In this document: positions 1 through 64,000 of the stretch, one piece after another
Layout: every line of letters begins with the position of its first letter
How positions within the stretch are numbered: the stretch's first letter is position 1
IMG/VR virus record: IMGVR_UViG_3300028829_003504
Span: 197,789-261,788 of that record
DNA: 64,000 bases
Reading direction: 5' to 3' (one strand)
The notes under the pieces: model-generated
The model's database searches: none
The model's input: the letters and a program-made list of their open reading frames with translations, nothing else
Told to the model about the DNA's origin: nothing
Translations under genes and position numbers: made by a program

Positions 1-2
1 AT

Positions 3-1697
3 AGTACTAAGAGAGCTAAGACCTTATCCTCAGATATTAAAGAACTTAAATCCAAGTTATCTAGGTTATATAAGAAGCAGCAGAAGATTGAAAGTCTACT
101 TGATGATATTGATGACCTCAAAATACTGCAAAAGAAAATAACCAAACTCAAGAAACAATTACCTGATCGTAAGAATTTGAAGGATTACTTGGAACGTCAA
201 GCATCGTTGCATGTAGAGTATGCCAAGTACTCTGACCGCAAAGAAAACTATGACCAGTTAAGTTCCTCAATTACAGAACGTATCGCCTTACTTAAGGAGG
301 AGCTCGGAGATACCCCTCTAGTCGATATAGATGTACTGCGTAAAAAGTACGATACCGTTGATAATAAGCTAGATAGCATTGAAGGCAAACTTAAAAAGGC
401 TCGTAAACATAACGCCTTACTTAAGGAAACGCGTGAAGCATTAGATGACCAAAAAGAAAGTCTCAAGAAGTACGGGTATAAGAGCGCCAAGGCAGTTCCT
501 AAAGATGCAGATGGTTTTGACCTGTCTTTAGCCAGCCATACTATTCGTATTGCTGAAAACTTAGAGCACCATGAACATGCAGGCGGAGAGAAGTGTCCTA
601 CATGTGATAGTACTATAGACGTCGATTCTATTCTTAGCCTGGCCGATAAAGCCCGCGAGCAGCTTAAGAAGCACGCCAACTTAATAAAAGCTATCGCACA
701 TGCCACTGAGATTAAAGCATTGGTTAAGATGCTTAACGGGTGGGAAGGCCCTATTGATACAGTCGGACTCAAAGATACAGAGAAGAAACTACAGAAGAAA
801 CTTAAGGCCATCGAACAGCAAGGCAAGTTAGTTAAAGATTGGAATCATCAACAGGAAATGCTAGGACAGTTGACTAAACCTAAACGCCCTAAGCAGAACC
901 CTAGTAGTAATCACAATGCCGATGAAGTGGAGGCTTTACTGGATACTTTAGATAAACTTACTTCTACTCGTAAAGAGTTGGCTACACTTGAGAAGCGTTT
1001 TGATGGCATTGATATAGGAGACATCGATGGAGAGTCCGCTAAACTAATTAAGAAGATTGACGGGTATAACTCGACGCTAGACGAAGCGCAAGATCAATAC
1101 AGTGCTATCTCAATTAAGAAACGGGAGTATGAAGTCCTGTTCGCCCAACAAACTCAGTTAGAGAGTAAGCTTAAAAAGATTAAGCCTATTATAAAACAGA
1201 AGAAGTTGATTGAGTACTTGTATAAAATGTATGGCGCAACTGAGTTCAAGCTTCAAGCCGCAGCGCAAATATTGAAACTTCTTGAGAGTGCCCTAAATCA
1301 ATACAGCGGTTTAATATTCCCCGAAAAGGTTAAGTTCAAACTCGAACCGTCTTCTCGAGGCATCAGTGCTACGTATAGAACTTCTAAAAACGGTATATGG
1401 GCCGACATACGACACATGAGTGGCGCGGAGCGTAATTGTTTTAGATTGCTATTCGTTGTGGCCTTACTTCCTATGATTCCTGAATCAAGACGTACCAATT
1501 TCATTGTACTAGATGAACCTGATGCAGCATGTTCAGCCGCGGTTAGACGTAGAATGATAGAAGACTTTTTACCTAAGCTACGTCAGATTGTTCCTCACAT
1601 ATTCTGGATAACACCTAAGCCTGCCAACGTGTTTAAAGATGCCGAGGTTTGGGTAGTTGAGAAACGTGACGGTAAGAGTACTATCAATATAAATTAA
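3..1697 (+). CDS. SbcC/Rad50-like (gp46-like) ATPase, C-terminal part; 5' end outside window
   Basis: Frame open from position 3 (track starts at TTG 177); coiled coil, zinc hook CPTC, signature MSGAE, Walker B FIVLDEPD. Confidence 0.9.
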   Translation, partial: STKRAKTLSSDIKELKSKLSRLYKKQQKIESLLDDIDDLKILQKKITKLKKQLPDRKNLKDYLERQASLHVEYAKYSDRKENYDQLSSSITERIALLKEELGDTPLVDIDVLRKKYDTVDNKLDSIEGKLKKARKHNALLKETREALDDQKESLKKYGYKSAKAVPKDADGFDLSLASHTIRIAENLEHHEHAGGEKCPTCDSTIDVDSILSLADKAREQLKKHANLIKAIAHATEIKALVKMLNGWEGPIDTVGLKDTEKKLQKKLKAIEQQGKLVKDWNHQQEMLGQLTKPKRPKQNPSSNHNADEVEALLDTLDKLTSTRKELATLEKRFDGIDIGDIDGESAKLIKKIDGYNSTLDEAQDQYSAISIKKREYEVLFAQQTQLESKLKKIKPIIKQKKLIEYLYKMYGATEFKLQAAAQILKLLESALNQYSGLIFPEKVKFKLEPSSRGISATYRTSKNGIWADIRHMSGAERNCFRLLFVVALLPMIPESRRTNFIVLDEPDAACSAAVRRRMIEDFLPKLRQIVPHIFWITPKPANVFKDAEVWVVEKRDGKSTININ

Positions 1698-1722
1698 ATA
1701 CACTAACCACAAAGGAATCTAT

Positions 1723-2541
1723 ATGCAATTAATAGGTGTTGGCAATCATAGTCCCGAGCAGGTCATTAGCTGGCTGACCCGAAAAGGACATAAGTCTGTA
1801 ACTGTAGTACCGAGCGGAAAGATATTAATCCCAGATGACTCTAGGAAGTACAAGCGCATTATGATATTTTCCACATATCGCGATTTTAGACGCAACTGGA
1901 AGTTAGTAGGTTCTTCTTCCTTTTCTTCGAAAGTATTCTTTGTACATGGTACTCCTAGTAAGCTTCATGAGTTCGACCAGATGTTCTATTCGGACTTCGA
2001 CCCAATTCGCGGACAGCGTAGTTTTGGATTTAAACTACATAGTAAGTTTAAAGAAATTAACTTGAAGAAGATAGGTAAGGACGAACCTACTAGGTCTAAA
2101 ACTAGATACTTTATGCCAAATCTAATAGAGGCCGTAAAGCAAGGAAGCCTACTAAACAAGTTAATGAGCGCCATCTATACTGTAAAAGGTTCAAGTAACC
2201 AAAAGTTGTTAACGCTTACAATATGTCAGTGGTTGTACGGAGGGGAAAGTCCAAACCTACTGCGTAAGCGCATCCAGAATTATGGAGGTCAGCTCCGTAT
2301 TACCGAACTTATGTGTAATCGCTTTGATGATATCCTTTTAACTGAAATAGGTTTTAGCTTCCAAGAAGCATTCGAAGAAGTTATCGACTATAAGAAGAGA
2401 GGAAAGGATGTACCTTTCAGGGAGATAGGTCAGAGCTACGGTATTCCTGATTTTGAGCTTAGATACATTAACGTTAAACTGGATAATGAAAGGACCAACA
2501 AAACCACTATAGACCAACGCACACAGAAGTCCATTAAATAG
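1723..2541 (+). CDS. hypothetical protein between the SbcC-like and SbcD-like genes
   Basis: 272-aa ORF, AAGGA RBS, no recognised motif. Confidence 0.75.
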   Translation: MQLIGVGNHSPEQVISWLTRKGHKSVTVVPSGKILIPDDSRKYKRIMIFSTYRDFRRNWKLVGSSSFSSKVFFVHGTPSKLHEFDQMFYSDFDPIRGQRSFGFKLHSKFKEINLKKIGKDEPTRSKTRYFMPNLIEAVKQGSLLNKLMSAIYTVKGSSNQKLLTLTICQWLYGGESPNLLRKRIQNYGGQLRITELMCNRFDDILLTEIGFSFQEAFEEVIDYKKRGKDVPFREIGQSYGIPDFELRYINVKLDNERTNKTTIDQRTQKSIK

Positions 2542-2610
2542 GCATATAGGGGGCACTGTGACAGTACATATAAATAAGGACGTATATTAAATGAAAAGAG
2601 ATTTAACCTG

Positions 2611-3657
2611 ATGCTACACTTCTTATCAACAAGTGACTTCCATCTTGATGGTTTAAAAAAGTTATTCCCTAATGACCATATACAAAGGCAGATTGCGGAA
2701 GTTGAAAAAATATTCCAATACGCGATGAAGAACGGGATAAAGCATGTGTTTATACCGGGCGACATAGCAGACTCCTATAGCATGTCATGGGAAGCTTACT
2801 TCGGTTTAGTTAATCTGCTTACCAAGTATGACGGCCTACTAAACATTTACTATCTACACGGTAACCATGACTGGGAAGCTGAGAAGAAAACAAGTTTAGA
2901 CTTATTAAACTTGATGTGCCTAAACAACATGTTTAAGACTGTATTCTTATATGCTAATCCTGAGCAGATTGAAATTGACGGCATCGTTATAAACATGTTA
3001 TCCTTCCCAGCAAAGAAAAGTATTAAGAACAAGAAGCCCTGCCTAAACTTTGTCCATGCCTCATTCGACGGAGCTGTCGGAGACAACGGCAGGACGTTAC
3101 GGGTGAAGACTGAAATTGAATGTAACCCGCGCGACTTCACTATAAGTGGTCATATACATCAGTACCAGTACTTGAAGACTAAGCGTGTTTTATACAACGG
3201 TAACCCCTACCAGAAAAACTTCGGTGAGTCATTACCTAAAGGATTTATTGAGTGCAAAGCTAAGTACGTCAATAAGAAACTGGTAGTCAAGCACAAGTTT
3301 ATTAACAACCATCCTGACTTTACTTTGGAGTCCCGCATCATTAGCAGCCAGAAAGATTTTACGGAGTTGAGTACCAGTGACTCTGTTCGCTATCGTCTGT
3401 ACGTTGACCCTAGTGTTGTAGTACCTTCCGACTTAATGGTGAAGTATCCAAACATCAGGCAGTTGTTTGATTCGCAAGGTAAGACTAAAATTAAAGAGCT
3501 TGATTGTGCGGACGAGTTTAAGCAGCAGTCCGTTGACATACCTAAGATAGACCCTACATTCAAGTTAGCTTCTTCTATGAAGAGTGCTGGTTGGAAGAAG
3601 AGAGACTTCGACAAAGCGAAAGCCTTAGTTAAAGAGGCAATGCAAACTAACTATTAG
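2611..3657 (+). CDS. SbcD/Mre11-like (gp47-like) metallophosphoesterase nuclease
   Basis: Motifs DFHLD, PGDIAD, HGNHD, GHIH; near SbcC-like gene. Confidence 0.92.
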   Translation: MLHFLSTSDFHLDGLKKLFPNDHIQRQIAEVEKIFQYAMKNGIKHVFIPGDIADSYSMSWEAYFGLVNLLTKYDGLLNIYYLHGNHDWEAEKKTSLDLLNLMCLNNMFKTVFLYANPEQIEIDGIVINMLSFPAKKSIKNKKPCLNFVHASFDGAVGDNGRTLRVKTEIECNPRDFTISGHIHQYQYLKTKRVLYNGNPYQKNFGESLPKGFIECKAKYVNKKLVVKHKFINNHPDFTLESRIISSQKDFTELSTSDSVRYRLYVDPSVVVPSDLMVKYPNIRQLFDSQGKTKIKELDCADEFKQQSVDIPKIDPTFKLASSMKSAGWKKRDFDKAKALVKEAMQTNY

Positions 3658-3665
3658 TTTATTTT

Positions 3666-3702
3666 AAAAAGCCTAGCCTTCGAAAGTTGTCTAGGCTTTT
3701 TT
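3666..3702 (+). terminator. intrinsic terminator
   Basis: AAAAAGCCTAG / CTAGGCTTTTT inverted repeat with T-run just after the stop at 3657. Confidence 0.8.
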
Positions 3703-3829
3703 AGGTGAGCGGCATGATATTAGAATACTCTAGTTGGATGATTAATGTGCGCTCAATTCTTCCGAATCTTTTTTAGCAAATGCCTCTTAATTTTCGTAAA
3801 TAGTAGTACACCTATGTAATTTCATACTA

Positions 3830-3894
3830 GACAAGACGAAGATCAATCCCGGCTTAATGAATGGGATTTCGGATTGTCGTTAACTCATTCGTTA
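3830..3894 (+). promoter_or_regulatory. structured 5' leader (hairpin plus possible pseudoknot) of the histone-like gene
   Basis: AATCCC 3845-3850 / GGGATT 3863-3868; loop TAATGAAT 3855-3862 complementary to ATTCGTTA 3887-3894; basal GACAA/TTGTC. Confidence 0.4.
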
Positions 3895-3921
3895 AACTAC
3901 AAATACTTAAAGGAGCCTATC

Positions 3922-4587
3922 ATGGCCGTTAAAAAGAAAGCAGCACCTAAGAAAGCAGCACCTAAGAAAACCGCAACTAAGCGAAAAGCAGGCGTTGGTT
4001 CAAAATTCAAAACTACTAATGCACCTACAATGAAGAAGAAAAAACCAGCTAAGGCAGCCACTAAACCTGCTGCTCCGAAAAAACCAGGTACAAGAAAACC
4101 GAAACTTTCTGCTGCCGATCAGAAGAAAAAAGCAGCACGCGCAAAAGTAACAGGTGATCGTCTTAAAGGTAAGAAGACTAAAACTATTAAACAGAAATTA
4201 GCTGAACGTGTTGCTAAGCATGGCGAAGCAATGGCTAATGCTAAAGAAGCTTTTGCTAAGAAAAAAGCTTTAGTTGAAAAAAGCCAGAAGGTAGCTCAAG
4301 GTAACTTAGTTAAAAAGCAAAAAGCTGCATTAATTAACCTTACCCGTGCCTACAACGCTCGCATGAAAGCTAAGAAATCTAGCAAGCCTAAAATCAAAGA
4401 TGGTAAGATCGTAGTTGCTAAAGCGGAAAAGGCTACTTTCAAGAAAGTAACACCTAAGTTAACTAAGCTTCCTTCTTTACGTACTACTAAAGGTGCAGTT
4501 AAGAAACGTTCTGGCGCATCAGCTGGCGCTAAGAAAGCAGGAAAGACTAGAGCTAAAAACAAGAACAAAGCTACTAGAGCGGCTTAA
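3922..4587 (+). CDS. histone H1-like Lys/Ala-rich DNA-binding protein
   Basis: KKAAPKKAAPKK and PAK repeats, very Lys/Ala-rich; ATG 3922 follows AAGGAG (preferred to TTG 3874). Confidence 0.75.
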   Translation: MAVKKKAAPKKAAPKKTATKRKAGVGSKFKTTNAPTMKKKKPAKAATKPAAPKKPGTRKPKLSAADQKKKAARAKVTGDRLKGKKTKTIKQKLAERVAKHGEAMANAKEAFAKKKALVEKSQKVAQGNLVKKQKAALINLTRAYNARMKAKKSSKPKIKDGKIVVAKAEKATFKKVTPKLTKLPSLRTTKGAVKKRSGASAGAKKAGKTRAKNKNKATRAA

Positions 4588-4615
4588 TTCTTCAATAGCG
4601 TTTAGCAAGTAAAAT

Positions 4616-4639
4616 AAAAGCGGACTTAGGTCCGCTTTT
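4616..4639 (+). terminator. intrinsic terminator
   Basis: Perfect 10-bp stem AAAAGCGGAC-TTAG-GTCCGCTTTT. Confidence 0.85.
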
Positions 4640-4680
4640 GTCGTATATAATATATAATTGAATTCGTAGGATATTCTGAT

Positions 4681-5976
4681 ATGTTTCGAGTGAATCAAAA
4701 CTCCGACAATATGAAAGCCATCCGTGACGCCAGAAGCGTTAAGGATATTCAAGCCGTAATAGGTATAATTGAGGCTGACCTGTCTGAGATATCAAAGCAC
4801 ACCTCTGCACTTGAGAAGAGTGTTAGCGGTTCTATAAAAATATCTATTAGCGCACAAGACATAGAGTTGGGCGATTTAAGCCGAACTAAAGGTAAAGGCC
4901 CTTCAGGTGTTATTTCAGATTACAAAGCACCTAACACTAAAGACCTAGTAAAGAATAGTCGTGAGCTTAATCGACTAGCACAAAAGATTGCTGAACTGGA
5001 ATCGGCCAAGCAAGTTATACTAAGCGATGCCTTTTCTCCGTATGCCGATCTCCAGAAGAAGACTATCAAGGCTATTAACGACTTAGTAAAAGTTGCCGCA
5101 CGTGATCGTGACCGCCAAGTCAGAGCGATGGCTAAAATTGGCCGCGAAAGTAAACCTAAAGAACACGTCAAGTTTGTTAAAGGTATTACTGCACATATTA
5201 AAAAAGTACTGTCGGAAGATAATTATTCAGGCACTACTGTTAAGTTGTTCGTACTTAATCCAGTCCCCGATAAGATTTGGTACCAGACTATTATAATTAT
5301 TAACGACCTAGTCAATGACGAAGGTTATAGTTACGACTTCTATTCGGTAGTGGTGACAGCTATTGTTGACCTGGATTCAGGCGAGTTTAATCACTCACTG
5401 ACTACTATAAATCTTAATCGTATACCCGGAAGCTTTGACCCAGGTAAACAGGTAGGCTCAACAGCAGAAGCTAAGCGCCGCATTAACGGATTTTTAGCTG
5501 GCGATAACTTTGTCGCTAAGCATGGGCGTAAGACCCTTAAAGGGTTCCCTCTGAATAAGACACATGACTTCCGTAATTCCGCACTACCTGATTCATCTGA
5601 TCATATCGATGGACTTAGAGTTCAGAACGGCAAGATATACTGTAGACTCGAAAAAGGCGCTGACGCCTCTATTATAAAGACTGCCGTGGACGAAGCCCGC
5701 TCTATACTTAGTATACTGGTTCGTCGTAGAGAGGTCGTAATTAATGACCGAAAGTATGACCGATATCTTAAAGACACTATTGCACATAAAATTGTCAACG
5801 GCAAAAAAGGTCGTAAGTGGATAGAGTTCGTTATTACTCCGTCAGAGCGTGTACAAAAAGGTGACTTGACTCCTAAGATACTTGAGCAGGCAGTTGAGCG
5901 TATGGTTCACATGGACGGTATTTCTAAAGACGAAGCACGACGAGCTATGCAAGCGCTGAGACGGGAATTCATCTAA
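4681..5976 (+). CDS. hypothetical protein, possibly virion-associated (internal KISISA motif)
   Basis: 431-aa ORF with AGGA RBS; TAATG coupling to next gene. Confidence 0.7.
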   Translation: MFRVNQNSDNMKAIRDARSVKDIQAVIGIIEADLSEISKHTSALEKSVSGSIKISISAQDIELGDLSRTKGKGPSGVISDYKAPNTKDLVKNSRELNRLAQKIAELESAKQVILSDAFSPYADLQKKTIKAINDLVKVAARDRDRQVRAMAKIGRESKPKEHVKFVKGITAHIKKVLSEDNYSGTTVKLFVLNPVPDKIWYQTIIIINDLVNDEGYSYDFYSVVVTAIVDLDSGEFNHSLTTINLNRIPGSFDPGKQVGSTAEAKRRINGFLAGDNFVAKHGRKTLKGFPLNKTHDFRNSALPDSSDHIDGLRVQNGKIYCRLEKGADASIIKTAVDEARSILSILVRRREVVINDRKYDRYLKDTIAHKIVNGKKGRKWIEFVITPSERVQKGDLTPKILEQAVERMVHMDGISKDEARRAMQALRREFI

Positions 5977-7085
5977 TGACACATAGACAAATCCAATCTA
6001 ACTTCCGATTAAACTCATGGAGAGGCGTTAAGGGTTCGGCATCTGCCGTATTTAGTGCTGCTGCGGTTAGACAGGAATTGTCTCCTGTCCTAGAGTATAT
6101 CTTACAAGAGTTATATGACGCAGGACATCCAGCGGTTAAATCAGGACTATTTAGTTTAGTTAATATATACAATCCTGATACGCAACACTCTGTCGGTTAT
6201 TCGGAGCGTCCTCACGAAGACCTTGTCAAACCTATGACAGGACTAACGTTGACCTTTAGTATGGTCTCAAGACCTATTATCAAAACTCCTGTCTCAGTCT
6301 ATCAAAATCATTTATCTGATTATACTTTGATGTGGGGACGATCCATAACTAGTGCTACTGATAATCTTATCATATCAGTTCCAAAAGAAATATTGAAAGG
6401 CAGTAAAGTAGCGTGGGGACTAACCAACGACATACTCGCCTTGTATAATCTCATTGGTATTGTTACAAAGAACTATGTTATACATGAATATAACCCTAAA
6501 GCCACATCAGTATTTAAAGTACCTAATACTCCTGAAGGTATCTTAAAGACTAGGTATTTAGAAACATCATTACCTAATCTAATGAAGTCTACACATCCTA
6601 TGTACTGGCCCTTCAACATAGACTTCTGGAATCAAGCAAGTCAATTACTTATGGCCAGGCATTTTAGCACAAAGTTAGATTTATATTTCTGTGTACACAT
6701 GCTTGACCTACTAGGGCCTAGACTTTCACCTATCGCAACTAATTACGTATATGGAGTAGGCGTAGGTACGTTGTCCTACTTTATAATGGACGGTATACGC
6801 GGGTTACTTCAAATACTTAAATCTAAGAGTTTACCCTCAAAAGTAGAAGACTCTGTCTATGGCACATTGCACTTGCTTTATGCTTTAGTAGTACCTGGAG
6901 GTATAGGAGAGACGGACGATTACTTAGAAGTCACCATTGTATTACAAGGAGTCTTAGATAGATTTGAACTAAGACCTGAACTTGAACAGGATTTCATACA
7001 AATGTTTTCATCTATCCAGCAAGCATCTAAACTTATTATTAAGGAAGATGATAGAATGCGAAAATTCCTCGAGGAGATATTCTAA
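5976..7085 (+). CDS. hypothetical protein
   Basis: 369-aa ORF coupled by TAATG on both sides. Confidence 0.7.
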   Translation: MTHRQIQSNFRLNSWRGVKGSASAVFSAAAVRQELSPVLEYILQELYDAGHPAVKSGLFSLVNIYNPDTQHSVGYSERPHEDLVKPMTGLTLTFSMVSRPIIKTPVSVYQNHLSDYTLMWGRSITSATDNLIISVPKEILKGSKVAWGLTNDILALYNLIGIVTKNYVIHEYNPKATSVFKVPNTPEGILKTRYLETSLPNLMKSTHPMYWPFNIDFWNQASQLLMARHFSTKLDLYFCVHMLDLLGPRLSPIATNYVYGVGVGTLSYFIMDGIRGLLQILKSKSLPSKVEDSVYGTLHLLYALVVPGGIGETDDYLEVTIVLQGVLDRFELRPELEQDFIQMFSSIQQASKLIIKEDDRMRKFLEEIF

Positions 7086-8245
7086 TGTCACAATTTAGAG
7101 TCGTTGAAGGCGAAACGCTTTCTATAAAAGAAGAATTCTTAGACAGTATGGATGATCCACTACAGCCTGCTGATGGCTCCGCGGGGCCAGAAGTAATTCT
7201 GTATGACATACGTGGGGAAAAACCTGCCGTAGTCGCCCAAGTCACGGCTACGCCTGATGCCATGCCTGGGCTGTGGGCTGTCGACTTAGGGGTACCTGTA
7301 CTGGACTTAAAGGACTTAACTACTTTCTCTGTGGTGTGGAGATTCGTAGATGACGACCTGGATACGCACACTCTTAAGCACCCATTACTAGTAGAACCTA
7401 GCGCACAGAACCGTGTGACGGATATTGTTATACAGTCGAGGACGGGCGCTAAGATTAACTTCTTTCTACCCTTCCCTTATAACAAAGATGAACACTTGGT
7501 TACTATGACATTATCGAAGGGTAATTCTTATCTTATTGACCAGCTCGATATAACGGACGTCTCCGTTAAGACTAGAGTTGGTGAAGAGATGACTAAGGTA
7601 ACAATGCCTGCTGTCCTGGATGATAAAAATTTAGAACCTCATGTTCTTATTGTTGACTATGAGCATATAAATACTAATCGTCTTGAATCTATGACCTATA
7701 AGGTTTGGGCCGTGACTCCTCAAGTTCTTATGGCCGCCAGTATGATAGAAGACCATATTAACAAGGCTCGATTGCAGAACGTTATTCCTGAATTAGAATA
7801 CACACAACAGGATATACTGACGTATCTACATAGAGGCTTAATGTTGTTTAATCAAATTGCTCCTCGTTTGACCGCCTTTACTGGTATGAACATGCAAGGC
7901 GTTATATTGCAAGCTTGGATTACATGCTCTACATACTACGCACTATCTGCCCAGCTTCAAGCTGAGGGTGCTATGGCCTTTGATTTCTCAGGCCAGACTG
8001 TGAATCTCAATGTAGACCGTTCGCCTTCTATAGAAGCAGCTCTTGGACGAATAGAAGGACAGATAAGTGACCAAGTTAAAGAGACCAAGAAGCTATTAGC
8101 TAAAGCAGGCGTTATATCAGGTGATGGCTCACAAGGCGCCCGTTTAATTTCAGGTGCTATGACTTTCGCTAAACTTGGTATCACTAACTCACCTGTAACT
8201 AAGTACAATTTGACAGCAAGGTCTCCTCTTGTACGTAGAGGTTAG
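7085..8245 (+). CDS. putative virion structural protein (possible neck/head-completion type)
   Basis: 386 aa; beta-rich N-half and helical C-half (YTQQDILTYLHRGL...FDFSGQTVNLNVDRS) that recall phage neck proteins; function uncertain. Confidence 0.4.
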   Translation: MSQFRVVEGETLSIKEEFLDSMDDPLQPADGSAGPEVILYDIRGEKPAVVAQVTATPDAMPGLWAVDLGVPVLDLKDLTTFSVVWRFVDDDLDTHTLKHPLLVEPSAQNRVTDIVIQSRTGAKINFFLPFPYNKDEHLVTMTLSKGNSYLIDQLDITDVSVKTRVGEEMTKVTMPAVLDDKNLEPHVLIVDYEHINTNRLESMTYKVWAVTPQVLMAASMIEDHINKARLQNVIPELEYTQQDILTYLHRGLMLFNQIAPRLTAFTGMNMQGVILQAWITCSTYYALSAQLQAEGAMAFDFSGQTVNLNVDRSPSIEAALGRIEGQISDQVKETKKLLAKAGVISGDGSQGARLISGAMTFAKLGITNSPVTKYNLTARSPLVRRG

Positions 8246-8343
8246 TACGCTAGACGATGTACTAACTATAAAGTAACAAGACATACCCAAATACTAATTT
8301 ACTACCACGTAAACAAACAATCCTTATTAATGGAGAGATACAA

Positions 8344-9165
8344 ATGTCTATCACCGCACACGTAAAACAATCAACTGTATTGGACGGATCAACAGCAATG
8401 GTTACAGCTATTATCACTCACGGTAGTCGTGAAGGTGTTGATGGTAAGTCTGCCGCTTTTGCTCTACAGGCCTCTGTCGATAGCAACTTAATTCCTATTG
8501 AAGGATCTATGCGTGTTATTGAAAATACACCTTACAGAACATCTGTAAGATTAGCGATGTCTGCTGCTAACGAAGTCATACCTTTCGAAGACGGTATGGC
8601 CGGCTTCTCAAGCGTTAGCTCTAATATCTATATGGATAGTAAAGAGAATATCTGGTCACTTCGACAAAACGAAGCAGGTAAAGTTCTTGTTCGATCAAAT
8701 GCTATAGATGATGCCTCAGAAATTGGCCAACTGTTAGAAAGTTGCTCCAATGTAACCGAAGCAACAGCTAATAGCCGAGACCGTCAATTCTTCCAATCTG
8801 TTGCTTCTGCCGGAGTACTTCGAGGCATCAACAAAATAGATAGCCAGGACTTCGTATCTTTTGCACACGCAGGTAAGATGCACAACGGCTTTGTAGTCAC
8901 TGCATTAGTAAATGACCAACATCAACCTACAGGCCATTTATCAGTTATCGCATTTAATGATAATCCCGATCAACAACCTGTTACTATTAGAGAAGAAGCT
9001 ATTGTGCAGAATCACGGTATTCCGGGCTACGAAGAACCTGAATCTATGGAAGTATCTACTTCATCTGCAAATGATTTGATTTCTTACTACCGCAAAATCT
9101 ACGGTCATAACGCTCAGTTCTTCCGTGAGCTGGAAAAACAGATCCGTGGCTACGCCTTCTCGTAG
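8344..9165 (+). CDS. hypothetical, probably structural, protein
   Basis: 273 aa, GGAG RBS, upstream CTAATTT at 8294; contains VSTSSA. Confidence 0.6.
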   Translation: MSITAHVKQSTVLDGSTAMVTAIITHGSREGVDGKSAAFALQASVDSNLIPIEGSMRVIENTPYRTSVRLAMSAANEVIPFEDGMAGFSSVSSNIYMDSKENIWSLRQNEAGKVLVRSNAIDDASEIGQLLESCSNVTEATANSRDRQFFQSVASAGVLRGINKIDSQDFVSFAHAGKMHNGFVVTALVNDQHQPTGHLSVIAFNDNPDQQPVTIREEAIVQNHGIPGYEEPESMEVSTSSANDLISYYRKIYGHNAQFFRELEKQIRGYAFS

Positions 9166-9175
9166 AGGGTATGCT

Positions 9176-9400
9176 ATGATGGATGCAAAGATGCAACGAC
9201 GCATTACAGCCGTTGCAAAAACTTTACGTGTAAACATCACAGATCCTGTCGAGTTCGAACTAGCAAAGGGCTTTATCAGCCCTTTAGTTATGGACTTCGA
9301 GAATGCGGATGTTATACGGCACGTTAGGCCTATCTGGTATTTATACGAGAAGGCCCTACAGGAAATCCGTCTATCTATTGGTCAGATTCCTAAAAAATAG
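9176..9400 (+). CDS. small hypothetical protein
   Basis: ATG 9176 after GAGGG; 74 aa. Confidence 0.55.
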   Translation: MMDAKMQRRITAVAKTLRVNITDPVEFELAKGFISPLVMDFENADVIRHVRPIWYLYEKALQEIRLSIGQIPKK

Positions 9401-9439
9401 GGCGCTTGTCGCCCTATGGTCGTTTCAAGGCGGTACTTT

Positions 9440-10174
9440 ATGGCAGAAGCAATTGAGCTTGGTGATATTCCTAAAAAGAAGAAGCCAGTTAAAAAGAAAA
9501 AGATTTTGAAGAAGGTATCAAATAAGGAAGATACTATTCGTAAACGACCTAGTGCGGAGTCGTTATCAAAGAAAAAGAAAAAGAAGAAACCATCATCTAG
9601 TATTTCCGATATTGACGATGTAATTAAGAAAAAGAAAAAGAAGAAACGTAAGCCTGTTACTCAAGGCGAGTTAATGGTAAGAGCCGAAGCCAAGTCCGAA
9701 GCCATTAAAGGTATGGATGGAATCATTGAGCAGATTGAGAACGAACGTCCTCAAGTAAAAGAGAATGCTCAGTTCCAAGAATACGTCACGATGTTTGAGA
9801 CACTGAAATCTATAGCACGCGTTAAAGAAGGACATTGCTTAAAAGGAGCAGACAGTAAGGATATATATGCTTTGATGCAGGTTTATAACCAGATGCGAGA
9901 TATCATTGCCGACCTACGAGCACTGAAAGATATTACAATGGCCGCTGAGGATTTAGAAGCCAATGTTATGCAGCCTTTTGGACAGCAGTCAGCCGCTGCA
10001 TTAATGAAGTTCTTCCAGAGTGTGAAGAATCAAGCTCAGAAAGATCTTAGTGACGATAAGCTGATTACCTTCCTCAACCAGACTAAGAAGTTTGCCAAAG
10101 AGAGTGGTCTTGATTTACAGGATGCTTTAGACAATGCTTCTGACTCAATATTTAGGGTGTTATCAGAACAATGA
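9440..10174 (+). CDS. hypothetical protein with poly-Lys N-terminus and helical C-terminus
   Basis: Poly-K tracts; ATG 9440 after AAGGCGG. Confidence 0.7.
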   Translation: MAEAIELGDIPKKKKPVKKKKILKKVSNKEDTIRKRPSAESLSKKKKKKKPSSSISDIDDVIKKKKKKKRKPVTQGELMVRAEAKSEAIKGMDGIIEQIENERPQVKENAQFQEYVTMFETLKSIARVKEGHCLKGADSKDIYALMQVYNQMRDIIADLRALKDITMAAEDLEANVMQPFGQQSAAALMKFFQSVKNQAQKDLSDDKLITFLNQTKKFAKESGLDLQDALDNASDSIFRVLSEQ

Positions 10175-10623
10175 CAAATCGAAGACGTACAGGTGCTCCT
10201 CGTGGCGGTGTGGCTTCACGCGGAGGCAATCTATCCGGCCGTACTAGGACAGGTGAGCGATTACGTAGAACTAATTCTAGCCAGTCAGATAACTCTAGGG
10301 GCCTTAGATTGAGGCAGCTAAAGGAAGATAGACTAGAAGTTAATGGATGCACCTGCGATAACTGTAAACGTAGCTTAGATAGACAGCACTATACGGGTAC
10401 TATATATGGTGATCACATAGTACCCGTAGCACAAGGAGGTACTACCTCCAGAGGTAACATACAAATCCTATGTGAACGTTGTCATGAAAACAAAATAGGC
10501 AGTATAAACAGAAAAGGCAGAAACTTACTTAAGGCTAACGCTAAACGAGCTAATGCCCAAAGGAGAAACTCACACGAAGGGACTAAAACTAAACGTGGCG
10601 AGTCTTGGAGGAATTACGAGTAA
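10171..10623 (+). CDS. HNH endonuclease with Arg-rich N-terminus
   Basis: CDNC...GDHIVPVAQGGTTSRGNIQILCERCH. Confidence 0.88.
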   Translation: MTNRRRTGAPRGGVASRGGNLSGRTRTGERLRRTNSSQSDNSRGLRLRQLKEDRLEVNGCTCDNCKRSLDRQHYTGTIYGDHIVPVAQGGTTSRGNIQILCERCHENKIGSINRKGRNLLKANAKRANAQRRNSHEGTKTKRGESWRNYE

Positions 10624-11492
10624 TGAAAATAACACTAACAAGACCCAAGTCAGTTGACGTAGTTAAAGAACTCGACCGAATGGGCGTATCAAAGACGGAT
10701 AGGTCAAAACCTCCTAGTATCACTATGTTTCCACAGGTAGTTGATTTAGATTATCATGATGTTTGGGAGAAGTTCCTTAGTACTCAGACGAGTAATGACC
10801 TATACACTCAGGGTGACTTCCCTGAGCACGGCCTTTATCTGGTATGTTGTGGTTTTATATCATACATGGATAATCAAGCCTCCAGTGCCTACGACAAGTC
10901 TAAGTTTAATTTACTGGATAACTCAAGAAGGCAACTGCATCATAAGTTACTAGGATTCAAGCAAGACCTCGGTACATTTCTTAGGCAGAAAAACTTAAAC
11001 CGCACGTTGTCTATTTACAAAGACGATATATCTATACTTAATCCTGATACTAATGCTTTCATTAATGCCAATATTGATATACAGGCGCAAGTAACTTTAT
11101 TTATGGTACCTAGAAAAAAGTTTATCTTAAAGAAAACAGACTTTGGTAGTACGTCAGAACGCACCTCGTTGGACCCTATATTATATTCCCTAAAGAACTA
11201 TCTATATAGGAATGAATTGCCCTCTCAGATGCAAGGCAAGAAACGTAATTTAAACTCGAACTTATCGAAGACCCGATATCTAACTGAATCCGAAGTATTA
11301 AAAAAGCCAAACCGACAGTGGGCTAGAGTAGATACTAAAGGTATTCATGTACTTGCTTATAGGGCAGGTCGTGACTTATTGGCTCTGAGATTTATTTTAG
11401 ATATACCTATCATATTCTTTGGAGGCAACTTAGGACAGAAAGATGTCTTAGTTGAAATCAAGAAAGTAATTAAAAGAAGTCTACCTATGTGA
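10623..11492 (+). CDS. hypothetical protein
   Basis: TAATG-coupled ATG at 10623; about 289 aa. Confidence 0.65.
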   Translation: MKITLTRPKSVDVVKELDRMGVSKTDRSKPPSITMFPQVVDLDYHDVWEKFLSTQTSNDLYTQGDFPEHGLYLVCCGFISYMDNQASSAYDKSKFNLLDNSRRQLHHKLLGFKQDLGTFLRQKNLNRTLSIYKDDISILNPDTNAFINANIDIQAQVTLFMVPRKKFILKKTDFGSTSERTSLDPILYSLKNYLYRNELPSQMQGKKRNLNSNLSKTRYLTESEVLKKPNRQWARVDTKGIHVLAYRAGRDLLALRFILDIPIIFFGGNLGQKDVLVEIKKVIKRSLPM

Positions 11493-11499
11493 GGAACGT

Positions 11500-12048
11500 A
11501 TGGTTTTTTTAAAACGAACACAAGAAGCTTTATCTAAGACGCTACAAGACGATCCTAGATTAAAGCCCATTATAAATAATATCATAAGTACGTCCAGTGT
11601 AGACGACATAGAATACAGTAACAAGTTCGAAGCTGTTATGTCAATTTTACGTAGTCGTGGCTTGTCTGTGGATTCTCTTGATCCATCAGACCTTGAGGAG
11701 ACTATAGGTCTTCTTATGGGTGCAGTTCTATCTATGAACATGGAACTTACTAGTGCCAAATCCGACGAATTGGATATACCTTTGGATGTAAATCCATTTA
11801 ACGAAGACGATATTTTAGTTTCTATGTACATAGAACGTTGTGAGAATACGTTCCTTGAGAGACTAGGTAAGCTTAAAGCCTATGAACTTAAAGATCTCTT
11901 TAAATCTACCAACTATTGGAAGTCCCTACCTCAGCTTGATAGATGGGTTCAAGCTAAACTACTAATAAATCAATCGGCCTATAGTGAGTATGAACCTCTA
12001 GCTATTTGGACAAAGCTAGCTGACTCTTACGGTTTAATAAAAGGATAA
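11500..12048 (+). CDS. hypothetical protein
   Basis: 182 aa, GAGGA RBS. Confidence 0.7.
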   Translation: MVFLKRTQEALSKTLQDDPRLKPIINNIISTSSVDDIEYSNKFEAVMSILRSRGLSVDSLDPSDLEETIGLLMGAVLSMNMELTSAKSDELDIPLDVNPFNEDDILVSMYIERCENTFLERLGKLKAYELKDLFKSTNYWKSLPQLDRWVQAKLLINQSAYSEYEPLAIWTKLADSYGLIKG

Positions 12049-12052
12049 AAGA

Positions 12053-15000
12053 ATGTTCGAATCTAATGACGATAATCTGGAACTCTTCTCCTATGCGCAG
12101 GGTTTAATCTCGACATCTAAAGACGCAACCTCCGATGTTGCCGACCCTATAGCGGCCTCAATGGCACCAGTGCAGTTGGCTCCTGAAAGCATGAAAGACT
12201 TTATGGGTCACTTCTTTCCTACACGTAAGAAGTCTGCTGCTGCGGGAGGCCCCACAGGTAATGACCTACAAAGGCTCGTACCTGAATTATCTAAAGTCTC
12301 CTACGGTATTAGCAAGTTTTTTGCCTTTGCCCAATACTGTTTAGCTAACGGTAGTACGTTGGAAGACATGGAACGTGGAGATATGATCTCTAACCTAACT
12401 TCTATAGCCAATGCGTTAAATCAAGAAGTCCATAAAGATGAAATGAAACAGCACCTGAGTACTGTATTCGGTGTGCTGAGTCAAGGTCAGCACCACGTAA
12501 TTAAAGACAGTGAGCGTTTTAAGAAAGGTAAGGATATTATCTTTTCTGGCATCCCGGGTTCACAGAAAGCTCTTAAAGGCGGTATTCATTTTCGTGCCCA
12601 ACCTATTGCTGAGATTCAAGTTAACCGTAACCCATCGACTGAAGGTTTCTACGAAAACGAACGTCTTGGTAATTATAGCACTGAACTAAGTCTAGGTGTA
12701 ATAAAAGCGTGTGAGTTTTTACACAAAGAATTGTTCGGTGAGGCTACTACCTTTTCTAAGCAAGACATGCGTAAAGTTCACCAGAAGCGCTGGACTTGGG
12801 ACTTTGAAGCTTTAAATCAAAAGATGGCCGATTACATGGGCCTTCCTCTTAAATTTGAATTCTTCGTCAACCCTGATAAGGACCTTGTTAGCAAGTTTGA
12901 CAAGTATATGTCTTTGGCTTGCATACGGGAAGTAAACAAAAACGTTGCAAAGGAATGGTCATACTATCTAACCCACCAAGACGGCACGGATAAGCCTGAC
13001 AATAGTAAATTGATTACTAAAGAAGGTATGTTGGCGTCGGTTAACTTTGGTATTACTTATTGCTTAAACCTGCCTACAGAATTCGTCAACTACATCTCAC
13101 AGTCTGAGAGCGGTGACCTATCACTATACGCATTGCATACTTGGATAACTACGTGGGGTAAGTACTATATACGACCTGCAGGTTCTTCTACTGGTGGTAT
13201 TACTCGTAAGTTCCTACCTCGATATATCGTTCCAGCTTCACGTACCTCTAATTTGGTTGAAGAACGTAAGAAAGCAGGTTACTATGTCGATGGAGGTAGA
13301 AGTGACGAAGACAGTTTGACTGTTGGACCTATCGGTAGTTTGATGTATGTGCCTAAGCAAGACGCAGCCGACTTTGATAATGCCAAAGCGTACGAGTCTT
13401 CGATGGAAGAATTGATTCGTTTGTCTTATGAACACGGAGTTCCTGTAACTGATAATGTGACGTTGACTGACGAACAAATTGTTGCTTCGGGTTCCGCTGA
13501 TGCCCAAGGGAGCATACGTGCTCAGAAAGAGAAGTTGGAAGAATACAAGGGTACTGTACTTAGTTACTCTTGGGACTACAACACCATCTTAACTGTAGGT
13601 GCTAACAATAGTTTCAAACAAAACAACATTGACTTACAAGGATCTACTGTACCTGATGCGTTGACTGTATCTGATTACTTAGGCTTTGACTTCTCAGAAG
13701 AAGGCGAACTTCCTATAGTTAAAGATTTTGCAGACAGCCTGGCGATGATGATGATGCACATCAAACCCGACGGTACTGACATGCACGTTACTCCAGAATC
13801 AATCAAGTTTGGTTACTGGAAAGATGACGCAGAGAGTGGTTTCTTAGGATTCCCACCGTTCGCTTCATTGCTACGTACTTATACATACATGGCCATAAGA
13901 AAGAAAGTCCCAACCTTGAGTAAGTTGATTGAGGAGGCTGCCGAAGAGCTATCCTTACCAACTCTTGATTCTAATGACTTCGAGCTCGGTTTATATAAAT
14001 CTGTTATCCGTAATGACCTAAGTCTACAAGCTTCCGATGTGATTAAAACAGGTGAGGTCATTAAACGATTAATAACCTATGCTATTAAAGATGCCGAAGC
14101 AGGCCCTGGTAGTAATTTACGTACCCAAGTAATGCGTGAGATTGGCCCTGAGTCTTTCGATGTAGAAATCAAAGATCATCCTCGATTCTTTAATAAAAGA
14201 TCGAGCACACTGGCAGACTTTGGTAATGTTTACGCCTACCTTGGTGGTCGTGTATTCCAGAAGGCTTGTATGGCTCTTACTAAAGTAAGTAGCAAAGACT
14301 TGATGACACAGAACTTCGAAGGCGTAGAAGGCCTGCTAAAAGATGTGACGTTGCCTAGTTTCCAAACTATTAGTATGGAAGTTATGCCTCTTGCAATCAT
14401 GCTTGGTAAGATGGTTCCTCAAGCTACTGAGTACTTTGAGAAAGCAGAAGTCATTATCGATTCATTCCGTAAGGATGACTCCCTAGATGCTGACGACATC
14501 GTTATGCCTGGTCTTGCCGAAGGCAGTCAGATGTTTCCACACCAAATAGATATTCATCGTACATTACGTAAACGCCCTAAGTTCGCTACTATTGATGTTG
14601 CACCTGGTGGAGGTAAGACAATAGCGTTACTAGTCGATATAGGTTGTGTGCAGAACGAAGACCCAGACGGTATACGAGCCCTTGTACTTTGCCCAGACCA
14701 TTTAGTTGGTAACTGGTGTGAAGATATGGTTAAGGTTACTAAAGGTAGTTGGAACGTAGTACCTCTTAAAACAGAAGTATGGAAACGTTGGGGTGACGAG
14801 AAGTTAGCTGCGATGATTCAGGGCGCACCACCTAATACGATATTTGTTGCTGGTTTGAACTTCGTTAAGTCTAAGCCTTTCCTGATGTCTTATGGTACTA
14901 AGTCAATCCATGTTTCTGGTATGGTAGAGTTCTTAAAGCGTTTTGGCTTTAACTACATCGCATTGGACGAATCCCACAAGTGTAAGAACTTAACAAGTAT

Positions 15001-17887
15001 TACACATAAAGCAACTAAGCAACTTACCACACTAAGTAGCGTAAAGTACGTCCGACTGGCTACAGGTACGTTGGTGCATAAAGACATTACTGATGTTGTC
15101 GGCCAAGCAGCCTTATATAGTTCACATATATTCCGTACTACTAACCTTTTTAACTATGAGTTTGATGCTTCTTCTAATGATAGTGCTGCCCGTGTTAGGT
15201 CTAAGCTGGCTAACCATAGTGCTGTTATAACTAAAAAGAAAAAGGAATGGGCATTCATGTTGCCTAACCCTGTTGATATACTTGTTAAGACTTCTATTGC
15301 TGACCCATCTAACCCTGGTTCAGAGATTCACTATGAAGTTTACAACGCCGTACTTAACGATGTTGTAGAGCAATTAGAGAAAGAAATCAATGACAAGAAA
15401 CGAGCCAATGCTATGGACCGACAAGAAGCAGACGATGACGGTATCGACGCTATGGGTGCTGATTCTGATCCGGATTCAATAGGACAGATCGAAGATTTTG
15501 GTTTAGAAGAGGACGACGACGACGAATTATCCAAAGTCGATCCGAACCAGCTTAAGTACTACATGCAACGTTTAGAGCAACTAGTAACAGATCCTTGGGG
15601 CGACCCTTCCGGTCGTGAAGCTTTAGAGAAAGCAGGTATAAAAGAGTTCGTACCGACTAAAGTTAAAGATGTTATAGGCCGTATCGATAATCACTTTACT
15701 ACTTACAAACCAGAAGACCTTAGTGCATTAAATACCTCACATGCTATCGTTTATTGGAACAAAGGTATGACTCATAAAGAATTGGATCTTGTAGAAGATT
15801 CCAATGGTGATACCTATATGGCTCGTAAGTTTGGTGATACTCGTAAACGTTTAGAGTATGACACACCATCTATTAAAGAACCATCGAAAGACCCTGAACG
15901 TTGGAAGCTTGAGATTAGAGGCAAGGTACTTATCTTCTGTCGCTATACACGATCGGTTAACGCAATCTTTGAAGGGTTACCTCCTAAGTACAAATCCATG
16001 GCTAAGAGATTCCATGGATCACTAGATGGTGAAGATAAGTGGGATAACTTAGAAGCGTTTAAAACTGACCCTAACTGTAAGATATTAATTGCTAATGAGC
16101 AATCAATAACTGAAGGTCAGAACCTGCAGATGGCATCACGTATTATCCGTGTAGATAGTCCTTGGTCTCCTGGTGATTACGATCAGTCTACTGCTCGTAT
16201 ATTCCGACCTGACCCTGCTGCTGCAAACATCGGCGAAGACGGTAAGCCTGGTGATATGCCACGTGAAGTAATCTTTATTGACTGGATTATGACTAGTGGT
16301 ACTTCGGAAGTTGCGAAGATCGCCCGACTAATGTGGCGTACAGTAGAGAAAACAAAGTTCGATGAAAAAGGGAATAAGCGCTACGAAGAACTTAATGAAT
16401 TTGACCTAACGCCTATATCAATGAGCCTTGAAACCTTACGTGAGCGTTCGACTATTGAGGACTTCATGGAATACTTTGAAGCCAAGGCAATGCTGAATGA
16501 CATTGAAGGTAACGAGTTTAGTGAGATGCGTAAGACGACCGTTGCTGCAATGATTCCTCTTACTCCTGCTCCGGCAAGAGACGACTTTGCGCTAATGGAC
16601 AGCGTTCCTATTGTAGGTAGTCAACGTATTGCTGACCCTCACGGTTTTGGTTTAAATAGAATGGTTGATTATATGTCGCAACATACAATCGATGACTCAC
16701 GTAAACCTGACGAAATCGCCGATATGATTAAAGGACTTCCTGTTAAAACTGAATTCGGCAACGGTACAGTTGTTGGCGTCAAATTTAGATACAGTAAAGG
16801 CCGTGACTCGGAGGGTAACCGCCGTCTTGAGAAAAGACCTATTCGTTCTGTAGTTGTACGACTTGCTGGTAGTGAGGAACTTGAGACATTCGATGTTTCT
16901 TTAGTTCACATAGCCACTAAGCTTTCTGATAAACAGTTTGATGAATTCTTCCGCGTTGAAAATACTTGGGGCACCGCCAAAGAAAAGAAAGCATTAGATC
17001 GTGCTCAGAAAGAAATCGATGATGCTAGTCGCAAGGAAGCGGACCGCCGTGAGAAAGAAGACGCACGTATTAGCTCAGCCTCTGCTAAAGAAAGTGCAAA
17101 ATCTAAGAAGGCCAAGAAGCGCAAAGAAAATATCGCAGCAGGTAAGCCAATTAATGAAGGTGTTAAGATCATCAAGAAAGGTGAGAAGATGCCTAAGCCG
17201 GCTAAAGACCAGGTTAAGATCATCAAAGCTGATGACAGTAAGACTACTGCTGATAGACGTTTACGTATTATCCCAAGTGTGTATGATGGCTTCATTGCCA
17301 TCCATGCTAACTTGAGAGACCCGGATGCCCATGATATGAAACAATTTAGTTTTGTACCTTTCGGCGATTACTTGTACATTGAAACTAATCGTTATGAAAG
17401 ATTCTGGACCATTGTAGAGTGGATTGAAGCACAGGCTAAGCAGATGAAGATTAAGCTGGACGCTAAATCTGAGAAACGCCTTGAGGTTATCCAAGATGCT
17501 TTTGAAGAACGTAAAGTTATAAATTTTAATGCTCGACTTGCGGCTAAAGTTCAATCTGAGCTTCCTCAGTTCCATAGACAGAGACATATAGAAGCACGCG
17601 ATAGAAAGTCTATTAAAATCTATCCAATGGTTATGCAAGACCGTGTTCGTCTAGCAATTGATTTACGTACTAATCCACTTGTACGTAAATTCATGGACCG
17701 ATCTGTACCAGGTGCTGCATCTAAATGGAAACATCATGAAGGAATGAACATCTTCTTCGCGGTGAACAAAACGGAAGCTAAACGTAAACTTAAGGAGCTT
17801 GTTGAAGCTGGTTATACGATTACCAACATAGACAAAGCGCTTGATTCTATAAGTCAGCTTAAAGTAACTCGTAGCAAATCTAAATAG
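12053..17887 (+). CDS. very large SNF2-family (SF2) ATPase/helicase
   Basis: Walker A APGGGKT, LDESH, motif III ATGT, C-lobe EGQNLQMASRIIRVDSPWSPGDYDQSTARIFR; long N- and C-terminal extensions. Confidence 0.9.
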   Translation: MFESNDDNLELFSYAQGLISTSKDATSDVADPIAASMAPVQLAPESMKDFMGHFFPTRKKSAAAGGPTGNDLQRLVPELSKVSYGISKFFAFAQYCLANGSTLEDMERGDMISNLTSIANALNQEVHKDEMKQHLSTVFGVLSQGQHHVIKDSERFKKGKDIIFSGIPGSQKALKGGIHFRAQPIAEIQVNRNPSTEGFYENERLGNYSTELSLGVIKACEFLHKELFGEATTFSKQDMRKVHQKRWTWDFEALNQKMADYMGLPLKFEFFVNPDKDLVSKFDKYMSLACIREVNKNVAKEWSYYLTHQDGTDKPDNSKLITKEGMLASVNFGITYCLNLPTEFVNYISQSESGDLSLYALHTWITTWGKYYIRPAGSSTGGITRKFLPRYIVPASRTSNLVEERKKAGYYVDGGRSDEDSLTVGPIGSLMYVPKQDAADFDNAKAYESSMEELIRLSYEHGVPVTDNVTLTDEQIVASGSADAQGSIRAQKEKLEEYKGTVLSYSWDYNTILTVGANNSFKQNNIDLQGSTVPDALTVSDYLGFDFSEEGELPIVKDFADSLAMMMMHIKPDGTDMHVTPESIKFGYWKDDAESGFLGFPPFASLLRTYTYMAIRKKVPTLSKLIEEAAEELSLPTLDSNDFELGLYKSVIRNDLSLQASDVIKTGEVIKRLITYAIKDAEAGPGSNLRTQVMREIGPESFDVEIKDHPRFFNKRSSTLADFGNVYAYLGGRVFQKACMALTKVSSKDLMTQNFEGVEGLLKDVTLPSFQTISMEVMPLAIMLGKMVPQATEYFEKAEVIIDSFRKDDSLDADDIVMPGLAEGSQMFPHQIDIHRTLRKRPKFATIDVAPGGGKTIALLVDIGCVQNEDPDGIRALVLCPDHLVGNWCEDMVKVTKGSWNVVPLKTEVWKRWGDEKLAAMIQGAPPNTIFVAGLNFVKSKPFLMSYGTKSIHVSGMVEFLKRFGFNYIALDESHKCKNLTSITHKATKQLTTLSSVKYVRLATGTLVHKDITDVVGQAALYSSHIFRTTNLFNYEFDASSNDSAARVRSKLANHSAVITKKKKEWAFMLPNPVDILVKTSIADPSNPGSEIHYEVYNAVLNDVVEQLEKEINDKKRANAMDRQEADDDGIDAMGADSDPDSIGQIEDFGLEEDDDDELSKVDPNQLKYYMQRLEQLVTDPWGDPSGREALEKAGIKEFVPTKVKDVIGRIDNHFTTYKPEDLSALNTSHAIVYWNKGMTHKELDLVEDSNGDTYMARKFGDTRKRLEYDTPSIKEPSKDPERWKLEIRGKVLIFCRYTRSVNAIFEGLPPKYKSMAKRFHGSLDGEDKWDNLEAFKTDPNCKILIANEQSITEGQNLQMASRIIRVDSPWSPGDYDQSTARIFRPDPAAANIGEDGKPGDMPREVIFIDWIMTSGTSEVAKIARLMWRTVEKTKFDEKGNKRYEELNEFDLTPISMSLETLRERSTIEDFMEYFEAKAMLNDIEGNEFSEMRKTTVAAMIPLTPAPARDDFALMDSVPIVGSQRIADPHGFGLNRMVDYMSQHTIDDSRKPDEIADMIKGLPVKTEFGNGTVVGVKFRYSKGRDSEGNRRLEKRPIRSVVVRLAGSEELETFDVSLVHIATKLSDKQFDEFFRVENTWGTAKEKKALDRAQKEIDDASRKEADRREKEDARISSASAKESAKSKKAKKRKENIAAGKPINEGVKIIKKGEKMPKPAKDQVKIIKADDSKTTADRRLRIIPSVYDGFIAIHANLRDPDAHDMKQFSFVPFGDYLYIETNRYERFWTIVEWIEAQAKQMKIKLDAKSEKRLEVIQDAFEERKVINFNARLAAKVQSELPQFHRQRHIEARDRKSIKIYPMVMQDRVRLAIDLRTNPLVRKFMDRSVPGAASKWKHHEGMNIFFAVNKTEAKRKLKELVEAGYTITNIDKALDSISQLKVTRSKSK

Positions 17888-17892
17888 TATGC

Positions 17893-17918
17893 CGGAGGCC
17901 TCGGCCTCCGCTTAATTT
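17893..17918 (+). terminator. GC-rich hairpin, probable terminator
   Basis: CGGAGGC-CTCG-GCCTCCG followed by CTTAATTT right after the SNF2 stop. Confidence 0.6.
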
Positions 17919-17931
17919 AAGGAAATTTGTA

Positions 17932-18414
17932 ATGAAACAATTTGATACCAACCCCGACCGTCTTAGACGGCAACAGGCTGTTATGTCTCACTTAAAATTC
18001 TATCGTGGTGAGCTAGATGGTATTTGGGGACCGGCTTCTATTAGTGCTAAGAAAGCATTTGAGGTCAGTGGGTCATTCACTGGTGGGCTTCCTAACCAAG
18101 GACTTCCATTTAATCCGAATGCCCAACTGCCCTCAATACTTTATCGTGACCCACAGACAGGACTTGTTTGTCATCCTGAACTAAGTGACGAGAAACTAAC
18201 AGAGATGTTCCGCAGCCGTGGCAATGTTAGTGTAACTAAAGTGTCGGAAACTCAAGTATCTAATGATACTAAGAAAGTTGAACAACCGCATGTGCCTACG
18301 CAGCAGGAACCTCAGCGACAAGAGAACCGTAAGCAGGAACCTCAGCGACAAGAGAACCGTAAGCAGGAACCTCAGCGACAAGAGAAGCTTAAGCAGAAAC
18401 ATCGCCAAGGATAG
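17932..18414 (+). CDS. peptidoglycan-binding-domain protein with C-terminal charged repeats
   Basis: LKFYRGELDGIWGPASISA matches the PGBD DGxxGPxT motif; QEPQRQENRK repeats. Confidence 0.6.
   Translation: MKQFDTNPDRLRRQQAVMSHLKFYRGELDGIWGPASISAKKAFEVSGSFTGGLPNQGLPFNPNAQLPSILYRDPQTGLVCHPELSDEKLTEMFRSRGNVSVTKVSETQVSNDTKKVEQPHVPTQQEPQRQENRKQEPQRQENRKQEPQRQEKLKQKHRQG
18302..18386 (+). repeat. 30-bp coding tandem repeat, about 2.8 copies
   Basis: AGCAGGAACCTCAGCGACAAGAGAACCGTA x2 plus a partial third copy. Confidence 0.95.
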
Positions 18415-18500
18415 TGTACCCATGTGGACTAATAATCGACCAAGGTAGCATAATACAACTTCTATTCCATGAAAAGTGGCCTAAGTAGTTGGAAACAAGC

Positions 18501-18510
18501 AAACTGTAAA
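18501..18510 (+). promoter_or_regulatory. AAACTGTAAA motif (putative phage promoter element)
   Basis: Exact 10-mer also at 30326, 47994 and 62843, each between genes and upstream of a start. Confidence 0.5.
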
Positions 18511-18520
18511 GATACCCTAT

Positions 18521-19369
18521 ATGACTAATTGCTATATAGGGTATTTTTGTATGCAACACCAGTACATCGATTATGTTTATTCTTACGCCGTTAAGAAACG
18601 TGAATTACTCATTCCATATTTAAAAGGCGATAAACACCACATCCCTGAACACTTCCTCTATCCCAATCACCTGATGACTACCTCTGACACCAAAGCATAC
18701 TGTGACTTTATGCTGATGTCCATCAATGACGAAATAGATTTCCACCACTACGATGTAATCAATCGCGTAGACGCAGAACTTCAAAACATATTCGGCGTTG
18801 ACTTTCACCAACACATGATTATGTTCGCACTCGCATTGGCTACATACTTACACGGTGACCCAGAAGCCGTTGACCATGCTCGTAATACAGGCGAACCTTA
18901 TATTGAACATCCTCTTGAGGTGTATTACATTATATCACAGGTCACTAACCGTTATGCCGACCTCAACGAGTTTGAAACAGTAATGGTACTATCTGCTACG
19001 TTACTTCACGATACAATAGAAGGTACTAAGGCAACGGTAGAGCTTTTAGAGATAATATTCGGTAGAGACACTGCCTACTTGGTATGTGGCTGCTCAAAGA
19101 CTGAGTCCCTTATCGATTATCCGTTACCTCTTAGTGTGTTAAATCCTGATCATAGTACCACTGAACACTATGTTAATGGTTCGGAACATGTACAGAATAT
19201 CAAGACAGCCGATGCCATACATAACATAAGTTGCTTCGAAAGAGATAACCCAAAGTACGCACCTGTCTACGCAGAACGAAAAAGTAAGCTGCACGTACAA
19301 TTTCTTAAGGCCGATAAACACTTAATGTCCAAGCTAATGAATTTGATTCACGGTAAAGTATTGGCTTAG
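18521..19369 (+). CDS. HD-domain protein of the RelA/SpoT-hydrolase (Mesh1/SAH)-like family
   Basis: R-x-TGEPYIEHPLEV, LLHDTIEG, KTADAIHN. Confidence 0.8.
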   Translation: MTNCYIGYFCMQHQYIDYVYSYAVKKRELLIPYLKGDKHHIPEHFLYPNHLMTTSDTKAYCDFMLMSINDEIDFHHYDVINRVDAELQNIFGVDFHQHMIMFALALATYLHGDPEAVDHARNTGEPYIEHPLEVYYIISQVTNRYADLNEFETVMVLSATLLHDTIEGTKATVELLEIIFGRDTAYLVCGCSKTESLIDYPLPLSVLNPDHSTTEHYVNGSEHVQNIKTADAIHNISCFERDNPKYAPVYAERKSKLHVQFLKADKHLMSKLMNLIHGKVLA

Positions 19370-19408
19370 TGTGAAAAGGCCTTAACATGCAATAATTAAG
19401 GATGCCGA

Positions 19409-22400
19409 ATGAGTGGAATTAAGTATGCCCCTTTCGATTTTAAAATTTCATCTAAGTTCTCCGATGGAGACGACGATGGATATAGTTATATTGAACTGCC
19501 TAGGCATAGAAAGAAAGGAGCCCCTAAAGTAATGTTTGTTCTCGATCATGTTCCTACTGAGGATTTGGTGAGAGGCAAGTTACTTCAAGGCTTTACAGGC
19601 GAGACTCTTATGGCTATGTTTGACGTAGCGAGAGACGTTTACGGATGCAAAGTATCGGAGAGAGATTTAGATTGGCTGGGTTTTAATTTTAATGCCTTCA
19701 AGACGTATAATAAGTCCCAAGAGTTTATCGAAGAGTCAGAGGAGCTTTTCAAGAAAAGATTAAACTCCGCTATTGTTCAATATAAGCCTGATGTCGTGAT
19801 AACCTTTGGACCTAAGCCCTTTGCCGCGTTGAACAGTACTAAGCTACATTGGGCAAAAGGAAATGTCAGTAACTTCTTAGGCACTTCTATTAACACTAGT
19901 ATTAAGTACAAGGGTAAACGACATTCGTTCAAAAATGTCCCAACGTTGAGCTTAAATTCACTGCTTGGAGGCAAAAGCCAGTTCAATTTAGGGGTGTCTT
20001 CTTATCTTCTAGGGTATGTAACACGAAACCTGATTACAGGCATTGAAGGTAAGATGCGCTACAAAATACCTTCACTTTACCGTAAAGTAGGCGGTGTTAG
20101 AAAGCCTAAGTATAAAACGATTCTCACTGACACAGTAGGTAAGGTTAAGAAGTGTTTAGATCGAATGGCAAAAGCCAAAGTCGTTGCTATAGACACGGAG
20201 ACCGAAAACTTAGCGCGAATTGTGAATAACGTCCTAACGGTTCAAATGAGTGACGATGGCAAAAGTGCCTTTATCATTCCGATTCACCATAAAGACAGCC
20301 CGTTCACGACTAAAGAAAAGAAAATCGTTATTCGGATGCTTAGGGAATACTTTGAGTATGGTAATAACAATGACGTTCAAATCTATGTTAATGGTAAGTT
20401 CGATTTAAACATAATGCGGACTAACTTCAAAATCAAATACTACAAGTCAAACGTATGGGACTTGATTGCTGGCGAATATGTTCTTGATGAAAACATGAAG
20501 ATACTCACCACTATGACTGGCTACGGTTACTACAACTTAGGTAACATGGCAATGCAGTACGGTTGTACCGCGTTTCTTGAGAGTGATTTTGGTAAAGAGA
20601 ACCGAGCTACTATTAAAGATACGGATTTAGATAGACCTCTGTTGGAATATTGTGCGCTTGATGTTATTGTCCCTTTCCATATCTATAAGCAACAACTTAG
20701 GCGGGCTGAGGATGAAGGATATGATTACTATTACCAAATGGTCGCTAATCAAATCAGCGATCAGATTAATGTGTTTAGTACCCTTGAGTGTACCGGAGCC
20801 TTAGCAGATATCGAATACCTGTTCAGACTTAAACTACCTGACAGTCCTATTAACGTAGAACTCAAGAAAGCCGAAGATAGATTGTATAAGTCTAAAGCTG
20901 TAGCTAAAGCGAATGCAATTCTAGGCGCGGATAATAAAGTTCCGACTGAAGGTCTATGGGGGTCATTCAAAGCTACACTGTTTGACCTTACTAAATCCGA
21001 ACATAAGCAAGTACTGTTCTTCGATGTACTTGGATTAAAACCTTTGAAGTTAGGTAAGAACATACGACCTAACGGGGAGAAAGAAGGTGCTATAGGTAAA
21101 GACTTCCAGAAAGCATATAAGGAAGTTAAAGAAGTTTCTTGGTTTGATAAGATAACCAAAGTTAAGAAACTCCGTGACGCCTATGTAAAAAGCTTAATCA
21201 AACTTTGGGGTAGTGACGACGACCTCAAGACTGATAAACGAATCCGACCGACTTACAACTTTAGTAAGATCGTAACGGGTCGTACATCGGCTGAGAAGCC
21301 GAATCTACAGCAGATACCAAGCCGCTCAGAACTTGGTAAGCACATTAAACGATTGTTCATTGCAGGCAAAGGTAAGATACTTATCAAAGTGGATTACTCT
21401 GCACATGAAGTACGTTGTTGGTCAATCATATCTGGAGACCAAGCTGTTGCTGACGTATTCCAAGTAGGTGCCGACTTCCGTAACCGCTATAAGTTATTCC
21501 CAGATCCATTAATATGGAGAAAGATTGATTTAGAAGGTGATGTACATAAAATCAATGCTGCATACTTCTTTGGCGTTGACGTATCTGCCGTTACTAAGTT
21601 CTTACGTGACTCCGTTAAGACCGTAATATTCGGTTTGATATACGGACAAGGTGATAACGGTCTAGCTGCCGCTACCGATAACACGGTTGCTAAGATTGTT
21701 GAGTTAAAGAAACGATTCCTCGAACGATTCCCTGTTGGTGTTAAATGGTTCTCTAAAGTACATGACATAGTTAATAAGTACTTCTTCTGTGAATCACCTA
21801 TCGGCCGTCGCCGTCATCTTTGGGGCTTAGCTTTACCTAAGTCAGTTCCAAACTTAGATGGTATTAATGCAAGGTGCCTAAGGCAGTCTGTTAACTCATT
21901 AGTACAGGGTTTCGGTTCTGATTTAATGATGGTAGGTATCCGTAACGTTGACCGAATGAAGTATGAGCACTTCGAAGAAACTGGACATTATCCTGATATG
22001 GACCTATGTGTATCGGTGCACGATAGTTTAACAGTCGAAGTTGCCTACGAAGATTTCTGGTTAGCGTTAGATTTCATAGATAGAGGCTTAACCTCCGTAG
22101 TTGAAGATAAGATCAAAGAGCGTTATGGTTACAGCTTTGTATCTTCACCTGAAGTTGACTTTGATATTGGACCTACTGAGCGTGACGTTAAAGGTTGGGA
22201 TTTCTCGTTTGAGCAGATGAAGAAGCATGTACGTACCTCCCTTGAATTTCAGAATGAGGAATGGGACCACGAGATAGATATTGATGATGTCATGAATAAT
22301 ATCTTTGAGGAACAATACGATACAATGCCTGAGTTTATGAAGAAGCAACTTTGGGCCACACGTACCAAGATTGATTCTATGGGTGATACAGACCCTCGTT

Positions 22401-22579
22401 CTAAGAAAGAGAGAAAGCTTTCTAAGAAGTACCGTTCAGAACTTTCTGCAAACACACGCCAGTTCATTAAGGAAGAGCGTGAAGAGAAAGAACGTAAGAA
22501 AAAAGAAGAAGTTAAGAAACTTCGTAAAGCCGAGAAAGCTAAAGCCAAGAAAGATAAACGGGCTAAGGAAGCAGCGTGA
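19409..22579 (+). CDS. polA: family A DNA polymerase with 3'-5' exonuclease and N-terminal UDG-like domain
   Basis: ExoI IDTETE, ExoII NGKFD, ExoIII YCALD; motif A DYSAHE, motif B RDSVKTVIFGLIYG, motif C VHDSL; N-terminus KVMFVLD...G.LLQGFTG...KPDVVITFG. Confidence 0.95.
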   Translation: MSGIKYAPFDFKISSKFSDGDDDGYSYIELPRHRKKGAPKVMFVLDHVPTEDLVRGKLLQGFTGETLMAMFDVARDVYGCKVSERDLDWLGFNFNAFKTYNKSQEFIEESEELFKKRLNSAIVQYKPDVVITFGPKPFAALNSTKLHWAKGNVSNFLGTSINTSIKYKGKRHSFKNVPTLSLNSLLGGKSQFNLGVSSYLLGYVTRNLITGIEGKMRYKIPSLYRKVGGVRKPKYKTILTDTVGKVKKCLDRMAKAKVVAIDTETENLARIVNNVLTVQMSDDGKSAFIIPIHHKDSPFTTKEKKIVIRMLREYFEYGNNNDVQIYVNGKFDLNIMRTNFKIKYYKSNVWDLIAGEYVLDENMKILTTMTGYGYYNLGNMAMQYGCTAFLESDFGKENRATIKDTDLDRPLLEYCALDVIVPFHIYKQQLRRAEDEGYDYYYQMVANQISDQINVFSTLECTGALADIEYLFRLKLPDSPINVELKKAEDRLYKSKAVAKANAILGADNKVPTEGLWGSFKATLFDLTKSEHKQVLFFDVLGLKPLKLGKNIRPNGEKEGAIGKDFQKAYKEVKEVSWFDKITKVKKLRDAYVKSLIKLWGSDDDLKTDKRIRPTYNFSKIVTGRTSAEKPNLQQIPSRSELGKHIKRLFIAGKGKILIKVDYSAHEVRCWSIISGDQAVADVFQVGADFRNRYKLFPDPLIWRKIDLEGDVHKINAAYFFGVDVSAVTKFLRDSVKTVIFGLIYGQGDNGLAAATDNTVAKIVELKKRFLERFPVGVKWFSKVHDIVNKYFFCESPIGRRRHLWGLALPKSVPNLDGINARCLRQSVNSLVQGFGSDLMMVGIRNVDRMKYEHFEETGHYPDMDLCVSVHDSLTVEVAYEDFWLALDFIDRGLTSVVEDKIKERYGYSFVSSPEVDFDIGPTERDVKGWDFSFEQMKKHVRTSLEFQNEEWDHEIDIDDVMNNIFEEQYDTMPEFMKKQLWATRTKIDSMGDTDPRSKKERKLSKKYRSELSANTRQFIKEEREEKERKKKEEVKKLRKAEKAKAKKDKRAKEAA

Positions 22580-23496
22580 TGAAGATTAGATATGTAGGTA
22601 TATATGCCGCGCCTTATAAGTATGGACCTCTAGCCGGGCTCCCTACTATACATCTAGAATTATTTGGATGCAATCTTACCTGCTCCGCTATGAATAATCC
22701 TAAGAACGAAGACCTTATCTTTATTGACACTCAAGAAGGTAAAGCTGATAGGACTAGATTTACTGTTGGCTGTAGCCATAGATTTGCATGGGATACTGAT
22801 TATTTCCATGCTACTACTATGGGCGATGCGTACCACATAGCAGATGCAATACTTAAGCTTGTAGGACCTAAGGGCTTCTTCAACCGGAGTTCAGTAGTTC
22901 TAAGTATAGGTGGAGGCGAACCTTTACTACAGCAAGAAAGTATAGTCGAGATTCTTAAGGCCTTAGATAGACGATGCGCGGTAGCTAGACTAATTCCACC
23001 TTCTGTTGTTTCCATAGAAACCAACTCTACACAACATCTTAAGTCTAGTTTTAAATCCTATCTAACAAGATGGCGCGACCGTTACTCGGATATTGAGCAA
23101 GCTCAAAGGACGGTACACTTCTTGAATTCACCTAAGCTTTCCATATCGGGTGAGGATACGGACATGAGTATAATGCCTAGTATTATATTAGAGCAGTTTA
23201 CGTCGAACTTCGGCGTTAGTTTGGTATTCCCTACAAGATACAAGACCCAAGATTTCGACGATATTGTTTCTTACTTTGATGTGTGTAAGGAGTACATTAA
23301 AACTATGGGGACTACGTGGATTAATAGCGGTGACACTTCGGACTACATGACACGTCTTCTAAGTATCGTTCCTTACGTATTTCCCGTAGGTATTACACCT
23401 CCTACCGAGAAGGCACACGAGCACATGGCTATGCGATATGGCTTTATATATAACAGGAACTACCAAGTTAGCGAGGTGACAGATTGTCTGAGCTAA
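22576..23496 (+). CDS. QueE-like radical SAM protein
   Basis: LFGCNLTC...GCS split Cys motif, GGGEPLLQ, SIETN, SPKL. Confidence 0.7.
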   Translation: MMKIRYVGIYAAPYKYGPLAGLPTIHLELFGCNLTCSAMNNPKNEDLIFIDTQEGKADRTRFTVGCSHRFAWDTDYFHATTMGDAYHIADAILKLVGPKGFFNRSSVVLSIGGGEPLLQQESIVEILKALDRRCAVARLIPPSVVSIETNSTQHLKSSFKSYLTRWRDRYSDIEQAQRTVHFLNSPKLSISGEDTDMSIMPSIILEQFTSNFGVSLVFPTRYKTQDFDDIVSYFDVCKEYIKTMGTTWINSGDTSDYMTRLLSIVPYVFPVGITPPTEKAHEHMAMRYGFIYNRNYQVSEVTDCLS

Positions 23497-23852
23497 AAAT
23501 AAAAGAAGGCATGGCAGAAAGATTAAGTCAATTGCTTCTCTTAGACCCACTGAACACCGTGTCTATGGTACGTCAACTTAGTATGTTTAGCTTTGACGTG
23601 GCTATGCACCCTATCGAAACAACACCATTGAATGCTCGGATTCTGATTTCAGATTCCCTCGGCATCATCAATGGACTTGTAGGCGATAATAAATACCAGA
23701 TAGTTGCCGTATACAATAAACAAGGTTCTATTGCTTGCTTCGAAGTTAAGCCTACGGATCGTACTAAGATAGCAACTGTAAAACAACTAGAAGAACTACA
23801 AAAACGCAAAGAGGTTGATGATGGCATTAAAGCCCTTGAAGATACAGAATAA
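23484..23852 (+). CDS. hypothetical protein
   Basis: 122 aa, TTG start after GAGG. Confidence 0.6.
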   Translation: MSELKIKEGMAERLSQLLLLDPLNTVSMVRQLSMFSFDVAMHPIETTPLNARILISDSLGIINGLVGDNKYQIVAVYNKQGSIACFEVKPTDRTKIATVKQLEELQKRKEVDDGIKALEDTE

Positions 23853-25005
23853 AGGCAGCGGTTTCTCGTTCACGGTCCACGCTAAGAAGATGGTGGAGAA
23901 GATCCAACGTATAATGGAAGTGACAGGCTACAGTAGTAAATCCGATGTAGGTCGTTTCCATTTAATCGTTAGTGACGGCGAAAGTGCTTACGTGGTAGGA
24001 TATAGCGACGAGACTCATGGAGTTCTTGAGTTACCTGACGTTGAAGTTGAAGGTAAGGGTTCATTTATTATATCCGAGCCGGAGGTATTCGTTAAGTTAA
24101 TGAAAACCCGGGAGGCTATGTCGTTCGCTTACAATGGCGGTAGCTTAAACTATAAAGCGGTTAAAGGTAAGTTTACAGGTGACGTAAATACGGTTAAGAT
24201 TGCTGATGATCAGGTCATTCGTGTTAACTCCATGTTTAAAGGTGTGGACGGCGGTAGTAAGTTAAGCCCTGAACTTATGATAAAGATACGTGAAGGTGTC
24301 AAGCGTACTCGTATCAATGACCTATATCAAAACAAAATAGTTTTAAGCTGTGTTCGTTTCTCTGATAATGTACTGACAGTTAGTACTGCGGATGAACTAC
24401 ACCTAGCCCACTACGAAGCTAAGTTGAAAGTTAAAGATAGGCCATTTCAGTTGGCTCTACCTGCTCAGTTGTTTACTACCGTTGACAAGTTCACAGGCGA
24501 TACGGAATCAAACTTCTCAATGACCAGTAAAGGTTTTGCGGTATACGGAGATGATTACCTGATCGGATTCCCTCCTCTACAGGCTGATGACGAGTTGTAC
24601 CGTAAAGTACCTATGTATATTGCAGCGCTGGATAAACCTGTTTGCATGTTTGAGACAGGAGCCAAGTTAATTGAGACACAGAAGAGCATTAGCTCTCTTG
24701 CCCACAAAGGTAGCCGATACATATTCAACATCGTTAAAAAAGGTCTCGTTAAGATTAGTTTGAAGACTGATAGCGGTAGTGGTAGCGATTCATTTAAAGT
24801 ATCAAACCTAAAAATGAAAGCCTCTAAGCTTGAAATTCGAATCGATCCAATTATATTTGAAGATTTAATTACTTTGGCTGATAAAGATTGTATACCCATG
24901 TCTCTTTACACACGTAAAGGTGGACTTGATGTTAAAATGTATACCGTGAAAGCAACCCCTAGTAAAGGCTCTAAATTAACTCTTATGGGAAGTGTGAGTC
25001 AGTAA
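23815..25005 (+). CDS. putative sliding clamp (DnaN/beta-like)
   Basis: About 390 aa with a repeated beta-alpha-beta pattern; LTVSTADELHL resembles DnaN VATDGHRL; in replication cluster. Confidence 0.55.
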   Translation: MMMALKPLKIQNKGSGFSFTVHAKKMVEKIQRIMEVTGYSSKSDVGRFHLIVSDGESAYVVGYSDETHGVLELPDVEVEGKGSFIISEPEVFVKLMKTREAMSFAYNGGSLNYKAVKGKFTGDVNTVKIADDQVIRVNSMFKGVDGGSKLSPELMIKIREGVKRTRINDLYQNKIVLSCVRFSDNVLTVSTADELHLAHYEAKLKVKDRPFQLALPAQLFTTVDKFTGDTESNFSMTSKGFAVYGDDYLIGFPPLQADDELYRKVPMYIAALDKPVCMFETGAKLIETQKSISSLAHKGSRYIFNIVKKGLVKISLKTDSGSGSDSFKVSNLKMKASKLEIRIDPIIFEDLITLADKDCIPMSLYTRKGGLDVKMYTVKATPSKGSKLTLMGSVSQ

Positions 25006-25475
25006 TGGAACTGCCTAATAGTATATCCCCAATACGAAACTTAGGTAAGAGTTTTGCCGTTAATGGTGACATGGTCGCATTAGATACATTTACTGCTCTA
25101 GGTAAGGCTACTAAAGGAAGATACCATATAGTATTATTCCATAGGGATACTCTAGACTGGAGAGACCTAAAGGTTGATGTGGAGTCAGAGATAGCCCATA
25201 GTGGATCATTGACCCAGTACTTAATAAAATCAATTGAAGGGGTATACATAGGCAGTCTACTAGTAGTTAACCCTAGACTATGCCTATACGCGCCCTACAG
25301 AGTATCAATTAAGGACAAAGATACGGCCACCGAATTTAACTGTAAAGGTGAAGGCGGTACGGGCGGCGTATTGGTATACAACGACGACTCTAGTAATTCT
25401 GTGGCAATAGCACTGAGTACGAAACGTAACTCATTCTTAGTAACCGTAGGTAATGAAAGTCGTGGAGATTCATAA
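25005..25475 (+). CDS. hypothetical protein
   Basis: 156 aa, TAATG coupled. Confidence 0.65.
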   Translation: MELPNSISPIRNLGKSFAVNGDMVALDTFTALGKATKGRYHIVLFHRDTLDWRDLKVDVESEIAHSGSLTQYLIKSIEGVYIGSLLVVNPRLCLYAPYRVSIKDKDTATEFNCKGEGGTGGVLVYNDDSSNSVAIALSTKRNSFLVTVGNESRGDS

Positions 25476-26020
25476 TGGCTAGCAAAGAAGAAATATCCAG
25501 AGTTAGAAGAAAGATAAAGAAAGATAAACGGTACAAGCAGATGGATGCGGCGCTTGAGCTGAATCGGGACAAGATACAAACAAAGGCTTGGCGAAACGAG
25601 ATGAAAGTAAATCATCAGACTCGCTCCGTAGGCAAGCTTCGTGTTAAAGACCCGAACTTCTTTAAGAAGATGGCTAAGGCTTGTGCCTTCGAAGTAGCTG
25701 CACGTTCCCGTCTTGCCGAAATGGCCGTTGTGTGTTCTGAGATAGAGCGCTCGTTGAAGTCGCACTTAGACCATTTTAGCGACTACGTAATGTTAACATA
25801 CAGCGCCGACTTAAAACTGTTTAGTACAATTAAAGAGCGAACCAAACTTATCGATACCATCCTTAGGGATTTTCATACGTACCTCGATGATATTACGTCA
25901 TTACGTACACAGATTTATATCTACATTGAAGATATTGATAAGACAGGTTACGCAGTTAAAAATATGGTTAGTGTCTTCGAAGTTGTTATACGCAACGAAG
26001 GCCGCATCAACATGAAATAG
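25475..26020 (+). CDS. hypothetical helical protein
   Basis: 181 aa, GGAG RBS, TAATG coupled. Confidence 0.65.
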   Translation: MASKEEISRVRRKIKKDKRYKQMDAALELNRDKIQTKAWRNEMKVNHQTRSVGKLRVKDPNFFKKMAKACAFEVAARSRLAEMAVVCSEIERSLKSHLDHFSDYVMLTYSADLKLFSTIKERTKLIDTILRDFHTYLDDITSLRTQIYIYIEDIDKTGYAVKNMVSVFEVVIRNEGRINMK

Positions 26021-26028
26021 GAAACGTT

Positions 26029-26712
26029 ATGCTACAATATCCGAAGAATACAAATCGTCCAGAAGTATTTGAACACCAACAGAAAGAAATTAATGGTATT
26101 ACGGCAATGCGTACAGGTATTGCAGAATGCAATCCACACTCAGGTAAAACTAGGTCAGGCAGTGTGACTGGAGCTAAAGTAGAAAATCCATTGCACAAGG
26201 CGGGCCGCAAGTTGATAGACACTCTCGTGGCGCACCACGGTAAAGAAGGCGCACAGCGAATACTTACCCAACGCATTAAAGAATCTAAAGCAAAACAGTT
26301 GATGGAATCTGTTACACTTATTGCTAAGGTAGTACGTACCTTTGCTCCGCCTACCCCTCAGCAAGTTATCGACTTTGAATTACATCAAAAGGTTGTTCGC
26401 TATTTGCAGCACTACCAAGTACAGCAAAGAATACGTGAACGTAGAATCGAACGTGCCGATGCTGCCGTGCAAGATGTTTCAGATGCTTTTGTACCTACCA
26501 ACGAGCAGCTATCCCACTTAAAGGATATGGTTTCTAGCGGCAGACCTCGTGGTATGGCTACCTCAATGGTTCATATGGACACGGTGGGTTTTCAGAATGG
26601 CAATGCTTCCTCCGATATAGATGATGATTATGGAAGCAATGCAGGTACTAACAGCGATGACCTTGACGATGAAGAAGCTGCCTCCGATATAACGTATGCG
26701 CTAAAAGTGTAA
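26029..26712 (+). CDS. hypothetical protein with acidic C-terminus
   Basis: 227 aa, AGGA RBS. Confidence 0.65.
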   Translation: MLQYPKNTNRPEVFEHQQKEINGITAMRTGIAECNPHSGKTRSGSVTGAKVENPLHKAGRKLIDTLVAHHGKEGAQRILTQRIKESKAKQLMESVTLIAKVVRTFAPPTPQQVIDFELHQKVVRYLQHYQVQQRIRERRIERADAAVQDVSDAFVPTNEQLSHLKDMVSSGRPRGMATSMVHMDTVGFQNGNASSDIDDDYGSNAGTNSDDLDDEEAASDITYALKV

Positions 26713-26846
26713 TTTAGTTCCTAAAATATTGTAGGTTCATTACGATTATTCAAATTTACTGATAGTGATACGCACTTAATCCCGTCCAATGATAGACTGT
26801 GGCCTATAGTGTAAATGCAAGTAACGTAGAATAACCCGGGAGTATA

Positions 26847-28526
26847 ATGGCTAAAATCATTCTTCGTGAAGGTATCTTCATACCCACGAAATTTATAGAT
26901 GAAGAAGAGGCCGTTGAAGCCTACACTAATCACATGTATGAGGAAAGTATTTGTAAGAATTGCGAATACAGGCATCAACGCCATTCTTCCGTATGCGACG
27001 AGTGCGAGCATGGCGGATATAAAGGTAGTATATGTACGGCCAAAGAAGTTAGGAGACAAGGCAAATCATTCTACAAGTTCCCTATCGGTGATAGGCTGAA
27101 TCTTGAAAAGAAAGTAGGCATTGACTTCGAAGACTTCACAATAAAAGATTTACGTTCACAGCCTAAATTCAAGCATAAGGTTAAGTTTACAGCCGAACTT
27201 CGTGATTACCAAGAACCAGTGTTCTCTAACTGGCTAAAGTTCGGCTACGGACTTACAAAGTCTGCACCCCGCACAGGCAAAACCGTTATGGGAACTGCCG
27301 GAGGTATTGCCCTAGGATGTAGAGTACTGATAGTAGCCGATCAGAAAGACTTCTTAGATGGTTTCTACGAGACTATCATGGGTGGTGATAACAATCCTCC
27401 TATGACTAACTTACCTGAGCTTGAAGAGAAAGCAGGTAAACCTCTTTGCGGCTTTCTCAAGAAAGAATCAGACTTCAAGAACTTTGAGATAGGCCTATGT
27501 ACTATTCAGAGTTTCTATGCAGGTACTTCGGGCGCTAAACGAGTTAAGTGGGCGAATGAAAACTTCGGTACGTTAATTATAGATGAAGTACACCGCGGTA
27601 ATGCCAGTGAGTTCTCCCGTACTATATCAAAGTTAGCCATGCGTTATAAGTTTGGGCTTACGGCCACACCTAAACGTAAAGATCGTAAGGAGTTTTTAAT
27701 TGAACAATTAGTAGGTCCTGTCACCGCTGAGACTTCGGTTAAAGCCATGAGTCCTAAGCTTTATATCTATGAGACTGAGGGTGTAAAGAGTAAGAGTGCT
27801 TACTCTGGTCCTGCGGGCTTCGTTTATTGTGAAAACTTTTTAAGTGGTCATGAGAAACGAAACGAACAAATTATGTCATGTGTTATGCGAGATGTCAAAG
27901 CAGGGCGAAGTGTTGTAGTAGCCTTGAAGCGTAAGAACCATATTCTTGATTTTGTAGCTGAGTTGAATCTTAGAGCAGGGAAAGAGATTGCGGCAGAGTT
28001 TGTCGGTGGTGCTAAGTCCAAGAACAGACGTAAAGATGTTGTAGGCCTCGCACGTTCAGGTAAGATTAAAGTTGTGGTCGGATACAGACCGCTACTTCAA
28101 TTAGGTATTAATATACCTCGTTGGGACACACTATACTATTGTATGCCTATGGCGAATGAACCTAACTGGGAACAAGAGTCCAATCGAGTATGTACTCCAA
28201 TGCCCGGCAAGAAGCAACCTATAGTTAGAATGTTTGTTGACCCAGACATAGGACTTAGTATTGGCTGCTTTAGAAAGACAGTCGGCTTTAGTAAAAATCT
28301 GGGACATAAGTTCAGTAAGCAGGCAATAAAGAAACTAAAAGGTCTAATGGCTGGTAGCCGTGACGCCTATAAGTTTAATGACATGTCACACATAGAACAA
28401 GGCGTTGATACTAAACTAACATACGGTAGAAAGAAACAAGGTGATGGTGATTTACCTTATGAAGGCTTAGGCGTCTCTACTAAGTCTATAGGTAATGTAG
28501 GCGGCAGACGCTTCGGGAGAAAATAA
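26847..28526 (+). CDS. SF2 DExH helicase (UvsW/XPB-like) with N-terminal Zn-binding motif
   Basis: CxxC...CxxC, Walker A APRTGKT, IDEVH, LTAT, LQLGINIP. Confidence 0.9.
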   Translation: MAKIILREGIFIPTKFIDEEEAVEAYTNHMYEESICKNCEYRHQRHSSVCDECEHGGYKGSICTAKEVRRQGKSFYKFPIGDRLNLEKKVGIDFEDFTIKDLRSQPKFKHKVKFTAELRDYQEPVFSNWLKFGYGLTKSAPRTGKTVMGTAGGIALGCRVLIVADQKDFLDGFYETIMGGDNNPPMTNLPELEEKAGKPLCGFLKKESDFKNFEIGLCTIQSFYAGTSGAKRVKWANENFGTLIIDEVHRGNASEFSRTISKLAMRYKFGLTATPKRKDRKEFLIEQLVGPVTAETSVKAMSPKLYIYETEGVKSKSAYSGPAGFVYCENFLSGHEKRNEQIMSCVMRDVKAGRSVVVALKRKNHILDFVAELNLRAGKEIAAEFVGGAKSKNRRKDVVGLARSGKIKVVVGYRPLLQLGINIPRWDTLYYCMPMANEPNWEQESNRVCTPMPGKKQPIVRMFVDPDIGLSIGCFRKTVGFSKNLGHKFSKQAIKKLKGLMAGSRDAYKFNDMSHIEQGVDTKLTYGRKKQGDGDLPYEGLGVSTKSIGNVGGRRFGRK

Positions 28527-28702
28527 TGTACAGATTAATTCAAGTAGTGTGCCTAGGCCTCTCAATCGTAGCCGCAATTTTAGCTTTAGACCCGGGCATA
28601 CTACCCTACCAGTTGTCTACTATTATGGGTCTAGTGACGTTCCTTCTACTAATAAATTTATTGATGGATAGATATGGCAGAAAAACAACAAAGTGGCAAT
28701 GA
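28526..28702 (+). CDS. small two-TM membrane protein (absent from ORF track)
   Basis: TAATG-coupled; MYRLIQVVCLGLSIVAAILALDPGILPYQLSTIMGLVTFLLLINLLMDRYGRKTTKWQ (58 aa). Confidence 0.6.
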   Translation: MYRLIQVVCLGLSIVAAILALDPGILPYQLSTIMGLVTFLLLINLLMDRYGRKTTKWQ

Positions 28703-29336
28703 GATTGACTTAATTAACACTAAGTTCAATTCCGATACGTTAAAGCGTATGAAGACTCACGGTCTGGATAGATCGGTACTAGGGGGACGGAATAGTTTCC
28801 GCTTGGAGGATGCTATCATAGCTTTCAAGCCTAAGTTTGAAGCTATGAAGACTTCCCAGATTTCATCAAGTAAGCAACAAACTTCACTTGAGAAGATTTT
28901 CGACAATCCTCTTAAGGGGAGCGGCTTAACTGTCATCACTAGTTATCCTACAGACACTAGGAGTAAAATGCTTGCTGCAAATATATTCGCCGCAGCTATT
29001 GAGGAGTATGATGGTATGTCAGCCAGGTCCAAGATAGGCAAAGCATCTCCTGTATGGCATAGACTTACAGGAAGTTACCAAGACCCCTATCGTGACGGCA
29101 AAAAAGACAAACCTTCAATGTTGATAATGTCTAACATCGTGGAGACCTCCTCACATGTTAAGTTAGAGAAGCTTAGGGACTTGCTTGAGATTTATAGTGA
29201 TATACCTAGGATAGTGGTAATGGGTAGTACAATGGACCCTGTTACTTTTATCGGCACTAAGCTGTATTGCTCAGTGGACAATGCTATTTACTTAACTGGA
29301 CAGAACGTGGTACAAAAGACCTTACTGGATTTATAA
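28674..29336 (+). CDS. hypothetical protein, possibly a degenerate DnaC/IstB-like P-loop fold
   Basis: GSGLTVITSYPTDTRSKMLA and KPSMLIMSNI fall where Walker A and B would be but lack the canonical residues. Confidence 0.4.
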   Translation: MAEKQQSGNEIDLINTKFNSDTLKRMKTHGLDRSVLGGRNSFRLEDAIIAFKPKFEAMKTSQISSSKQQTSLEKIFDNPLKGSGLTVITSYPTDTRSKMLAANIFAAAIEEYDGMSARSKIGKASPVWHRLTGSYQDPYRDGKKDKPSMLIMSNIVETSSHVKLEKLRDLLEIYSDIPRIVVMGSTMDPVTFIGTKLYCSVDNAIYLTGQNVVQKTLLDL

Positions 29337-29396
29337 TGAATACTATATTCTATGTAGGCACTTTGATTTAAAATATAAAGCAAGGAAAAATCTCGG

Positions 29397-29552
29397 ATGG
29401 AAGTTGAATCTATTCTTTACCAACCACATAGAACCTTAGAAGCGCTTGAGGAAGCTAGTTCTAGTTTTCAATTTGAGGACGTACATAGAACTCGTAAAGC
29501 TCGATTGAAAAGAAGTAAAGCCAGAGCTAAGCGTAAGCGAAGGAGTAGGTAA
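29397..29552 (+). CDS. small basic protein (absent from ORF track)
   Basis: 51 aa ending RLKRSKARAKRKRRSR; AAGGA upstream; TAATG coupling to next gene. Confidence 0.55.
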   Translation: MEVESILYQPHRTLEALEEASSSFQFEDVHRTRKARLKRSKARAKRKRRSR

Positions 29553-29836
29553 TGTCTAACTTTGAATACCAAGGTAAAGGGTTCTATATGGCAAGAACTC
29601 AAGCTGGTTTGAAGAAAGCTATTAAGCATGCCGTCGGTGACGATGATTTTAGGAACCTTGCTATCGAGGGTTACCCTGAGAGTTACCCTTGCTTGGTTCA
29701 CATATACATTGTGTACAGAGGCTCTAGGTCAATAGTTGTTGATGCCTTACACTTCAACACTTTACGTAAGGCAATGGATGAATCAGATGCTAATCATATT
29801 GCTAATTCAGAAATCGTAAATAACCATTTTGGCTAG
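29552..29836 (+). CDS. hypothetical protein
   Basis: 94 aa, AAGGAG upstream. Confidence 0.7.
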   Translation: MSNFEYQGKGFYMARTQAGLKKAIKHAVGDDDFRNLAIEGYPESYPCLVHIYIVYRGSRSIVVDALHFNTLRKAMDESDANHIANSEIVNNHFG

Positions 29837-29861
29837 ACTCAGTAGCCGCACGGAGAAAATA

Positions 29862-30305
29862 ATGACCGGAACTTACATAGGATTGAAACCTACCAAAGAA
29901 TCAAAAGACGATATTAAGAAATTCGCTGAAAGCTTAGGCATCAAAAATTTACTACCCTCCGACAAGTACCACGTCACCATGTTATACGCTCCTGATGACG
30001 AAATAAAGTATACTGCTAAACCCAATCGCAAGTTTACTGCTCAGGTTACTGGAGCGGCGGTCTTAGGAGAAGGTAAATGGCAGGGTCTTGTATTGAAGAT
30101 GCGGAGCGCAGAACTACATCGACGACACATGGCTATCAAGAAACTATACGGTGAGATTCATTCATACCCTGATTTCACTCTGCATATTACGCTTAAGTAT
30201 AAGCCTGATACTAAGGACATCGAAGTACTCAAAGCACAACTGCCTGGAAGTATGAAGCTATCCTTCACAGGCGAGTACGTAGAGGAGCTTAAAGGCGATG
30301 GTTAG
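29862..30305 (+). CDS. acb1: 2H phosphoesterase, Acb1/T4 gp57B-like anti-CBASS nuclease
   Basis: Two HxT motifs (YHVTMLY, LHITLKY); GTY, LVLKMRSAELHRRH and EYVEELK match my recollection of T4 Acb1; ATG 29862 after GGAG. Confidence 0.8.
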   Translation: MTGTYIGLKPTKESKDDIKKFAESLGIKNLLPSDKYHVTMLYAPDDEIKYTAKPNRKFTAQVTGAAVLGEGKWQGLVLKMRSAELHRRHMAIKKLYGEIHSYPDFTLHITLKYKPDTKDIEVLKAQLPGSMKLSFTGEYVEELKGDG

Positions 30306-30325
30306 CCTAATTGCTACTAAATTTG

Positions 30326-30335
30326 AAACTGTAAA
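30326..30335 (+). promoter_or_regulatory. AAACTGTAAA motif
   Basis: Intergenic, upstream of 30402. Confidence 0.5.
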
Positions 30336-30401
30336 TAAGTAGTATACAAGCATTCTAAGGATAACCTTAGGTACGATTAACTAAAGTAGAGAAATACCAC
30401 C

Positions 30402-30806
30402 ATGCAAAAAATTATAAGAACTGTTACTAAAAACCGATGGTTTGTTAAACGTGTCTGGGTCCCAATGACCTTCATACAGGAAGCTGAGGTATTACAAACC
30501 TCCACCGACCTCCCCTTAGCTACGTTACAGGAACCTACTTTCGAAGAAATAAGAGTAGGTTATGGACAGCGTGTTTGCTGTATGGTTGCCTTGAATCTTA
30601 AAAATCCAACACCTGTATTAAAGTACATGACTATAGATAGAGCGGAAAGTCTGTGGATCCGAGAAGCTACTAATTTAATTATTCAAAATAATCTTGCTTC
30701 ATCGGATGATGGTGCTAGTCACGATGCTATGTTGTTACTCCGACGCTACTCCCTTGAGTACACGGCTGCTGAGGCTATTAACGATTTTTATAAAGATGCC
30801 TTATAG
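30402..30806 (+). CDS. hypothetical protein
   Basis: 134 aa ORF. Confidence 0.6.
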   Translation: MQKIIRTVTKNRWFVKRVWVPMTFIQEAEVLQTSTDLPLATLQEPTFEEIRVGYGQRVCCMVALNLKNPTPVLKYMTIDRAESLWIREATNLIIQNNLASSDDGASHDAMLLLRRYSLEYTAAEAINDFYKDAL

Positions 30807-30818
30807 GGGAATAATATA

Positions 30819-31007
30819 ATGTTAGACGAATTGAATACCTTGTTAGAGGATAGAGACTTAGATTTACCGTTTCATAAACGCCAAGTCAGTCGCTCTGGTA
30901 ATAACTTAGCTTGGTTGAAGAAACATGCCGCAAAACGCAATCAAATAAGTGTAAGGTTAAAACAGTTACTTGATATGCCAATACAACAGCTAGTTGCGCA
31001 ACAATAA
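30819..31007 (+). CDS. small hypothetical protein
   Basis: 62 aa, GGGGA RBS. Confidence 0.65.
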   Translation: MLDELNTLLEDRDLDLPFHKRQVSRSGNNLAWLKKHAAKRNQISVRLKQLLDMPIQQLVAQQ

Positions 31008-31055
31008 ACAGACGGGGGCCTACGTCCCTTAGTCTTCGATAGGAACCCTAACCCT

Positions 31056-31952
31056 ATGTTCAATATTATGAAAAATCCATTATTAATCCCTTGCACGTCC
31101 CTGGTAGTTTACGAAGACCCTGAGACTGAGCAAAACTTACAGACTCAAATCGAGAAGATAAAGACTGACATTAACTACCTTCGGGATGCTTTGGACAAGG
31201 AGCAAGAATTCCGCGACACCATGTTCGGGGAACTTAATCCATCTTTATACGAAGAGATTGCAAAACTAGATGCCTTGACTGCAAGACATGAAGCTTACTT
31301 ACACGAAGCTAAATCCCAAGTGACGGAAGGTACCTTCCGTCCTGACTTACTGGACGATGAGGATTTTATTGGCTGTGGCTCTGATAAAGACTTTATTGAA
31401 GGAACTGGTTCTCAAGAGCCTGACTTAGGTGGTAGGGAAACAAGAAAAGCCTGTGCTCGACTGTTTAAAAAGATCAGTAACTTGTGCCACCCAGATAAGA
31501 ACGGTGGGAGTACGATACTTACTGATACATTCCATACGGCGTATGGAGCGTACAAATCCAATGACCTTGAAACTCTTGAATCCTTATGGGTTACTCTACA
31601 GGACTCTAAGTCTAAAATTAAGAGCAGGTCAAGCAAGGCTAAAGAGCGCCTATTGCTTTTACTGTCTGAGTACAAAAAGGTATATGCTTCGGTTGAGCGT
31701 GACTGGAGAGACTTCATGCAAACGGAAGATGCCTTAATCACTTCTATTTATAGGAAGTCTGGTACAGGTCCTGCTACTGATGCTTATCGTAGAATGATAC
31801 TACTAAGTATAGGGGAATTTGAAAAGGCCATTGAGAATATTCGTGCCGCTTCAAGTAACCGCAGCGTCTACGATGATATAGATACTTCTTTTCAATCCGA
31901 GGGAGATGGAGATGGAGATGACGACTGGGATTGGGATTTGAATGAATCTTAA
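31056..31952 (+). CDS. J-domain (DnaJ-like) protein with internal J-domain and coiled coils
   Basis: RLFKKISNLCHPDKNGG...FHTAYGAYK (HPD motif). Confidence 0.8.
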   Translation: MFNIMKNPLLIPCTSLVVYEDPETEQNLQTQIEKIKTDINYLRDALDKEQEFRDTMFGELNPSLYEEIAKLDALTARHEAYLHEAKSQVTEGTFRPDLLDDEDFIGCGSDKDFIEGTGSQEPDLGGRETRKACARLFKKISNLCHPDKNGGSTILTDTFHTAYGAYKSNDLETLESLWVTLQDSKSKIKSRSSKAKERLLLLLSEYKKVYASVERDWRDFMQTEDALITSIYRKSGTGPATDAYRRMILLSIGEFEKAIENIRAASSNRSVYDDIDTSFQSEGDGDGDDDWDWDLNES

Positions 31953-32005
31953 GAAGACCTACAAACAGTCTACTGTTTATTGATATATAAAATACGTACT
32001 CTAAG

Positions 32006-32031
32006 AAAGCCTGCACTTTGCGGGTTTTTTT
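32006..32031 (+). terminator. intrinsic terminator
   Basis: GCCTGCA-CTT-TGCGGGT followed by T-run. Confidence 0.8.
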
Positions 32032-32073
32032 GTGTCTCCTTTCCCTCAAAACTGACCTCCCTGTGTCTTTTTG

Positions 32074-32080
32074 CTAATTT
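32074..32080 (+). promoter_or_regulatory. CTAATTT candidate late-promoter motif
   Basis: Also at 8294 and 46142; GTAATTT at 3816 and 40866; all upstream of likely structural or abundant genes; short and AT-rich. Confidence 0.35.
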
Positions 32081-32126
32081 AACTTTATGTTTAATAGGCT
32101 AAACACATCCAAAGGAGGAAGGTATA

Positions 32127-33782
32127 ATGCCAATTGCATCACCAAACGCTTCTGCAGGCGTCTACACCCAGACTATAGATTTATCTCAGCGAGTTGCTGC
32201 GGTTTCTACTAGTATAGGTGCTATCGTCGGCGAAGCTCCAAAAGGGCCTGTACTAAAGACAACTTTAGTGACAGACCACGTAGAATATACTAGTAAGTTT
32301 GGTCACGGTACTCCAGGCAAGTTTGGATTTATGGCACAATGCGTAGACCCTTTCCTAGATGTTTCGAAACGCCTTCAAGTTGTCCGTGTAGTTAACGGTG
32401 CTTTAAGTGCAGGTGCTTATTGGACAACCGATGATCCAAATGCACATAACCCTAAGTTCGCCTTGAACAACTTCGATGACGGATCTAACAGACCTTTAGG
32501 TATTGAAGCTCCTGAAGACAACTTAGAATTTACGCCAGCTACACCGGGTGTAAGCTTAATACTGGCTGCATTTTATTCTATCGATCCAGGCAAGTGGAAC
32601 AACAGTATATCTGTACGCATCCGACCTGCTAATCCTGATGGGGTTGCCTTACGTGGCAATGGGCACGATGCTAAATGGTTTTACGTCGAAGTGTTCTTAA
32701 ACTACCAAGGAGGTGAATTTGAAGCTCCTTTAGAGAAGTTCCTGTGTTCTCGTGAGGAACAGGTTGACGGCGAAGGTAACCAACTATTTATCGAAGACGT
32801 TATTAATAACCCAACAAGCGGATCTAAACACATCCGTGTCCTTAATAACCCTTATTGTGAAAATCTTGATGTCGTTACAGATGCTTTCGAGCGTTTTGAT
32901 GGAGGCTCTGACGGATTAAGAGTGACACAGGACCAAATAGCTTTAGCCTGGGAGTTGTTTGAAGACATAGATTCAATTGATGTAAACATTCTTATCAATG
33001 CAGGTTATGCTAATCCTACAGTACATCGTTCTATGGAAAGACTGGCAAGATTACGTGGTGACGCGTTTGCTGTGTTGGATATGCCATCAGATAAACAAGA
33101 GACCTCTGCCGCAAACGTATACAAGGTTAATGAACTTAACCTTGATAGCTCCTACGCAGGCTTATATACTCCTAATGTAAACGTTACGGATTCGAATAGC
33201 GGCAAGAAACTAAGTGTACCACCGTCGGGATTCATTGCGGGTGTAATGGCCTATACTGATCAACAACGGGGTGTGTGGTTTGCACCGGCAGGTATTAACC
33301 GAGGCCGCCTGAGTGTTGGAGGACTAGCCGTTCATTACGGCCAAGGTCACCGTGACTCTTTATCCGAAGTCCAAGTCAACTGCATAAGAAACATACCCGG
33401 CCAAGGTTTTGTTGTATGGGATCAGCAGACTACTCAGCGTATGGCTAGTGCTTTGCAGTGGGTTAACGTGCGCCGTTTAACAAACTACATACTTAAAGCA
33501 ACAAGCTTAGCAGCACGTTACAAACTGTTTGATCCAAATGATAACCGATTGCGTACAGAATTACGTATGATGGTTGAGAAGTTCATGGATCCTATACGTA
33601 CAGGACGTGGCGTATACGAGTACAAAGTTGTTTGTTCTGAGGTAAACAATACACCTGACATCATCGCCAACGGCGATTTAGTTATTGATCTATACTATAC
33701 GCCTACGATTGCAGTTAAGCGTGTGCATGTCGCCTTCAACATAAACCCTACTGGTTCTCGCGTAACGGCCGACGAACTTTAA
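32127..33782 (+). CDS. contractile tail sheath protein
   Basis: SAGVYTQTID, VPPSGFIAG, WFAPAG, VNVRRL and C-terminal fold pattern typical of sheaths. Confidence 0.95.
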   Translation: MPIASPNASAGVYTQTIDLSQRVAAVSTSIGAIVGEAPKGPVLKTTLVTDHVEYTSKFGHGTPGKFGFMAQCVDPFLDVSKRLQVVRVVNGALSAGAYWTTDDPNAHNPKFALNNFDDGSNRPLGIEAPEDNLEFTPATPGVSLILAAFYSIDPGKWNNSISVRIRPANPDGVALRGNGHDAKWFYVEVFLNYQGGEFEAPLEKFLCSREEQVDGEGNQLFIEDVINNPTSGSKHIRVLNNPYCENLDVVTDAFERFDGGSDGLRVTQDQIALAWELFEDIDSIDVNILINAGYANPTVHRSMERLARLRGDAFAVLDMPSDKQETSAANVYKVNELNLDSSYAGLYTPNVNVTDSNSGKKLSVPPSGFIAGVMAYTDQQRGVWFAPAGINRGRLSVGGLAVHYGQGHRDSLSEVQVNCIRNIPGQGFVVWDQQTTQRMASALQWVNVRRLTNYILKATSLAARYKLFDPNDNRLRTELRMMVEKFMDPIRTGRGVYEYKVVCSEVNNTPDIIANGDLVIDLYYTPTIAVKRVHVAFNINPTGSRVTADEL

Positions 33783-33801
33783 AACTAAAAAGCATTAGTA
33801 G

Positions 33802-33831
33802 TACCACTAGGGGAAGTACCTTCTAGTGGTA
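33802..33831 (+). terminator. hairpin after sheath gene
   Basis: TACCACTAG ... CTAGTGGTA inverted repeat. Confidence 0.55.
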
Positions 33832-33868
33832 TCTTCGTTCAACATAAAGAAAAAGAGGTTTTAAAACT

Positions 33869-34516
33869 ATGGAACTTTTACTCCAGAGATATATAGCAGG
33901 ACTTGAAGTAGTTTCTGATGCAGCTAACTTATCAGAAGAAACACCGCAGGTAATGCGTCGAACCAATACAAGCATAGGCAAAACTAGTACGTTCGTTTGT
34001 GCTTTAAAAGAACCGTGGAATATGATTCTTCCACTAAACGTTATTTGGATTGACTTTAATCCAAATAGTTCTACTTACCGCCATGCACTAAAGCGTGTCA
34101 GTAAAGATGCCGATGGACTTAACGCAGAGTATAATCATACTTGGGAAGTTCTTTATTACTTAGAGAATATATGGGACGAGCAGTTTTACGATACCGACGA
34201 TTTATCTTCTATAGGTAGTGGTGAGACTGCGGGTGCCGCATCTACGACAGAGATGGGAATTGTACTTATTTCACATGATGCTCCCGATGGGTCTACACCT
34301 GTAGCCGTAGTTCAGGGTGACCCGCGTTTAGACGATGCGCGTGAGCCTTTACCTCATGAACATGCAGAGATTCCTGCAACTGAATTGCAACATGCGACAG
34401 GTGTTGTCGCTATTTCTAACGGTACTCCTGCCGTAGGCTCAGTACTTAAAGCTACTAGCTCTACAAGCGCAGGCTGGGGCAAGTTAATGGCAGCAGATAT
34501 TACCGCTGCTCCTTAA
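33869..34516 (+). CDS. putative tail-fibre-associated structural protein
   Basis: GAASTTEMGIV...GDPRLDDAREPLPHEH fibre-type motif; N-terminus paralogous to 34540 gene. Confidence 0.55.
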   Translation: MELLLQRYIAGLEVVSDAANLSEETPQVMRRTNTSIGKTSTFVCALKEPWNMILPLNVIWIDFNPNSSTYRHALKRVSKDADGLNAEYNHTWEVLYYLENIWDEQFYDTDDLSSIGSGETAGAASTTEMGIVLISHDAPDGSTPVAVVQGDPRLDDAREPLPHEHAEIPATELQHATGVVAISNGTPAVGSVLKATSSTSAGWGKLMAADITAAP

Positions 34517-34539
34517 TTTAATTAATTCTGTAGGAGATT

Positions 34540-37500
34540 ATGATGGCAGATGAACAGTTAAAGAGTTTCATTTCGAACTACTTGTATTTATCAGATCTAC
34601 GTAATGTAGACAAGACTAATCCACTAACTTTCGAACTTGAACCAGATCACAGAACATTTTTGATGGTAAGTTCTTATGACGAACCTACTTTTTCGCAATT
34701 ACCTTACAACGTATTATGGCTTGTGTGTGACCCAGAAGACCCTTGGTATAATACAGTATATCGTCGTACTAATCATACTAACGCTGATGGTAGAAAGAGT
34801 ACGTGGGAAGAAATCACTACCTTTGATATGCTTTACGTAGTAGACCAATACTATCAAGCAATTAGTGATGCTGACCCATTTGAATTAGGTATTGAAGGTG
34901 AGTTCTCTTTAGGGCCTGCCTCAACTCTGAAAGCAGGTCTTATATTGATACCTGAAGTCCAAGGCGGCGACCCTGTTGTTGTTACTTTTGACTACCCTGG
35001 ATTTTTAGGCGCCCGCACACCTAAAGAGCATACACATCCTGATAAGCCACGGACTATGGTACACATCGACGGAGAATACTCTATCGATGAAAACTATCCT
35101 GACTCTGTAGGCGATACAGACACCTTCGTTTCATTTGATTACTCTCAGCTTCCAGAAGAAGGTTCCGTGTTCTTCTTAACTGGGAATAACCCTGATCGTA
35201 CGAACGAATGGTTCGGTGAGTGGCGTCTTCCCACAGAAGATGATGTAACGTACTTCATTCCTACTCTCATAGCTGTTGATGCGAGGCTAGCCTCAGGTGC
35301 AGTTGAGCTGGGTGATAACGCTACAGGTCAAGTAGAGGCCGACGGCGTATTCGATGATAACACTAGGGATATCAATCCTTCTGACATTGTTTGGACAATT
35401 GAAAATAACGCAGAAGGTATTACTATTGATCAGAGCGGTGTAATTACTATTCCTGACATAAGTTCTGATACTACTATAACCGTTAACGCTAAACTTGAGG
35501 ATAAGTACCATCCTGGGACTTTCGTTAATGGACTCTTAGTTATCAATGTTAAAGACCTATTTACCCCAGTGGTTCCACAATCACTTGCAATCATAGGTAA
35601 CGAGACGCAACCTGAGCAAACTACAGGCAGCTACGTGTTCCGTGTGACGTACTCCGATGGAGCAACTTCGGATATAACACCAGATACCGCTAGTAGCTCA
35701 GCACCTATTGCCACATTTGGTATTAACGGTGACTTAACTGCAATGGACATTACTAATGACACCCCTACAGTTTTAAGTGCGTCATCAGCTATCGAAGGTA
35801 TTATACTTAGTGCCTCATTACCTGTTACCATACTGGCGGAAGTAATTCCAGTTAGTTTGACCATCACAGGTCTTGCTACTGTACAGGAAGAAGGCACTTA
35901 CACCTACGATTTCGTCGTTTCTTACTCTGATGGAACTACTCAGGATATATCTATGGTAGACGGCGCTACTTCTAGTGACGTTACATCAGGTATATTTAAT
36001 ACGGATGGTGAATTAACTACTTTAGACATAGTTAATGATACGTCTATTGTCCTAGAAGCCTCATTTGCAGTTGACGGTATTCTACTTGATGCTTCACTAA
36101 CTGTTAATATTGTTGCCGACTCAATTCCTTCGAGCATAGAGATTATAGGAGCCAGTAGCATTGACGAAGGTGAAACCGAATCTTATACATTCCAAGTTAC
36201 TTATTCGGATAGCACAACTCGAATGTTAGATTTAGAGGACCTGGACTCATTCATTTCGGACAGTGTTGATTTGGTAGTCGCAGGTTCAGTTGCCTCAGTA
36301 GGTGATATTAATGCAAATGGTTCAGCCATACTGACTGTTAGTTATACGGAGTTAGGCCATACTATTACAGATACTCACAACGTTACTTTGGTAGCAGACC
36401 CCGTCCCTCAGTCATTAGTTATACTAGGAGCCAGTAGTATTAGAGAAGGTGAAACCGAATCTTATACGTACCAAGTTACTATGACAGATGGAAGTACCAA
36501 AATGGTTACTGTATCTGATTTAGCCTCTGATAATGCGGACTTGACAGTAGTAGGCGATGATGCCACAGTAGGTTCAATACTAGCTGATGGTGCCGCTGAA
36601 CTATCCGCATCTTACACGGAAGATGGCATTACGGTTAACGCTACGCACCCTGTAGGTTTAATTGCTGCCTCAGCCCCTCAGTCATTAGCCATACTAGGAG
36701 CCAGTAGTATTGACGAAGGTGAGACCGAATCTTATACATTCCAAGTTACCTATTCAGATGGAACTACGTCATTGGTTACAGTCTCGGACTTCGCCTCTGA
36801 TAATGTAGACTTAGTTATTACGGATTCTGACGCCACTGTAGGTTCAATACTGGTTAACGGTTCAGCTGGCCTAACTGCTTCTTATACGGAAGACGGTGTT
36901 ACAGTCAGTGCATCCTTACCTGTGGATTTAGTAGCTGCGCCTGCACCTCAATCTCTGGAGATTCTAGGTTCTTCGACATCGATTGAGTCTGGTGTAGAGC
37001 TATATACGTTTAAGTTAACTTATTCAGATGGAACTACGTCTTTAGTTGATGTAACGGACTTCGCCTCTGATAATGTGGACGTTTCTATATCAGGTAATAA
37101 TACGGCGACTGTGGGTTCTATTACTTCTGACGGATCGGCTATTCTATCTGCTTCTTACACGGAAGACGGTGTCACTGTTAGCGACACTCATGAATTGACC
37201 TACGTGGCTAATGCGGCTCCTACGTCCCTTAAGATCATAGGTGCAGACACTATACAGGAAGGTGACCAAGAAACGTTTACGTTTGAAGTTACATACTCTG
37301 ATGGTTCTACTTCATTAGTCTCAGTGGCTGACTTTTCTTCTGATGGAGCTGCAGGCGTAGTCTCAGATAACAGTGTGGTTACTGGTGGTGATATTGACGC
37401 AGATACTTCGGTGGTACTCTCTGCTTCTTATGAGGAGGATGGGGTCTCTGTTACGGACACACACAACCTTAATATTGAAGCATTACCTGTACCTACAAGT

Positions 37501-38994
37501 ATGGAGATATTGGGCACAGACTCTATAAATGAGAATGACTCCAGTACGTATACTTTCCAAGTTACAATGAGTGACTCAACTACTAAAATGGTTACGGTTA
37601 CTGATTTTGCTTCGGACGATGTATCTAAAGCTACGGTATTAAATAACACTACTGTTAATACAATGGACATTTCATCTGACACCACAGTATCCGTATCCGC
37701 TTCGTATGAAGAAGAAGGAACCACTGTTAGTGCTAGTAAGACAATTAACATTGTTGCTGATGTAGTACCTACCTCGATTGAAATTACAGGTCCTATTAGT
37801 GTGGATGAGGAGTCTATAACTTCTTATACGTTCCAAGTTACAATGAGTGACTCAACTACCAAAACGGTTACGGCCAGTACGGCAAGTGCCGACACAGGTG
37901 CCTTCTCAACGGCAGGTAGTTTTACTGCACCTACTGTTACCGGTCCTAGTAGTGTTGTCCTTTCCGCTTCTTACACGGAAGGCGATGTTACTGTAGATGA
38001 CACACATGTAGTTAGTATAGGAAACACACTGAACCCATTAATCAGTATTTCGTTATCAGGTCTAGCTCAGTTGGATGAAGGAGGTAACACTACACCTCTG
38101 ACTGTAACGGCAACATTTGAAGACTCCACTACGTCTGTCGTAACAGGTTCTTCTGACTACGTGATTTTATCTGGAGGTACTTACGGATCTATATCAGATA
38201 ACATTGTTACCTCAGGTAACGTGACAGAAAACTCGAACATGGTGTTAGAAGCAACTTATACTATAGGTGGGGTTACTAAGACGGCCGAACACACTATATC
38301 AATTAGAGCTGTAGCGCCTATTCCTGTTAGCGTTGAGATATCAGGGCCTTCTGAGGTAGATGAAGGTCAGACTGGTAGTTTAATTGCTGTGGTAACTTAC
38401 GATGATAACTCTACTGCGGCAGTAACTACTTCGGGTACCTGGTCATTTGCAGGTCCATCCGAAGGAGCTAGCGTGGATTCCAGCGGTATATTTTCTGCTC
38501 CTGCTGACGTAGGAAATGATACATCGGTTACTGTTAGTTTTACGTACACTGAGAACGGCACCACACTAGATGATAGTCACTCTATACTAGTTAAAGATAT
38601 TCCAGTTAGTGGACTTTCTGCTGCTTGGGGTTATGACGAGTCAGGTGCTGATATTTGGCCATACACGCAAGCGTTTATAGAAGCTCTACCTAATAAGTTA
38701 GCTTCGCCTGTTATAGGTCAGACGTTGACGTTTGGTACTAGTGGACACACCTACTTGGCTATACCTGAATCGGAATTATCCCCAGGTAAAGCCTTGTGGT
38801 ACTATTGGAACGGAGGAACAAATCCTAGTATTTTGGGTGGAGCTACGTGGCCTCTTGTTGGGTTCTTGGGCTCCAATAAACCTGCTATCATTAGCATTGC
38901 TGGCGAGAACTGGCATATCTATCGTTCTGACTTCGCGGGCGTACTTGGACCTGATACTTACGCCTTTTTTGAAGACAATATGCCATCATTCTAA
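34540..38994 (+). CDS. large Ig-like-repeat virion protein (fibre/appendage)
   Basis: About 12 repeats of ~90 aa (PxSLxIxGxxxIxEGxTxSYTFQVTYSDG); acidic, Ser/Thr-rich. Confidence 0.8.
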   Translation: MMADEQLKSFISNYLYLSDLRNVDKTNPLTFELEPDHRTFLMVSSYDEPTFSQLPYNVLWLVCDPEDPWYNTVYRRTNHTNADGRKSTWEEITTFDMLYVVDQYYQAISDADPFELGIEGEFSLGPASTLKAGLILIPEVQGGDPVVVTFDYPGFLGARTPKEHTHPDKPRTMVHIDGEYSIDENYPDSVGDTDTFVSFDYSQLPEEGSVFFLTGNNPDRTNEWFGEWRLPTEDDVTYFIPTLIAVDARLASGAVELGDNATGQVEADGVFDDNTRDINPSDIVWTIENNAEGITIDQSGVITIPDISSDTTITVNAKLEDKYHPGTFVNGLLVINVKDLFTPVVPQSLAIIGNETQPEQTTGSYVFRVTYSDGATSDITPDTASSSAPIATFGINGDLTAMDITNDTPTVLSASSAIEGIILSASLPVTILAEVIPVSLTITGLATVQEEGTYTYDFVVSYSDGTTQDISMVDGATSSDVTSGIFNTDGELTTLDIVNDTSIVLEASFAVDGILLDASLTVNIVADSIPSSIEIIGASSIDEGETESYTFQVTYSDSTTRMLDLEDLDSFISDSVDLVVAGSVASVGDINANGSAILTVSYTELGHTITDTHNVTLVADPVPQSLVILGASSIREGETESYTYQVTMTDGSTKMVTVSDLASDNADLTVVGDDATVGSILADGAAELSASYTEDGITVNATHPVGLIAASAPQSLAILGASSIDEGETESYTFQVTYSDGTTSLVTVSDFASDNVDLVITDSDATVGSILVNGSAGLTASYTEDGVTVSASLPVDLVAAPAPQSLEILGSSTSIESGVELYTFKLTYSDGTTSLVDVTDFASDNVDVSISGNNTATVGSITSDGSAILSASYTEDGVTVSDTHELTYVANAAPTSLKIIGADTIQEGDQETFTFEVTYSDGSTSLVSVADFSSDGAAGVVSDNSVVTGGDIDADTSVVLSASYEEDGVSVTDTHNLNIEALPVPTSMEILGTDSINENDSSTYTFQVTMSDSTTKMVTVTDFASDDVSKATVLNNTTVNTMDISSDTTVSVSASYEEEGTTVSASKTINIVADVVPTSIEITGPISVDEESITSYTFQVTMSDSTTKTVTASTASADTGAFSTAGSFTAPTVTGPSSVVLSASYTEGDVTVDDTHVVSIGNTLNPLISISLSGLAQLDEGGNTTPLTVTATFEDSTTSVVTGSSDYVILSGGTYGSISDNIVTSGNVTENSNMVLEATYTIGGVTKTAEHTISIRAVAPIPVSVEISGPSEVDEGQTGSLIAVVTYDDNSTAAVTTSGTWSFAGPSEGASVDSSGIFSAPADVGNDTSVTVSFTYTENGTTLDDSHSILVKDIPVSGLSAAWGYDESGADIWPYTQAFIEALPNKLASPVIGQTLTFGTSGHTYLAIPESELSPGKALWYYWNGGTNPSILGGATWPLVGFLGSNKPAIISIAGENWHIYRSDFAGVLGPDTYAFFEDNMPSF
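35575..38600 (+). repeat. degenerate ~270-290-bp tandem units encoding Ig-like domains
   Basis: Shared DNA blocks, e.g. ATACTAGGAGCCAGTAGTATT at 36421 and 36691, GTTACAATGAGTGACTCAACTAC twice. Confidence 0.8.
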
Positions 38995-39004
38995 GGAGGT
39001 TGCT

Positions 39005-39766
39005 GTGCCTGTATTTTTACAATCGTTCCTGTTGCCCTCGTTTCCTCAGCTCCCCTTCTTACTTGAAGATAAATATTTACGTGGTGGCTTTCAATCTCTG
39101 ACTACGTTAGTCGAACGTGATGATATGCACATAGTTAAGAAGAAGCCCGGTATGTTAGTCTACGTAAAAGAGACTAGCGCCTACTACCAAATGTCTGATG
39201 ACCTCTCAGAGTGGCTTGACGCTTCTCTGGGAGGGGGCATCGGAGAAGTTGTTGCTCCGATGCTAATTAACGAAGACGGCGCCCTTGCCATCGACATCAA
39301 TCGTATTTTACCCTCTGGAGGTTCGCCAGGGCAACTGGCTCAGAAACAGCTTGATGGTTCTATACAATGGGTTGACGCTGCGACTAATGCCGGAGCCCGG
39401 GGGACTTCCGAGTTGGAGTGTCCCTTACAGTTATCAACGGGTGAGGTATATGACTTTGAGCTACCTTTAGCTAAAACGTTAATGTTACTTAAAGTCATAC
39501 TGAATGCCCCTGATATACAACTAACGGGATACACCACGTCCATGCGTGATGATAAGAACCCTTTCACCTTCATTAGTCACATAGACTTTATGCAGGATGA
39601 GGGTGTTCTTCTAGTCGATGCAAGCACTAAAGAGTACAAGCGTAGATTCTCGTTTATGGCTAACTTAGAAACACCTGTTAGTGATAAGCTTTATTTTACG
39701 TTTAAGAACTTGGGCGTGGCTCCTGTCACTCCCAAAGTAATTATAGACTATCTGGCCATGCAATAG
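39005..39766 (+). CDS. putative structural protein
   Basis: GTG 39005 follows AAGGAGG; the 38732 start in the track overlaps the upstream gene and is unlikely. Confidence 0.65.
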   Translation: MPVFLQSFLLPSFPQLPFLLEDKYLRGGFQSLTTLVERDDMHIVKKKPGMLVYVKETSAYYQMSDDLSEWLDASLGGGIGEVVAPMLINEDGALAIDINRILPSGGSPGQLAQKQLDGSIQWVDAATNAGARGTSELECPLQLSTGEVYDFELPLAKTLMLLKVILNAPDIQLTGYTTSMRDDKNPFTFISHIDFMQDEGVLLVDASTKEYKRRFSFMANLETPVSDKLYFTFKNLGVAPVTPKVIIDYLAMQ

Positions 39767-39783
39767 GTCGAGGAGAACCCATA

Positions 39784-40845
39784 ATGGGTATTAGTATTGA
39801 ACGTAATAACTTTGTAAGCTTACAGCTTATGTGGAAATCCATAGTAGACGCTATGGTATCAGGAGGCTTCGAAGTGGAACTAGCAGCCGATGCAACAGGA
39901 GGTGTACTTAATATAAGTAGTGCAGGGACGTCCTACTCCGATAGTACTGTGTTGTACGTCCTTAAACCTACTACTGATGTTGATGCTCTTGCTGATACCC
40001 AACCTTGGCGTATAGTGATTCGCATCGAGAATATATCTGACGAGGTGGCTAACTCTTATTCAGTTAACGTAGTAACGCCAACTCAGATAATGTATGTACC
40101 GGGGTCGTCATTTGCTATAGCAGCACCTGATGAAGACAAGGAGCAAGGCTTACTTAACGTGGACGGGGATTCTACGGATTATAATCGTAGTTTCTTCCAC
40201 AGAGAGCCTGGTTCTTCTACTTGGAGTTGTTTTCCCTCAGAAACAAATGTAGAAGCAGTACCTCTATCGTATCGTATATCCGTATCCGATCATGGTATTG
40301 TATTGTTTACTTGGGCGGAAGCGCAAGATAGAGCAGGCGATTGTTTTAACTGGTTCTGTATACAGAGAGCCGTAGATTCAGATGGTGTAGTTCTTGTAGA
40401 CGGCCATGCCCCTTTATGGTGCGTGTTCTCTCAGGATGGGGGAGGCGGCTCTAACCTTGATACAGTTGACGCTGAGGGTATACGTAAGTTTGTAGTACGT
40501 GAAGACGATGTAAACGCACCTACAGAATCGGTTAGCGCTGTTGTACCTACAGCCGATTCCAGCCCTATAATAAATCCTATCCAGCAGGTCGCTATTAGCG
40601 AGAGTAATAAGTATATGTTGAACTTTCCACAAGGAATAAATACTCAACGTTACGCATACCCGCACCAACTGGATATGATATGCTATACGTCCGCAGATGT
40701 AATATCGCAGTACAGTGAGCCTTCGCTCCTTATCTACGGTGAAACACAGCCGCGGACGTATAAGGCTATGAATGCCAACTTCAAGGATAACAAAGGCATG
40801 CGAATGCTTATGTTGATCGTGGGTTCAGGTATTTCTGCCACTTAG
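39784..40845 (+). CDS. putative structural protein, paralog family copy 1
   Basis: Shares SYRxxV..HGI, WFCIQR, PLxCVxSxxGGG, FVxRExD, GLNxxRYxYP, YxAMxAN...NxGMR with the 40936 and 54495 genes. Confidence 0.7.
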   Translation: MGISIERNNFVSLQLMWKSIVDAMVSGGFEVELAADATGGVLNISSAGTSYSDSTVLYVLKPTTDVDALADTQPWRIVIRIENISDEVANSYSVNVVTPTQIMYVPGSSFAIAAPDEDKEQGLLNVDGDSTDYNRSFFHREPGSSTWSCFPSETNVEAVPLSYRISVSDHGIVLFTWAEAQDRAGDCFNWFCIQRAVDSDGVVLVDGHAPLWCVFSQDGGGGSNLDTVDAEGIRKFVVREDDVNAPTESVSAVVPTADSSPIINPIQQVAISESNKYMLNFPQGINTQRYAYPHQLDMICYTSADVISQYSEPSLLIYGETQPRTYKAMNANFKDNKGMRMLMLIVGSGISAT

Positions 40846-40935
40846 TATTTGCATGCCTCAAACATGTAATTTTTAGTATGATATCTTGAAGTGGGATATC
40901 TAAATTTAATTCTAAATAAATTAGGAGTACCCGTA

Positions 40936-42096
40936 ATGGCTACTATTGAAAAACGTAATCTGGTAGGAATGGAAGCAGTTGTCCAATCACTAGTGACAGA
41001 CTTGGCCGCTAATGGCTTTGAGATAATGAACGTGAACGACAATGATAGCAATTTAACTATTGACGGTGAGTCGAAGCGAATTTTAATGCGACCTACAACG
41101 GCAGTAGATCCTCTTGCTATTGAAGAGTCTGATTCGGGGAATGCGTCTTATGACTCTAGACAACCTTGGCGTTTAATGTTTGAAGTAGATAACGATGAAG
41201 GTGGCTTTCGTATTTGGGCTAATACACCTACAAACGTTATGGTTGATAGTGCTACTAAAGAAGTAACTATGTCTAAGAGCGTAAGCGTAGGTGATACAGA
41301 CTTCGCTACATCAGGTTTACTTACATATAAATCGTTAGACAAATCCGCGCAGAACACCAGAAAGGTTTTAGCGCCTGAAGGTGATTTAGCCTCAGCAGCT
41401 CAGAGTAAGTGCTACACAATGAACGTTGCTTATTGGGGAATCGATCTAACTAAAATAGATTACGAATCATTTCCTATGTCGTACCGTCTAACTGTTACGC
41501 CTCGAGGTATAATGGTAATGGTATGGGTAGAATCACGCGATAATCATGGTGCATCTTACGGTTGGTTCTGTATTCAACGTATGGTTGACGTTACAGGCGG
41601 AGCGGTATTGGACGGTAAAGCTCCTCTATTTTGTGTATTCTCTGAGAATGGTGGTGGTGGTGCTAGAGCTGATGGTACAGGAACTATAGCGTTAGACGGT
41701 ACTACCTATGACGCGTTAAACGCTCCTGAGCCTGATGGTATTAACCAGTTTGTTATACGTGAAGGCGATATAAATGCACCAGATATTCCGCACAGTGCGG
41801 TAATTGACACAGCAGATGCAACCCGTATTATTAACAGTACTCAGCAAGTAAGTACGTCGGAAGATAACCAGTTTATCCTTAATTTCGCAAAAGGTTTAAA
41901 TACTCAACGTTACTCTTACCCTCATGAGCTTGACCTATTCGCTTATACTTCTGCGGATGTTATTTCTCAATGGTCAGAAACTGAGGTAACCGTATACGGC
42001 GAATCTACACCACGTAAGTACAAAGCAATGAATGCCAACCACATTAACAACAAAGGTATGCGTATCTTAATGTTAGTAGAAGGCGGCGGCGTTTAA
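40936..42096 (+). CDS. putative structural protein, paralog family copy 2
   Basis: Same motifs; ATG 40936 after AGGAG. Confidence 0.7.
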   Translation: MATIEKRNLVGMEAVVQSLVTDLAANGFEIMNVNDNDSNLTIDGESKRILMRPTTAVDPLAIEESDSGNASYDSRQPWRLMFEVDNDEGGFRIWANTPTNVMVDSATKEVTMSKSVSVGDTDFATSGLLTYKSLDKSAQNTRKVLAPEGDLASAAQSKCYTMNVAYWGIDLTKIDYESFPMSYRLTVTPRGIMVMVWVESRDNHGASYGWFCIQRMVDVTGGAVLDGKAPLFCVFSENGGGGARADGTGTIALDGTTYDALNAPEPDGINQFVIREGDINAPDIPHSAVIDTADATRIINSTQQVSTSEDNQFILNFAKGLNTQRYSYPHELDLFAYTSADVISQWSETEVTVYGESTPRKYKAMNANHINNKGMRILMLVEGGGV

Positions 42097-42117
42097 TTAG
42101 GTAGTACTTTGAATAGG

Positions 42118-42150
42118 GGGTGTGTCTTTTAGTGAGGCACGCCCATTTCT
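42118..42150 (+). terminator. probable terminator
   Basis: GGGTGTGTCT / AGGCACGCCC stem (with G-U pairs) followed by ATTTCTTGTTT. Confidence 0.55.
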
Positions 42151-42171
42151 TGTTTCCATAGGAATTTAGCT

Positions 42172-45100
42172 ATGCTATACGAATTAGGTTATAGGTCAGG
42201 TGTGTCTCTCGGAGAAGAGGTAATTGGTCTTGAGTTCAAGGTAACTACTCAGTCACTTTCATCAGAAACTATGAGCGTAGACCTTGGTGGCCTGTCTGTC
42301 AATGGATCCAGAAAAGGGCCTAGCGCAGAAGTATATGCAGGTGATACGGTAAGCGTATACGTAAGCGCTTCTACTACTAAAGGGACCCCAGTCTTCGTTA
42401 ACGTACTGCAAGACGGAATATTAGCAGGGACTTTTGTTGTAATATCCGAAGCAGTTTCAGGGTCTATCTTCGATGAAGAATATTTAGATCTAGAGCCTTA
42501 TGAAGTTTTACCTGATAGTAACTGGACGGCATCACCTTTAAGGGGGATTTCTGTCTACGATAAAGTAGACTTAACCTTAAAGACTACGGTACCTCTCTCA
42601 GACTCACCTATATTAGATTTACCTGAATATAGAACACATATCCATGACTACCATAGAGATATGACGTATGTCTTGGACAGTACTGCCTATTTTAGGGATG
42701 AACCAATATTTAAGGGTATTATACCTACTGATTTATTAGGCCCAGTATCAGACTTTACCTTATTTGACACGGCTGGTGTACGCTATGGATTCGCAGTAGC
42801 CTACCGTAAAAGTAATAAGATAGTCATATTTGATGAATCTTATAATGTGAAATTGGAAATTGAATCTCAGGATCCTTTGAAAGTTTCAGGTACCGATGGT
42901 ACTATTTTCATTTTAGAGAAAGGCGCTACCAGTTTAAGAAAGATTGAATTCGATGATGTTTTTGCCTATACAGAAACACCATTGGAGTACGGAATTGTCA
43001 TTAAAGATTTCGTAGTGAACACCGAGACTATTAGTGCGGCCATTGTATCAGGTACTACAGTTGTCGATTTCGACGGTACTGTTTACTCAGGTATGTCACG
43101 TAACGCCTTCAAAGTTTACTATGAGCCTGTGTCGGACGTAATACTAGTTAACCATGGTCTTGAAGGTGGTCAGACTTATTTCAGAGGTGAGACAGGTCTT
43201 AGGACTAGAACTCTGAAAGAGACTAATATTAAATACCATACTTATACTGAGATTCGACGCGATGGAGGTACGGAGGTTATATACGTAGATGACGTAGGTC
43301 ATAATCTGTATACCCAGGACATAGTCGACCCCCCAGGATTGGTTAAACAGGCCGCTACTACGGAAGGACCTTCCTACGGTATAGCGATACTAGGCAATTT
43401 AGTATTCATACCTAACCTTTACGCAGACATTGATTTAAAGATTCTTGATTATGATACCGAGCCTGACTTATACAATTTAGGTGAAAGCCAGTTAGGTTAT
43501 GTAGGTACTGTAGTAGACTCCATCCCTGTCACGTTAGAGGGCATTAATGTAGATACCCAAGTATTTTTACCTGAAATAACCACGCAAGAGACTGAACTAC
43601 TTGTAAACGGAGTCCCCTCAGGTAAGAGCGCCACAGTTGTGGCAGGTGATACGCTGGCTATACGTACAACATCTATACGAGAAACAGGTCAGGATGATTT
43701 AATTCCTGTTGTGATAGGTCAAACGATATATAGCTACACACTACTACCTAACACACCTAACATACTGCCCAGATATACAGTGTTCTTACCTAAGGTAGTA
43801 GCAGCAAATACTGAGATTTGTTTGGATTCAAATACAGTATTCGGACTAGGTTTAGGTGTAACCCAGACGGTAACTACGGATAATGGTTTACTCATGGTGA
43901 ACGGAGATGCGGACTCTAAGGCCGCATCTGTGGATATCGAAGACGGAGATAGTCTGTCCTTATGTTTGACCTCAGGGCCGGATGCTTATGATGTAGTATC
44001 AGCCAACATTACATACGCGGATATATTCACGTCCCCTGTCTATATAACTACAGTTGATACTACAGTAGAGCCAAATCCTGTAGTAGCTGACTTGGACTTC
44101 CAAGACCCTGACTCTTTAGATATAATGAATAGAGTCCTCAATGTTAAATTAGGGCAATCTGTTATAAGCTCACCTGCTATAGTGGAGCTTACTGACTTTG
44201 ATGCAGAAGTCGATGTAAAGATACCTGACATATATGATTCGTTCTTGGTAATTAACGGTATTCAGTTACCTGGCCATACAGCAAAAGTTAAACATGGTGA
44301 TACTATATCCATAGGATTAACCTCTACGTTTAACTACCTGACTGACCATTCCATTCCAATGGTTCTAGGTAATAGTACATTTTATTTTATCGCCCAGACA
44401 ATACCAGATTACGTACCTAATGGTTTTTACTTTGGTTTCAAGGAAAACCTGCACATAGCAGATAGAGTTTTATCTGATATAGTTACGGTAAGTGGTTTAA
44501 TGGAGGGTACTTATGTCCCTCTTGTAATACCTTACGGAACTGTACCTATTATAGACGGCGTTAGACTTGATATAGCTAACCACCTTCTAGACTATAGAGG
44601 TGTCCTTACAGACGATTTCCATCATATAATTTCTAATGGATCTACCTTACAGCTTGAAGGATTCGCTAGACCTACTTACGGTGACCGTAATGTACTGGAA
44701 GTAACTATCGGCTATAGGACAGGCCTATGGGAATTATCTACTTTTGAAGTCGAAGAGTATGAAAGTAATATTCTGCCTGATGTAGTCTCAATAGACCGTC
44801 CTGATTATGCTACTACTTTCATGAGAAAGCCTGTTTTAGTAGAAAGAACTCTAAATACGTCTATTGTAAGTGTTAGTACACGACCAGTTTTGACACCCCT
44901 AAGAGTGGCGTCTATACCCTCCAAGGGCGCCACTATTAAAGCCTCAAAAGCTATCTCAGTCGTCAACCCATCAGTAAGTACGTATGCTGATACTTCACCT
45001 ATATCAGCCTTAGTAGGCTCAAGTTCCGTACTAGTAGACAGACAGGGATCTATACTAGGATCTCTTTCATCGAGCAAGGCATTATCTTCAATTGCTTACG

Positions 45101-46140
45101 GCAAGAATAAGTCAACTTCTCTAGTTTCAAATAACTTGAGAAGAGAGACTCATGGCAGTAACGATGTGATGTCTCTTTTTAGAGGCGCACATAGGGAGCT
45201 AGTGAATGGGTACGAGGCATTTAAGTCAGAAGGGTCCGCGCCTAAGATAGGAACTAGGCACGACGGTGTGACTGTGTTTATCCATAACCCTGTAAGCTTT
45301 AGTGCGTCTGATATACGTGACCTACAGGCAGTTATATTTCCGGATAGTCCTGCGGCATTAATGCCGGCCATACCTTGGGCTAAAGACGAGCTTAGACAGC
45401 CTGTACTTGTCAGCTATAACTCGGATTCAACTATATATCCTAGAGCGGAAACTATTAAGTTTGAACGTTCTTTTGTTGTATATCAGGAGACACCTAATAA
45501 CATTAAGGCTTACAGACCTGAAGCCATAGCCTACGATAACAGCGGATATAAGCGTGCAGCTAGGCAGGATACTATAGTAAACGTACATCCTGAAATCAAG
45601 TGGGCTACTCCATATAAATTTAATGCACCTGTTCCTCCTGCACTGGCAGAAAGAATTTTTAAAGTAATAGCCCCTAAAAAACCTGTCGCAGGACCTAGGT
45701 TATTTAAAGTATTAAAAAATAGTACAGTAGTAGTTGGAGCTAGACCTTCGATCCAATCTTACAACGTACATCCTGTAGTAGTAACCAGGTCTCCTATAGT
45801 AGTACCTATACCAGTACCTGTTAAATGGACTAGGCCTGATACCATTGTGCCTGATTACTCAAGACTTACAATATCGCGCCCTGACACAGTAGTCATTACT
45901 AACCCTACGGTTTATATGTCTTCTAAGTCAGAGGTCTTCTTTGATAAATTTACTGACAGCTATTTGGACGGAACATTTGAGACTGCCGAAATTGCAGAAC
46001 AGGCAGCGGAAGCGAAAGGCCTTGTCGATAACGACTATTCAATAGTTCCGTATGGCGGTAGATTTATTTGGATTAGAGTTTTGCCCTGTGAAAATATGTG
46101 TTATGATTGTCCTCCAGCAGGATATATACAAGGCGGTTAA
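42172..46140 (+). CDS. large virion protein (fibre/baseplate-like, beta-rich)
   Basis: 1322 aa; repeated beta modules (V.ING...ATV..GD...I), Cys-containing C-terminus; structural neighbourhood. Confidence 0.6.
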   Translation: MLYELGYRSGVSLGEEVIGLEFKVTTQSLSSETMSVDLGGLSVNGSRKGPSAEVYAGDTVSVYVSASTTKGTPVFVNVLQDGILAGTFVVISEAVSGSIFDEEYLDLEPYEVLPDSNWTASPLRGISVYDKVDLTLKTTVPLSDSPILDLPEYRTHIHDYHRDMTYVLDSTAYFRDEPIFKGIIPTDLLGPVSDFTLFDTAGVRYGFAVAYRKSNKIVIFDESYNVKLEIESQDPLKVSGTDGTIFILEKGATSLRKIEFDDVFAYTETPLEYGIVIKDFVVNTETISAAIVSGTTVVDFDGTVYSGMSRNAFKVYYEPVSDVILVNHGLEGGQTYFRGETGLRTRTLKETNIKYHTYTEIRRDGGTEVIYVDDVGHNLYTQDIVDPPGLVKQAATTEGPSYGIAILGNLVFIPNLYADIDLKILDYDTEPDLYNLGESQLGYVGTVVDSIPVTLEGINVDTQVFLPEITTQETELLVNGVPSGKSATVVAGDTLAIRTTSIRETGQDDLIPVVIGQTIYSYTLLPNTPNILPRYTVFLPKVVAANTEICLDSNTVFGLGLGVTQTVTTDNGLLMVNGDADSKAASVDIEDGDSLSLCLTSGPDAYDVVSANITYADIFTSPVYITTVDTTVEPNPVVADLDFQDPDSLDIMNRVLNVKLGQSVISSPAIVELTDFDAEVDVKIPDIYDSFLVINGIQLPGHTAKVKHGDTISIGLTSTFNYLTDHSIPMVLGNSTFYFIAQTIPDYVPNGFYFGFKENLHIADRVLSDIVTVSGLMEGTYVPLVIPYGTVPIIDGVRLDIANHLLDYRGVLTDDFHHIISNGSTLQLEGFARPTYGDRNVLEVTIGYRTGLWELSTFEVEEYESNILPDVVSIDRPDYATTFMRKPVLVERTLNTSIVSVSTRPVLTPLRVASIPSKGATIKASKAISVVNPSVSTYADTSPISALVGSSSVLVDRQGSILGSLSSSKALSSIAYGKNKSTSLVSNNLRRETHGSNDVMSLFRGAHRELVNGYEAFKSEGSAPKIGTRHDGVTVFIHNPVSFSASDIRDLQAVIFPDSPAALMPAIPWAKDELRQPVLVSYNSDSTIYPRAETIKFERSFVVYQETPNNIKAYRPEAIAYDNSGYKRAARQDTIVNVHPEIKWATPYKFNAPVPPALAERIFKVIAPKKPVAGPRLFKVLKNSTVVVGARPSIQSYNVHPVVVTRSPIVVPIPVPVKWTRPDTIVPDYSRLTISRPDTVVITNPTVYMSSKSEVFFDKFTDSYLDGTFETAEIAEQAAEAKGLVDNDYSIVPYGGRFIWIRVLPCENMCYDCPPAGYIQGG

Positions 46141-46177
46141 TCTAATTTATAGTTATATATAAAAAAGGAATATTTCT

Positions 46178-47995
46178 ATGTTAAGCGAATCCGCTAAGTT
46201 TGAAAACTTAGACCAATTCAAATGGTACACCTATACAGGTCGTAATAAGAATCTGGTAGCAAGAAAGCATGAGAGACTATTAGTGAAAGGTGCCGTATAC
46301 GGCATGAAAGCCATTAGGGGTGATAAATTCTATATAGTCTTTCCTGAAGACTACCACATTGACTTTACGGTTACTAAGCGTGTAGGCCTTAATATATCTA
46401 AAAACTCTAAACTTAAGCGTAAGCCACCTCCACTGACTAATAACAAGGGAGAGGGAGGTCGTGCTTCTCGCACACTAGGGCCTAAAGGCCTTGGTAGAGT
46501 CCAAAAGGCCCAAGAGAAGTCTAAGTGGGATGCTACTTACTTCAAGCCGCAAGCTCGGGTAGGGGATGAATTGAAGAACGGTATAAGTTTCGAGAATTAC
46601 CAATGGCGTAATTTTACGGACATAACTCCCATTAGGAAGCGTAATGGTACCAAGGTTGTTCACTCATTCCCAAAGAAGTCTATTGTAGGTGTCCGCTTCT
46701 TACGTGATAGTAAAGGAGCTAAACTAGTTACTACTGATGGTAAAGTACTTACTATAAGTAAAGAGCAGTTTGATATGGTACTTAACGCATCGAAAGTAAT
46801 GCCTAAGAATAAATGGCCTGAAGGGACCATCTCTGTTGAAGAAATGGCTGAGAACCTTCAGTACGAAAAAGAATCGGACAAGGCCCGACGCATTTCTGAT
46901 AGAAACCTAGCCAGAGCCGATAACGAAGCAGCTAGGCGTGAAAAGAAGAATCAGGAGCGTAAGAAGAGACGGGAGGATCAAGAAGCCATTAGGTCCGAAC
47001 GCGAGAGATTGAAGCGAAGACTTGAGGGCCGTAAGAAAGAAGTCAATCTTACTATGAAACCTAAGACCAGTAAAGAGCTTGCGGATATATTAGTGCAGGG
47101 TAAAAAGCCTAAAGAGGACGAGGGCGTATTATCTGATATGGATCTGCAAGAGAATCTAGACGCCCTTAAGCAGATGGACTTGGATTCAGATGATACTCAG
47201 GACTACGATGACGAAGAGTCTGGAGGGGAAGGTGGTACTTCTAATGACTTCGATGATAGTGACCTGTCGGACGCAGATATGCCTGACCCTGAAAACCGTG
47301 ACTTCGATGATAACGAATCCGATAAACTTATGGACGACCTTGACGAATTAATCGAGCAGCGACACGAGCAGGCATTTAGTTTAGGTGACCTTGACGGCGA
47401 AGACGAAGAGGAAGACCTTGACGAAGAGGAAGACCTTGACGAAGAGGAAGACCCGGACGAAGAGGAAGACCCGGACGACCTTGACGAAGAGGAAGACCCG
47501 GACGACCTTGACGAAGAGGAAGACCCGGACGACCTTGACGAAGAGGAAGACCTTGACGAAGAGGAAGACCCGGACGACCTTGACGAAGAGGAAGACCCGG
47601 ACGAAGAGGAAGACCCGGACGTCGCTATTGCTGAGGAGGAGCTAGGAGAAGAAGGAGAAGAGGAAGACCTGGACGAAGAAGGTGACTCTAATCCTAAAGA
47701 CTATGTATCAGAAGAAGGTGACGTGGTTTTATTCCTAAGTGATGATAGCGATAAACGTGAGTACGTACTACTTGACATATTCCCACTACCTGCAAACAAT
47801 AACATCACTGTGTATAAGGTGTACGATGTAACCAACAAGCCTGACGTGTTCAATACTGTCCGTGTAGCAAAAGGCTCTCGTAATAAGTTTGAGAATATGG
47901 TTAAGTTCCTGCGCAAAATGAATCCAAAAGAATATAGTGGCTACTATACCTCAGCCGAACTTATGGATAGGTCTAAGAGTCCTATTAACAGCTAA
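46178..47995 (+). CDS. putative internal virion protein with basic N-half and acidic repeat region
   Basis: Starts MLSESA; DEEEDL/DEEEDP repeats. Confidence 0.65.
   Translation: MLSESAKFENLDQFKWYTYTGRNKNLVARKHERLLVKGAVYGMKAIRGDKFYIVFPEDYHIDFTVTKRVGLNISKNSKLKRKPPPLTNNKGEGGRASRTLGPKGLGRVQKAQEKSKWDATYFKPQARVGDELKNGISFENYQWRNFTDITPIRKRNGTKVVHSFPKKSIVGVRFLRDSKGAKLVTTDGKVLTISKEQFDMVLNASKVMPKNKWPEGTISVEEMAENLQYEKESDKARRISDRNLARADNEAARREKKNQERKKRREDQEAIRSERERLKRRLEGRKKEVNLTMKPKTSKELADILVQGKKPKEDEGVLSDMDLQENLDALKQMDLDSDDTQDYDDEESGGEGGTSNDFDDSDLSDADMPDPENRDFDDNESDKLMDDLDELIEQRHEQAFSLGDLDGEDEEEDLDEEEDLDEEEDPDEEEDPDDLDEEEDPDDLDEEEDPDDLDEEEDLDEEEDPDDLDEEEDPDEEEDPDVAIAEEELGEEGEEEDLDEEGDSNPKDYVSEEGDVVLFLSDDSDKREYVLLDIFPLPANNNITVYKVYDVTNKPDVFNTVRVAKGSRNKFENMVKFLRKMNPKEYSGYYTSAELMDRSKSPINS
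47402..47620 (+). repeat. coding tandem array of 18-bp units with 9-bp GACGACCTT inserts
   Basis: GACGAAGAGGAAGACC(TT/CG) about 12 times, encoding DEEEDL/P. Confidence 0.95.
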
Positions 47996-48003
47996 ACTGT
48001 AAG
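47994..48003 (+). promoter_or_regulatory. AAACTGTAAA motif
   Basis: Upstream of ligase; near-copy TACTGTAAAT at about 48013. Confidence 0.5.
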
Positions 48004-48052
48004 GATTCCTTATACTGTAAATCACGTATTATGCGAATTACGGAAGTATACT

Positions 48053-50014
48053 ATGACACAAAGGTTAAGTAAAAGACAATTGATTGCAGACCCAGTAGGG
48101 TACGCACAATCACTAGAAAAGCCATTACTAGAAAGTCTGTTGGATAGATTGGACAAAGCTTTCCACAATGATATGGACCCCTTAATTTCCGACTATAGCT
48201 ACGAAGAGATTATGGACTGGTATAGAGATAAGTGGCCTAAAGCTAAAAGGTTAAAGCAGACAGGTATTAGGCTTGGTAATAAGCAAGAGGAGGTAAAGCT
48301 TCCTAACTTCATGCCTAGTTTATTGAAGGTTAAACCTGATACAAAAGAGTTTTCGTCCTACGTAGATAACTATATAGGTCCGTACGTACTAACTGACAAA
48401 CTCGACGGCATTAGTCTTCAAATTATATACGAAGGCGGACGCCCTACTAAAGTTTATACGCGCGGTAACGGACTTATGGGTAAAGACGTTTCTCGTCACA
48501 TACCGAACTTTAAGATACCTAAACGTATTAGCACTAAATCACGTATTGCCGTTAGAGCCGAAGCTATTCTTAATGAAAGTACGTTCCAGCGTAAGTTCAG
48601 TAAAGACAGTGGCGGTAAGTATACCGCAGCACGTAATACAGCGGGTGGGTTTATTAATAACACCAAAGGCGATAGCACTGGTCTAAAGTCAGTTGATGTT
48701 ATTGTCTATGAAATGCTCGAAGGGCCGAACGCCAATAAGAAGCTTAGCACGCAGTTGAAGTATATGGAGAAACTTGGATTCAAAGTAGTCCATCATCGGA
48801 CAGTTAAATCAATTGATAGCGCCAAGCTCAGTAAGTACTACGCAGATCGCGTTAAGAACAGCAAGTACGAAATTGACGGTATAGTTGTAGCCAATAATGC
48901 GCCCTATGTGAGACGTTCCTCGTTACCTAAACACGCTAAAGCCTTTAAAGAAAACTCACGTTCTGATATGAAAGACGTTAAGGTACTTAAAGTATCTTGG
49001 GAGTTATCTAAAGGCGGTAAGATTATCCCACGTATATGGTATGCTAAGACCACATTAGGAGGTGTCAGTAATGATAAAGCTACAGGACATAATGCGTTCT
49101 TCGTTATTAATGGCTTTAGGCAAAAAGAGATTAAAGATAACAAGCCAGTTATGCCGCTCGGACCTGGCGCTGTTGTCCGAATCGTCCGTAGTGGTAAAGT
49201 TATACCACATATTGTTGAAGTCGTTAAAGCTGCTCGTGGCCGCAAGCCTCAAATGCCTGATGTACCTTATGTTCTTCGTGGTGCTGATGCTTATTACTCT
49301 GGTGAGCGTCACGGTGATACTTATGCAAAGCAGATTACACACTTTTTCGTTACGATAGGTGTTGACGGATTGAAGCTTACTTCGGTTAAGAAGCTAATAG
49401 ACGCAGGTCTAGATTCAGTTAAGAAAATAATTGAAGCCACCGAAGAAGATTATGCCTCTATTGATGGTATCGGTGAAGTTAAAGCTAAACAGTGGTCCCG
49501 TCAGATTAAGATTAAACTTAAACAGACGGATGCAGCCACATTGGCGGATGCCTCTGCAATTTTCATAGGCTTTAGTAAAAGTAGGCTAGATACTCTGTTT
49601 AGTATATTCCCTAGTACTTTAGCTATGAGCAAGTGGACTAAATCTAAGGTTCTAGCTAGGATACACGGTTCAACTACAGGCTTTAAGAAACTTGCCGATA
49701 ACTTCGTTGATATGCTACCTAAGTTTATAGACTTTGTAGAAGATAACGAGTTGATTTTACGTAAACCTAAGAAAGCACCTAAGCCTAAAGGTAATAAGTT
49801 CAGTACTTATAAGATTACGTTCACTGGTGTTAGAGATAAAGACCTGCAGCATTATATTGAGGAGCAGGGAGGTATTGTTCAGAACATGAAGTCCGATACT
49901 AACATGCTGCTTATTAAAGATGATTCATATACTTCAAGTAAGATAGATAAAGCCAATGCTAAAGGTATACCTGTTCTTACCTTGATTCAGTTCAAAAAGA
50001 AATTTAAAATGTAA
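48053..50014 (+). CDS. ligA: NAD+-dependent DNA ligase
   Basis: Domain Ia ISDYSY, KLDG adenylation motif, RGNG, EIDGIV, SGKVIP, HhH region, C-terminal BRCT (ITFTG). Confidence 0.92.
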   Translation: MTQRLSKRQLIADPVGYAQSLEKPLLESLLDRLDKAFHNDMDPLISDYSYEEIMDWYRDKWPKAKRLKQTGIRLGNKQEEVKLPNFMPSLLKVKPDTKEFSSYVDNYIGPYVLTDKLDGISLQIIYEGGRPTKVYTRGNGLMGKDVSRHIPNFKIPKRISTKSRIAVRAEAILNESTFQRKFSKDSGGKYTAARNTAGGFINNTKGDSTGLKSVDVIVYEMLEGPNANKKLSTQLKYMEKLGFKVVHHRTVKSIDSAKLSKYYADRVKNSKYEIDGIVVANNAPYVRRSSLPKHAKAFKENSRSDMKDVKVLKVSWELSKGGKIIPRIWYAKTTLGGVSNDKATGHNAFFVINGFRQKEIKDNKPVMPLGPGAVVRIVRSGKVIPHIVEVVKAARGRKPQMPDVPYVLRGADAYYSGERHGDTYAKQITHFFVTIGVDGLKLTSVKKLIDAGLDSVKKIIEATEEDYASIDGIGEVKAKQWSRQIKIKLKQTDAATLADASAIFIGFSKSRLDTLFSIFPSTLAMSKWTKSKVLARIHGSTTGFKKLADNFVDMLPKFIDFVEDNELILRKPKKAPKPKGNKFSTYKITFTGVRDKDLQHYIEEQGGIVQNMKSDTNMLLIKDDSYTSSKIDKANAKGIPVLTLIQFKKKFKM

Positions 50015-50023
50015 GGTACACTA

Positions 50024-50470
50024 ATGGACATATTTGTTTCAAATAACCAAACACTAGACAGCGCCTTCGAGTCCCATTTAATAAAGGATGCGGAGCGTAT
50101 GAGCAGGAACAAAAGGAGTCGTGAGACTTTAATTTATCTTAATCCAAAGGACTTTCTAAAACTAGCGGAAGGAGTAAGGCACTATGACGAAGCTAAGCAC
50201 GATACGGTAAAAGGGGTCTTATCTAGAGGTGAGAGCTTCGACGCACTTCCCTACCTAAAGACTAAATTAATCAATGGCCGTGAGTTTAAGGTGACAGGTC
50301 ATGAGGGTCGTCATCGTAGTATTTACTTACATCAAAAGTTCCCTAATAAACTAATACCGATTAGACTTATAGATTCATCAATGCGTTGGGGTGAAGACGG
50401 TCTAAGTAATTCTGAGATTACTCTAGAAGCCGAATCTTCTAGACTCAGAATTAACGTAATAGTTCCTTAA
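50024..50470 (+). CDS. hypothetical protein with ParB/Srx-like motif
   Basis: LPYL...VTGHEGRHR; N-terminus MDIFVSNN. Confidence 0.45.
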   Translation: MDIFVSNNQTLDSAFESHLIKDAERMSRNKRSRETLIYLNPKDFLKLAEGVRHYDEAKHDTVKGVLSRGESFDALPYLKTKLINGREFKVTGHEGRHRSIYLHQKFPNKLIPIRLIDSSMRWGEDGLSNSEITLEAESSRLRINVIVP

Positions 50471-50485
50471 GGCAGAGGATTTAAC

Positions 50486-51646
50486 TTGATACTTATGAAT
50501 GGGATACTCCTAGGGACTTTAATCGCACTGCATGGAATTCTAGCAGTAGGACTAGGTGTATTGTTAAATGGCGATTTAATAAAAGCAAAATCATTAAGGC
50601 AGTTTCAGTTATACTTCGTATCTGTAGCCTTAACTTGGACAGTTCTTTATTTAAAAGGTCCAATCGTACAAGAAGGATGGATAGGTACACTAGGGTATTT
50701 ACCTTTCTTTCTGAGTTATATACTTCTATTAGCGGCAGTATGTTTACATGCAGGACATAAAGCACCTGTTAGACGGAGTCTTATAGCATCTGCGTTAATT
50801 GCCTTCTATCTAGCCTTACTATACTGCTCACGAAGTTCAGTAATACATATTACGGATATGTATCAAGTATTAGCTTTAGGTTATTGTTGGAATCTATGTA
50901 GATTGAGGTATGAAAGGACGCATAACATCGGAGACCATTACCTATCTAACTTTATGTTACTTGGCATCATTACTTTAAGTGCCCGAACTCTGTATGTTTA
51001 TGTTAACGGGAACCTCGGATCGGGTTTTGTATACACAGCCGTAGCATTTACATTAGTTAACGTAGGTATATGCTTATCTATAATGGCTAGTTACTTCCTA
51101 GAAGTAAAAGTGGCTCTTGAGAAACAGGCAAATACGGATAGTCTCACAGGAGTGTATAATCGACGGTACTTTACGTCTAGCTTGGAGCAAACACACGCGT
51201 CCTGTAAGAGACGCAATTCCACATACTCTATTATTATTTGTGATATTGATTTATTTAAGAATGTTAATGATACTTATGGTCATATTTGTGGAGACTTAGC
51301 TTTAATTAAAGTCGCTCGATGCTTAGACAAAATTAAAAGATGCGAGGATACCCTATCTAGGTATGGAGGAGAGGAGTTTGTATTTCTGCTTCCTGATACA
51401 AAGCTTGAAGAGGCTACTAAGTTGGCTGAACGCTTCCGTCGCAAAGTAGCGGATCTGACAATCGACCTGGGTCAGAAGTCCCTATCATTGACCATGAGCT
51501 TTGGAGTAGCCGGAGTGTACGGTATGTCGGATCCCTCTGATGTAGTCGGAGACGCGGACATAGCCCTTCTGTATGCTAAAGGTGACGGAAGGAATGGAGT
51601 CTATTACTCGGATCGTGGAGTGCTTCATTCAGGAAAGACCCTATAA
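50486..51646 (+). CDS. membrane-bound diguanylate cyclase (multi-TM plus GGDEF domain)
   Basis: About 7 hydrophobic segments; ANTDSLTGVYNRR, CDIDLFKNVNDTYGHICGD, RCED I-site, SRYGGEEF, TMSFGVA, ADIALLYAK..GRN; start may be ATG 50495. Confidence 0.95.
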   Translation: MILMNGILLGTLIALHGILAVGLGVLLNGDLIKAKSLRQFQLYFVSVALTWTVLYLKGPIVQEGWIGTLGYLPFFLSYILLLAAVCLHAGHKAPVRRSLIASALIAFYLALLYCSRSSVIHITDMYQVLALGYCWNLCRLRYERTHNIGDHYLSNFMLLGIITLSARTLYVYVNGNLGSGFVYTAVAFTLVNVGICLSIMASYFLEVKVALEKQANTDSLTGVYNRRYFTSSLEQTHASCKRRNSTYSIIICDIDLFKNVNDTYGHICGDLALIKVARCLDKIKRCEDTLSRYGGEEFVFLLPDTKLEEATKLAERFRRKVADLTIDLGQKSLSLTMSFGVAGVYGMSDPSDVVGDADIALLYAKGDGRNGVYYSDRGVLHSGKTL

Positions 51647-51671
51647 GCACCTTGTTCTAGGAACATAATAA

Positions 51672-51700
51672 ACCTTGCTGTGTTCACATGGCGAGGTCTT
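51672..51700 (+). terminator. probable terminator after DGC
   Basis: ACCTTGC ... GCGAGGT stem followed by CTTT. Confidence 0.45.
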
Positions 51701-51755
51701 TGGTATCTAATGTCAATAATTGGTACCAAATTTAACCTTTTTAGTAGGACATAAT

Positions 51756-52814
51756 ATGTATAAGAAACATATGGTAGGCACTGAGAGCTGGAGGGACTTC
51801 ATAGCGGAAGCACCTAACTTTAGACTTGAAATATACTCAGGCATACCTTTCTATTTGGACCTGCAGCAACTGCTGATACAAGGGGCTGTAAGTTTTGAAG
51901 GTGAGAGCCCTATACCAGATTTAAGTACCCATATTGGGGATGACGGCCAACCGTTAGGAGACCCTCTTCTATATACCGTAGAAGAGCTCCCCTTACGTGG
52001 ATGGAACTATATACCTATAACGATTATGGACCCAGTTAATGCCATAGTCAGAAACACTAGAGACCGACGCGGCTGGGTGATAACGGCCGCTCCAGGATAT
52101 GAAGGTGAAGACTGCTTTAACTACTTTCTAACAAACGGCTTTCAGGCATCCGGGTATGGTAAAGTAGAACTTATAATACTTCCTTGGTATGAGTTACTTG
52201 TCGAGATACAATATAATCCAGATACAGGTCAGTATAGATTCGAAGCGGATATTAAAGTACCCTCAGGTGCCGAAGTACCTACCTTCCAATCCTATAGATG
52301 GACTTTCTTAGGACCTAATGACTACGACGGAGATAACCTAGTTTCTTTTGATGAAACAGGTGTCTTTATGAGTACGTTCTATAAGATTGAAACATTCGGT
52401 ACTTGGAGACGTAGCTACGATAAAGCTGTAGTGTACCGCACTGGTAAAGATACAGGTTGGATTACAGTACCTTCGGACACAGATGTGGATGGAATGAAGG
52501 ACCCTATGACCGGTCTACCTTACTCGGCTAATGGTACCTTATTGGATATAGTTATAGAAGTAGACTTGTACTTAGATGGTACTAGTACTCTACCTAATTT
52601 CAGTCCTACTGGTCGGACTTATACAATAAGGAAAAAGCTAAGTGACCTCCTCGGTATGTCTGACTGGTCAAAATCAGGACTGATAGATAACCTAAGTAAA
52701 CCTACTGTAGATGAAGCTTCCGGTAATGTCTCTCCTCCTTATGCAATTGAGACCGAAGCTCGGACACATTCTGTCGATGACCCTTACGTCCCAGACGTAG
52801 ACTCCCCTGTATAG
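51756..52814 (+). CDS. putative structural/fibre-associated protein
   Basis: ATG 51756 after AGGA; beta-rich, acidic. Confidence 0.55.
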   Translation: MYKKHMVGTESWRDFIAEAPNFRLEIYSGIPFYLDLQQLLIQGAVSFEGESPIPDLSTHIGDDGQPLGDPLLYTVEELPLRGWNYIPITIMDPVNAIVRNTRDRRGWVITAAPGYEGEDCFNYFLTNGFQASGYGKVELIILPWYELLVEIQYNPDTGQYRFEADIKVPSGAEVPTFQSYRWTFLGPNDYDGDNLVSFDETGVFMSTFYKIETFGTWRRSYDKAVVYRTGKDTGWITVPSDTDVDGMKDPMTGLPYSANGTLLDIVIEVDLYLDGTSTLPNFSPTGRTYTIRKKLSDLLGMSDWSKSGLIDNLSKPTVDEASGNVSPPYAIETEARTHSVDDPYVPDVDSPV

Positions 52815-54485
52815 GTGAAATATATGTATTTAAGATTCAATTTAGCTGATAACTTACCGTATCTGTACGATATGAAATATTTTAACAATTCCGACTCCGA
52901 GTTATATACGGATGATGGTATTGAGATGAACCTGACGGATATAGGACCTATTGCTAGTGGATGCTACGCAGGTAAGGGTAGACTCAGGAAGGGAGAAGAT
53001 GCACAAGCCATGCAGGATAGGGTAGACTATCCTATTTTCTTGAAAGCCCAACATGATTTTAAAGAACATTTAGGTGAATTTAGAGATTACTATATTGAAG
53101 TACCTATTGTACTTAACAGTGATATACTAACTCAGTATAGCTACAAGATTAGGCATAATGGTTTGGACTCACCTACAGAGCCTCTATTTTGGACAGAATC
53201 CGATTGGGAGACTTATTGGGACCTGACACCCGGCTCATTCAATAGTTCAGTGCATGGTCAGAACTTCCACAAAAAGATAAGTATAGCCGACCCGAAGCAG
53301 AACCCTGGTATATTTTATTTAATGCACCCTTATTACGGACCTATACCTGGCGAGTCTGACTTCGAAGAAGAATACTACCAAGGCGAGGCCAGCCTAATAG
53401 CTAGCGTAGCTACAGGTGGTTCTATTCCTCAGGAATTCATACTGGGTAATTGCTTTAACTATGCAGCGAGAGAGAGAACTACGCCTGACTACGAGGCCTT
53501 CTTGAAGGTAAGTATAATACGGGACGAAGACTCCAACGGAACGGTCGATATAGTAGACGGATATAAATCCGTAATCTATAATATGTTAGATAGGCCCTCT
53601 GATTATAAGGTCAGCGGGTTGGGTATTCGTATAACACTAACTACACCTTTACCGCGTGATTTAGATTTCATAATATCGCTGGAGCCCGCCTTTAGTACTT
53701 TGACTGGTGTAGACCTTATTGACAGTATACCTGTACTTGAAGAAGTTTACGGACTTACCGATGATACTATCATGTCTGTGATTCCTACGCCTTCAGGCAT
53801 ACCTAACACAGAGTTTAAGTCGGAATTAAAGACCACTACAATATTGGCAGGATCTACGATTTCCTTATTACCTATTACTTTGAATCGACCTGTCGATGGG
53901 CGTTACGCACTAGTAGCGCGAGTCCACTCCTTTGATAATCGCGATGGTTTAAAAATACTTAACAATGATATATTAATAACAAATACTATGCACACCGCCG
54001 ATACTTACGACGATAGTGACTTGGCCGTTAGTACTCGTATAAATATTTATGACTCATCCCATGCTTTGGTGTTTACTTCCGATTCGCTATCTTCTATTCA
54101 AGCTACGTTGCCTAAAGGTGACGACTACCTTGTCGAGTTCGTTCATGAGTACTTCAATAGGTTAAAAACTGAATATAGATTAGGCCAAGGATTATCCCCT
54201 AGTATAACGGATAGGTATACGGCGGAGAAGCATCATAAATTCTCCGTGACTACAAAGTCTGACGGCAATTTAACAGTAATTGATAGTGTGGACAACGCTC
54301 CCTCTAGAGTTATTAGCGGTTGGCTAATAGCTGGAGGTAGTACGTCCAAGAGCTTATACAGTTTACCTAGTTCGATATCAGGAAGTGCTATTTCATTTGA
54401 GTGTAACTTTGGTTATAACTACGGTATAGTAGATAGTACAGTTACTACTAACGCCACAATACTATTAAACATAAACTTAACTTAA
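52815..54485 (+). CDS. putative fibre/adhesin-like protein with Calx-beta-like segment
   Basis: 556 aa; IRITLTTPLPRDL...ILAGST pattern. Confidence 0.5.
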   Translation: MKYMYLRFNLADNLPYLYDMKYFNNSDSELYTDDGIEMNLTDIGPIASGCYAGKGRLRKGEDAQAMQDRVDYPIFLKAQHDFKEHLGEFRDYYIEVPIVLNSDILTQYSYKIRHNGLDSPTEPLFWTESDWETYWDLTPGSFNSSVHGQNFHKKISIADPKQNPGIFYLMHPYYGPIPGESDFEEEYYQGEASLIASVATGGSIPQEFILGNCFNYAARERTTPDYEAFLKVSIIRDEDSNGTVDIVDGYKSVIYNMLDRPSDYKVSGLGIRITLTTPLPRDLDFIISLEPAFSTLTGVDLIDSIPVLEEVYGLTDDTIMSVIPTPSGIPNTEFKSELKTTTILAGSTISLLPITLNRPVDGRYALVARVHSFDNRDGLKILNNDILITNTMHTADTYDDSDLAVSTRINIYDSSHALVFTSDSLSSIQATLPKGDDYLVEFVHEYFNRLKTEYRLGQGLSPSITDRYTAEKHHKFSVTTKSDGNLTVIDSVDNAPSRVISGWLIAGGSTSKSLYSLPSSISGSAISFECNFGYNYGIVDSTVTTNATILLNINLT

Positions 54486-54494
54486 GGAATCTGT

Positions 54495-56024
54495 ATGGGT
54501 ATATCATTAACTCGAAATAACTACACCTCACTACAGAAGATGGTGCACGACGTCCATCAGGACTTGGTTGCGGGAGGATTTAAGCTTATTCTACAAAGAG
54601 ACGCAATTGAAATGGAGGATGACTCTATGGTTATTAGTCCTGAGATTGTGGAGGTAGCGCCTGACTGGACTAAAGCAGGATTATATGTGTTTGAGGCAAG
54701 TCCTTCTGTTGATCCTTTTGCCGTATATGAGCCTTACAACATAGTGTTTATGGTTCATAGGAAATGGTGGAAGGTATTCGTATGCACTCCAGTAGGTTTA
54801 ATCTACGACACGTTCAATGACACGTTCTCCGTAGAGTCCTACACAGATGAATACTGGCCGTTCGCAAGCATAGGGGAAGACCAGCAAAGATGGGTAGGTG
54901 CCTTAACCGTAGACGGCGTATCTTCCGACACAGGGATCGGACAGCAATTTTTAAGCTTCCATAGCGAGTTTTCTACATGGCCATCTTTAAGACAGAATGC
55001 AGTAGACGAGCACGGAGTATTAGAGTTAGAATCGTCCCCTCTAAGTTACAGAATTACAGTAGAGGCACATGGCATTGTATTTTGCACATGGGCTGAAAAC
55101 ATGGATGATAGAGGAGATTGCCATTCTTGGTTTTGCATACAGCGACCTAAACAGTCAGACGGTGAAATATTACCCTATACGGGTAAGCATCCGCTGTGGT
55201 GTGTATACTCTCAAAATGGTGGCGGGAATCCTAATGATATGTCAGCCTTTCCTTCAATGGATGTAAACGGTATAAGACAGTTCGTTGTCAGAGAGCGTGA
55301 CATAGATTTACCTAGCCACAGTTGTAGTGCTGTACTGGGAGAAGGTGAGCACTCAGCCATAATAAATCCTATGGAGCAAACCAGCTTACAGGAGGACGGA
55401 ACGTACTTACTTAATATACCTAGCGGCTTGAACTCATGGAGATATGTATATCCTTACTTATTGGATTTAATTGCATTCTCAAGCGCAGACCTATCCGCTC
55501 ACGGTTATAATGTAACACATGACGTATTTGGTAATGGCGAACCTATTACATACTACGCTATGAAAGCCAATAGACCTGAGAACAGAGGCATGAGGATGTT
55601 CATGAAAGGACCTGATGTTAATGCTGCGGACGAGCAAGAGCCTTTCGAAGTACCTTTATACTTTTACGTACGTCACCTTTTCCGTGCAGCTACAGAATCT
55701 AACGTGATGCCTCTAATATTTGTAGAAATTGAATTAATGGAAGGCGTTACTTCTACCAGCTACCCTGCACCTAGGGATATAGAAATACCTTTCACTATAG
55801 ATCCTAGTAGCACTGCGTTAGAGGGAATTGATTACGTACTAACCTCACATAATAACCATATACTTATTCCTGCAGGCAGCACTAAAGGTAGACTATACGG
55901 ACAGATACTTCCGCGATCAGGAGATAATGGTACGAGGTCTGTGACGTTTATACTAACAGATAACCTAGGTGAAGGTAACTTACTAAGTAGTCCTATATTC
56001 ACCATACAAGACAGTATTGTCTAA
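54495..56024 (+). CDS. paralog family copy 3 with C-terminal Calx-beta-like domain
   Basis: Family motifs as in 39784 and 40936, plus TALEGIDY...LIPAGST...RSVTFIL. Confidence 0.7.
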   Translation: MGISLTRNNYTSLQKMVHDVHQDLVAGGFKLILQRDAIEMEDDSMVISPEIVEVAPDWTKAGLYVFEASPSVDPFAVYEPYNIVFMVHRKWWKVFVCTPVGLIYDTFNDTFSVESYTDEYWPFASIGEDQQRWVGALTVDGVSSDTGIGQQFLSFHSEFSTWPSLRQNAVDEHGVLELESSPLSYRITVEAHGIVFCTWAENMDDRGDCHSWFCIQRPKQSDGEILPYTGKHPLWCVYSQNGGGNPNDMSAFPSMDVNGIRQFVVRERDIDLPSHSCSAVLGEGEHSAIINPMEQTSLQEDGTYLLNIPSGLNSWRYVYPYLLDLIAFSSADLSAHGYNVTHDVFGNGEPITYYAMKANRPENRGMRMFMKGPDVNAADEQEPFEVPLYFYVRHLFRAATESNVMPLIFVEIELMEGVTSTSYPAPRDIEIPFTIDPSSTALEGIDYVLTSHNNHILIPAGSTKGRLYGQILPRSGDNGTRSVTFILTDNLGEGNLLSSPIFTIQDSIV

Positions 56025-56090
56025 ACATACAATCCCGACAGGACAAGGATGATGTAGGGTTAAGGACGACCCGCTACTAAAAGGCTATTT

Positions 56091-57221
56091 ATGAAAATCG
56101 CTATATATGCAATATGTAAGAACGAGCAGCATAACATTGTTTCATTTTTAAAAAATACAATGTATGCAGACACTATAATAATAACCGACACAGGTAGTAC
56201 CGATGATACCGTACGGATATTAGAAGAGCAATCTTTGATTAATTCTAAAATTGTACTACATAAGGCTGAATTTGAACCCTTCTCATTCTCAGGCGCCCGT
56301 AACTTCTGTCTAGCTCAGGTACCTGAGGATATAGATTACTGTTTATATTTAGACTTAGATGAAAGACTTGAGGAGGACTGGCTTAAGAAGTTAGAGCCTC
56401 TATTGGCACATCAGCCTACCCACATCACTATGGACATGGTAACTTCTCGTGATGAATCAGGTAACGTAGCTTCCTCTTATTACCAAACACGATGCCATAG
56501 ACGCGAAGGATATAGATGGCGTTACCCTTGCCATGAAGTCTTGCAGTGCGAATGGACTAATGGTGACAAACGTACTATAAGTAGTGCCATACAAGTAGAG
56601 CACTATCCTACGTTAGATAAAGAACGTAACTACTTGGGTTTACTGGAGCAAGGCGTAGTCGAATACCCAAACGACCAACGTATGCTTTATTATTACGGCC
56701 GTGAGCTTTACATGGCCAAGAACTATCTTGACGCGATAGCTGCGCTAGACAAAGCCTGTTATGCGACAGAACTTTGGTGGGATAGACAAACTGCATCCTG
56801 CTTTAAGTATATGGCCTTATGTGCCGTAGAGCTGAAAGACCATAAGTTGGCTGAAACTTACTATTTAAAGTATTTAAGCTACAGTACGGATGAGGCTGAA
56901 TCGTGGTACGAAGTAGCCATGTTCTACTACTCCCAAGGGCTCTACCACTTGGCTTTAGGTTATTCAAAAAGATGTATAGATTTAGGTCAATCTAAGACAA
57001 AACCTAGTAATTTCTTATTTAGAGACTTGAGTTGCTGGACATGGAAACCCCATGATTTAGCAGCTTACTGCTCCTACCATCTTAAAGATAGTTCTGGATA
57101 TGCAGCACATGCCACACTGGCTTGTAACCATAATCCTCAGGATGGGCGTCTACAAGCTAATATGGAAGACGCACTCAGGAATGTTACAGTAGTAAAAAGG
57201 ACCGTGGATGAAGATACTTGA
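56091..57221 (+). CDS. GT2 glycosyltransferase with C-terminal TPR repeats
   Basis: ICKNE, DTGSTDDT, FSGARN, LDLDE (DxD), HEVL; YYYGRE and TPR-like helices. Confidence 0.9.
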   Translation: MKIAIYAICKNEQHNIVSFLKNTMYADTIIITDTGSTDDTVRILEEQSLINSKIVLHKAEFEPFSFSGARNFCLAQVPEDIDYCLYLDLDERLEEDWLKKLEPLLAHQPTHITMDMVTSRDESGNVASSYYQTRCHRREGYRWRYPCHEVLQCEWTNGDKRTISSAIQVEHYPTLDKERNYLGLLEQGVVEYPNDQRMLYYYGRELYMAKNYLDAIAALDKACYATELWWDRQTASCFKYMALCAVELKDHKLAETYYLKYLSYSTDEAESWYEVAMFYYSQGLYHLALGYSKRCIDLGQSKTKPSNFLFRDLSCWTWKPHDLAAYCSYHLKDSSGYAAHATLACNHNPQDGRLQANMEDALRNVTVVKRTVDEDT

Positions 57222-58380
57222 TATAAGACCTACATCTGAATCTGCCGATAAGCCTCCAGGCTGGTGGATTAGGAAAGGCAAAGGCTCTAGACAAGCCTAC
57301 ATTAAACGGCATCCTAAATCTAAATGGTCTAAGTTTTTAGAATACGGGTTGAAGTCAACTAAGCCTCAATCTAGTAAGAAGAAACCTAGCCCTGCAGGAA
57401 AGGGTACTAAGGATAAGCCTGTTGCTTCTGGCAAAGGTAGCTCCACAAAGAAAAAAATTAATGAAGTTAAAGGTAAAGCTAAACTAAAGGTCTCTCGCTC
57501 GAAAAGAATTAAAGAGATGGCCTCCAAAAAGGCGCCTTTAATTGCAAGTAACCTAAACAAAGGTCTAAATAAACTTGTCACTAAAGCTCCTGCTTATGCG
57601 TCTAAGATAAAAGACAGTATAAGTAAAGCAACTTCTAGCAAGGTGGGTAACTTCTTTAAGAAGAAACTTACCGGTGGAGAAGTAGACGAAGCCGAAAAAG
57701 AGGCAGTTATATCGACACTAACACCTGTGTTGAAGGCTGTCTTAGGTGTCGCAGTACTTGGCGCTTTGGCTGTCGGTGCCGCACCATTGGTAGCCGCTCT
57801 TGCTAATACCTATTCCTCCTCACTGGATAACCTTATGACCTCAGAGTCCTCTGAGTTAAACACCGATGAACCCGTGGATTTACTTATCCATGATTTCATG
57901 CGTTGGTTTAGTAAGATAGATAAGAATGTATTAGCTGAGAAGATAGCAGAGCTACAAGTCCTCGAGGAATTCGGGGAGGGTGAAGCCGAAGAATCCGAAA
58001 CTTCTGTAGAAGGCGACGAAGAAGACCCTGATTTTACATCGGAGTCTGCCGTCGTTAAACGGGTTTCGTTCAGAGTCTCTCCTCTACAGCGTAGAGTTGT
58101 TGCTAACTTAAGAACTAAGTTCGAAGTGATTTTCGATAAAGAGGTCGTAGGTCATATTGAGTCCGACCCTAAGATTAAAGGTGATGGTTTCCAGAACCGA
58201 TGTTGGGTTGTGACGCTACGCGATGGTTTTAATGAATCGTCGTATACGAGTGGATATAGATCAGACGAACCTTTTACCTCCGTCAGGGGTGATGACGTGT
58301 TGCTGAGAAATCCACAAAGAATGACAATGCCAGAAGCTCGAGGATGGGTAAAAGGCGCACTAGTAAGGAGTTTCCTTTGA
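57208..58380 (+). CDS. putative virion protein with three SES[A/S] motifs and a hydrophobic helix
   Basis: RPTSESAD, MTSESSE, FTSESAV; basic N-half. Confidence 0.65.
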   Translation: MKILDIRPTSESADKPPGWWIRKGKGSRQAYIKRHPKSKWSKFLEYGLKSTKPQSSKKKPSPAGKGTKDKPVASGKGSSTKKKINEVKGKAKLKVSRSKRIKEMASKKAPLIASNLNKGLNKLVTKAPAYASKIKDSISKATSSKVGNFFKKKLTGGEVDEAEKEAVISTLTPVLKAVLGVAVLGALAVGAAPLVAALANTYSSSLDNLMTSESSELNTDEPVDLLIHDFMRWFSKIDKNVLAEKIAELQVLEEFGEGEAEESETSVEGDEEDPDFTSESAVVKRVSFRVSPLQRRVVANLRTKFEVIFDKEVVGHIESDPKIKGDGFQNRCWVVTLRDGFNESSYTSGYRSDEPFTSVRGDDVLLRNPQRMTMPEARGWVKGALVRSFL

Positions 58381-59039
58381 AACGACTAAATATTAATATT
58401 ACAACTACCGATGTTTTTCATCCAGTAGATAAGCTAGGTACCTTTGATAGATCACAACTACGTACCTTATTCCTACAACTTAATGCCGTTGCTTCCACTG
58501 CGGCAGATTGCGCTGAGCAATGCCAATCAATACCTAATGACTTAGTCGAACTGGGTTTAGATGATTTAGACGTATCGCCCCCGCACTTACGCAACTACTA
58601 CGAGCGAGTGGAGGCCGAAGCAGTTTCATTAAGTGACGCCGTGGCTAATCGCTTACAGGCTTCGGCCTCCACTGCTCACATGCAAGACGGTTTTGTGCGA
58701 CATCAGTTCTATAAAGCATTTGAAATAAGTAATAAGTTTGGATCTAATCAGTATAGTGGTATTAGATCTAGAGTACTTGACGCTATAGATAACCTACCTG
58801 TTACAGGTTTAGGGCACGACGACAGTACAGTAGAGGTAGCCTCATATAGTCCTTGTACACCAAGACCTGAACCTGCCCACGCTAAGTACTCGGCCTTGGT
58901 ATCTACTGCCGTTGTACTAGAAGCGTTCAATACGGCCTTACGTAAGTTTAAGGCCGTAGCGGTTGCTTCGCTGGACATGCCTTGCGATCAAGGTATTCAC
59001 GATGAAGCTAAAGCACTGTTGTACGGAGCTGAATTATAA
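58377..59039 (+). CDS. hypothetical (putative virion) protein
   Basis: TTG 58377 after AAGGAG, overlapping upstream TGA. Confidence 0.6.
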   Translation: MKRLNINITTTDVFHPVDKLGTFDRSQLRTLFLQLNAVASTAADCAEQCQSIPNDLVELGLDDLDVSPPHLRNYYERVEAEAVSLSDAVANRLQASASTAHMQDGFVRHQFYKAFEISNKFGSNQYSGIRSRVLDAIDNLPVTGLGHDDSTVEVASYSPCTPRPEPAHAKYSALVSTAVVLEAFNTALRKFKAVAVASLDMPCDQGIHDEAKALLYGAEL

Positions 59040-59827
59040 TGAAGTCAATTACTGTAGGCCGTCCTCAGCATAGATTCTCAAGTGAGGCCTTTGATGTAGG
59101 TTCATTGGCCCCTGCTACCGAAATGCTTGATGCTAGTAGAACATCGAAATCGATACAATTAAAGCCTGAAATTACTGGTGGCCAATCTGTTGACCTAGAC
59201 GTTAACGCTTGGCTTCCAATGGCCTCGGAAGTATATAACATAAGTCCTGATATTAGAGACTATGTTCTTGCTCCCATCCCAGCCATGATTACAGGTATGC
59301 CGAATACGAATGGTGACAGTGCGACGACAAGAGAAATGTTACGCTTTCAACCAGACCATGGTATGCCGAGCTACAAAACGTTTAAGGGTAAACCTACTCA
59401 CGTTGAGCATAACAATAAAGATTATACGATTGCTAAAGGTATTATCTTTGACAGTTACTTGCAACGTCTGCCTCAGTTTAAAGGCGACCACGCCAGATTA
59501 ACATTGCTATTAGGATTTGATCGCAGACGCGACCCAGATTTAGCAAATGCCATCGCAGCTAATAAAATAAACACATATAGCATAGGTATGTTCTTTAATT
59601 CCTATCGCTGCTCTATATGTAGTCATGTAGTGCAGCAAGGTACGATGCACATGTGTAGTCATACCCGACCACGCAGACCGACTTACTTGCATGATAGCGG
59701 TGTTCTTTCTTACCGAGAATGTCAGAATATAGTTGGCTTTGAATGTAGTTCTGTAGGAGACCCTGCCTATGTATCAGCCCATCATAACCCCGACCAGGTC
59801 ATAAACGTCCAAGACTTTAGGAATTAA
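59039..59827 (+). CDS. putative prohead (maturation) serine protease, HK97 gp4/assemblin-like
   Basis: NTNGD, FKGKPTHVEHN (His), YSIG (Ser), FECSSVGDPA; CSIC...CSH Zn insert. Confidence 0.7.
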   Translation: MKSITVGRPQHRFSSEAFDVGSLAPATEMLDASRTSKSIQLKPEITGGQSVDLDVNAWLPMASEVYNISPDIRDYVLAPIPAMITGMPNTNGDSATTREMLRFQPDHGMPSYKTFKGKPTHVEHNNKDYTIAKGIIFDSYLQRLPQFKGDHARLTLLLGFDRRRDPDLANAIAANKINTYSIGMFFNSYRCSICSHVVQQGTMHMCSHTRPRRPTYLHDSGVLSYRECQNIVGFECSSVGDPAYVSAHHNPDQVINVQDFRN

Positions 59828-59829
59828 TC

Positions 59830-60138
59830 ATGGCAGAAATATTTGCAAAGAAACAGGAAAGCGAGAGTGCCAATGTAGGCGGTAAACGTGTAGAGAAAGC
59901 AATCACAAAACTGTTCAACGACAACGGAGGTAACGGGGAAGACTTAATGTTTGACCTAGCCGACTATTTCATAGTTGACGCACCCTTCAATGAACTTAAA
60001 CGCTTGAAGACCACTCTGTTAGGCCGAGTAGCTTTAGGTCTTATCTTGAAAGAAGAATTCTACAACGATGAACTTCTTGAAGACCAGCCTCGAGCACGGC
60101 GTACAGCCCTAGCTGAACTGGGTTTCCCAAGAGGTTAA
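59830..60138 (+). CDS. small putative head protein (QESESAN)
   Basis: 102 aa; N-terminal SESA. Confidence 0.65.
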   Translation: MAEIFAKKQESESANVGGKRVEKAITKLFNDNGGNGEDLMFDLADYFIVDAPFNELKRLKTTLLGRVALGLILKEEFYNDELLEDQPRARRTALAELGFPRG

Positions 60139-60139
60139 T

Positions 60140-60381
60140 ATACAAATATTCATAAGTGAGTCAGCCTCTGTGGAATCTCTGATAAAGCAGAAGGCCAATA
60201 AAGCAATAAAGCAGTTGTTGAAGAAGAACCAATTTGAGGTTCTAAATGACAATGACGTTAGCATTGACGTAACTGATTATCCTCAAATGACTTCTACGTA
60301 GGCGTTGATGGACTAAGCTTCACGGTGAAAGTTAAAGTACGTAAGCCTATGGAGATGCCCAAACGAACTGTAAACTTATAG
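60140..60381 (+). pseudogene. disrupted small gene of the IFISESA family (ATA in start position, -1 shift near 60287)
   Basis: IQIFISESASVESLIKQK...PQMTST* (60140-60301); -1 frame continues NDFYVGVDGLSFTVKVKVRK...VNL* to 60381. Confidence 0.5.
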
Positions 60382-60546
60382 TATAGCCAAATCTTAAACG
60401 TTCGTATTGTATATCATACGAACATTGAAGGAGGTGGGCCCACGTCTCCCAGACTACTACCTCTGGGTAATAAAAATGTAGTAGAGCGATGTCTCGGCCC
60501 TCCTAATAAGAGGGCTTCCTTAATTAAATTGGAGTGGTATGTGAAC
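60371..60546 (+). repeat. structured intergenic element, long copy
   Basis: Collinear with 60944-61027 apart from two insertions (12 nt and about 80 nt) and a few substitutions. Confidence 0.85.
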
Positions 60547-60581
60547 CCACCCATCATAATCCAAAACTTTAGGAATTAACT

Positions 60582-60959
60582 ATGAAAGTTATATTAGTAA
60601 GCCAGTCATCCGTTAAAATGGAAAACAACGCTATCGTCATATTCGGCAGACGCGGTAAGAAGATTGCAGAAGAACTGAAGGCAGTAGCTGACTTAAGTAA
60701 GAAAGTTAAAGGCTCAGTTCCTATGATGGATACTGACATAATGAAAGTAGTAGGACTTCTGCAGGTAAGCAAACAGAAAATTGCAGAGATACCTGCGGAT
60801 AACTTAAAAACATTACGTGACTACGGCCCTAAATTGCTTTCCTACTGCAAGATGTATAAGAAATTAAATGCAGCCTCTTATGAACGTGACGATTGGTTAA
60901 AAAGTGCAGGTAAGAGTAAATCGCAAATAGGCAATATAAGCACTAAACTTAGAGTATAG
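60582..60959 (+). CDS. small protein (MKVILVSQSS)
   Basis: 125 aa, AGGA RBS. Confidence 0.75.
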   Translation: MKVILVSQSSVKMENNAIVIFGRRGKKIAEELKAVADLSKKVKGSVPMMDTDIMKVVGLLQVSKQKIAEIPADNLKTLRDYGPKLLSYCKMYKKLNAASYERDDWLKSAGKSKSQIGNISTKLRV

Positions 60960-61027
60960 CCAAATCTTAAACGTTCGTACGGACATTGAAGGATGGCTTC
61001 CTTAATTAAATTGGAGTGGTATGTGAA
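60944..61027 (+). repeat. structured intergenic element, short copy
   Basis: TAAACTTAGAGTATAGCCAAATCTTAAACGTTCGTACGGACATTGAAGGATGGCTTCCTTAATTAAATTGGAGTGGTATGTGAA. Confidence 0.85.
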
Positions 61028-61034
61028 ACCTATT

Positions 61035-61478
61035 ATGATAGCACTTAGCGCAGGGTTGCACTTTGATGATTTTGTACGCGGGTCATTCAAAGCAGAAACA
61101 ATAGAAAAAGAAGGCAGTGCATTAGTCTTCACCACCACTCTAGTCGGCAAGGCAACTAAAGCCCCTGACTATAAGAAGAACCAGCTTATACGGAACTTCT
61201 TAATTAAACTAGGTGAGTGGACTCAAGCCCATCTAGATGAATTACATTCACAGGGTATTAAAGAAATACGAGTATCACCTATAGTAGAAGACCTTATGGG
61301 TAGACTACGAAGAACATCAGGTAGCTCTAGATTCTACTTGAACAGCAAAGAGACTTCGTTTCATATTGTTGTTGGTAAAAACTACTTATTACTATCTGTT
61401 CCTGAGAAGAAAGTCAGCACGATTGACAACAAGGCACAGCTAGCCAATCTACGTAACATATTAAAGGGTAACACCTAA
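61035..61478 (+). CDS. small protein (MIALSAG)
   Basis: ATG 61035 preferred because the 60993 start lies inside the repeat element. Confidence 0.6.
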   Translation: MIALSAGLHFDDFVRGSFKAETIEKEGSALVFTTTLVGKATKAPDYKKNQLIRNFLIKLGEWTQAHLDELHSQGIKEIRVSPIVEDLMGRLRRTSGSSRFYLNSKETSFHIVVGKNYLLLSVPEKKVSTIDNKAQLANLRNILKGNT

Positions 61479-61819
61479 TGAAAATCTTTATAAGTCAAAG
61501 CGGTACTGGTACTCCTAAGAACATAGCTAAACTTTTAACAGGCCGTGAAGCGGAGCAGATTACACAAGCATTGAAAGTAGTTAAGAAGGACTTAGCCCTT
61601 ACCTTTACTCAAAGGGGTACTCCTAACGTATACGTACCTAATCGTGACGTTCAGAGTTTAGAGCAAGACTTTTTGATTGAAATCTTCGAAACCGAAAATA
61701 GACATAAGAATCTGGGTTTGATGACCGACTCTAAAGATAGAAACATATTCTACATAGTAGATGCCGATACTGACGAAGCCTCGCCTCGTAGGTTAGGCGC
61801 TCTATTCACTAAGGCTTAG
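61478..61819 (+). CDS. small protein (MKIFISQSG)
   Basis: 113 aa, TAATG coupled. Confidence 0.75.
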   Translation: MKIFISQSGTGTPKNIAKLLTGREAEQITQALKVVKKDLALTFTQRGTPNVYVPNRDVQSLEQDFLIEIFETENRHKNLGLMTDSKDRNIFYIVDADTDEASPRRLGALFTKA

Positions 61820-61827
61820 GAGCTATC

Positions 61828-62844
61828 ATGAAGAAAGTAGAATTTCTAAGGTTCCAGTGGTACGTATACTTACAATCTAAGCCCGTCGCACTGAATGACA
61901 TACATGGTACTGACGGAGAAGAATACGACATTGATGTAGACCGTAAAGAGAAGTTTGGATTACACTTCGACGGTAAGAAGTATTGGTTCATGATGGACGA
62001 CCCTCTAGATGTAGCCTTTGAGATAGATAAGCATAACGCTGAACTGCTAACAAAGAACAGTCGTGGCTTTACAGGCAAGATTGGAGGCAAGGTAGTTGTT
62101 AAAGGAGGTGACTTTGCCTCTCTTGATAAGAAGCCTAATGGTACTGGTCCTGCTAGAGGAGACTCTGACAAAGGTCCTAAACGCTCTGGTGTAGGTGTTA
62201 CTAAAGTGATTAGTTACGTACAGAAATCCCTTAATGCACGACCTAAGCCTAAGCAAGTTAAGATTAGTTTACGTGCCGTTGAAGAAGACGTTAAGTTCAC
62301 TTTCGGTTTATCACACCCACCTAGCCAAGCTATATGGGATATGGTTAAAGAAGCTGAACCTTACCTAGGGTTAAAGATTAAAATCAATACTGACGTGGTT
62401 CTTATTTGTGAAAGCGAGAAAGTACCTACTGCATTGATAACTACCTTTAGTAAGAAGCTCGGTCGTAAAGCAATCTACATTAACTTGACGCCTAGTGAGT
62501 TAGCATCTATCAGTCATACAGGTAGAGTTGACCCCGCCCAGTGTGCAGCAGCCATTACCCATGAGCTTGCCCATTACGTGTATCACGAGGCTATTCGCAA
62601 TTCAGATCTAAGGAAGTGGAAACTTGAAGTGGCTGCGTTGAAATTTCACGCAGACCAATATAACCACGGTCAAGGTTATCCCTGGCATGATGAACACTTT
62701 GCGATGCTTTGTGAGCATATGGTCCATGGCCATTCAGCCCGTAGGTTAAATTCTACAATAGGATTAGGTATTGCGGAAAAGTACTTCGATAATGTCTTTT
62801 TGAAAGGCGATGAAAACAGTAAACTATATCCACCTAAGAAGTAA
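61828..62844 (+). CDS. putative Zn metallopeptidase (HExxH) with N-terminal beta domain
   Basis: AITHELAHYV, downstream DEHFA; AGGAG RBS. Confidence 0.7.
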   Translation: MKKVEFLRFQWYVYLQSKPVALNDIHGTDGEEYDIDVDRKEKFGLHFDGKKYWFMMDDPLDVAFEIDKHNAELLTKNSRGFTGKIGGKVVVKGGDFASLDKKPNGTGPARGDSDKGPKRSGVGVTKVISYVQKSLNARPKPKQVKISLRAVEEDVKFTFGLSHPPSQAIWDMVKEAEPYLGLKIKINTDVVLICESEKVPTALITTFSKKLGRKAIYINLTPSELASISHTGRVDPAQCAAAITHELAHYVYHEAIRNSDLRKWKLEVAALKFHADQYNHGQGYPWHDEHFAMLCEHMVHGHSARRLNSTIGLGIAEKYFDNVFLKGDENSKLYPPKK

Positions 62845-62852
62845 ACTGTAAA
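62843..62852 (+). promoter_or_regulatory. AAACTGTAAA motif
   Basis: Overlaps upstream stop, precedes endonuclease leader. Confidence 0.5.
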
Positions 62853-62859
62853 GCATAAC

Positions 62860-62942
62860 CAACTAGTTAGGGACAGGGCCGGCCAGCCTTTCAAAGAACC
62901 CTTTATTCTGAGATTACCTACTAGTTGTTTTCTATAAAGGGT
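62860..62942 (+). promoter_or_regulatory. RBS-sequestering leader structure
   Basis: ACCCTTTAT 62898-62906 / ATAAAGGGT 62934-62942 covers the AAGGG RBS; CAACTAGT 62860-62867 / ACTAGTTG 62920-62927 is a crossing helix. Confidence 0.5.
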
Positions 62943-62948
62943 AGAACT

Positions 62949-63785
62949 ATGTCAAAATCAAATAGACTACAAGAATTCAATTCTTGGCTGGTCTCTAAAC
63001 CGAACATCACTATCGTAGGTGATATCCCCAATAAAGCTTGGACTAAGGTGACTCTGACCTGTTCAGACCATGCGTTTACTTGGAGTACAAGTCCCGGTAA
63101 CATAAGACCTGATCGTATAGGCTGTAAGCACTGCGCCTCGAATAAATTCATAAAGCCTTTCTGGACTAAATACAATTCACTAGAACACCTACGCATAATT
63201 AAAGGGGTGCCTTTAAAGGGCTCTGATTCAATTACGTTCCACTGCACTAAGCACGAACATGTTTGGGACATGACAGTACAATCATTTGCTAGGTGGAAAC
63301 ACGGATGTAAGCTCTGTGCCCAAGAAGCTAGTATATCGTCATCTAACGGTTATACTAATTGGAAATCAGTTAGACTGGGCGACACCTGTGTTAAAGTTCA
63401 CGGGTACGAAGACCACGCCATTCGCTATGTGCTAAGTAAGAACATTAAAGCCAATGACCTTCTAGTTCACGGTTCTCATAAAGTACCTACTATTCGCTAC
63501 AACGGCAATAGAAACTATTTCCCGGACTTGTTTATACCTAGTATGAATCGCATAGTTGAAGTTAAATCTTTGTATACTCTAGGCTTCAACCTTAGGGCGA
63601 CTACTGAGGATTCTATATTTAGAGGTAAAAGACGATTCGACAATCTTTTACAGAAACGTCTAGCAGTTCGCCAATCTGGCTTTAAGTTTAAGCTATTGGT
63701 TTTTAACAACGCAGGAGCGTTAATAGGGCTACCTAAGAAATGGTGGACTTATTCATACTCTGACCTTAAACAAACATTTACATAG
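62949..63785 (+). CDS. putative homing endonuclease: two Zn-finger repeats plus PD-(D/E)xK nuclease
   Basis: CxxH...W...GCxxC x2; YFPDLFIPSMNRIVEVKS. Confidence 0.65.
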   Translation: MSKSNRLQEFNSWLVSKPNITIVGDIPNKAWTKVTLTCSDHAFTWSTSPGNIRPDRIGCKHCASNKFIKPFWTKYNSLEHLRIIKGVPLKGSDSITFHCTKHEHVWDMTVQSFARWKHGCKLCAQEASISSSNGYTNWKSVRLGDTCVKVHGYEDHAIRYVLSKNIKANDLLVHGSHKVPTIRYNGNRNYFPDLFIPSMNRIVEVKSLYTLGFNLRATTEDSIFRGKRRFDNLLQKRLAVRQSGFKFKLLVFNNAGALIGLPKKWWTYSYSDLKQTFT

Positions 63786-63793
63786 GATCTAAT

Positions 63794-64000
63794 ATGAAAG
63801 TCTTTGTGTCTAATAGTGGGGAGGTTAGAGTATTACCTTTCCCTAAAATACAAAACTATAATCAAGCGTTACGTTTAGCTAAGACACTAGCACCTCGCTT
63901 ACCTGAAGTTAGAGTGGATATATCACCTGACGTATTAGTTAAGGCCGCCTTTGATATAGCACAGATTGTTCAGGCACTATCTAGATTCGTTGACGATAGT
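63794..64000 (+). CDS. protein starting MKVFVSNSG, truncated by window end
   Basis: AGGA RBS, ATG 63794, frame open to the end. Confidence 0.7.
   Translation, partial: MKVFVSNSGEVRVLPFPKIQNYNQALRLAKTLAPRLPEVRVDISPDVLVKAAFDIAQIVQALSRFVDDS

What the first reader, a model, noticed from the sequence alone, without database searches (positions are those of the whole stretch)
60433..60515. H-type pseudoknot within the long-copy insertion
Seen: CCCAGA-CTACTAC-C-TCTGGG-TAATAAAAAT-GTAGTAG gives stem 1 CCCAGA/TCTGGG (6 bp) and stem 2 CTACTAC/GTAGTAG (7 bp) with a 10-nt A-rich loop 3. It is flanked by the palindrome GTGGGCCCAC and the hairpin GCCCTC-CTAATAA-GAGGGC. Established: compact pseudoknots with A-rich minor-groove loops occur in preQ1-I riboswitches, pistol ribozymes and frameshift signals. 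This one lacks the exact consensus of those families as I recall them. A QueE-like gene in the window makes a preQ-type ligand worth testing.
Basis: partly seen in the sequence, partly recalled or inferred. Interest (0 to 1): 0.6.

Follow-up and report, generated by a model that had tools for sequence, protein, structure and literature searches.

The report
Conserved pseudoknot leader RNA, jumbo phages
The flagged stretch is part of a roughly 100-base folded RNA element, conserved just upstream of a gene start in a small group of marine jumbo phages; it matches no described RNA family, is not a preQ1 riboswitch, and its function is unknown.

Summary
The letters are as described (core 60448-60484). 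Alone they prove little. The 262-kb phage genome holds 54 interleaved perfect 6+7-bp stem pairs within 60 nt, against 39±7 in simulations. Folding z-scores are -1.4 and -1.1. The 7-bp stem 2 leaves no loop 1.

Comparison rescues part of the finding. The "insertion" is a conserved element of about 100 nt. It occurs once per genome in related marine jumbo-phage contigs (head protease 56-88% identical).
- Stem 1 covaries: 3 of 6 pairs have compensatory changes.
- The GCCCTC hairpin covaries: 4 of 6 pairs.
- Stem 2 survives only as an invariant ACUAC/GUAG(U) of 4-5 bp, sterically sound but untested by covariation.
- The palindrome is not conserved.
- GGAGGUG (Shine-Dalgarno-like) pairs with C(R)UCUCC in 8 of 8 sequences.

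The element always ends 21-29 nt before a start codon.

The long copy is ancestral. The short copy is a deletion derivative, left when a gene cassette (60582-60959) entered by recombination.

No Rfam family matches. The preQ1 specificity cytosine is not conserved. The genome has no QueE, QueC or radical-SAM gene.

Best reading: a new cis-acting, pseudoknot-containing leader RNA. Its mechanism is only inferred.

The parts
60390..60398 (+). Conserved unpaired motif AAUCUUARA at the 5' edge of the unit. It is also present in short copy B at 60963-60971.
   Evidence: Present in 7 of 8 homologs just before hairpin 0. Not used elsewhere in the genome in a comparable context.
60400..60423 (+). Hairpin 0: GUUCGUA / UACGAAC, 7 bp with a 10-nt loop.
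   Evidence: A hairpin of unrelated sequence sits at the same place in L005, L006, L009, L013, L015 and L016 (read by eye). Copy B keeps a shortened form at 60973-60984.
60430..60449 (+). Helix Pa: the Shine-Dalgarno-like GGAGGUG (60430-60436) paired with the anti-SD-like CGUCUCC (60443-60449). Its last two C overlap stem 1.
   Evidence: 7 pairs, 100% paired in 8 of 8 sequences. One-sided changes are U-A/U-G and G-C/G-U. G-U pairs fix the + strand.
60434..60443 (.). It spans the end of the Pa 5' strand, the Pa loop and the first base of the Pa 3' strand.
   Evidence: Not conserved in any homolog.
60448..60467 (+). Stem 1 of the pseudoknot: CCCAGA / UCUGGG with an 8-nt loop.
   Evidence: 3 of 6 pairs show compensatory changes (A-U, U-A, C-G, G-C) and 95.7% of cells are paired. 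It also holds on the MAFFT-only alignment.
60456..60482 (+). Conserved stem 2 of the pseudoknot: ACUAC (60456-60460) with GUAGU (60478-60482). Loop 3 is 60468-60477 and A-rich.
   Evidence: 4 pairs are invariant in 8 of 8 and a fifth holds in 6 of 8, with no covariation. Resulting loops are L1 1-2 nt, L2 1 nt and L3 9-14 nt.
60483..60496 (+). Invariant block AGAGC-N3-GUCUCG, with a possible 3-bp helix P3: GAG 60484-60486 with CUC 60493-60495.
   Evidence: Invariant in the 7 main-type sequences, and the 3 pairs are kept in all 8. It cannot be tested by covariation.
60497..60515 (+). Hairpin P4: GCCCUC / GAGGGC with a 7-nt loop.
   Evidence: 4 of 6 pairs show compensatory changes. L017 has a different 6-bp hairpin at the same place.
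60516..60543 (+). Pyrimidine tail and A/U-rich spacer, real Shine-Dalgarno GGAG (60531-60534) and GTG start (60541).
   Evidence: P4 ends 21-29 nt before a start codon in all 8 instances (counted by eye).
60541..60579 (+). A 12-codon chimeric mini-ORF: the gene-Y N-terminus fused to the last codons of the protease gene. It stops 2 nt before the ATG of gene X.
   Evidence: (repeats D15, D18).
60582..60959 (+). Gene X (125 aa, no family assigned): the cassette flanked by the two repeat copies.
   Evidence: It is homologous to two ORFs that lie upstream of the element in L009.
60944..61030 (+). Short repeat copy B. It has the same flanks but lacks Pa through P4. It is followed by gene Y, whose likely true start is GTG 61023.
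   Evidence: The GTG start and GGAG site are conserved in L005 and L006.
60143..60357 (+). Pseudogene remnant of the gene that precedes the element in L005.
   Evidence: tblastn: 65% identity over residues 3-54, then a frameshift, then residues 55-74. There is no start codon and the rest is missing.

Best explanation
The flagged bases belong to a conserved, structured, non-coding RNA element on the + strand. The core is about 100 nt (60426-60527), or about 135 nt with its upstream hairpin and AAUCUUARA motif. It forms the 5' leader of whatever ORF follows it in a subclade of marine jumbo phages.

Its fold, from 5' to 3':
- A variable hairpin (hairpin 0).
- A hairpin (Pa) in which a near-perfect Shine-Dalgarno sequence is paired with an anti-SD-like strand.
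- An H-type pseudoknot: stem 1 of 5-6 bp, stem 2 of 4-5 bp (ACUAC/GUAGU) and an A-rich loop 3.
- A small invariant block.
- A G+C-rich hairpin (P4).
- An A/U-rich spacer leading to the real ribosome-binding site.

Inferred, not shown: it acts in cis after transcription, as a compact folded cap that protects or processes the mRNA and sets the translation start of the downstream ORF. A protein or the 30S subunit may read it through the SD/anti-SD hairpin. Because it is conserved, it also serves as a recombination junction for gene cassettes. In this phage, gene X entered between the element and gene Y. That left a long copy with the element and a short copy from which it was deleted.
For: Shown:
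- Conservation. blastn finds the element at 78% identity in L005, while the rest of the intergenic region does not align.
- Instances. Eight sequences score 60-111 bits against covariance model R1. L023 and L024 carry a near-identical L017-type copy.
- Copy number. There is one copy in the phage's own genome.
- Covariation. Three pairs in stem 1 and four in P4 have compensatory changes. Overall 96% of cells are paired, against 88.5% in shuffles (0 of 500 reach the observed value) and 38-49% in slid controls. The MAFFT-only alignment agrees.
- Independent prediction. RNAalifold predicts Pa, stem 1, P3 and P4.
- Pa is paired in 8 of 8 sequences, and its G-U pairs are only possible on the + strand.
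- The variable loop lengths are not multiples of three, so the element is not coding. Reading the L005 element by eye, all three frames are closed.
- Spacing to the next start codon is constant at 21-29 nt.
- The downstream gene differs between instances: gene Y family, another family in L009, and a mini-ORF in L017, L023, L016 and the window. This points to a general expression module rather than a gene-specific one.
- Ancestral order. L005 has the upstream gene, then the element, then gene Y. The window keeps a pseudogene of that upstream gene.
- The assembly of both repeat copies is backed by Logan contigs of two runs of one sample that may be the source.
Against: - Stem 2 never varies, so the pseudoknot itself is not demonstrated.
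- Only 8-9 distinct sequences are available. They are related, so shuffle statistics overstate significance.
- L015 breaks two stem-1 pairs and L005 breaks one.
- There are no RNA data. Only DNA runs from one sample hold the phage.
- Gene Y does without the element in this phage (copy B) and in L014, so the element is dispensable for that gene.
- Single-sequence folding shows no consistent exposure or masking of the downstream ribosome-binding site.
- The stability/translation mechanism rests only on analogy.
Confidence: 0.45

Rival explanations
1. A riboswitch: the pseudoknot and invariant block form an aptamer for a small ligand (preQ1/preQ0 or another), and the SD/anti-SD hairpin acts as an expression platform.
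For: - The H-type pseudoknot geometry, with an A-rich loop 3 over a G-C-rich stem 1, resembles preQ1-I and SAM-II (PMC11625349).
- About 36 invariant positions in about 100 nt.
- The two outer pairs of Pa and of stem 1 compete for the same two C.
Against: - No Rfam riboswitch model matches, even at E<=10.
- The preQ1 specificity C is not conserved.
- The downstream genes are unrelated, uncharacterised phage proteins or mini-ORFs rather than metabolic or transport genes.
- The genome has no queuosine-pathway genes.
- The SD-like sequence has no start codon after it.
Confidence: 0.12
2. A self-cleaving ribozyme or other RNA-processing module that cuts the polycistronic late transcript between the variable cassette and the next gene.
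For: - Many invariant unpaired nucleotides surround a pseudoknot.
- The intergenic position is independent of the identity of the downstream gene.
- From general knowledge, small ribozymes such as pistol, hatchet and twister-sister were found near phage genes.
Against: - No match to any Rfam ribozyme model.
- The architecture differs from pistol, where the 3' strand of the pseudoknot lies inside the P2/P3 internal loop.
Confidence: 0.1
3. A transcription-level element (nut/put-like processive antitermination site) or an independent small RNA gene. AAUCUUARA plus hairpin 0 would play a boxA/boxB-like role and P4 would be a 3' end.
For: - AAUCUUAAAC resembles the boxA consensus GCUCUUUAAC in 7 of 9 positions. 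This comparison is from memory and is only a lead.
- It is followed by a hairpin whose sequence varies but whose position is conserved.
Against: - No sigma-70-type promoter or intrinsic terminator is called at the element.
- P4 lacks a U-tract.
- The tight, constant spacing to a start codon favours an mRNA-leader role.
- L017 lacks the hairpin 0 arrangement.
Confidence: 0.1
4. No function: a chance fold inside a recombination scar or a selfish insertion.
For: - In the single sequence the pattern is at chance level and the fold energy is unremarkable.
- The neighbourhood is a patchwork of recombined junctions.
Against: - The element is conserved at 78% where neighbouring intergenic DNA is unalignable.
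- Seven pairs have compensatory changes.
- It is present in phages whose protease is only 56-64% identical.
- It is single-copy, with no other copies in the genome, so it is not a multicopy mobile repeat.
Confidence: 0.04

Closest known systems
preQ1-I riboswitch (Rfam RF00522)
   Same: A compact H-type pseudoknot: a 5-6-bp G-C-rich stem 1, a short stem 2 formed by the hairpin loop with a downstream strand, and an A-rich loop 3 able to line the minor groove of stem 1.
   Different: - No covariance-model match.
- The base before the 3' strand of stem 1 varies (C, A or G) instead of the conserved C of the UC/AC motif.
- Stem 2 does not touch the real ribosome-binding site.
- The pseudoknot is embedded in a larger multi-helix element.
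- There is no link to queuosine genes.
Pseudoknot in the phage T4 gene 32 mRNA leader and ribosomal-protein leader pseudoknots such as rpsO (from general knowledge)
   Same: A pseudoknot in a 5' leader, followed by an unstructured A/U-rich stretch and the translation start. These are read by a protein or the 30S subunit to set translation and mRNA life.
   Different: There is no sequence similarity. The downstream gene is not constant here, so autoregulation by its product is unlikely. Any binding partner is unknown.
PeSL cassettes of T4-type phages (PMC2839356, PMC4122927)
   Same: Conserved intergenic regulatory sequences containing a stem-loop flank small accessory ORFs and act as sites for recombinational insertion or deletion. 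In the window, gene X is flanked by two copies of the junction.
   Different: PeSLs are sigma-70 promoter plus terminator units repeated many times in a genome. Here no promoter is detected, the element is single-copy, and it is a far larger structured RNA.
STAB-SD mRNA stabiliser of Bacillus thuringiensis cryIIIA (from general knowledge; the term occurs in PMC5737220)
   Same: A near-perfect Shine-Dalgarno sequence far upstream of the start codon, with no start codon of its own.
   Different: STAB-SD works single-stranded by binding the 30S subunit. Here the SD-like sequence is paired in helix Pa in all homologs. It is unknown whether the host has a 5' exonuclease.
Pistol ribozyme (Rfam RF02679)
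   Same: A hairpin whose loop forms a pseudoknot with a downstream strand after an A-rich linker, in a phage-associated intergenic setting.
   Different: There is no covariance-model match. In pistol the 3' strand of the pseudoknot lies within the P2/P3 internal loop next to a conserved G-U cleavage site, and no such arrangement exists here.

Membership tests
preQ1-I riboswitch | Match to the Rfam covariance model at or near the gathering score | tested here: not met
   No hit at gathering in the whole window. No hit at E<=10 in 60300-60650 or in the L017 and L016 elements.
preQ1-I riboswitch | H-type pseudoknot with P1 of about 5 bp, a short P2 and an A-rich L3 | tested here: inconclusive
   Stem 1 covaries. 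Stem 2 is invariant, so it is consistent but unproven. L3 is 9-14 nt and A-rich.
preQ1-I riboswitch | A conserved UC or AC directly before the 3' strand of P1, whose C pairs with the ligand (PMC11625349) | tested here: not met
   Column 36 of alignment A4 reads C, A, A, A, C, G, G, G across the 8 sequences.
preQ1-I riboswitch | An expression platform (SD or terminator) overlapping the 3' strand of P2 | tested here: not met
   GUAGU lies 49 nt upstream of the real GGAG in the window (60482 against 60531). P3 and P4 lie between them.
preQ1-I riboswitch | Association with queuosine/preQ1 synthesis or transport genes | tested here: not met
   The downstream genes have no family. The genome has no QueC, Radical_SAM or QueE match.
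Pistol ribozyme | Rfam model match and self-cleavage at a conserved G-U | tested here: not met
   No covariance-model hit. Cleavage cannot be tested with these tools.
-1 programmed frameshift signal | A slippery X XXY YYZ heptamer 5-9 nt upstream of the pseudoknot, inside a translated ORF with an overlapping -1 frame | tested here: not met
   GGGCCCA exists only in the window and is changed in every homolog. All three frames are closed within the L005 element (read by eye). Upstream ORFs stop before the element in every instance, 32-70 nt before it where read.
PeSL-type recombination cassette | Repeated intergenic unit flanking an accessory ORF | tested here: met
   Copies at 60371-60548 and 60944-61030 flank gene X. 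Chimeric junctions are present.
PeSL-type recombination cassette | A sigma-70 early promoter plus terminator stem-loop, many copies per genome | tested here: not met
   No promoter or terminator is called there. The flank sequences occur only at these two places.
STAB-SD-like stabiliser | An accessible SD sequence without a start codon in the 5' UTR that binds the 30S subunit | tested here: inconclusive
   The SD-like UAAGGAGGUG is present with no start codon after it. It is predicted to be paired in Pa in 8 of 8 sequences. Binding cannot be tested.

The most novel reading that the evidence does not exclude
The element is the founding example of a new class of ligand-sensing or self-cleaving RNA specific to jumbo phages. 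Its pseudoknot and invariant AGAGC...GUCUCGG block would form an active site or binding pocket that gates an SD/anti-SD hairpin.
Probability: 0.2. Interest if true: 0.8.

Novelty: new variant of a known kind. Interest (0 to 1): 0.55.

Why it matters
Structured RNAs of jumbo phages are almost unexplored. This work gives a candidate new RNA family with a defined alignment, a covariance model (R1), covariation support for two helices and a testable pseudoknot. The family sits at a fixed distance from a translation start next to the head-maturation protease gene. If it controls mRNA life or translation, it would be a portable expression module of uncultured marine phages. If it binds a ligand or cleaves itself, it would be a new riboswitch or ribozyme class. 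The locus also shows how a conserved leader can serve as a recombination junction for gene cassettes, as PeSLs do in T4-type phages.

Tried and rejected
**Searches for further copies**
- An exact 20-mer of the core and a 31-mer of the flank found nothing in IMG/VR.
- The pattern GTCTCGGCCC..GGGCTTCC gave three unrelated G+C-rich chance hits, L010-L012.
- Two degenerate core patterns found nothing in IMG/VR or in GTDB genomes.
- blastn of the region and tblastn of gene Y against cultured phages found nothing.
- The metagenome scan with gene Y returned only the same phage, 100% identical (L004).
- Sequencing runs: only two DNA runs of one marine sample hold the phage, and no RNA run does. Their contigs confirm the assembly but show no variant.
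- The model hit in L048 (19 bits, E 0.025) looks like chance inside coding sequence.

**Structural alternatives**
- No tRNA or tmRNA is present.
- A closing helix between the SD-like sequence and the tail after P4 has only 62.5% of cells paired, no better than the slid controls.
- Single-sequence accessibility of the downstream ribosome-binding site showed no consistent pattern.

**Neighbouring proteins**
- Gene Y has no Pfam or PHROG family and no usable Atlas hit.
- Its AlphaFold model (pLDDT 81.8) has no significant fold match in the PDB or BFVD. Nothing therefore supports an RNA-binding autoregulator.
- The genes upstream of the element in relatives have no informative domains.

- One script call returned no answer and was repeated in simpler form.

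Full report
**Setting**

The window is the last 64 kb of a 261,788-bp IMG/VR virus record with direct terminal repeats, a jumbo phage from a marine metagenome. All genes around the finding are on the + strand. The ORF at 59039-59827 is a head maturation protease (phrog_18299, E 3e-95). The nearest cultured relatives are Phage NCTB and Erwinia phages Yoloswag and Y3, at only about 50% amino-acid identity.

**Observation check**

- Stem 1: CCCAGA 60448-60453 with TCTGGG 60462-60467.
- Stem 2: CTACTAC 60454-60460 with GTAGTAG 60478-60484.
- Loop 3: 60468-60477.
- Palindrome: 60434-60443.
- Hairpin GCCCTC/GAGGGC: 60497-60515.

The stretch is the extra material of repeat copy A (60371-60548) compared with copy B (60944-61030). 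The two copies flank ORF 60582-60959, called gene X here.

Taken alone, the pattern is not beyond chance:
- My scan found 54 interleaved perfect 6+7-bp stem pairs within 60 nt in the genome, against 39±7 in first-order Markov simulations. Within 40 nt there were 10 against 3.8±2.1.
- The minimum-free-energy fold of the region is a different, nested structure. Its z-score is -1.38 on the + strand and -1.06 on the - strand.
- As drawn, the pseudoknot has no loop-1 nucleotide to cross a 7-bp stem 2. By the established geometry of H-type pseudoknots this cannot form without breaking pairs.
- Rfam gives nothing at gathering thresholds over the window and nothing at E<=10 locally. No tRNA or tmRNA is present.

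**Relatives change the picture**

A word-index search with the protease returned homologs of 56-88% identity from metagenome assemblies. I fetched their contigs.

blastn showed that window 60428-60525 matches L005:7384-7483 at 78% identity. That is as well conserved as the neighbouring coding DNA, while the rest of the intergenic region does not align.

Reading the intergenic regions turned up the same element in L006 (identical in L007), L009, L013, L015, L016 and, in a more divergent form, L017. I built covariance model R1 from these sequences:
- It scores all eight at 60-111 bits.
- It finds a single copy in the phage's own genome.
- It finds a near-identical L017-type copy in two IMG/VR contigs, L023 and L024.
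- It finds nothing in relatives whose genes are tightly packed after the protease: L008, L014, L019, L021 and L022.
- It finds nothing in 38 more distant IMG/VR loci. A 39th, L048, gave only a 19-bit match that looks like chance.

**Structure supported by comparison**

I counted pairs on the model-based alignment A4 and on the model-free MAFFT alignment A3.
- **Stem 1.** Compensatory changes occur at 3 of 6 pairs on A4 and 2 on A3. Examples are CCCAGA/UCUGGG, CCCUGU/ACAGGG, CCCUGC/GCAGGG and, in L017, CGUGG/CCACG.
- **Hairpin P4 (GCCCUC/GAGGGC).** Compensatory changes occur at 4 of 6 pairs. L017 has an unrelated 6-bp hairpin at the same place.
- **Whole structure.** 96% of cells are paired, against 88.5% in shuffles (0 of 500 reach the observed value) and 38-49% when the partners are slid. 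With eight related sequences these controls are indicative, not probabilities.
- **Stem 2.** It is conserved only as ACUAC (60456-60460) with GUAG(U) (60478-60482). Four pairs are invariant and a fifth holds in 6 of 8. It never varies, so covariation neither supports nor refutes it.
They hold in only 3-4 of 8 sequences and would clash with P3.
- **Geometry with the conserved stem 2.** Loop 1 is 1-2 nt, loop 2 is 1 nt, and loop 3 is 9-14 nt and A-rich in every sequence. This is sterically sound.
- **Palindrome.** It is not conserved.
- **Helix Pa.** The invariant GGAGGUG, part of UAAGGAGGUG or GGAGGUGAUCC and complementary to the 3' end of 16S rRNA, pairs with C(R)UCUCC in 8 of 8 sequences. One-sided changes are U-A/U-G and G-C/G-U. 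Its G-U pairs would be mismatches on the other strand, so the RNA is the + strand.
- **Overlap of Pa and stem 1.** The two outer pairs of each compete for the same two C. RNAalifold prefers a 7-bp Pa with a 4-bp stem 1.
- **Closing helix.** One between the SD-like sequence and the tail after P4 is not supported.
- **Upstream of Pa.** Seven of the eight instances have AAUCUUARA followed by a hairpin of unrelated sequence. The motif is not used elsewhere in the genome in a comparable context.

**Context**

The element is non-coding. Its variable loop lengths are not multiples of three, and all three frames are closed in L005 when the sequence is read by eye.

P4 ends 21-29 nt before a start codon that has its own Shine-Dalgarno sequence, in all eight instances.

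The downstream ORF is not constant:
- A gene-Y homolog in L005, L006, L013 and L015.
- A different family in L009.
- A 13-codon ORF overlapping the gene-Y start in L016, read by eye from the sequence.
- A conserved 18-19-codon ORF followed by a strong hairpin in L017 and L023.
- In the window, a 12-codon chimeric mini-ORF (60541-60579) that stops 2 nt before gene X.

Gene Y has no Pfam, PHROG or Atlas relative. Its confident model (pLDDT 81.8) has no significant fold match.

**History of the locus**

- L005 shows the order protease, 173-aa gene, element, gene Y.
- The window keeps a start-less, frameshifted remnant of that 173-aa gene at 60143-60357. The element follows, then the first codons of gene Y fused to the last codons of a protease gene. 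After that come gene X, copy B without the element, and gene Y.
- Gene X is homologous to ORFs that lie upstream of the element in L009.
- The long copy is therefore ancestral. The short copy is a derivative in which the segment from Pa through P4 was lost between short GAGG direct repeats.
- The arrangement arose by recombination at conserved junctions, much as described for PeSL cassettes in T4-type phages (PMC2839356).
- Logan contigs of two runs of one sample that may be the source cover the region without differences. They break only at the 33-nt exact repeat, which has about double depth. This supports the assembly but is not independent evidence.

**Comparison with known families**

- **preQ1-I.** Membership fails on four tested features:
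  - There is no model match.
  - The conserved C before the 3' strand of P1 is absent (PMC11625349).
  - No expression platform overlaps stem 2.
- There is no queuosine context.
- **Weak Rfam hits.** The only ones are generic pseudoknot families at E>3 and one sRNA at E 0.24, all far below their gathering scores.
- **Pistol ribozyme and frameshift signals.** These also fail (see the membership table).
- **What it works like.** The element is a leader pseudoknot with an A-rich loop 3. Membership in any described family is not supported.

**Mechanism**

Shown:
- A conserved, + strand, non-coding, multi-helix RNA.
- A fixed distance from a translation start.
- Independence from the identity of the downstream gene.

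Inferred:
- It acts in cis as a leader module that protects or processes the mRNA and sets translation of the next ORF.
- It may be read by the 30S subunit or a protein through the SD/anti-SD hairpin.
- It also serves as a recombination junction.

I put 0.45 on this reading. The rivals are a riboswitch (0.12), a ribozyme or processing site (0.10), an antitermination site or small RNA (0.10) and no function (0.04). The remainder is unassigned.

**Limits**

- Only eight to nine distinct sequences were available.
- There are no RNA data.

Noticed in passing
window 60143-60357: Start-less, frameshifted remnant of the 173-aa gene that precedes the element in L005. Identity is 65% over residues 3-54, and a second frame covers residues 55-74.
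   Followed up: yes
window 60541-60579: A 12-codon mini-ORF (GTG start) that fuses the gene-Y N-terminus to the last codons of the protease gene. It ends 2 nt before the ATG of gene X, which suggests translational coupling.
   Followed up: partly
window 59830-62844 and loci L005-L021: Many small proteins downstream of the protease share an N-terminal motif of the type M..I.ISLS/N. It may be a capsid-targeting or propeptide signal, and it seems to act as a recombination junction at the DNA level.
   Followed up: no
L017:8757-8816 and L023:8284-8340: In the divergent L017 type, the element is followed by a conserved 18-19-codon ORF (MPGVYDS..C..GGGG.N). Next comes a strong hairpin GGGTGAGA/TCTCACCC with a pyrimidine-rich tail, and then the next gene.
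   Followed up: partly
window 35640-38010: Six or more tandem coding repeats of about 270-279 nt, probably Ig-like domains of a large structural protein.
   Followed up: no
window 47360-47692: A repeat array with a 9-nt period encoding an acidic D/E-rich tract (GACCTTGACGAAGAGGAAG units).
   Followed up: no
window 18302-18403: Three tandem copies of a 30-nt unit; the overlapping 42-nt repeat windows are 90-100% alike.
   Followed up: no
window 62925-63785: An ORF with weak HNH endonuclease (PHROG) and DUF7487 (Pfam) matches. Relatives carry a DUF7487 gene at the same relative position (L015).
   Followed up: no
whole genome G000: TTTACAGTTT occurs 16 times and CTTTTTTAGCTT up to 9 times. These are candidate phage promoter or terminator motifs and are unrelated to the element.
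   Followed up: no
window 40735-40814 and 41995-42074: Two 80-nt stretches, 71% identical and 1260 nt apart, which suggests adjacent paralogous genes.
   Followed up: no
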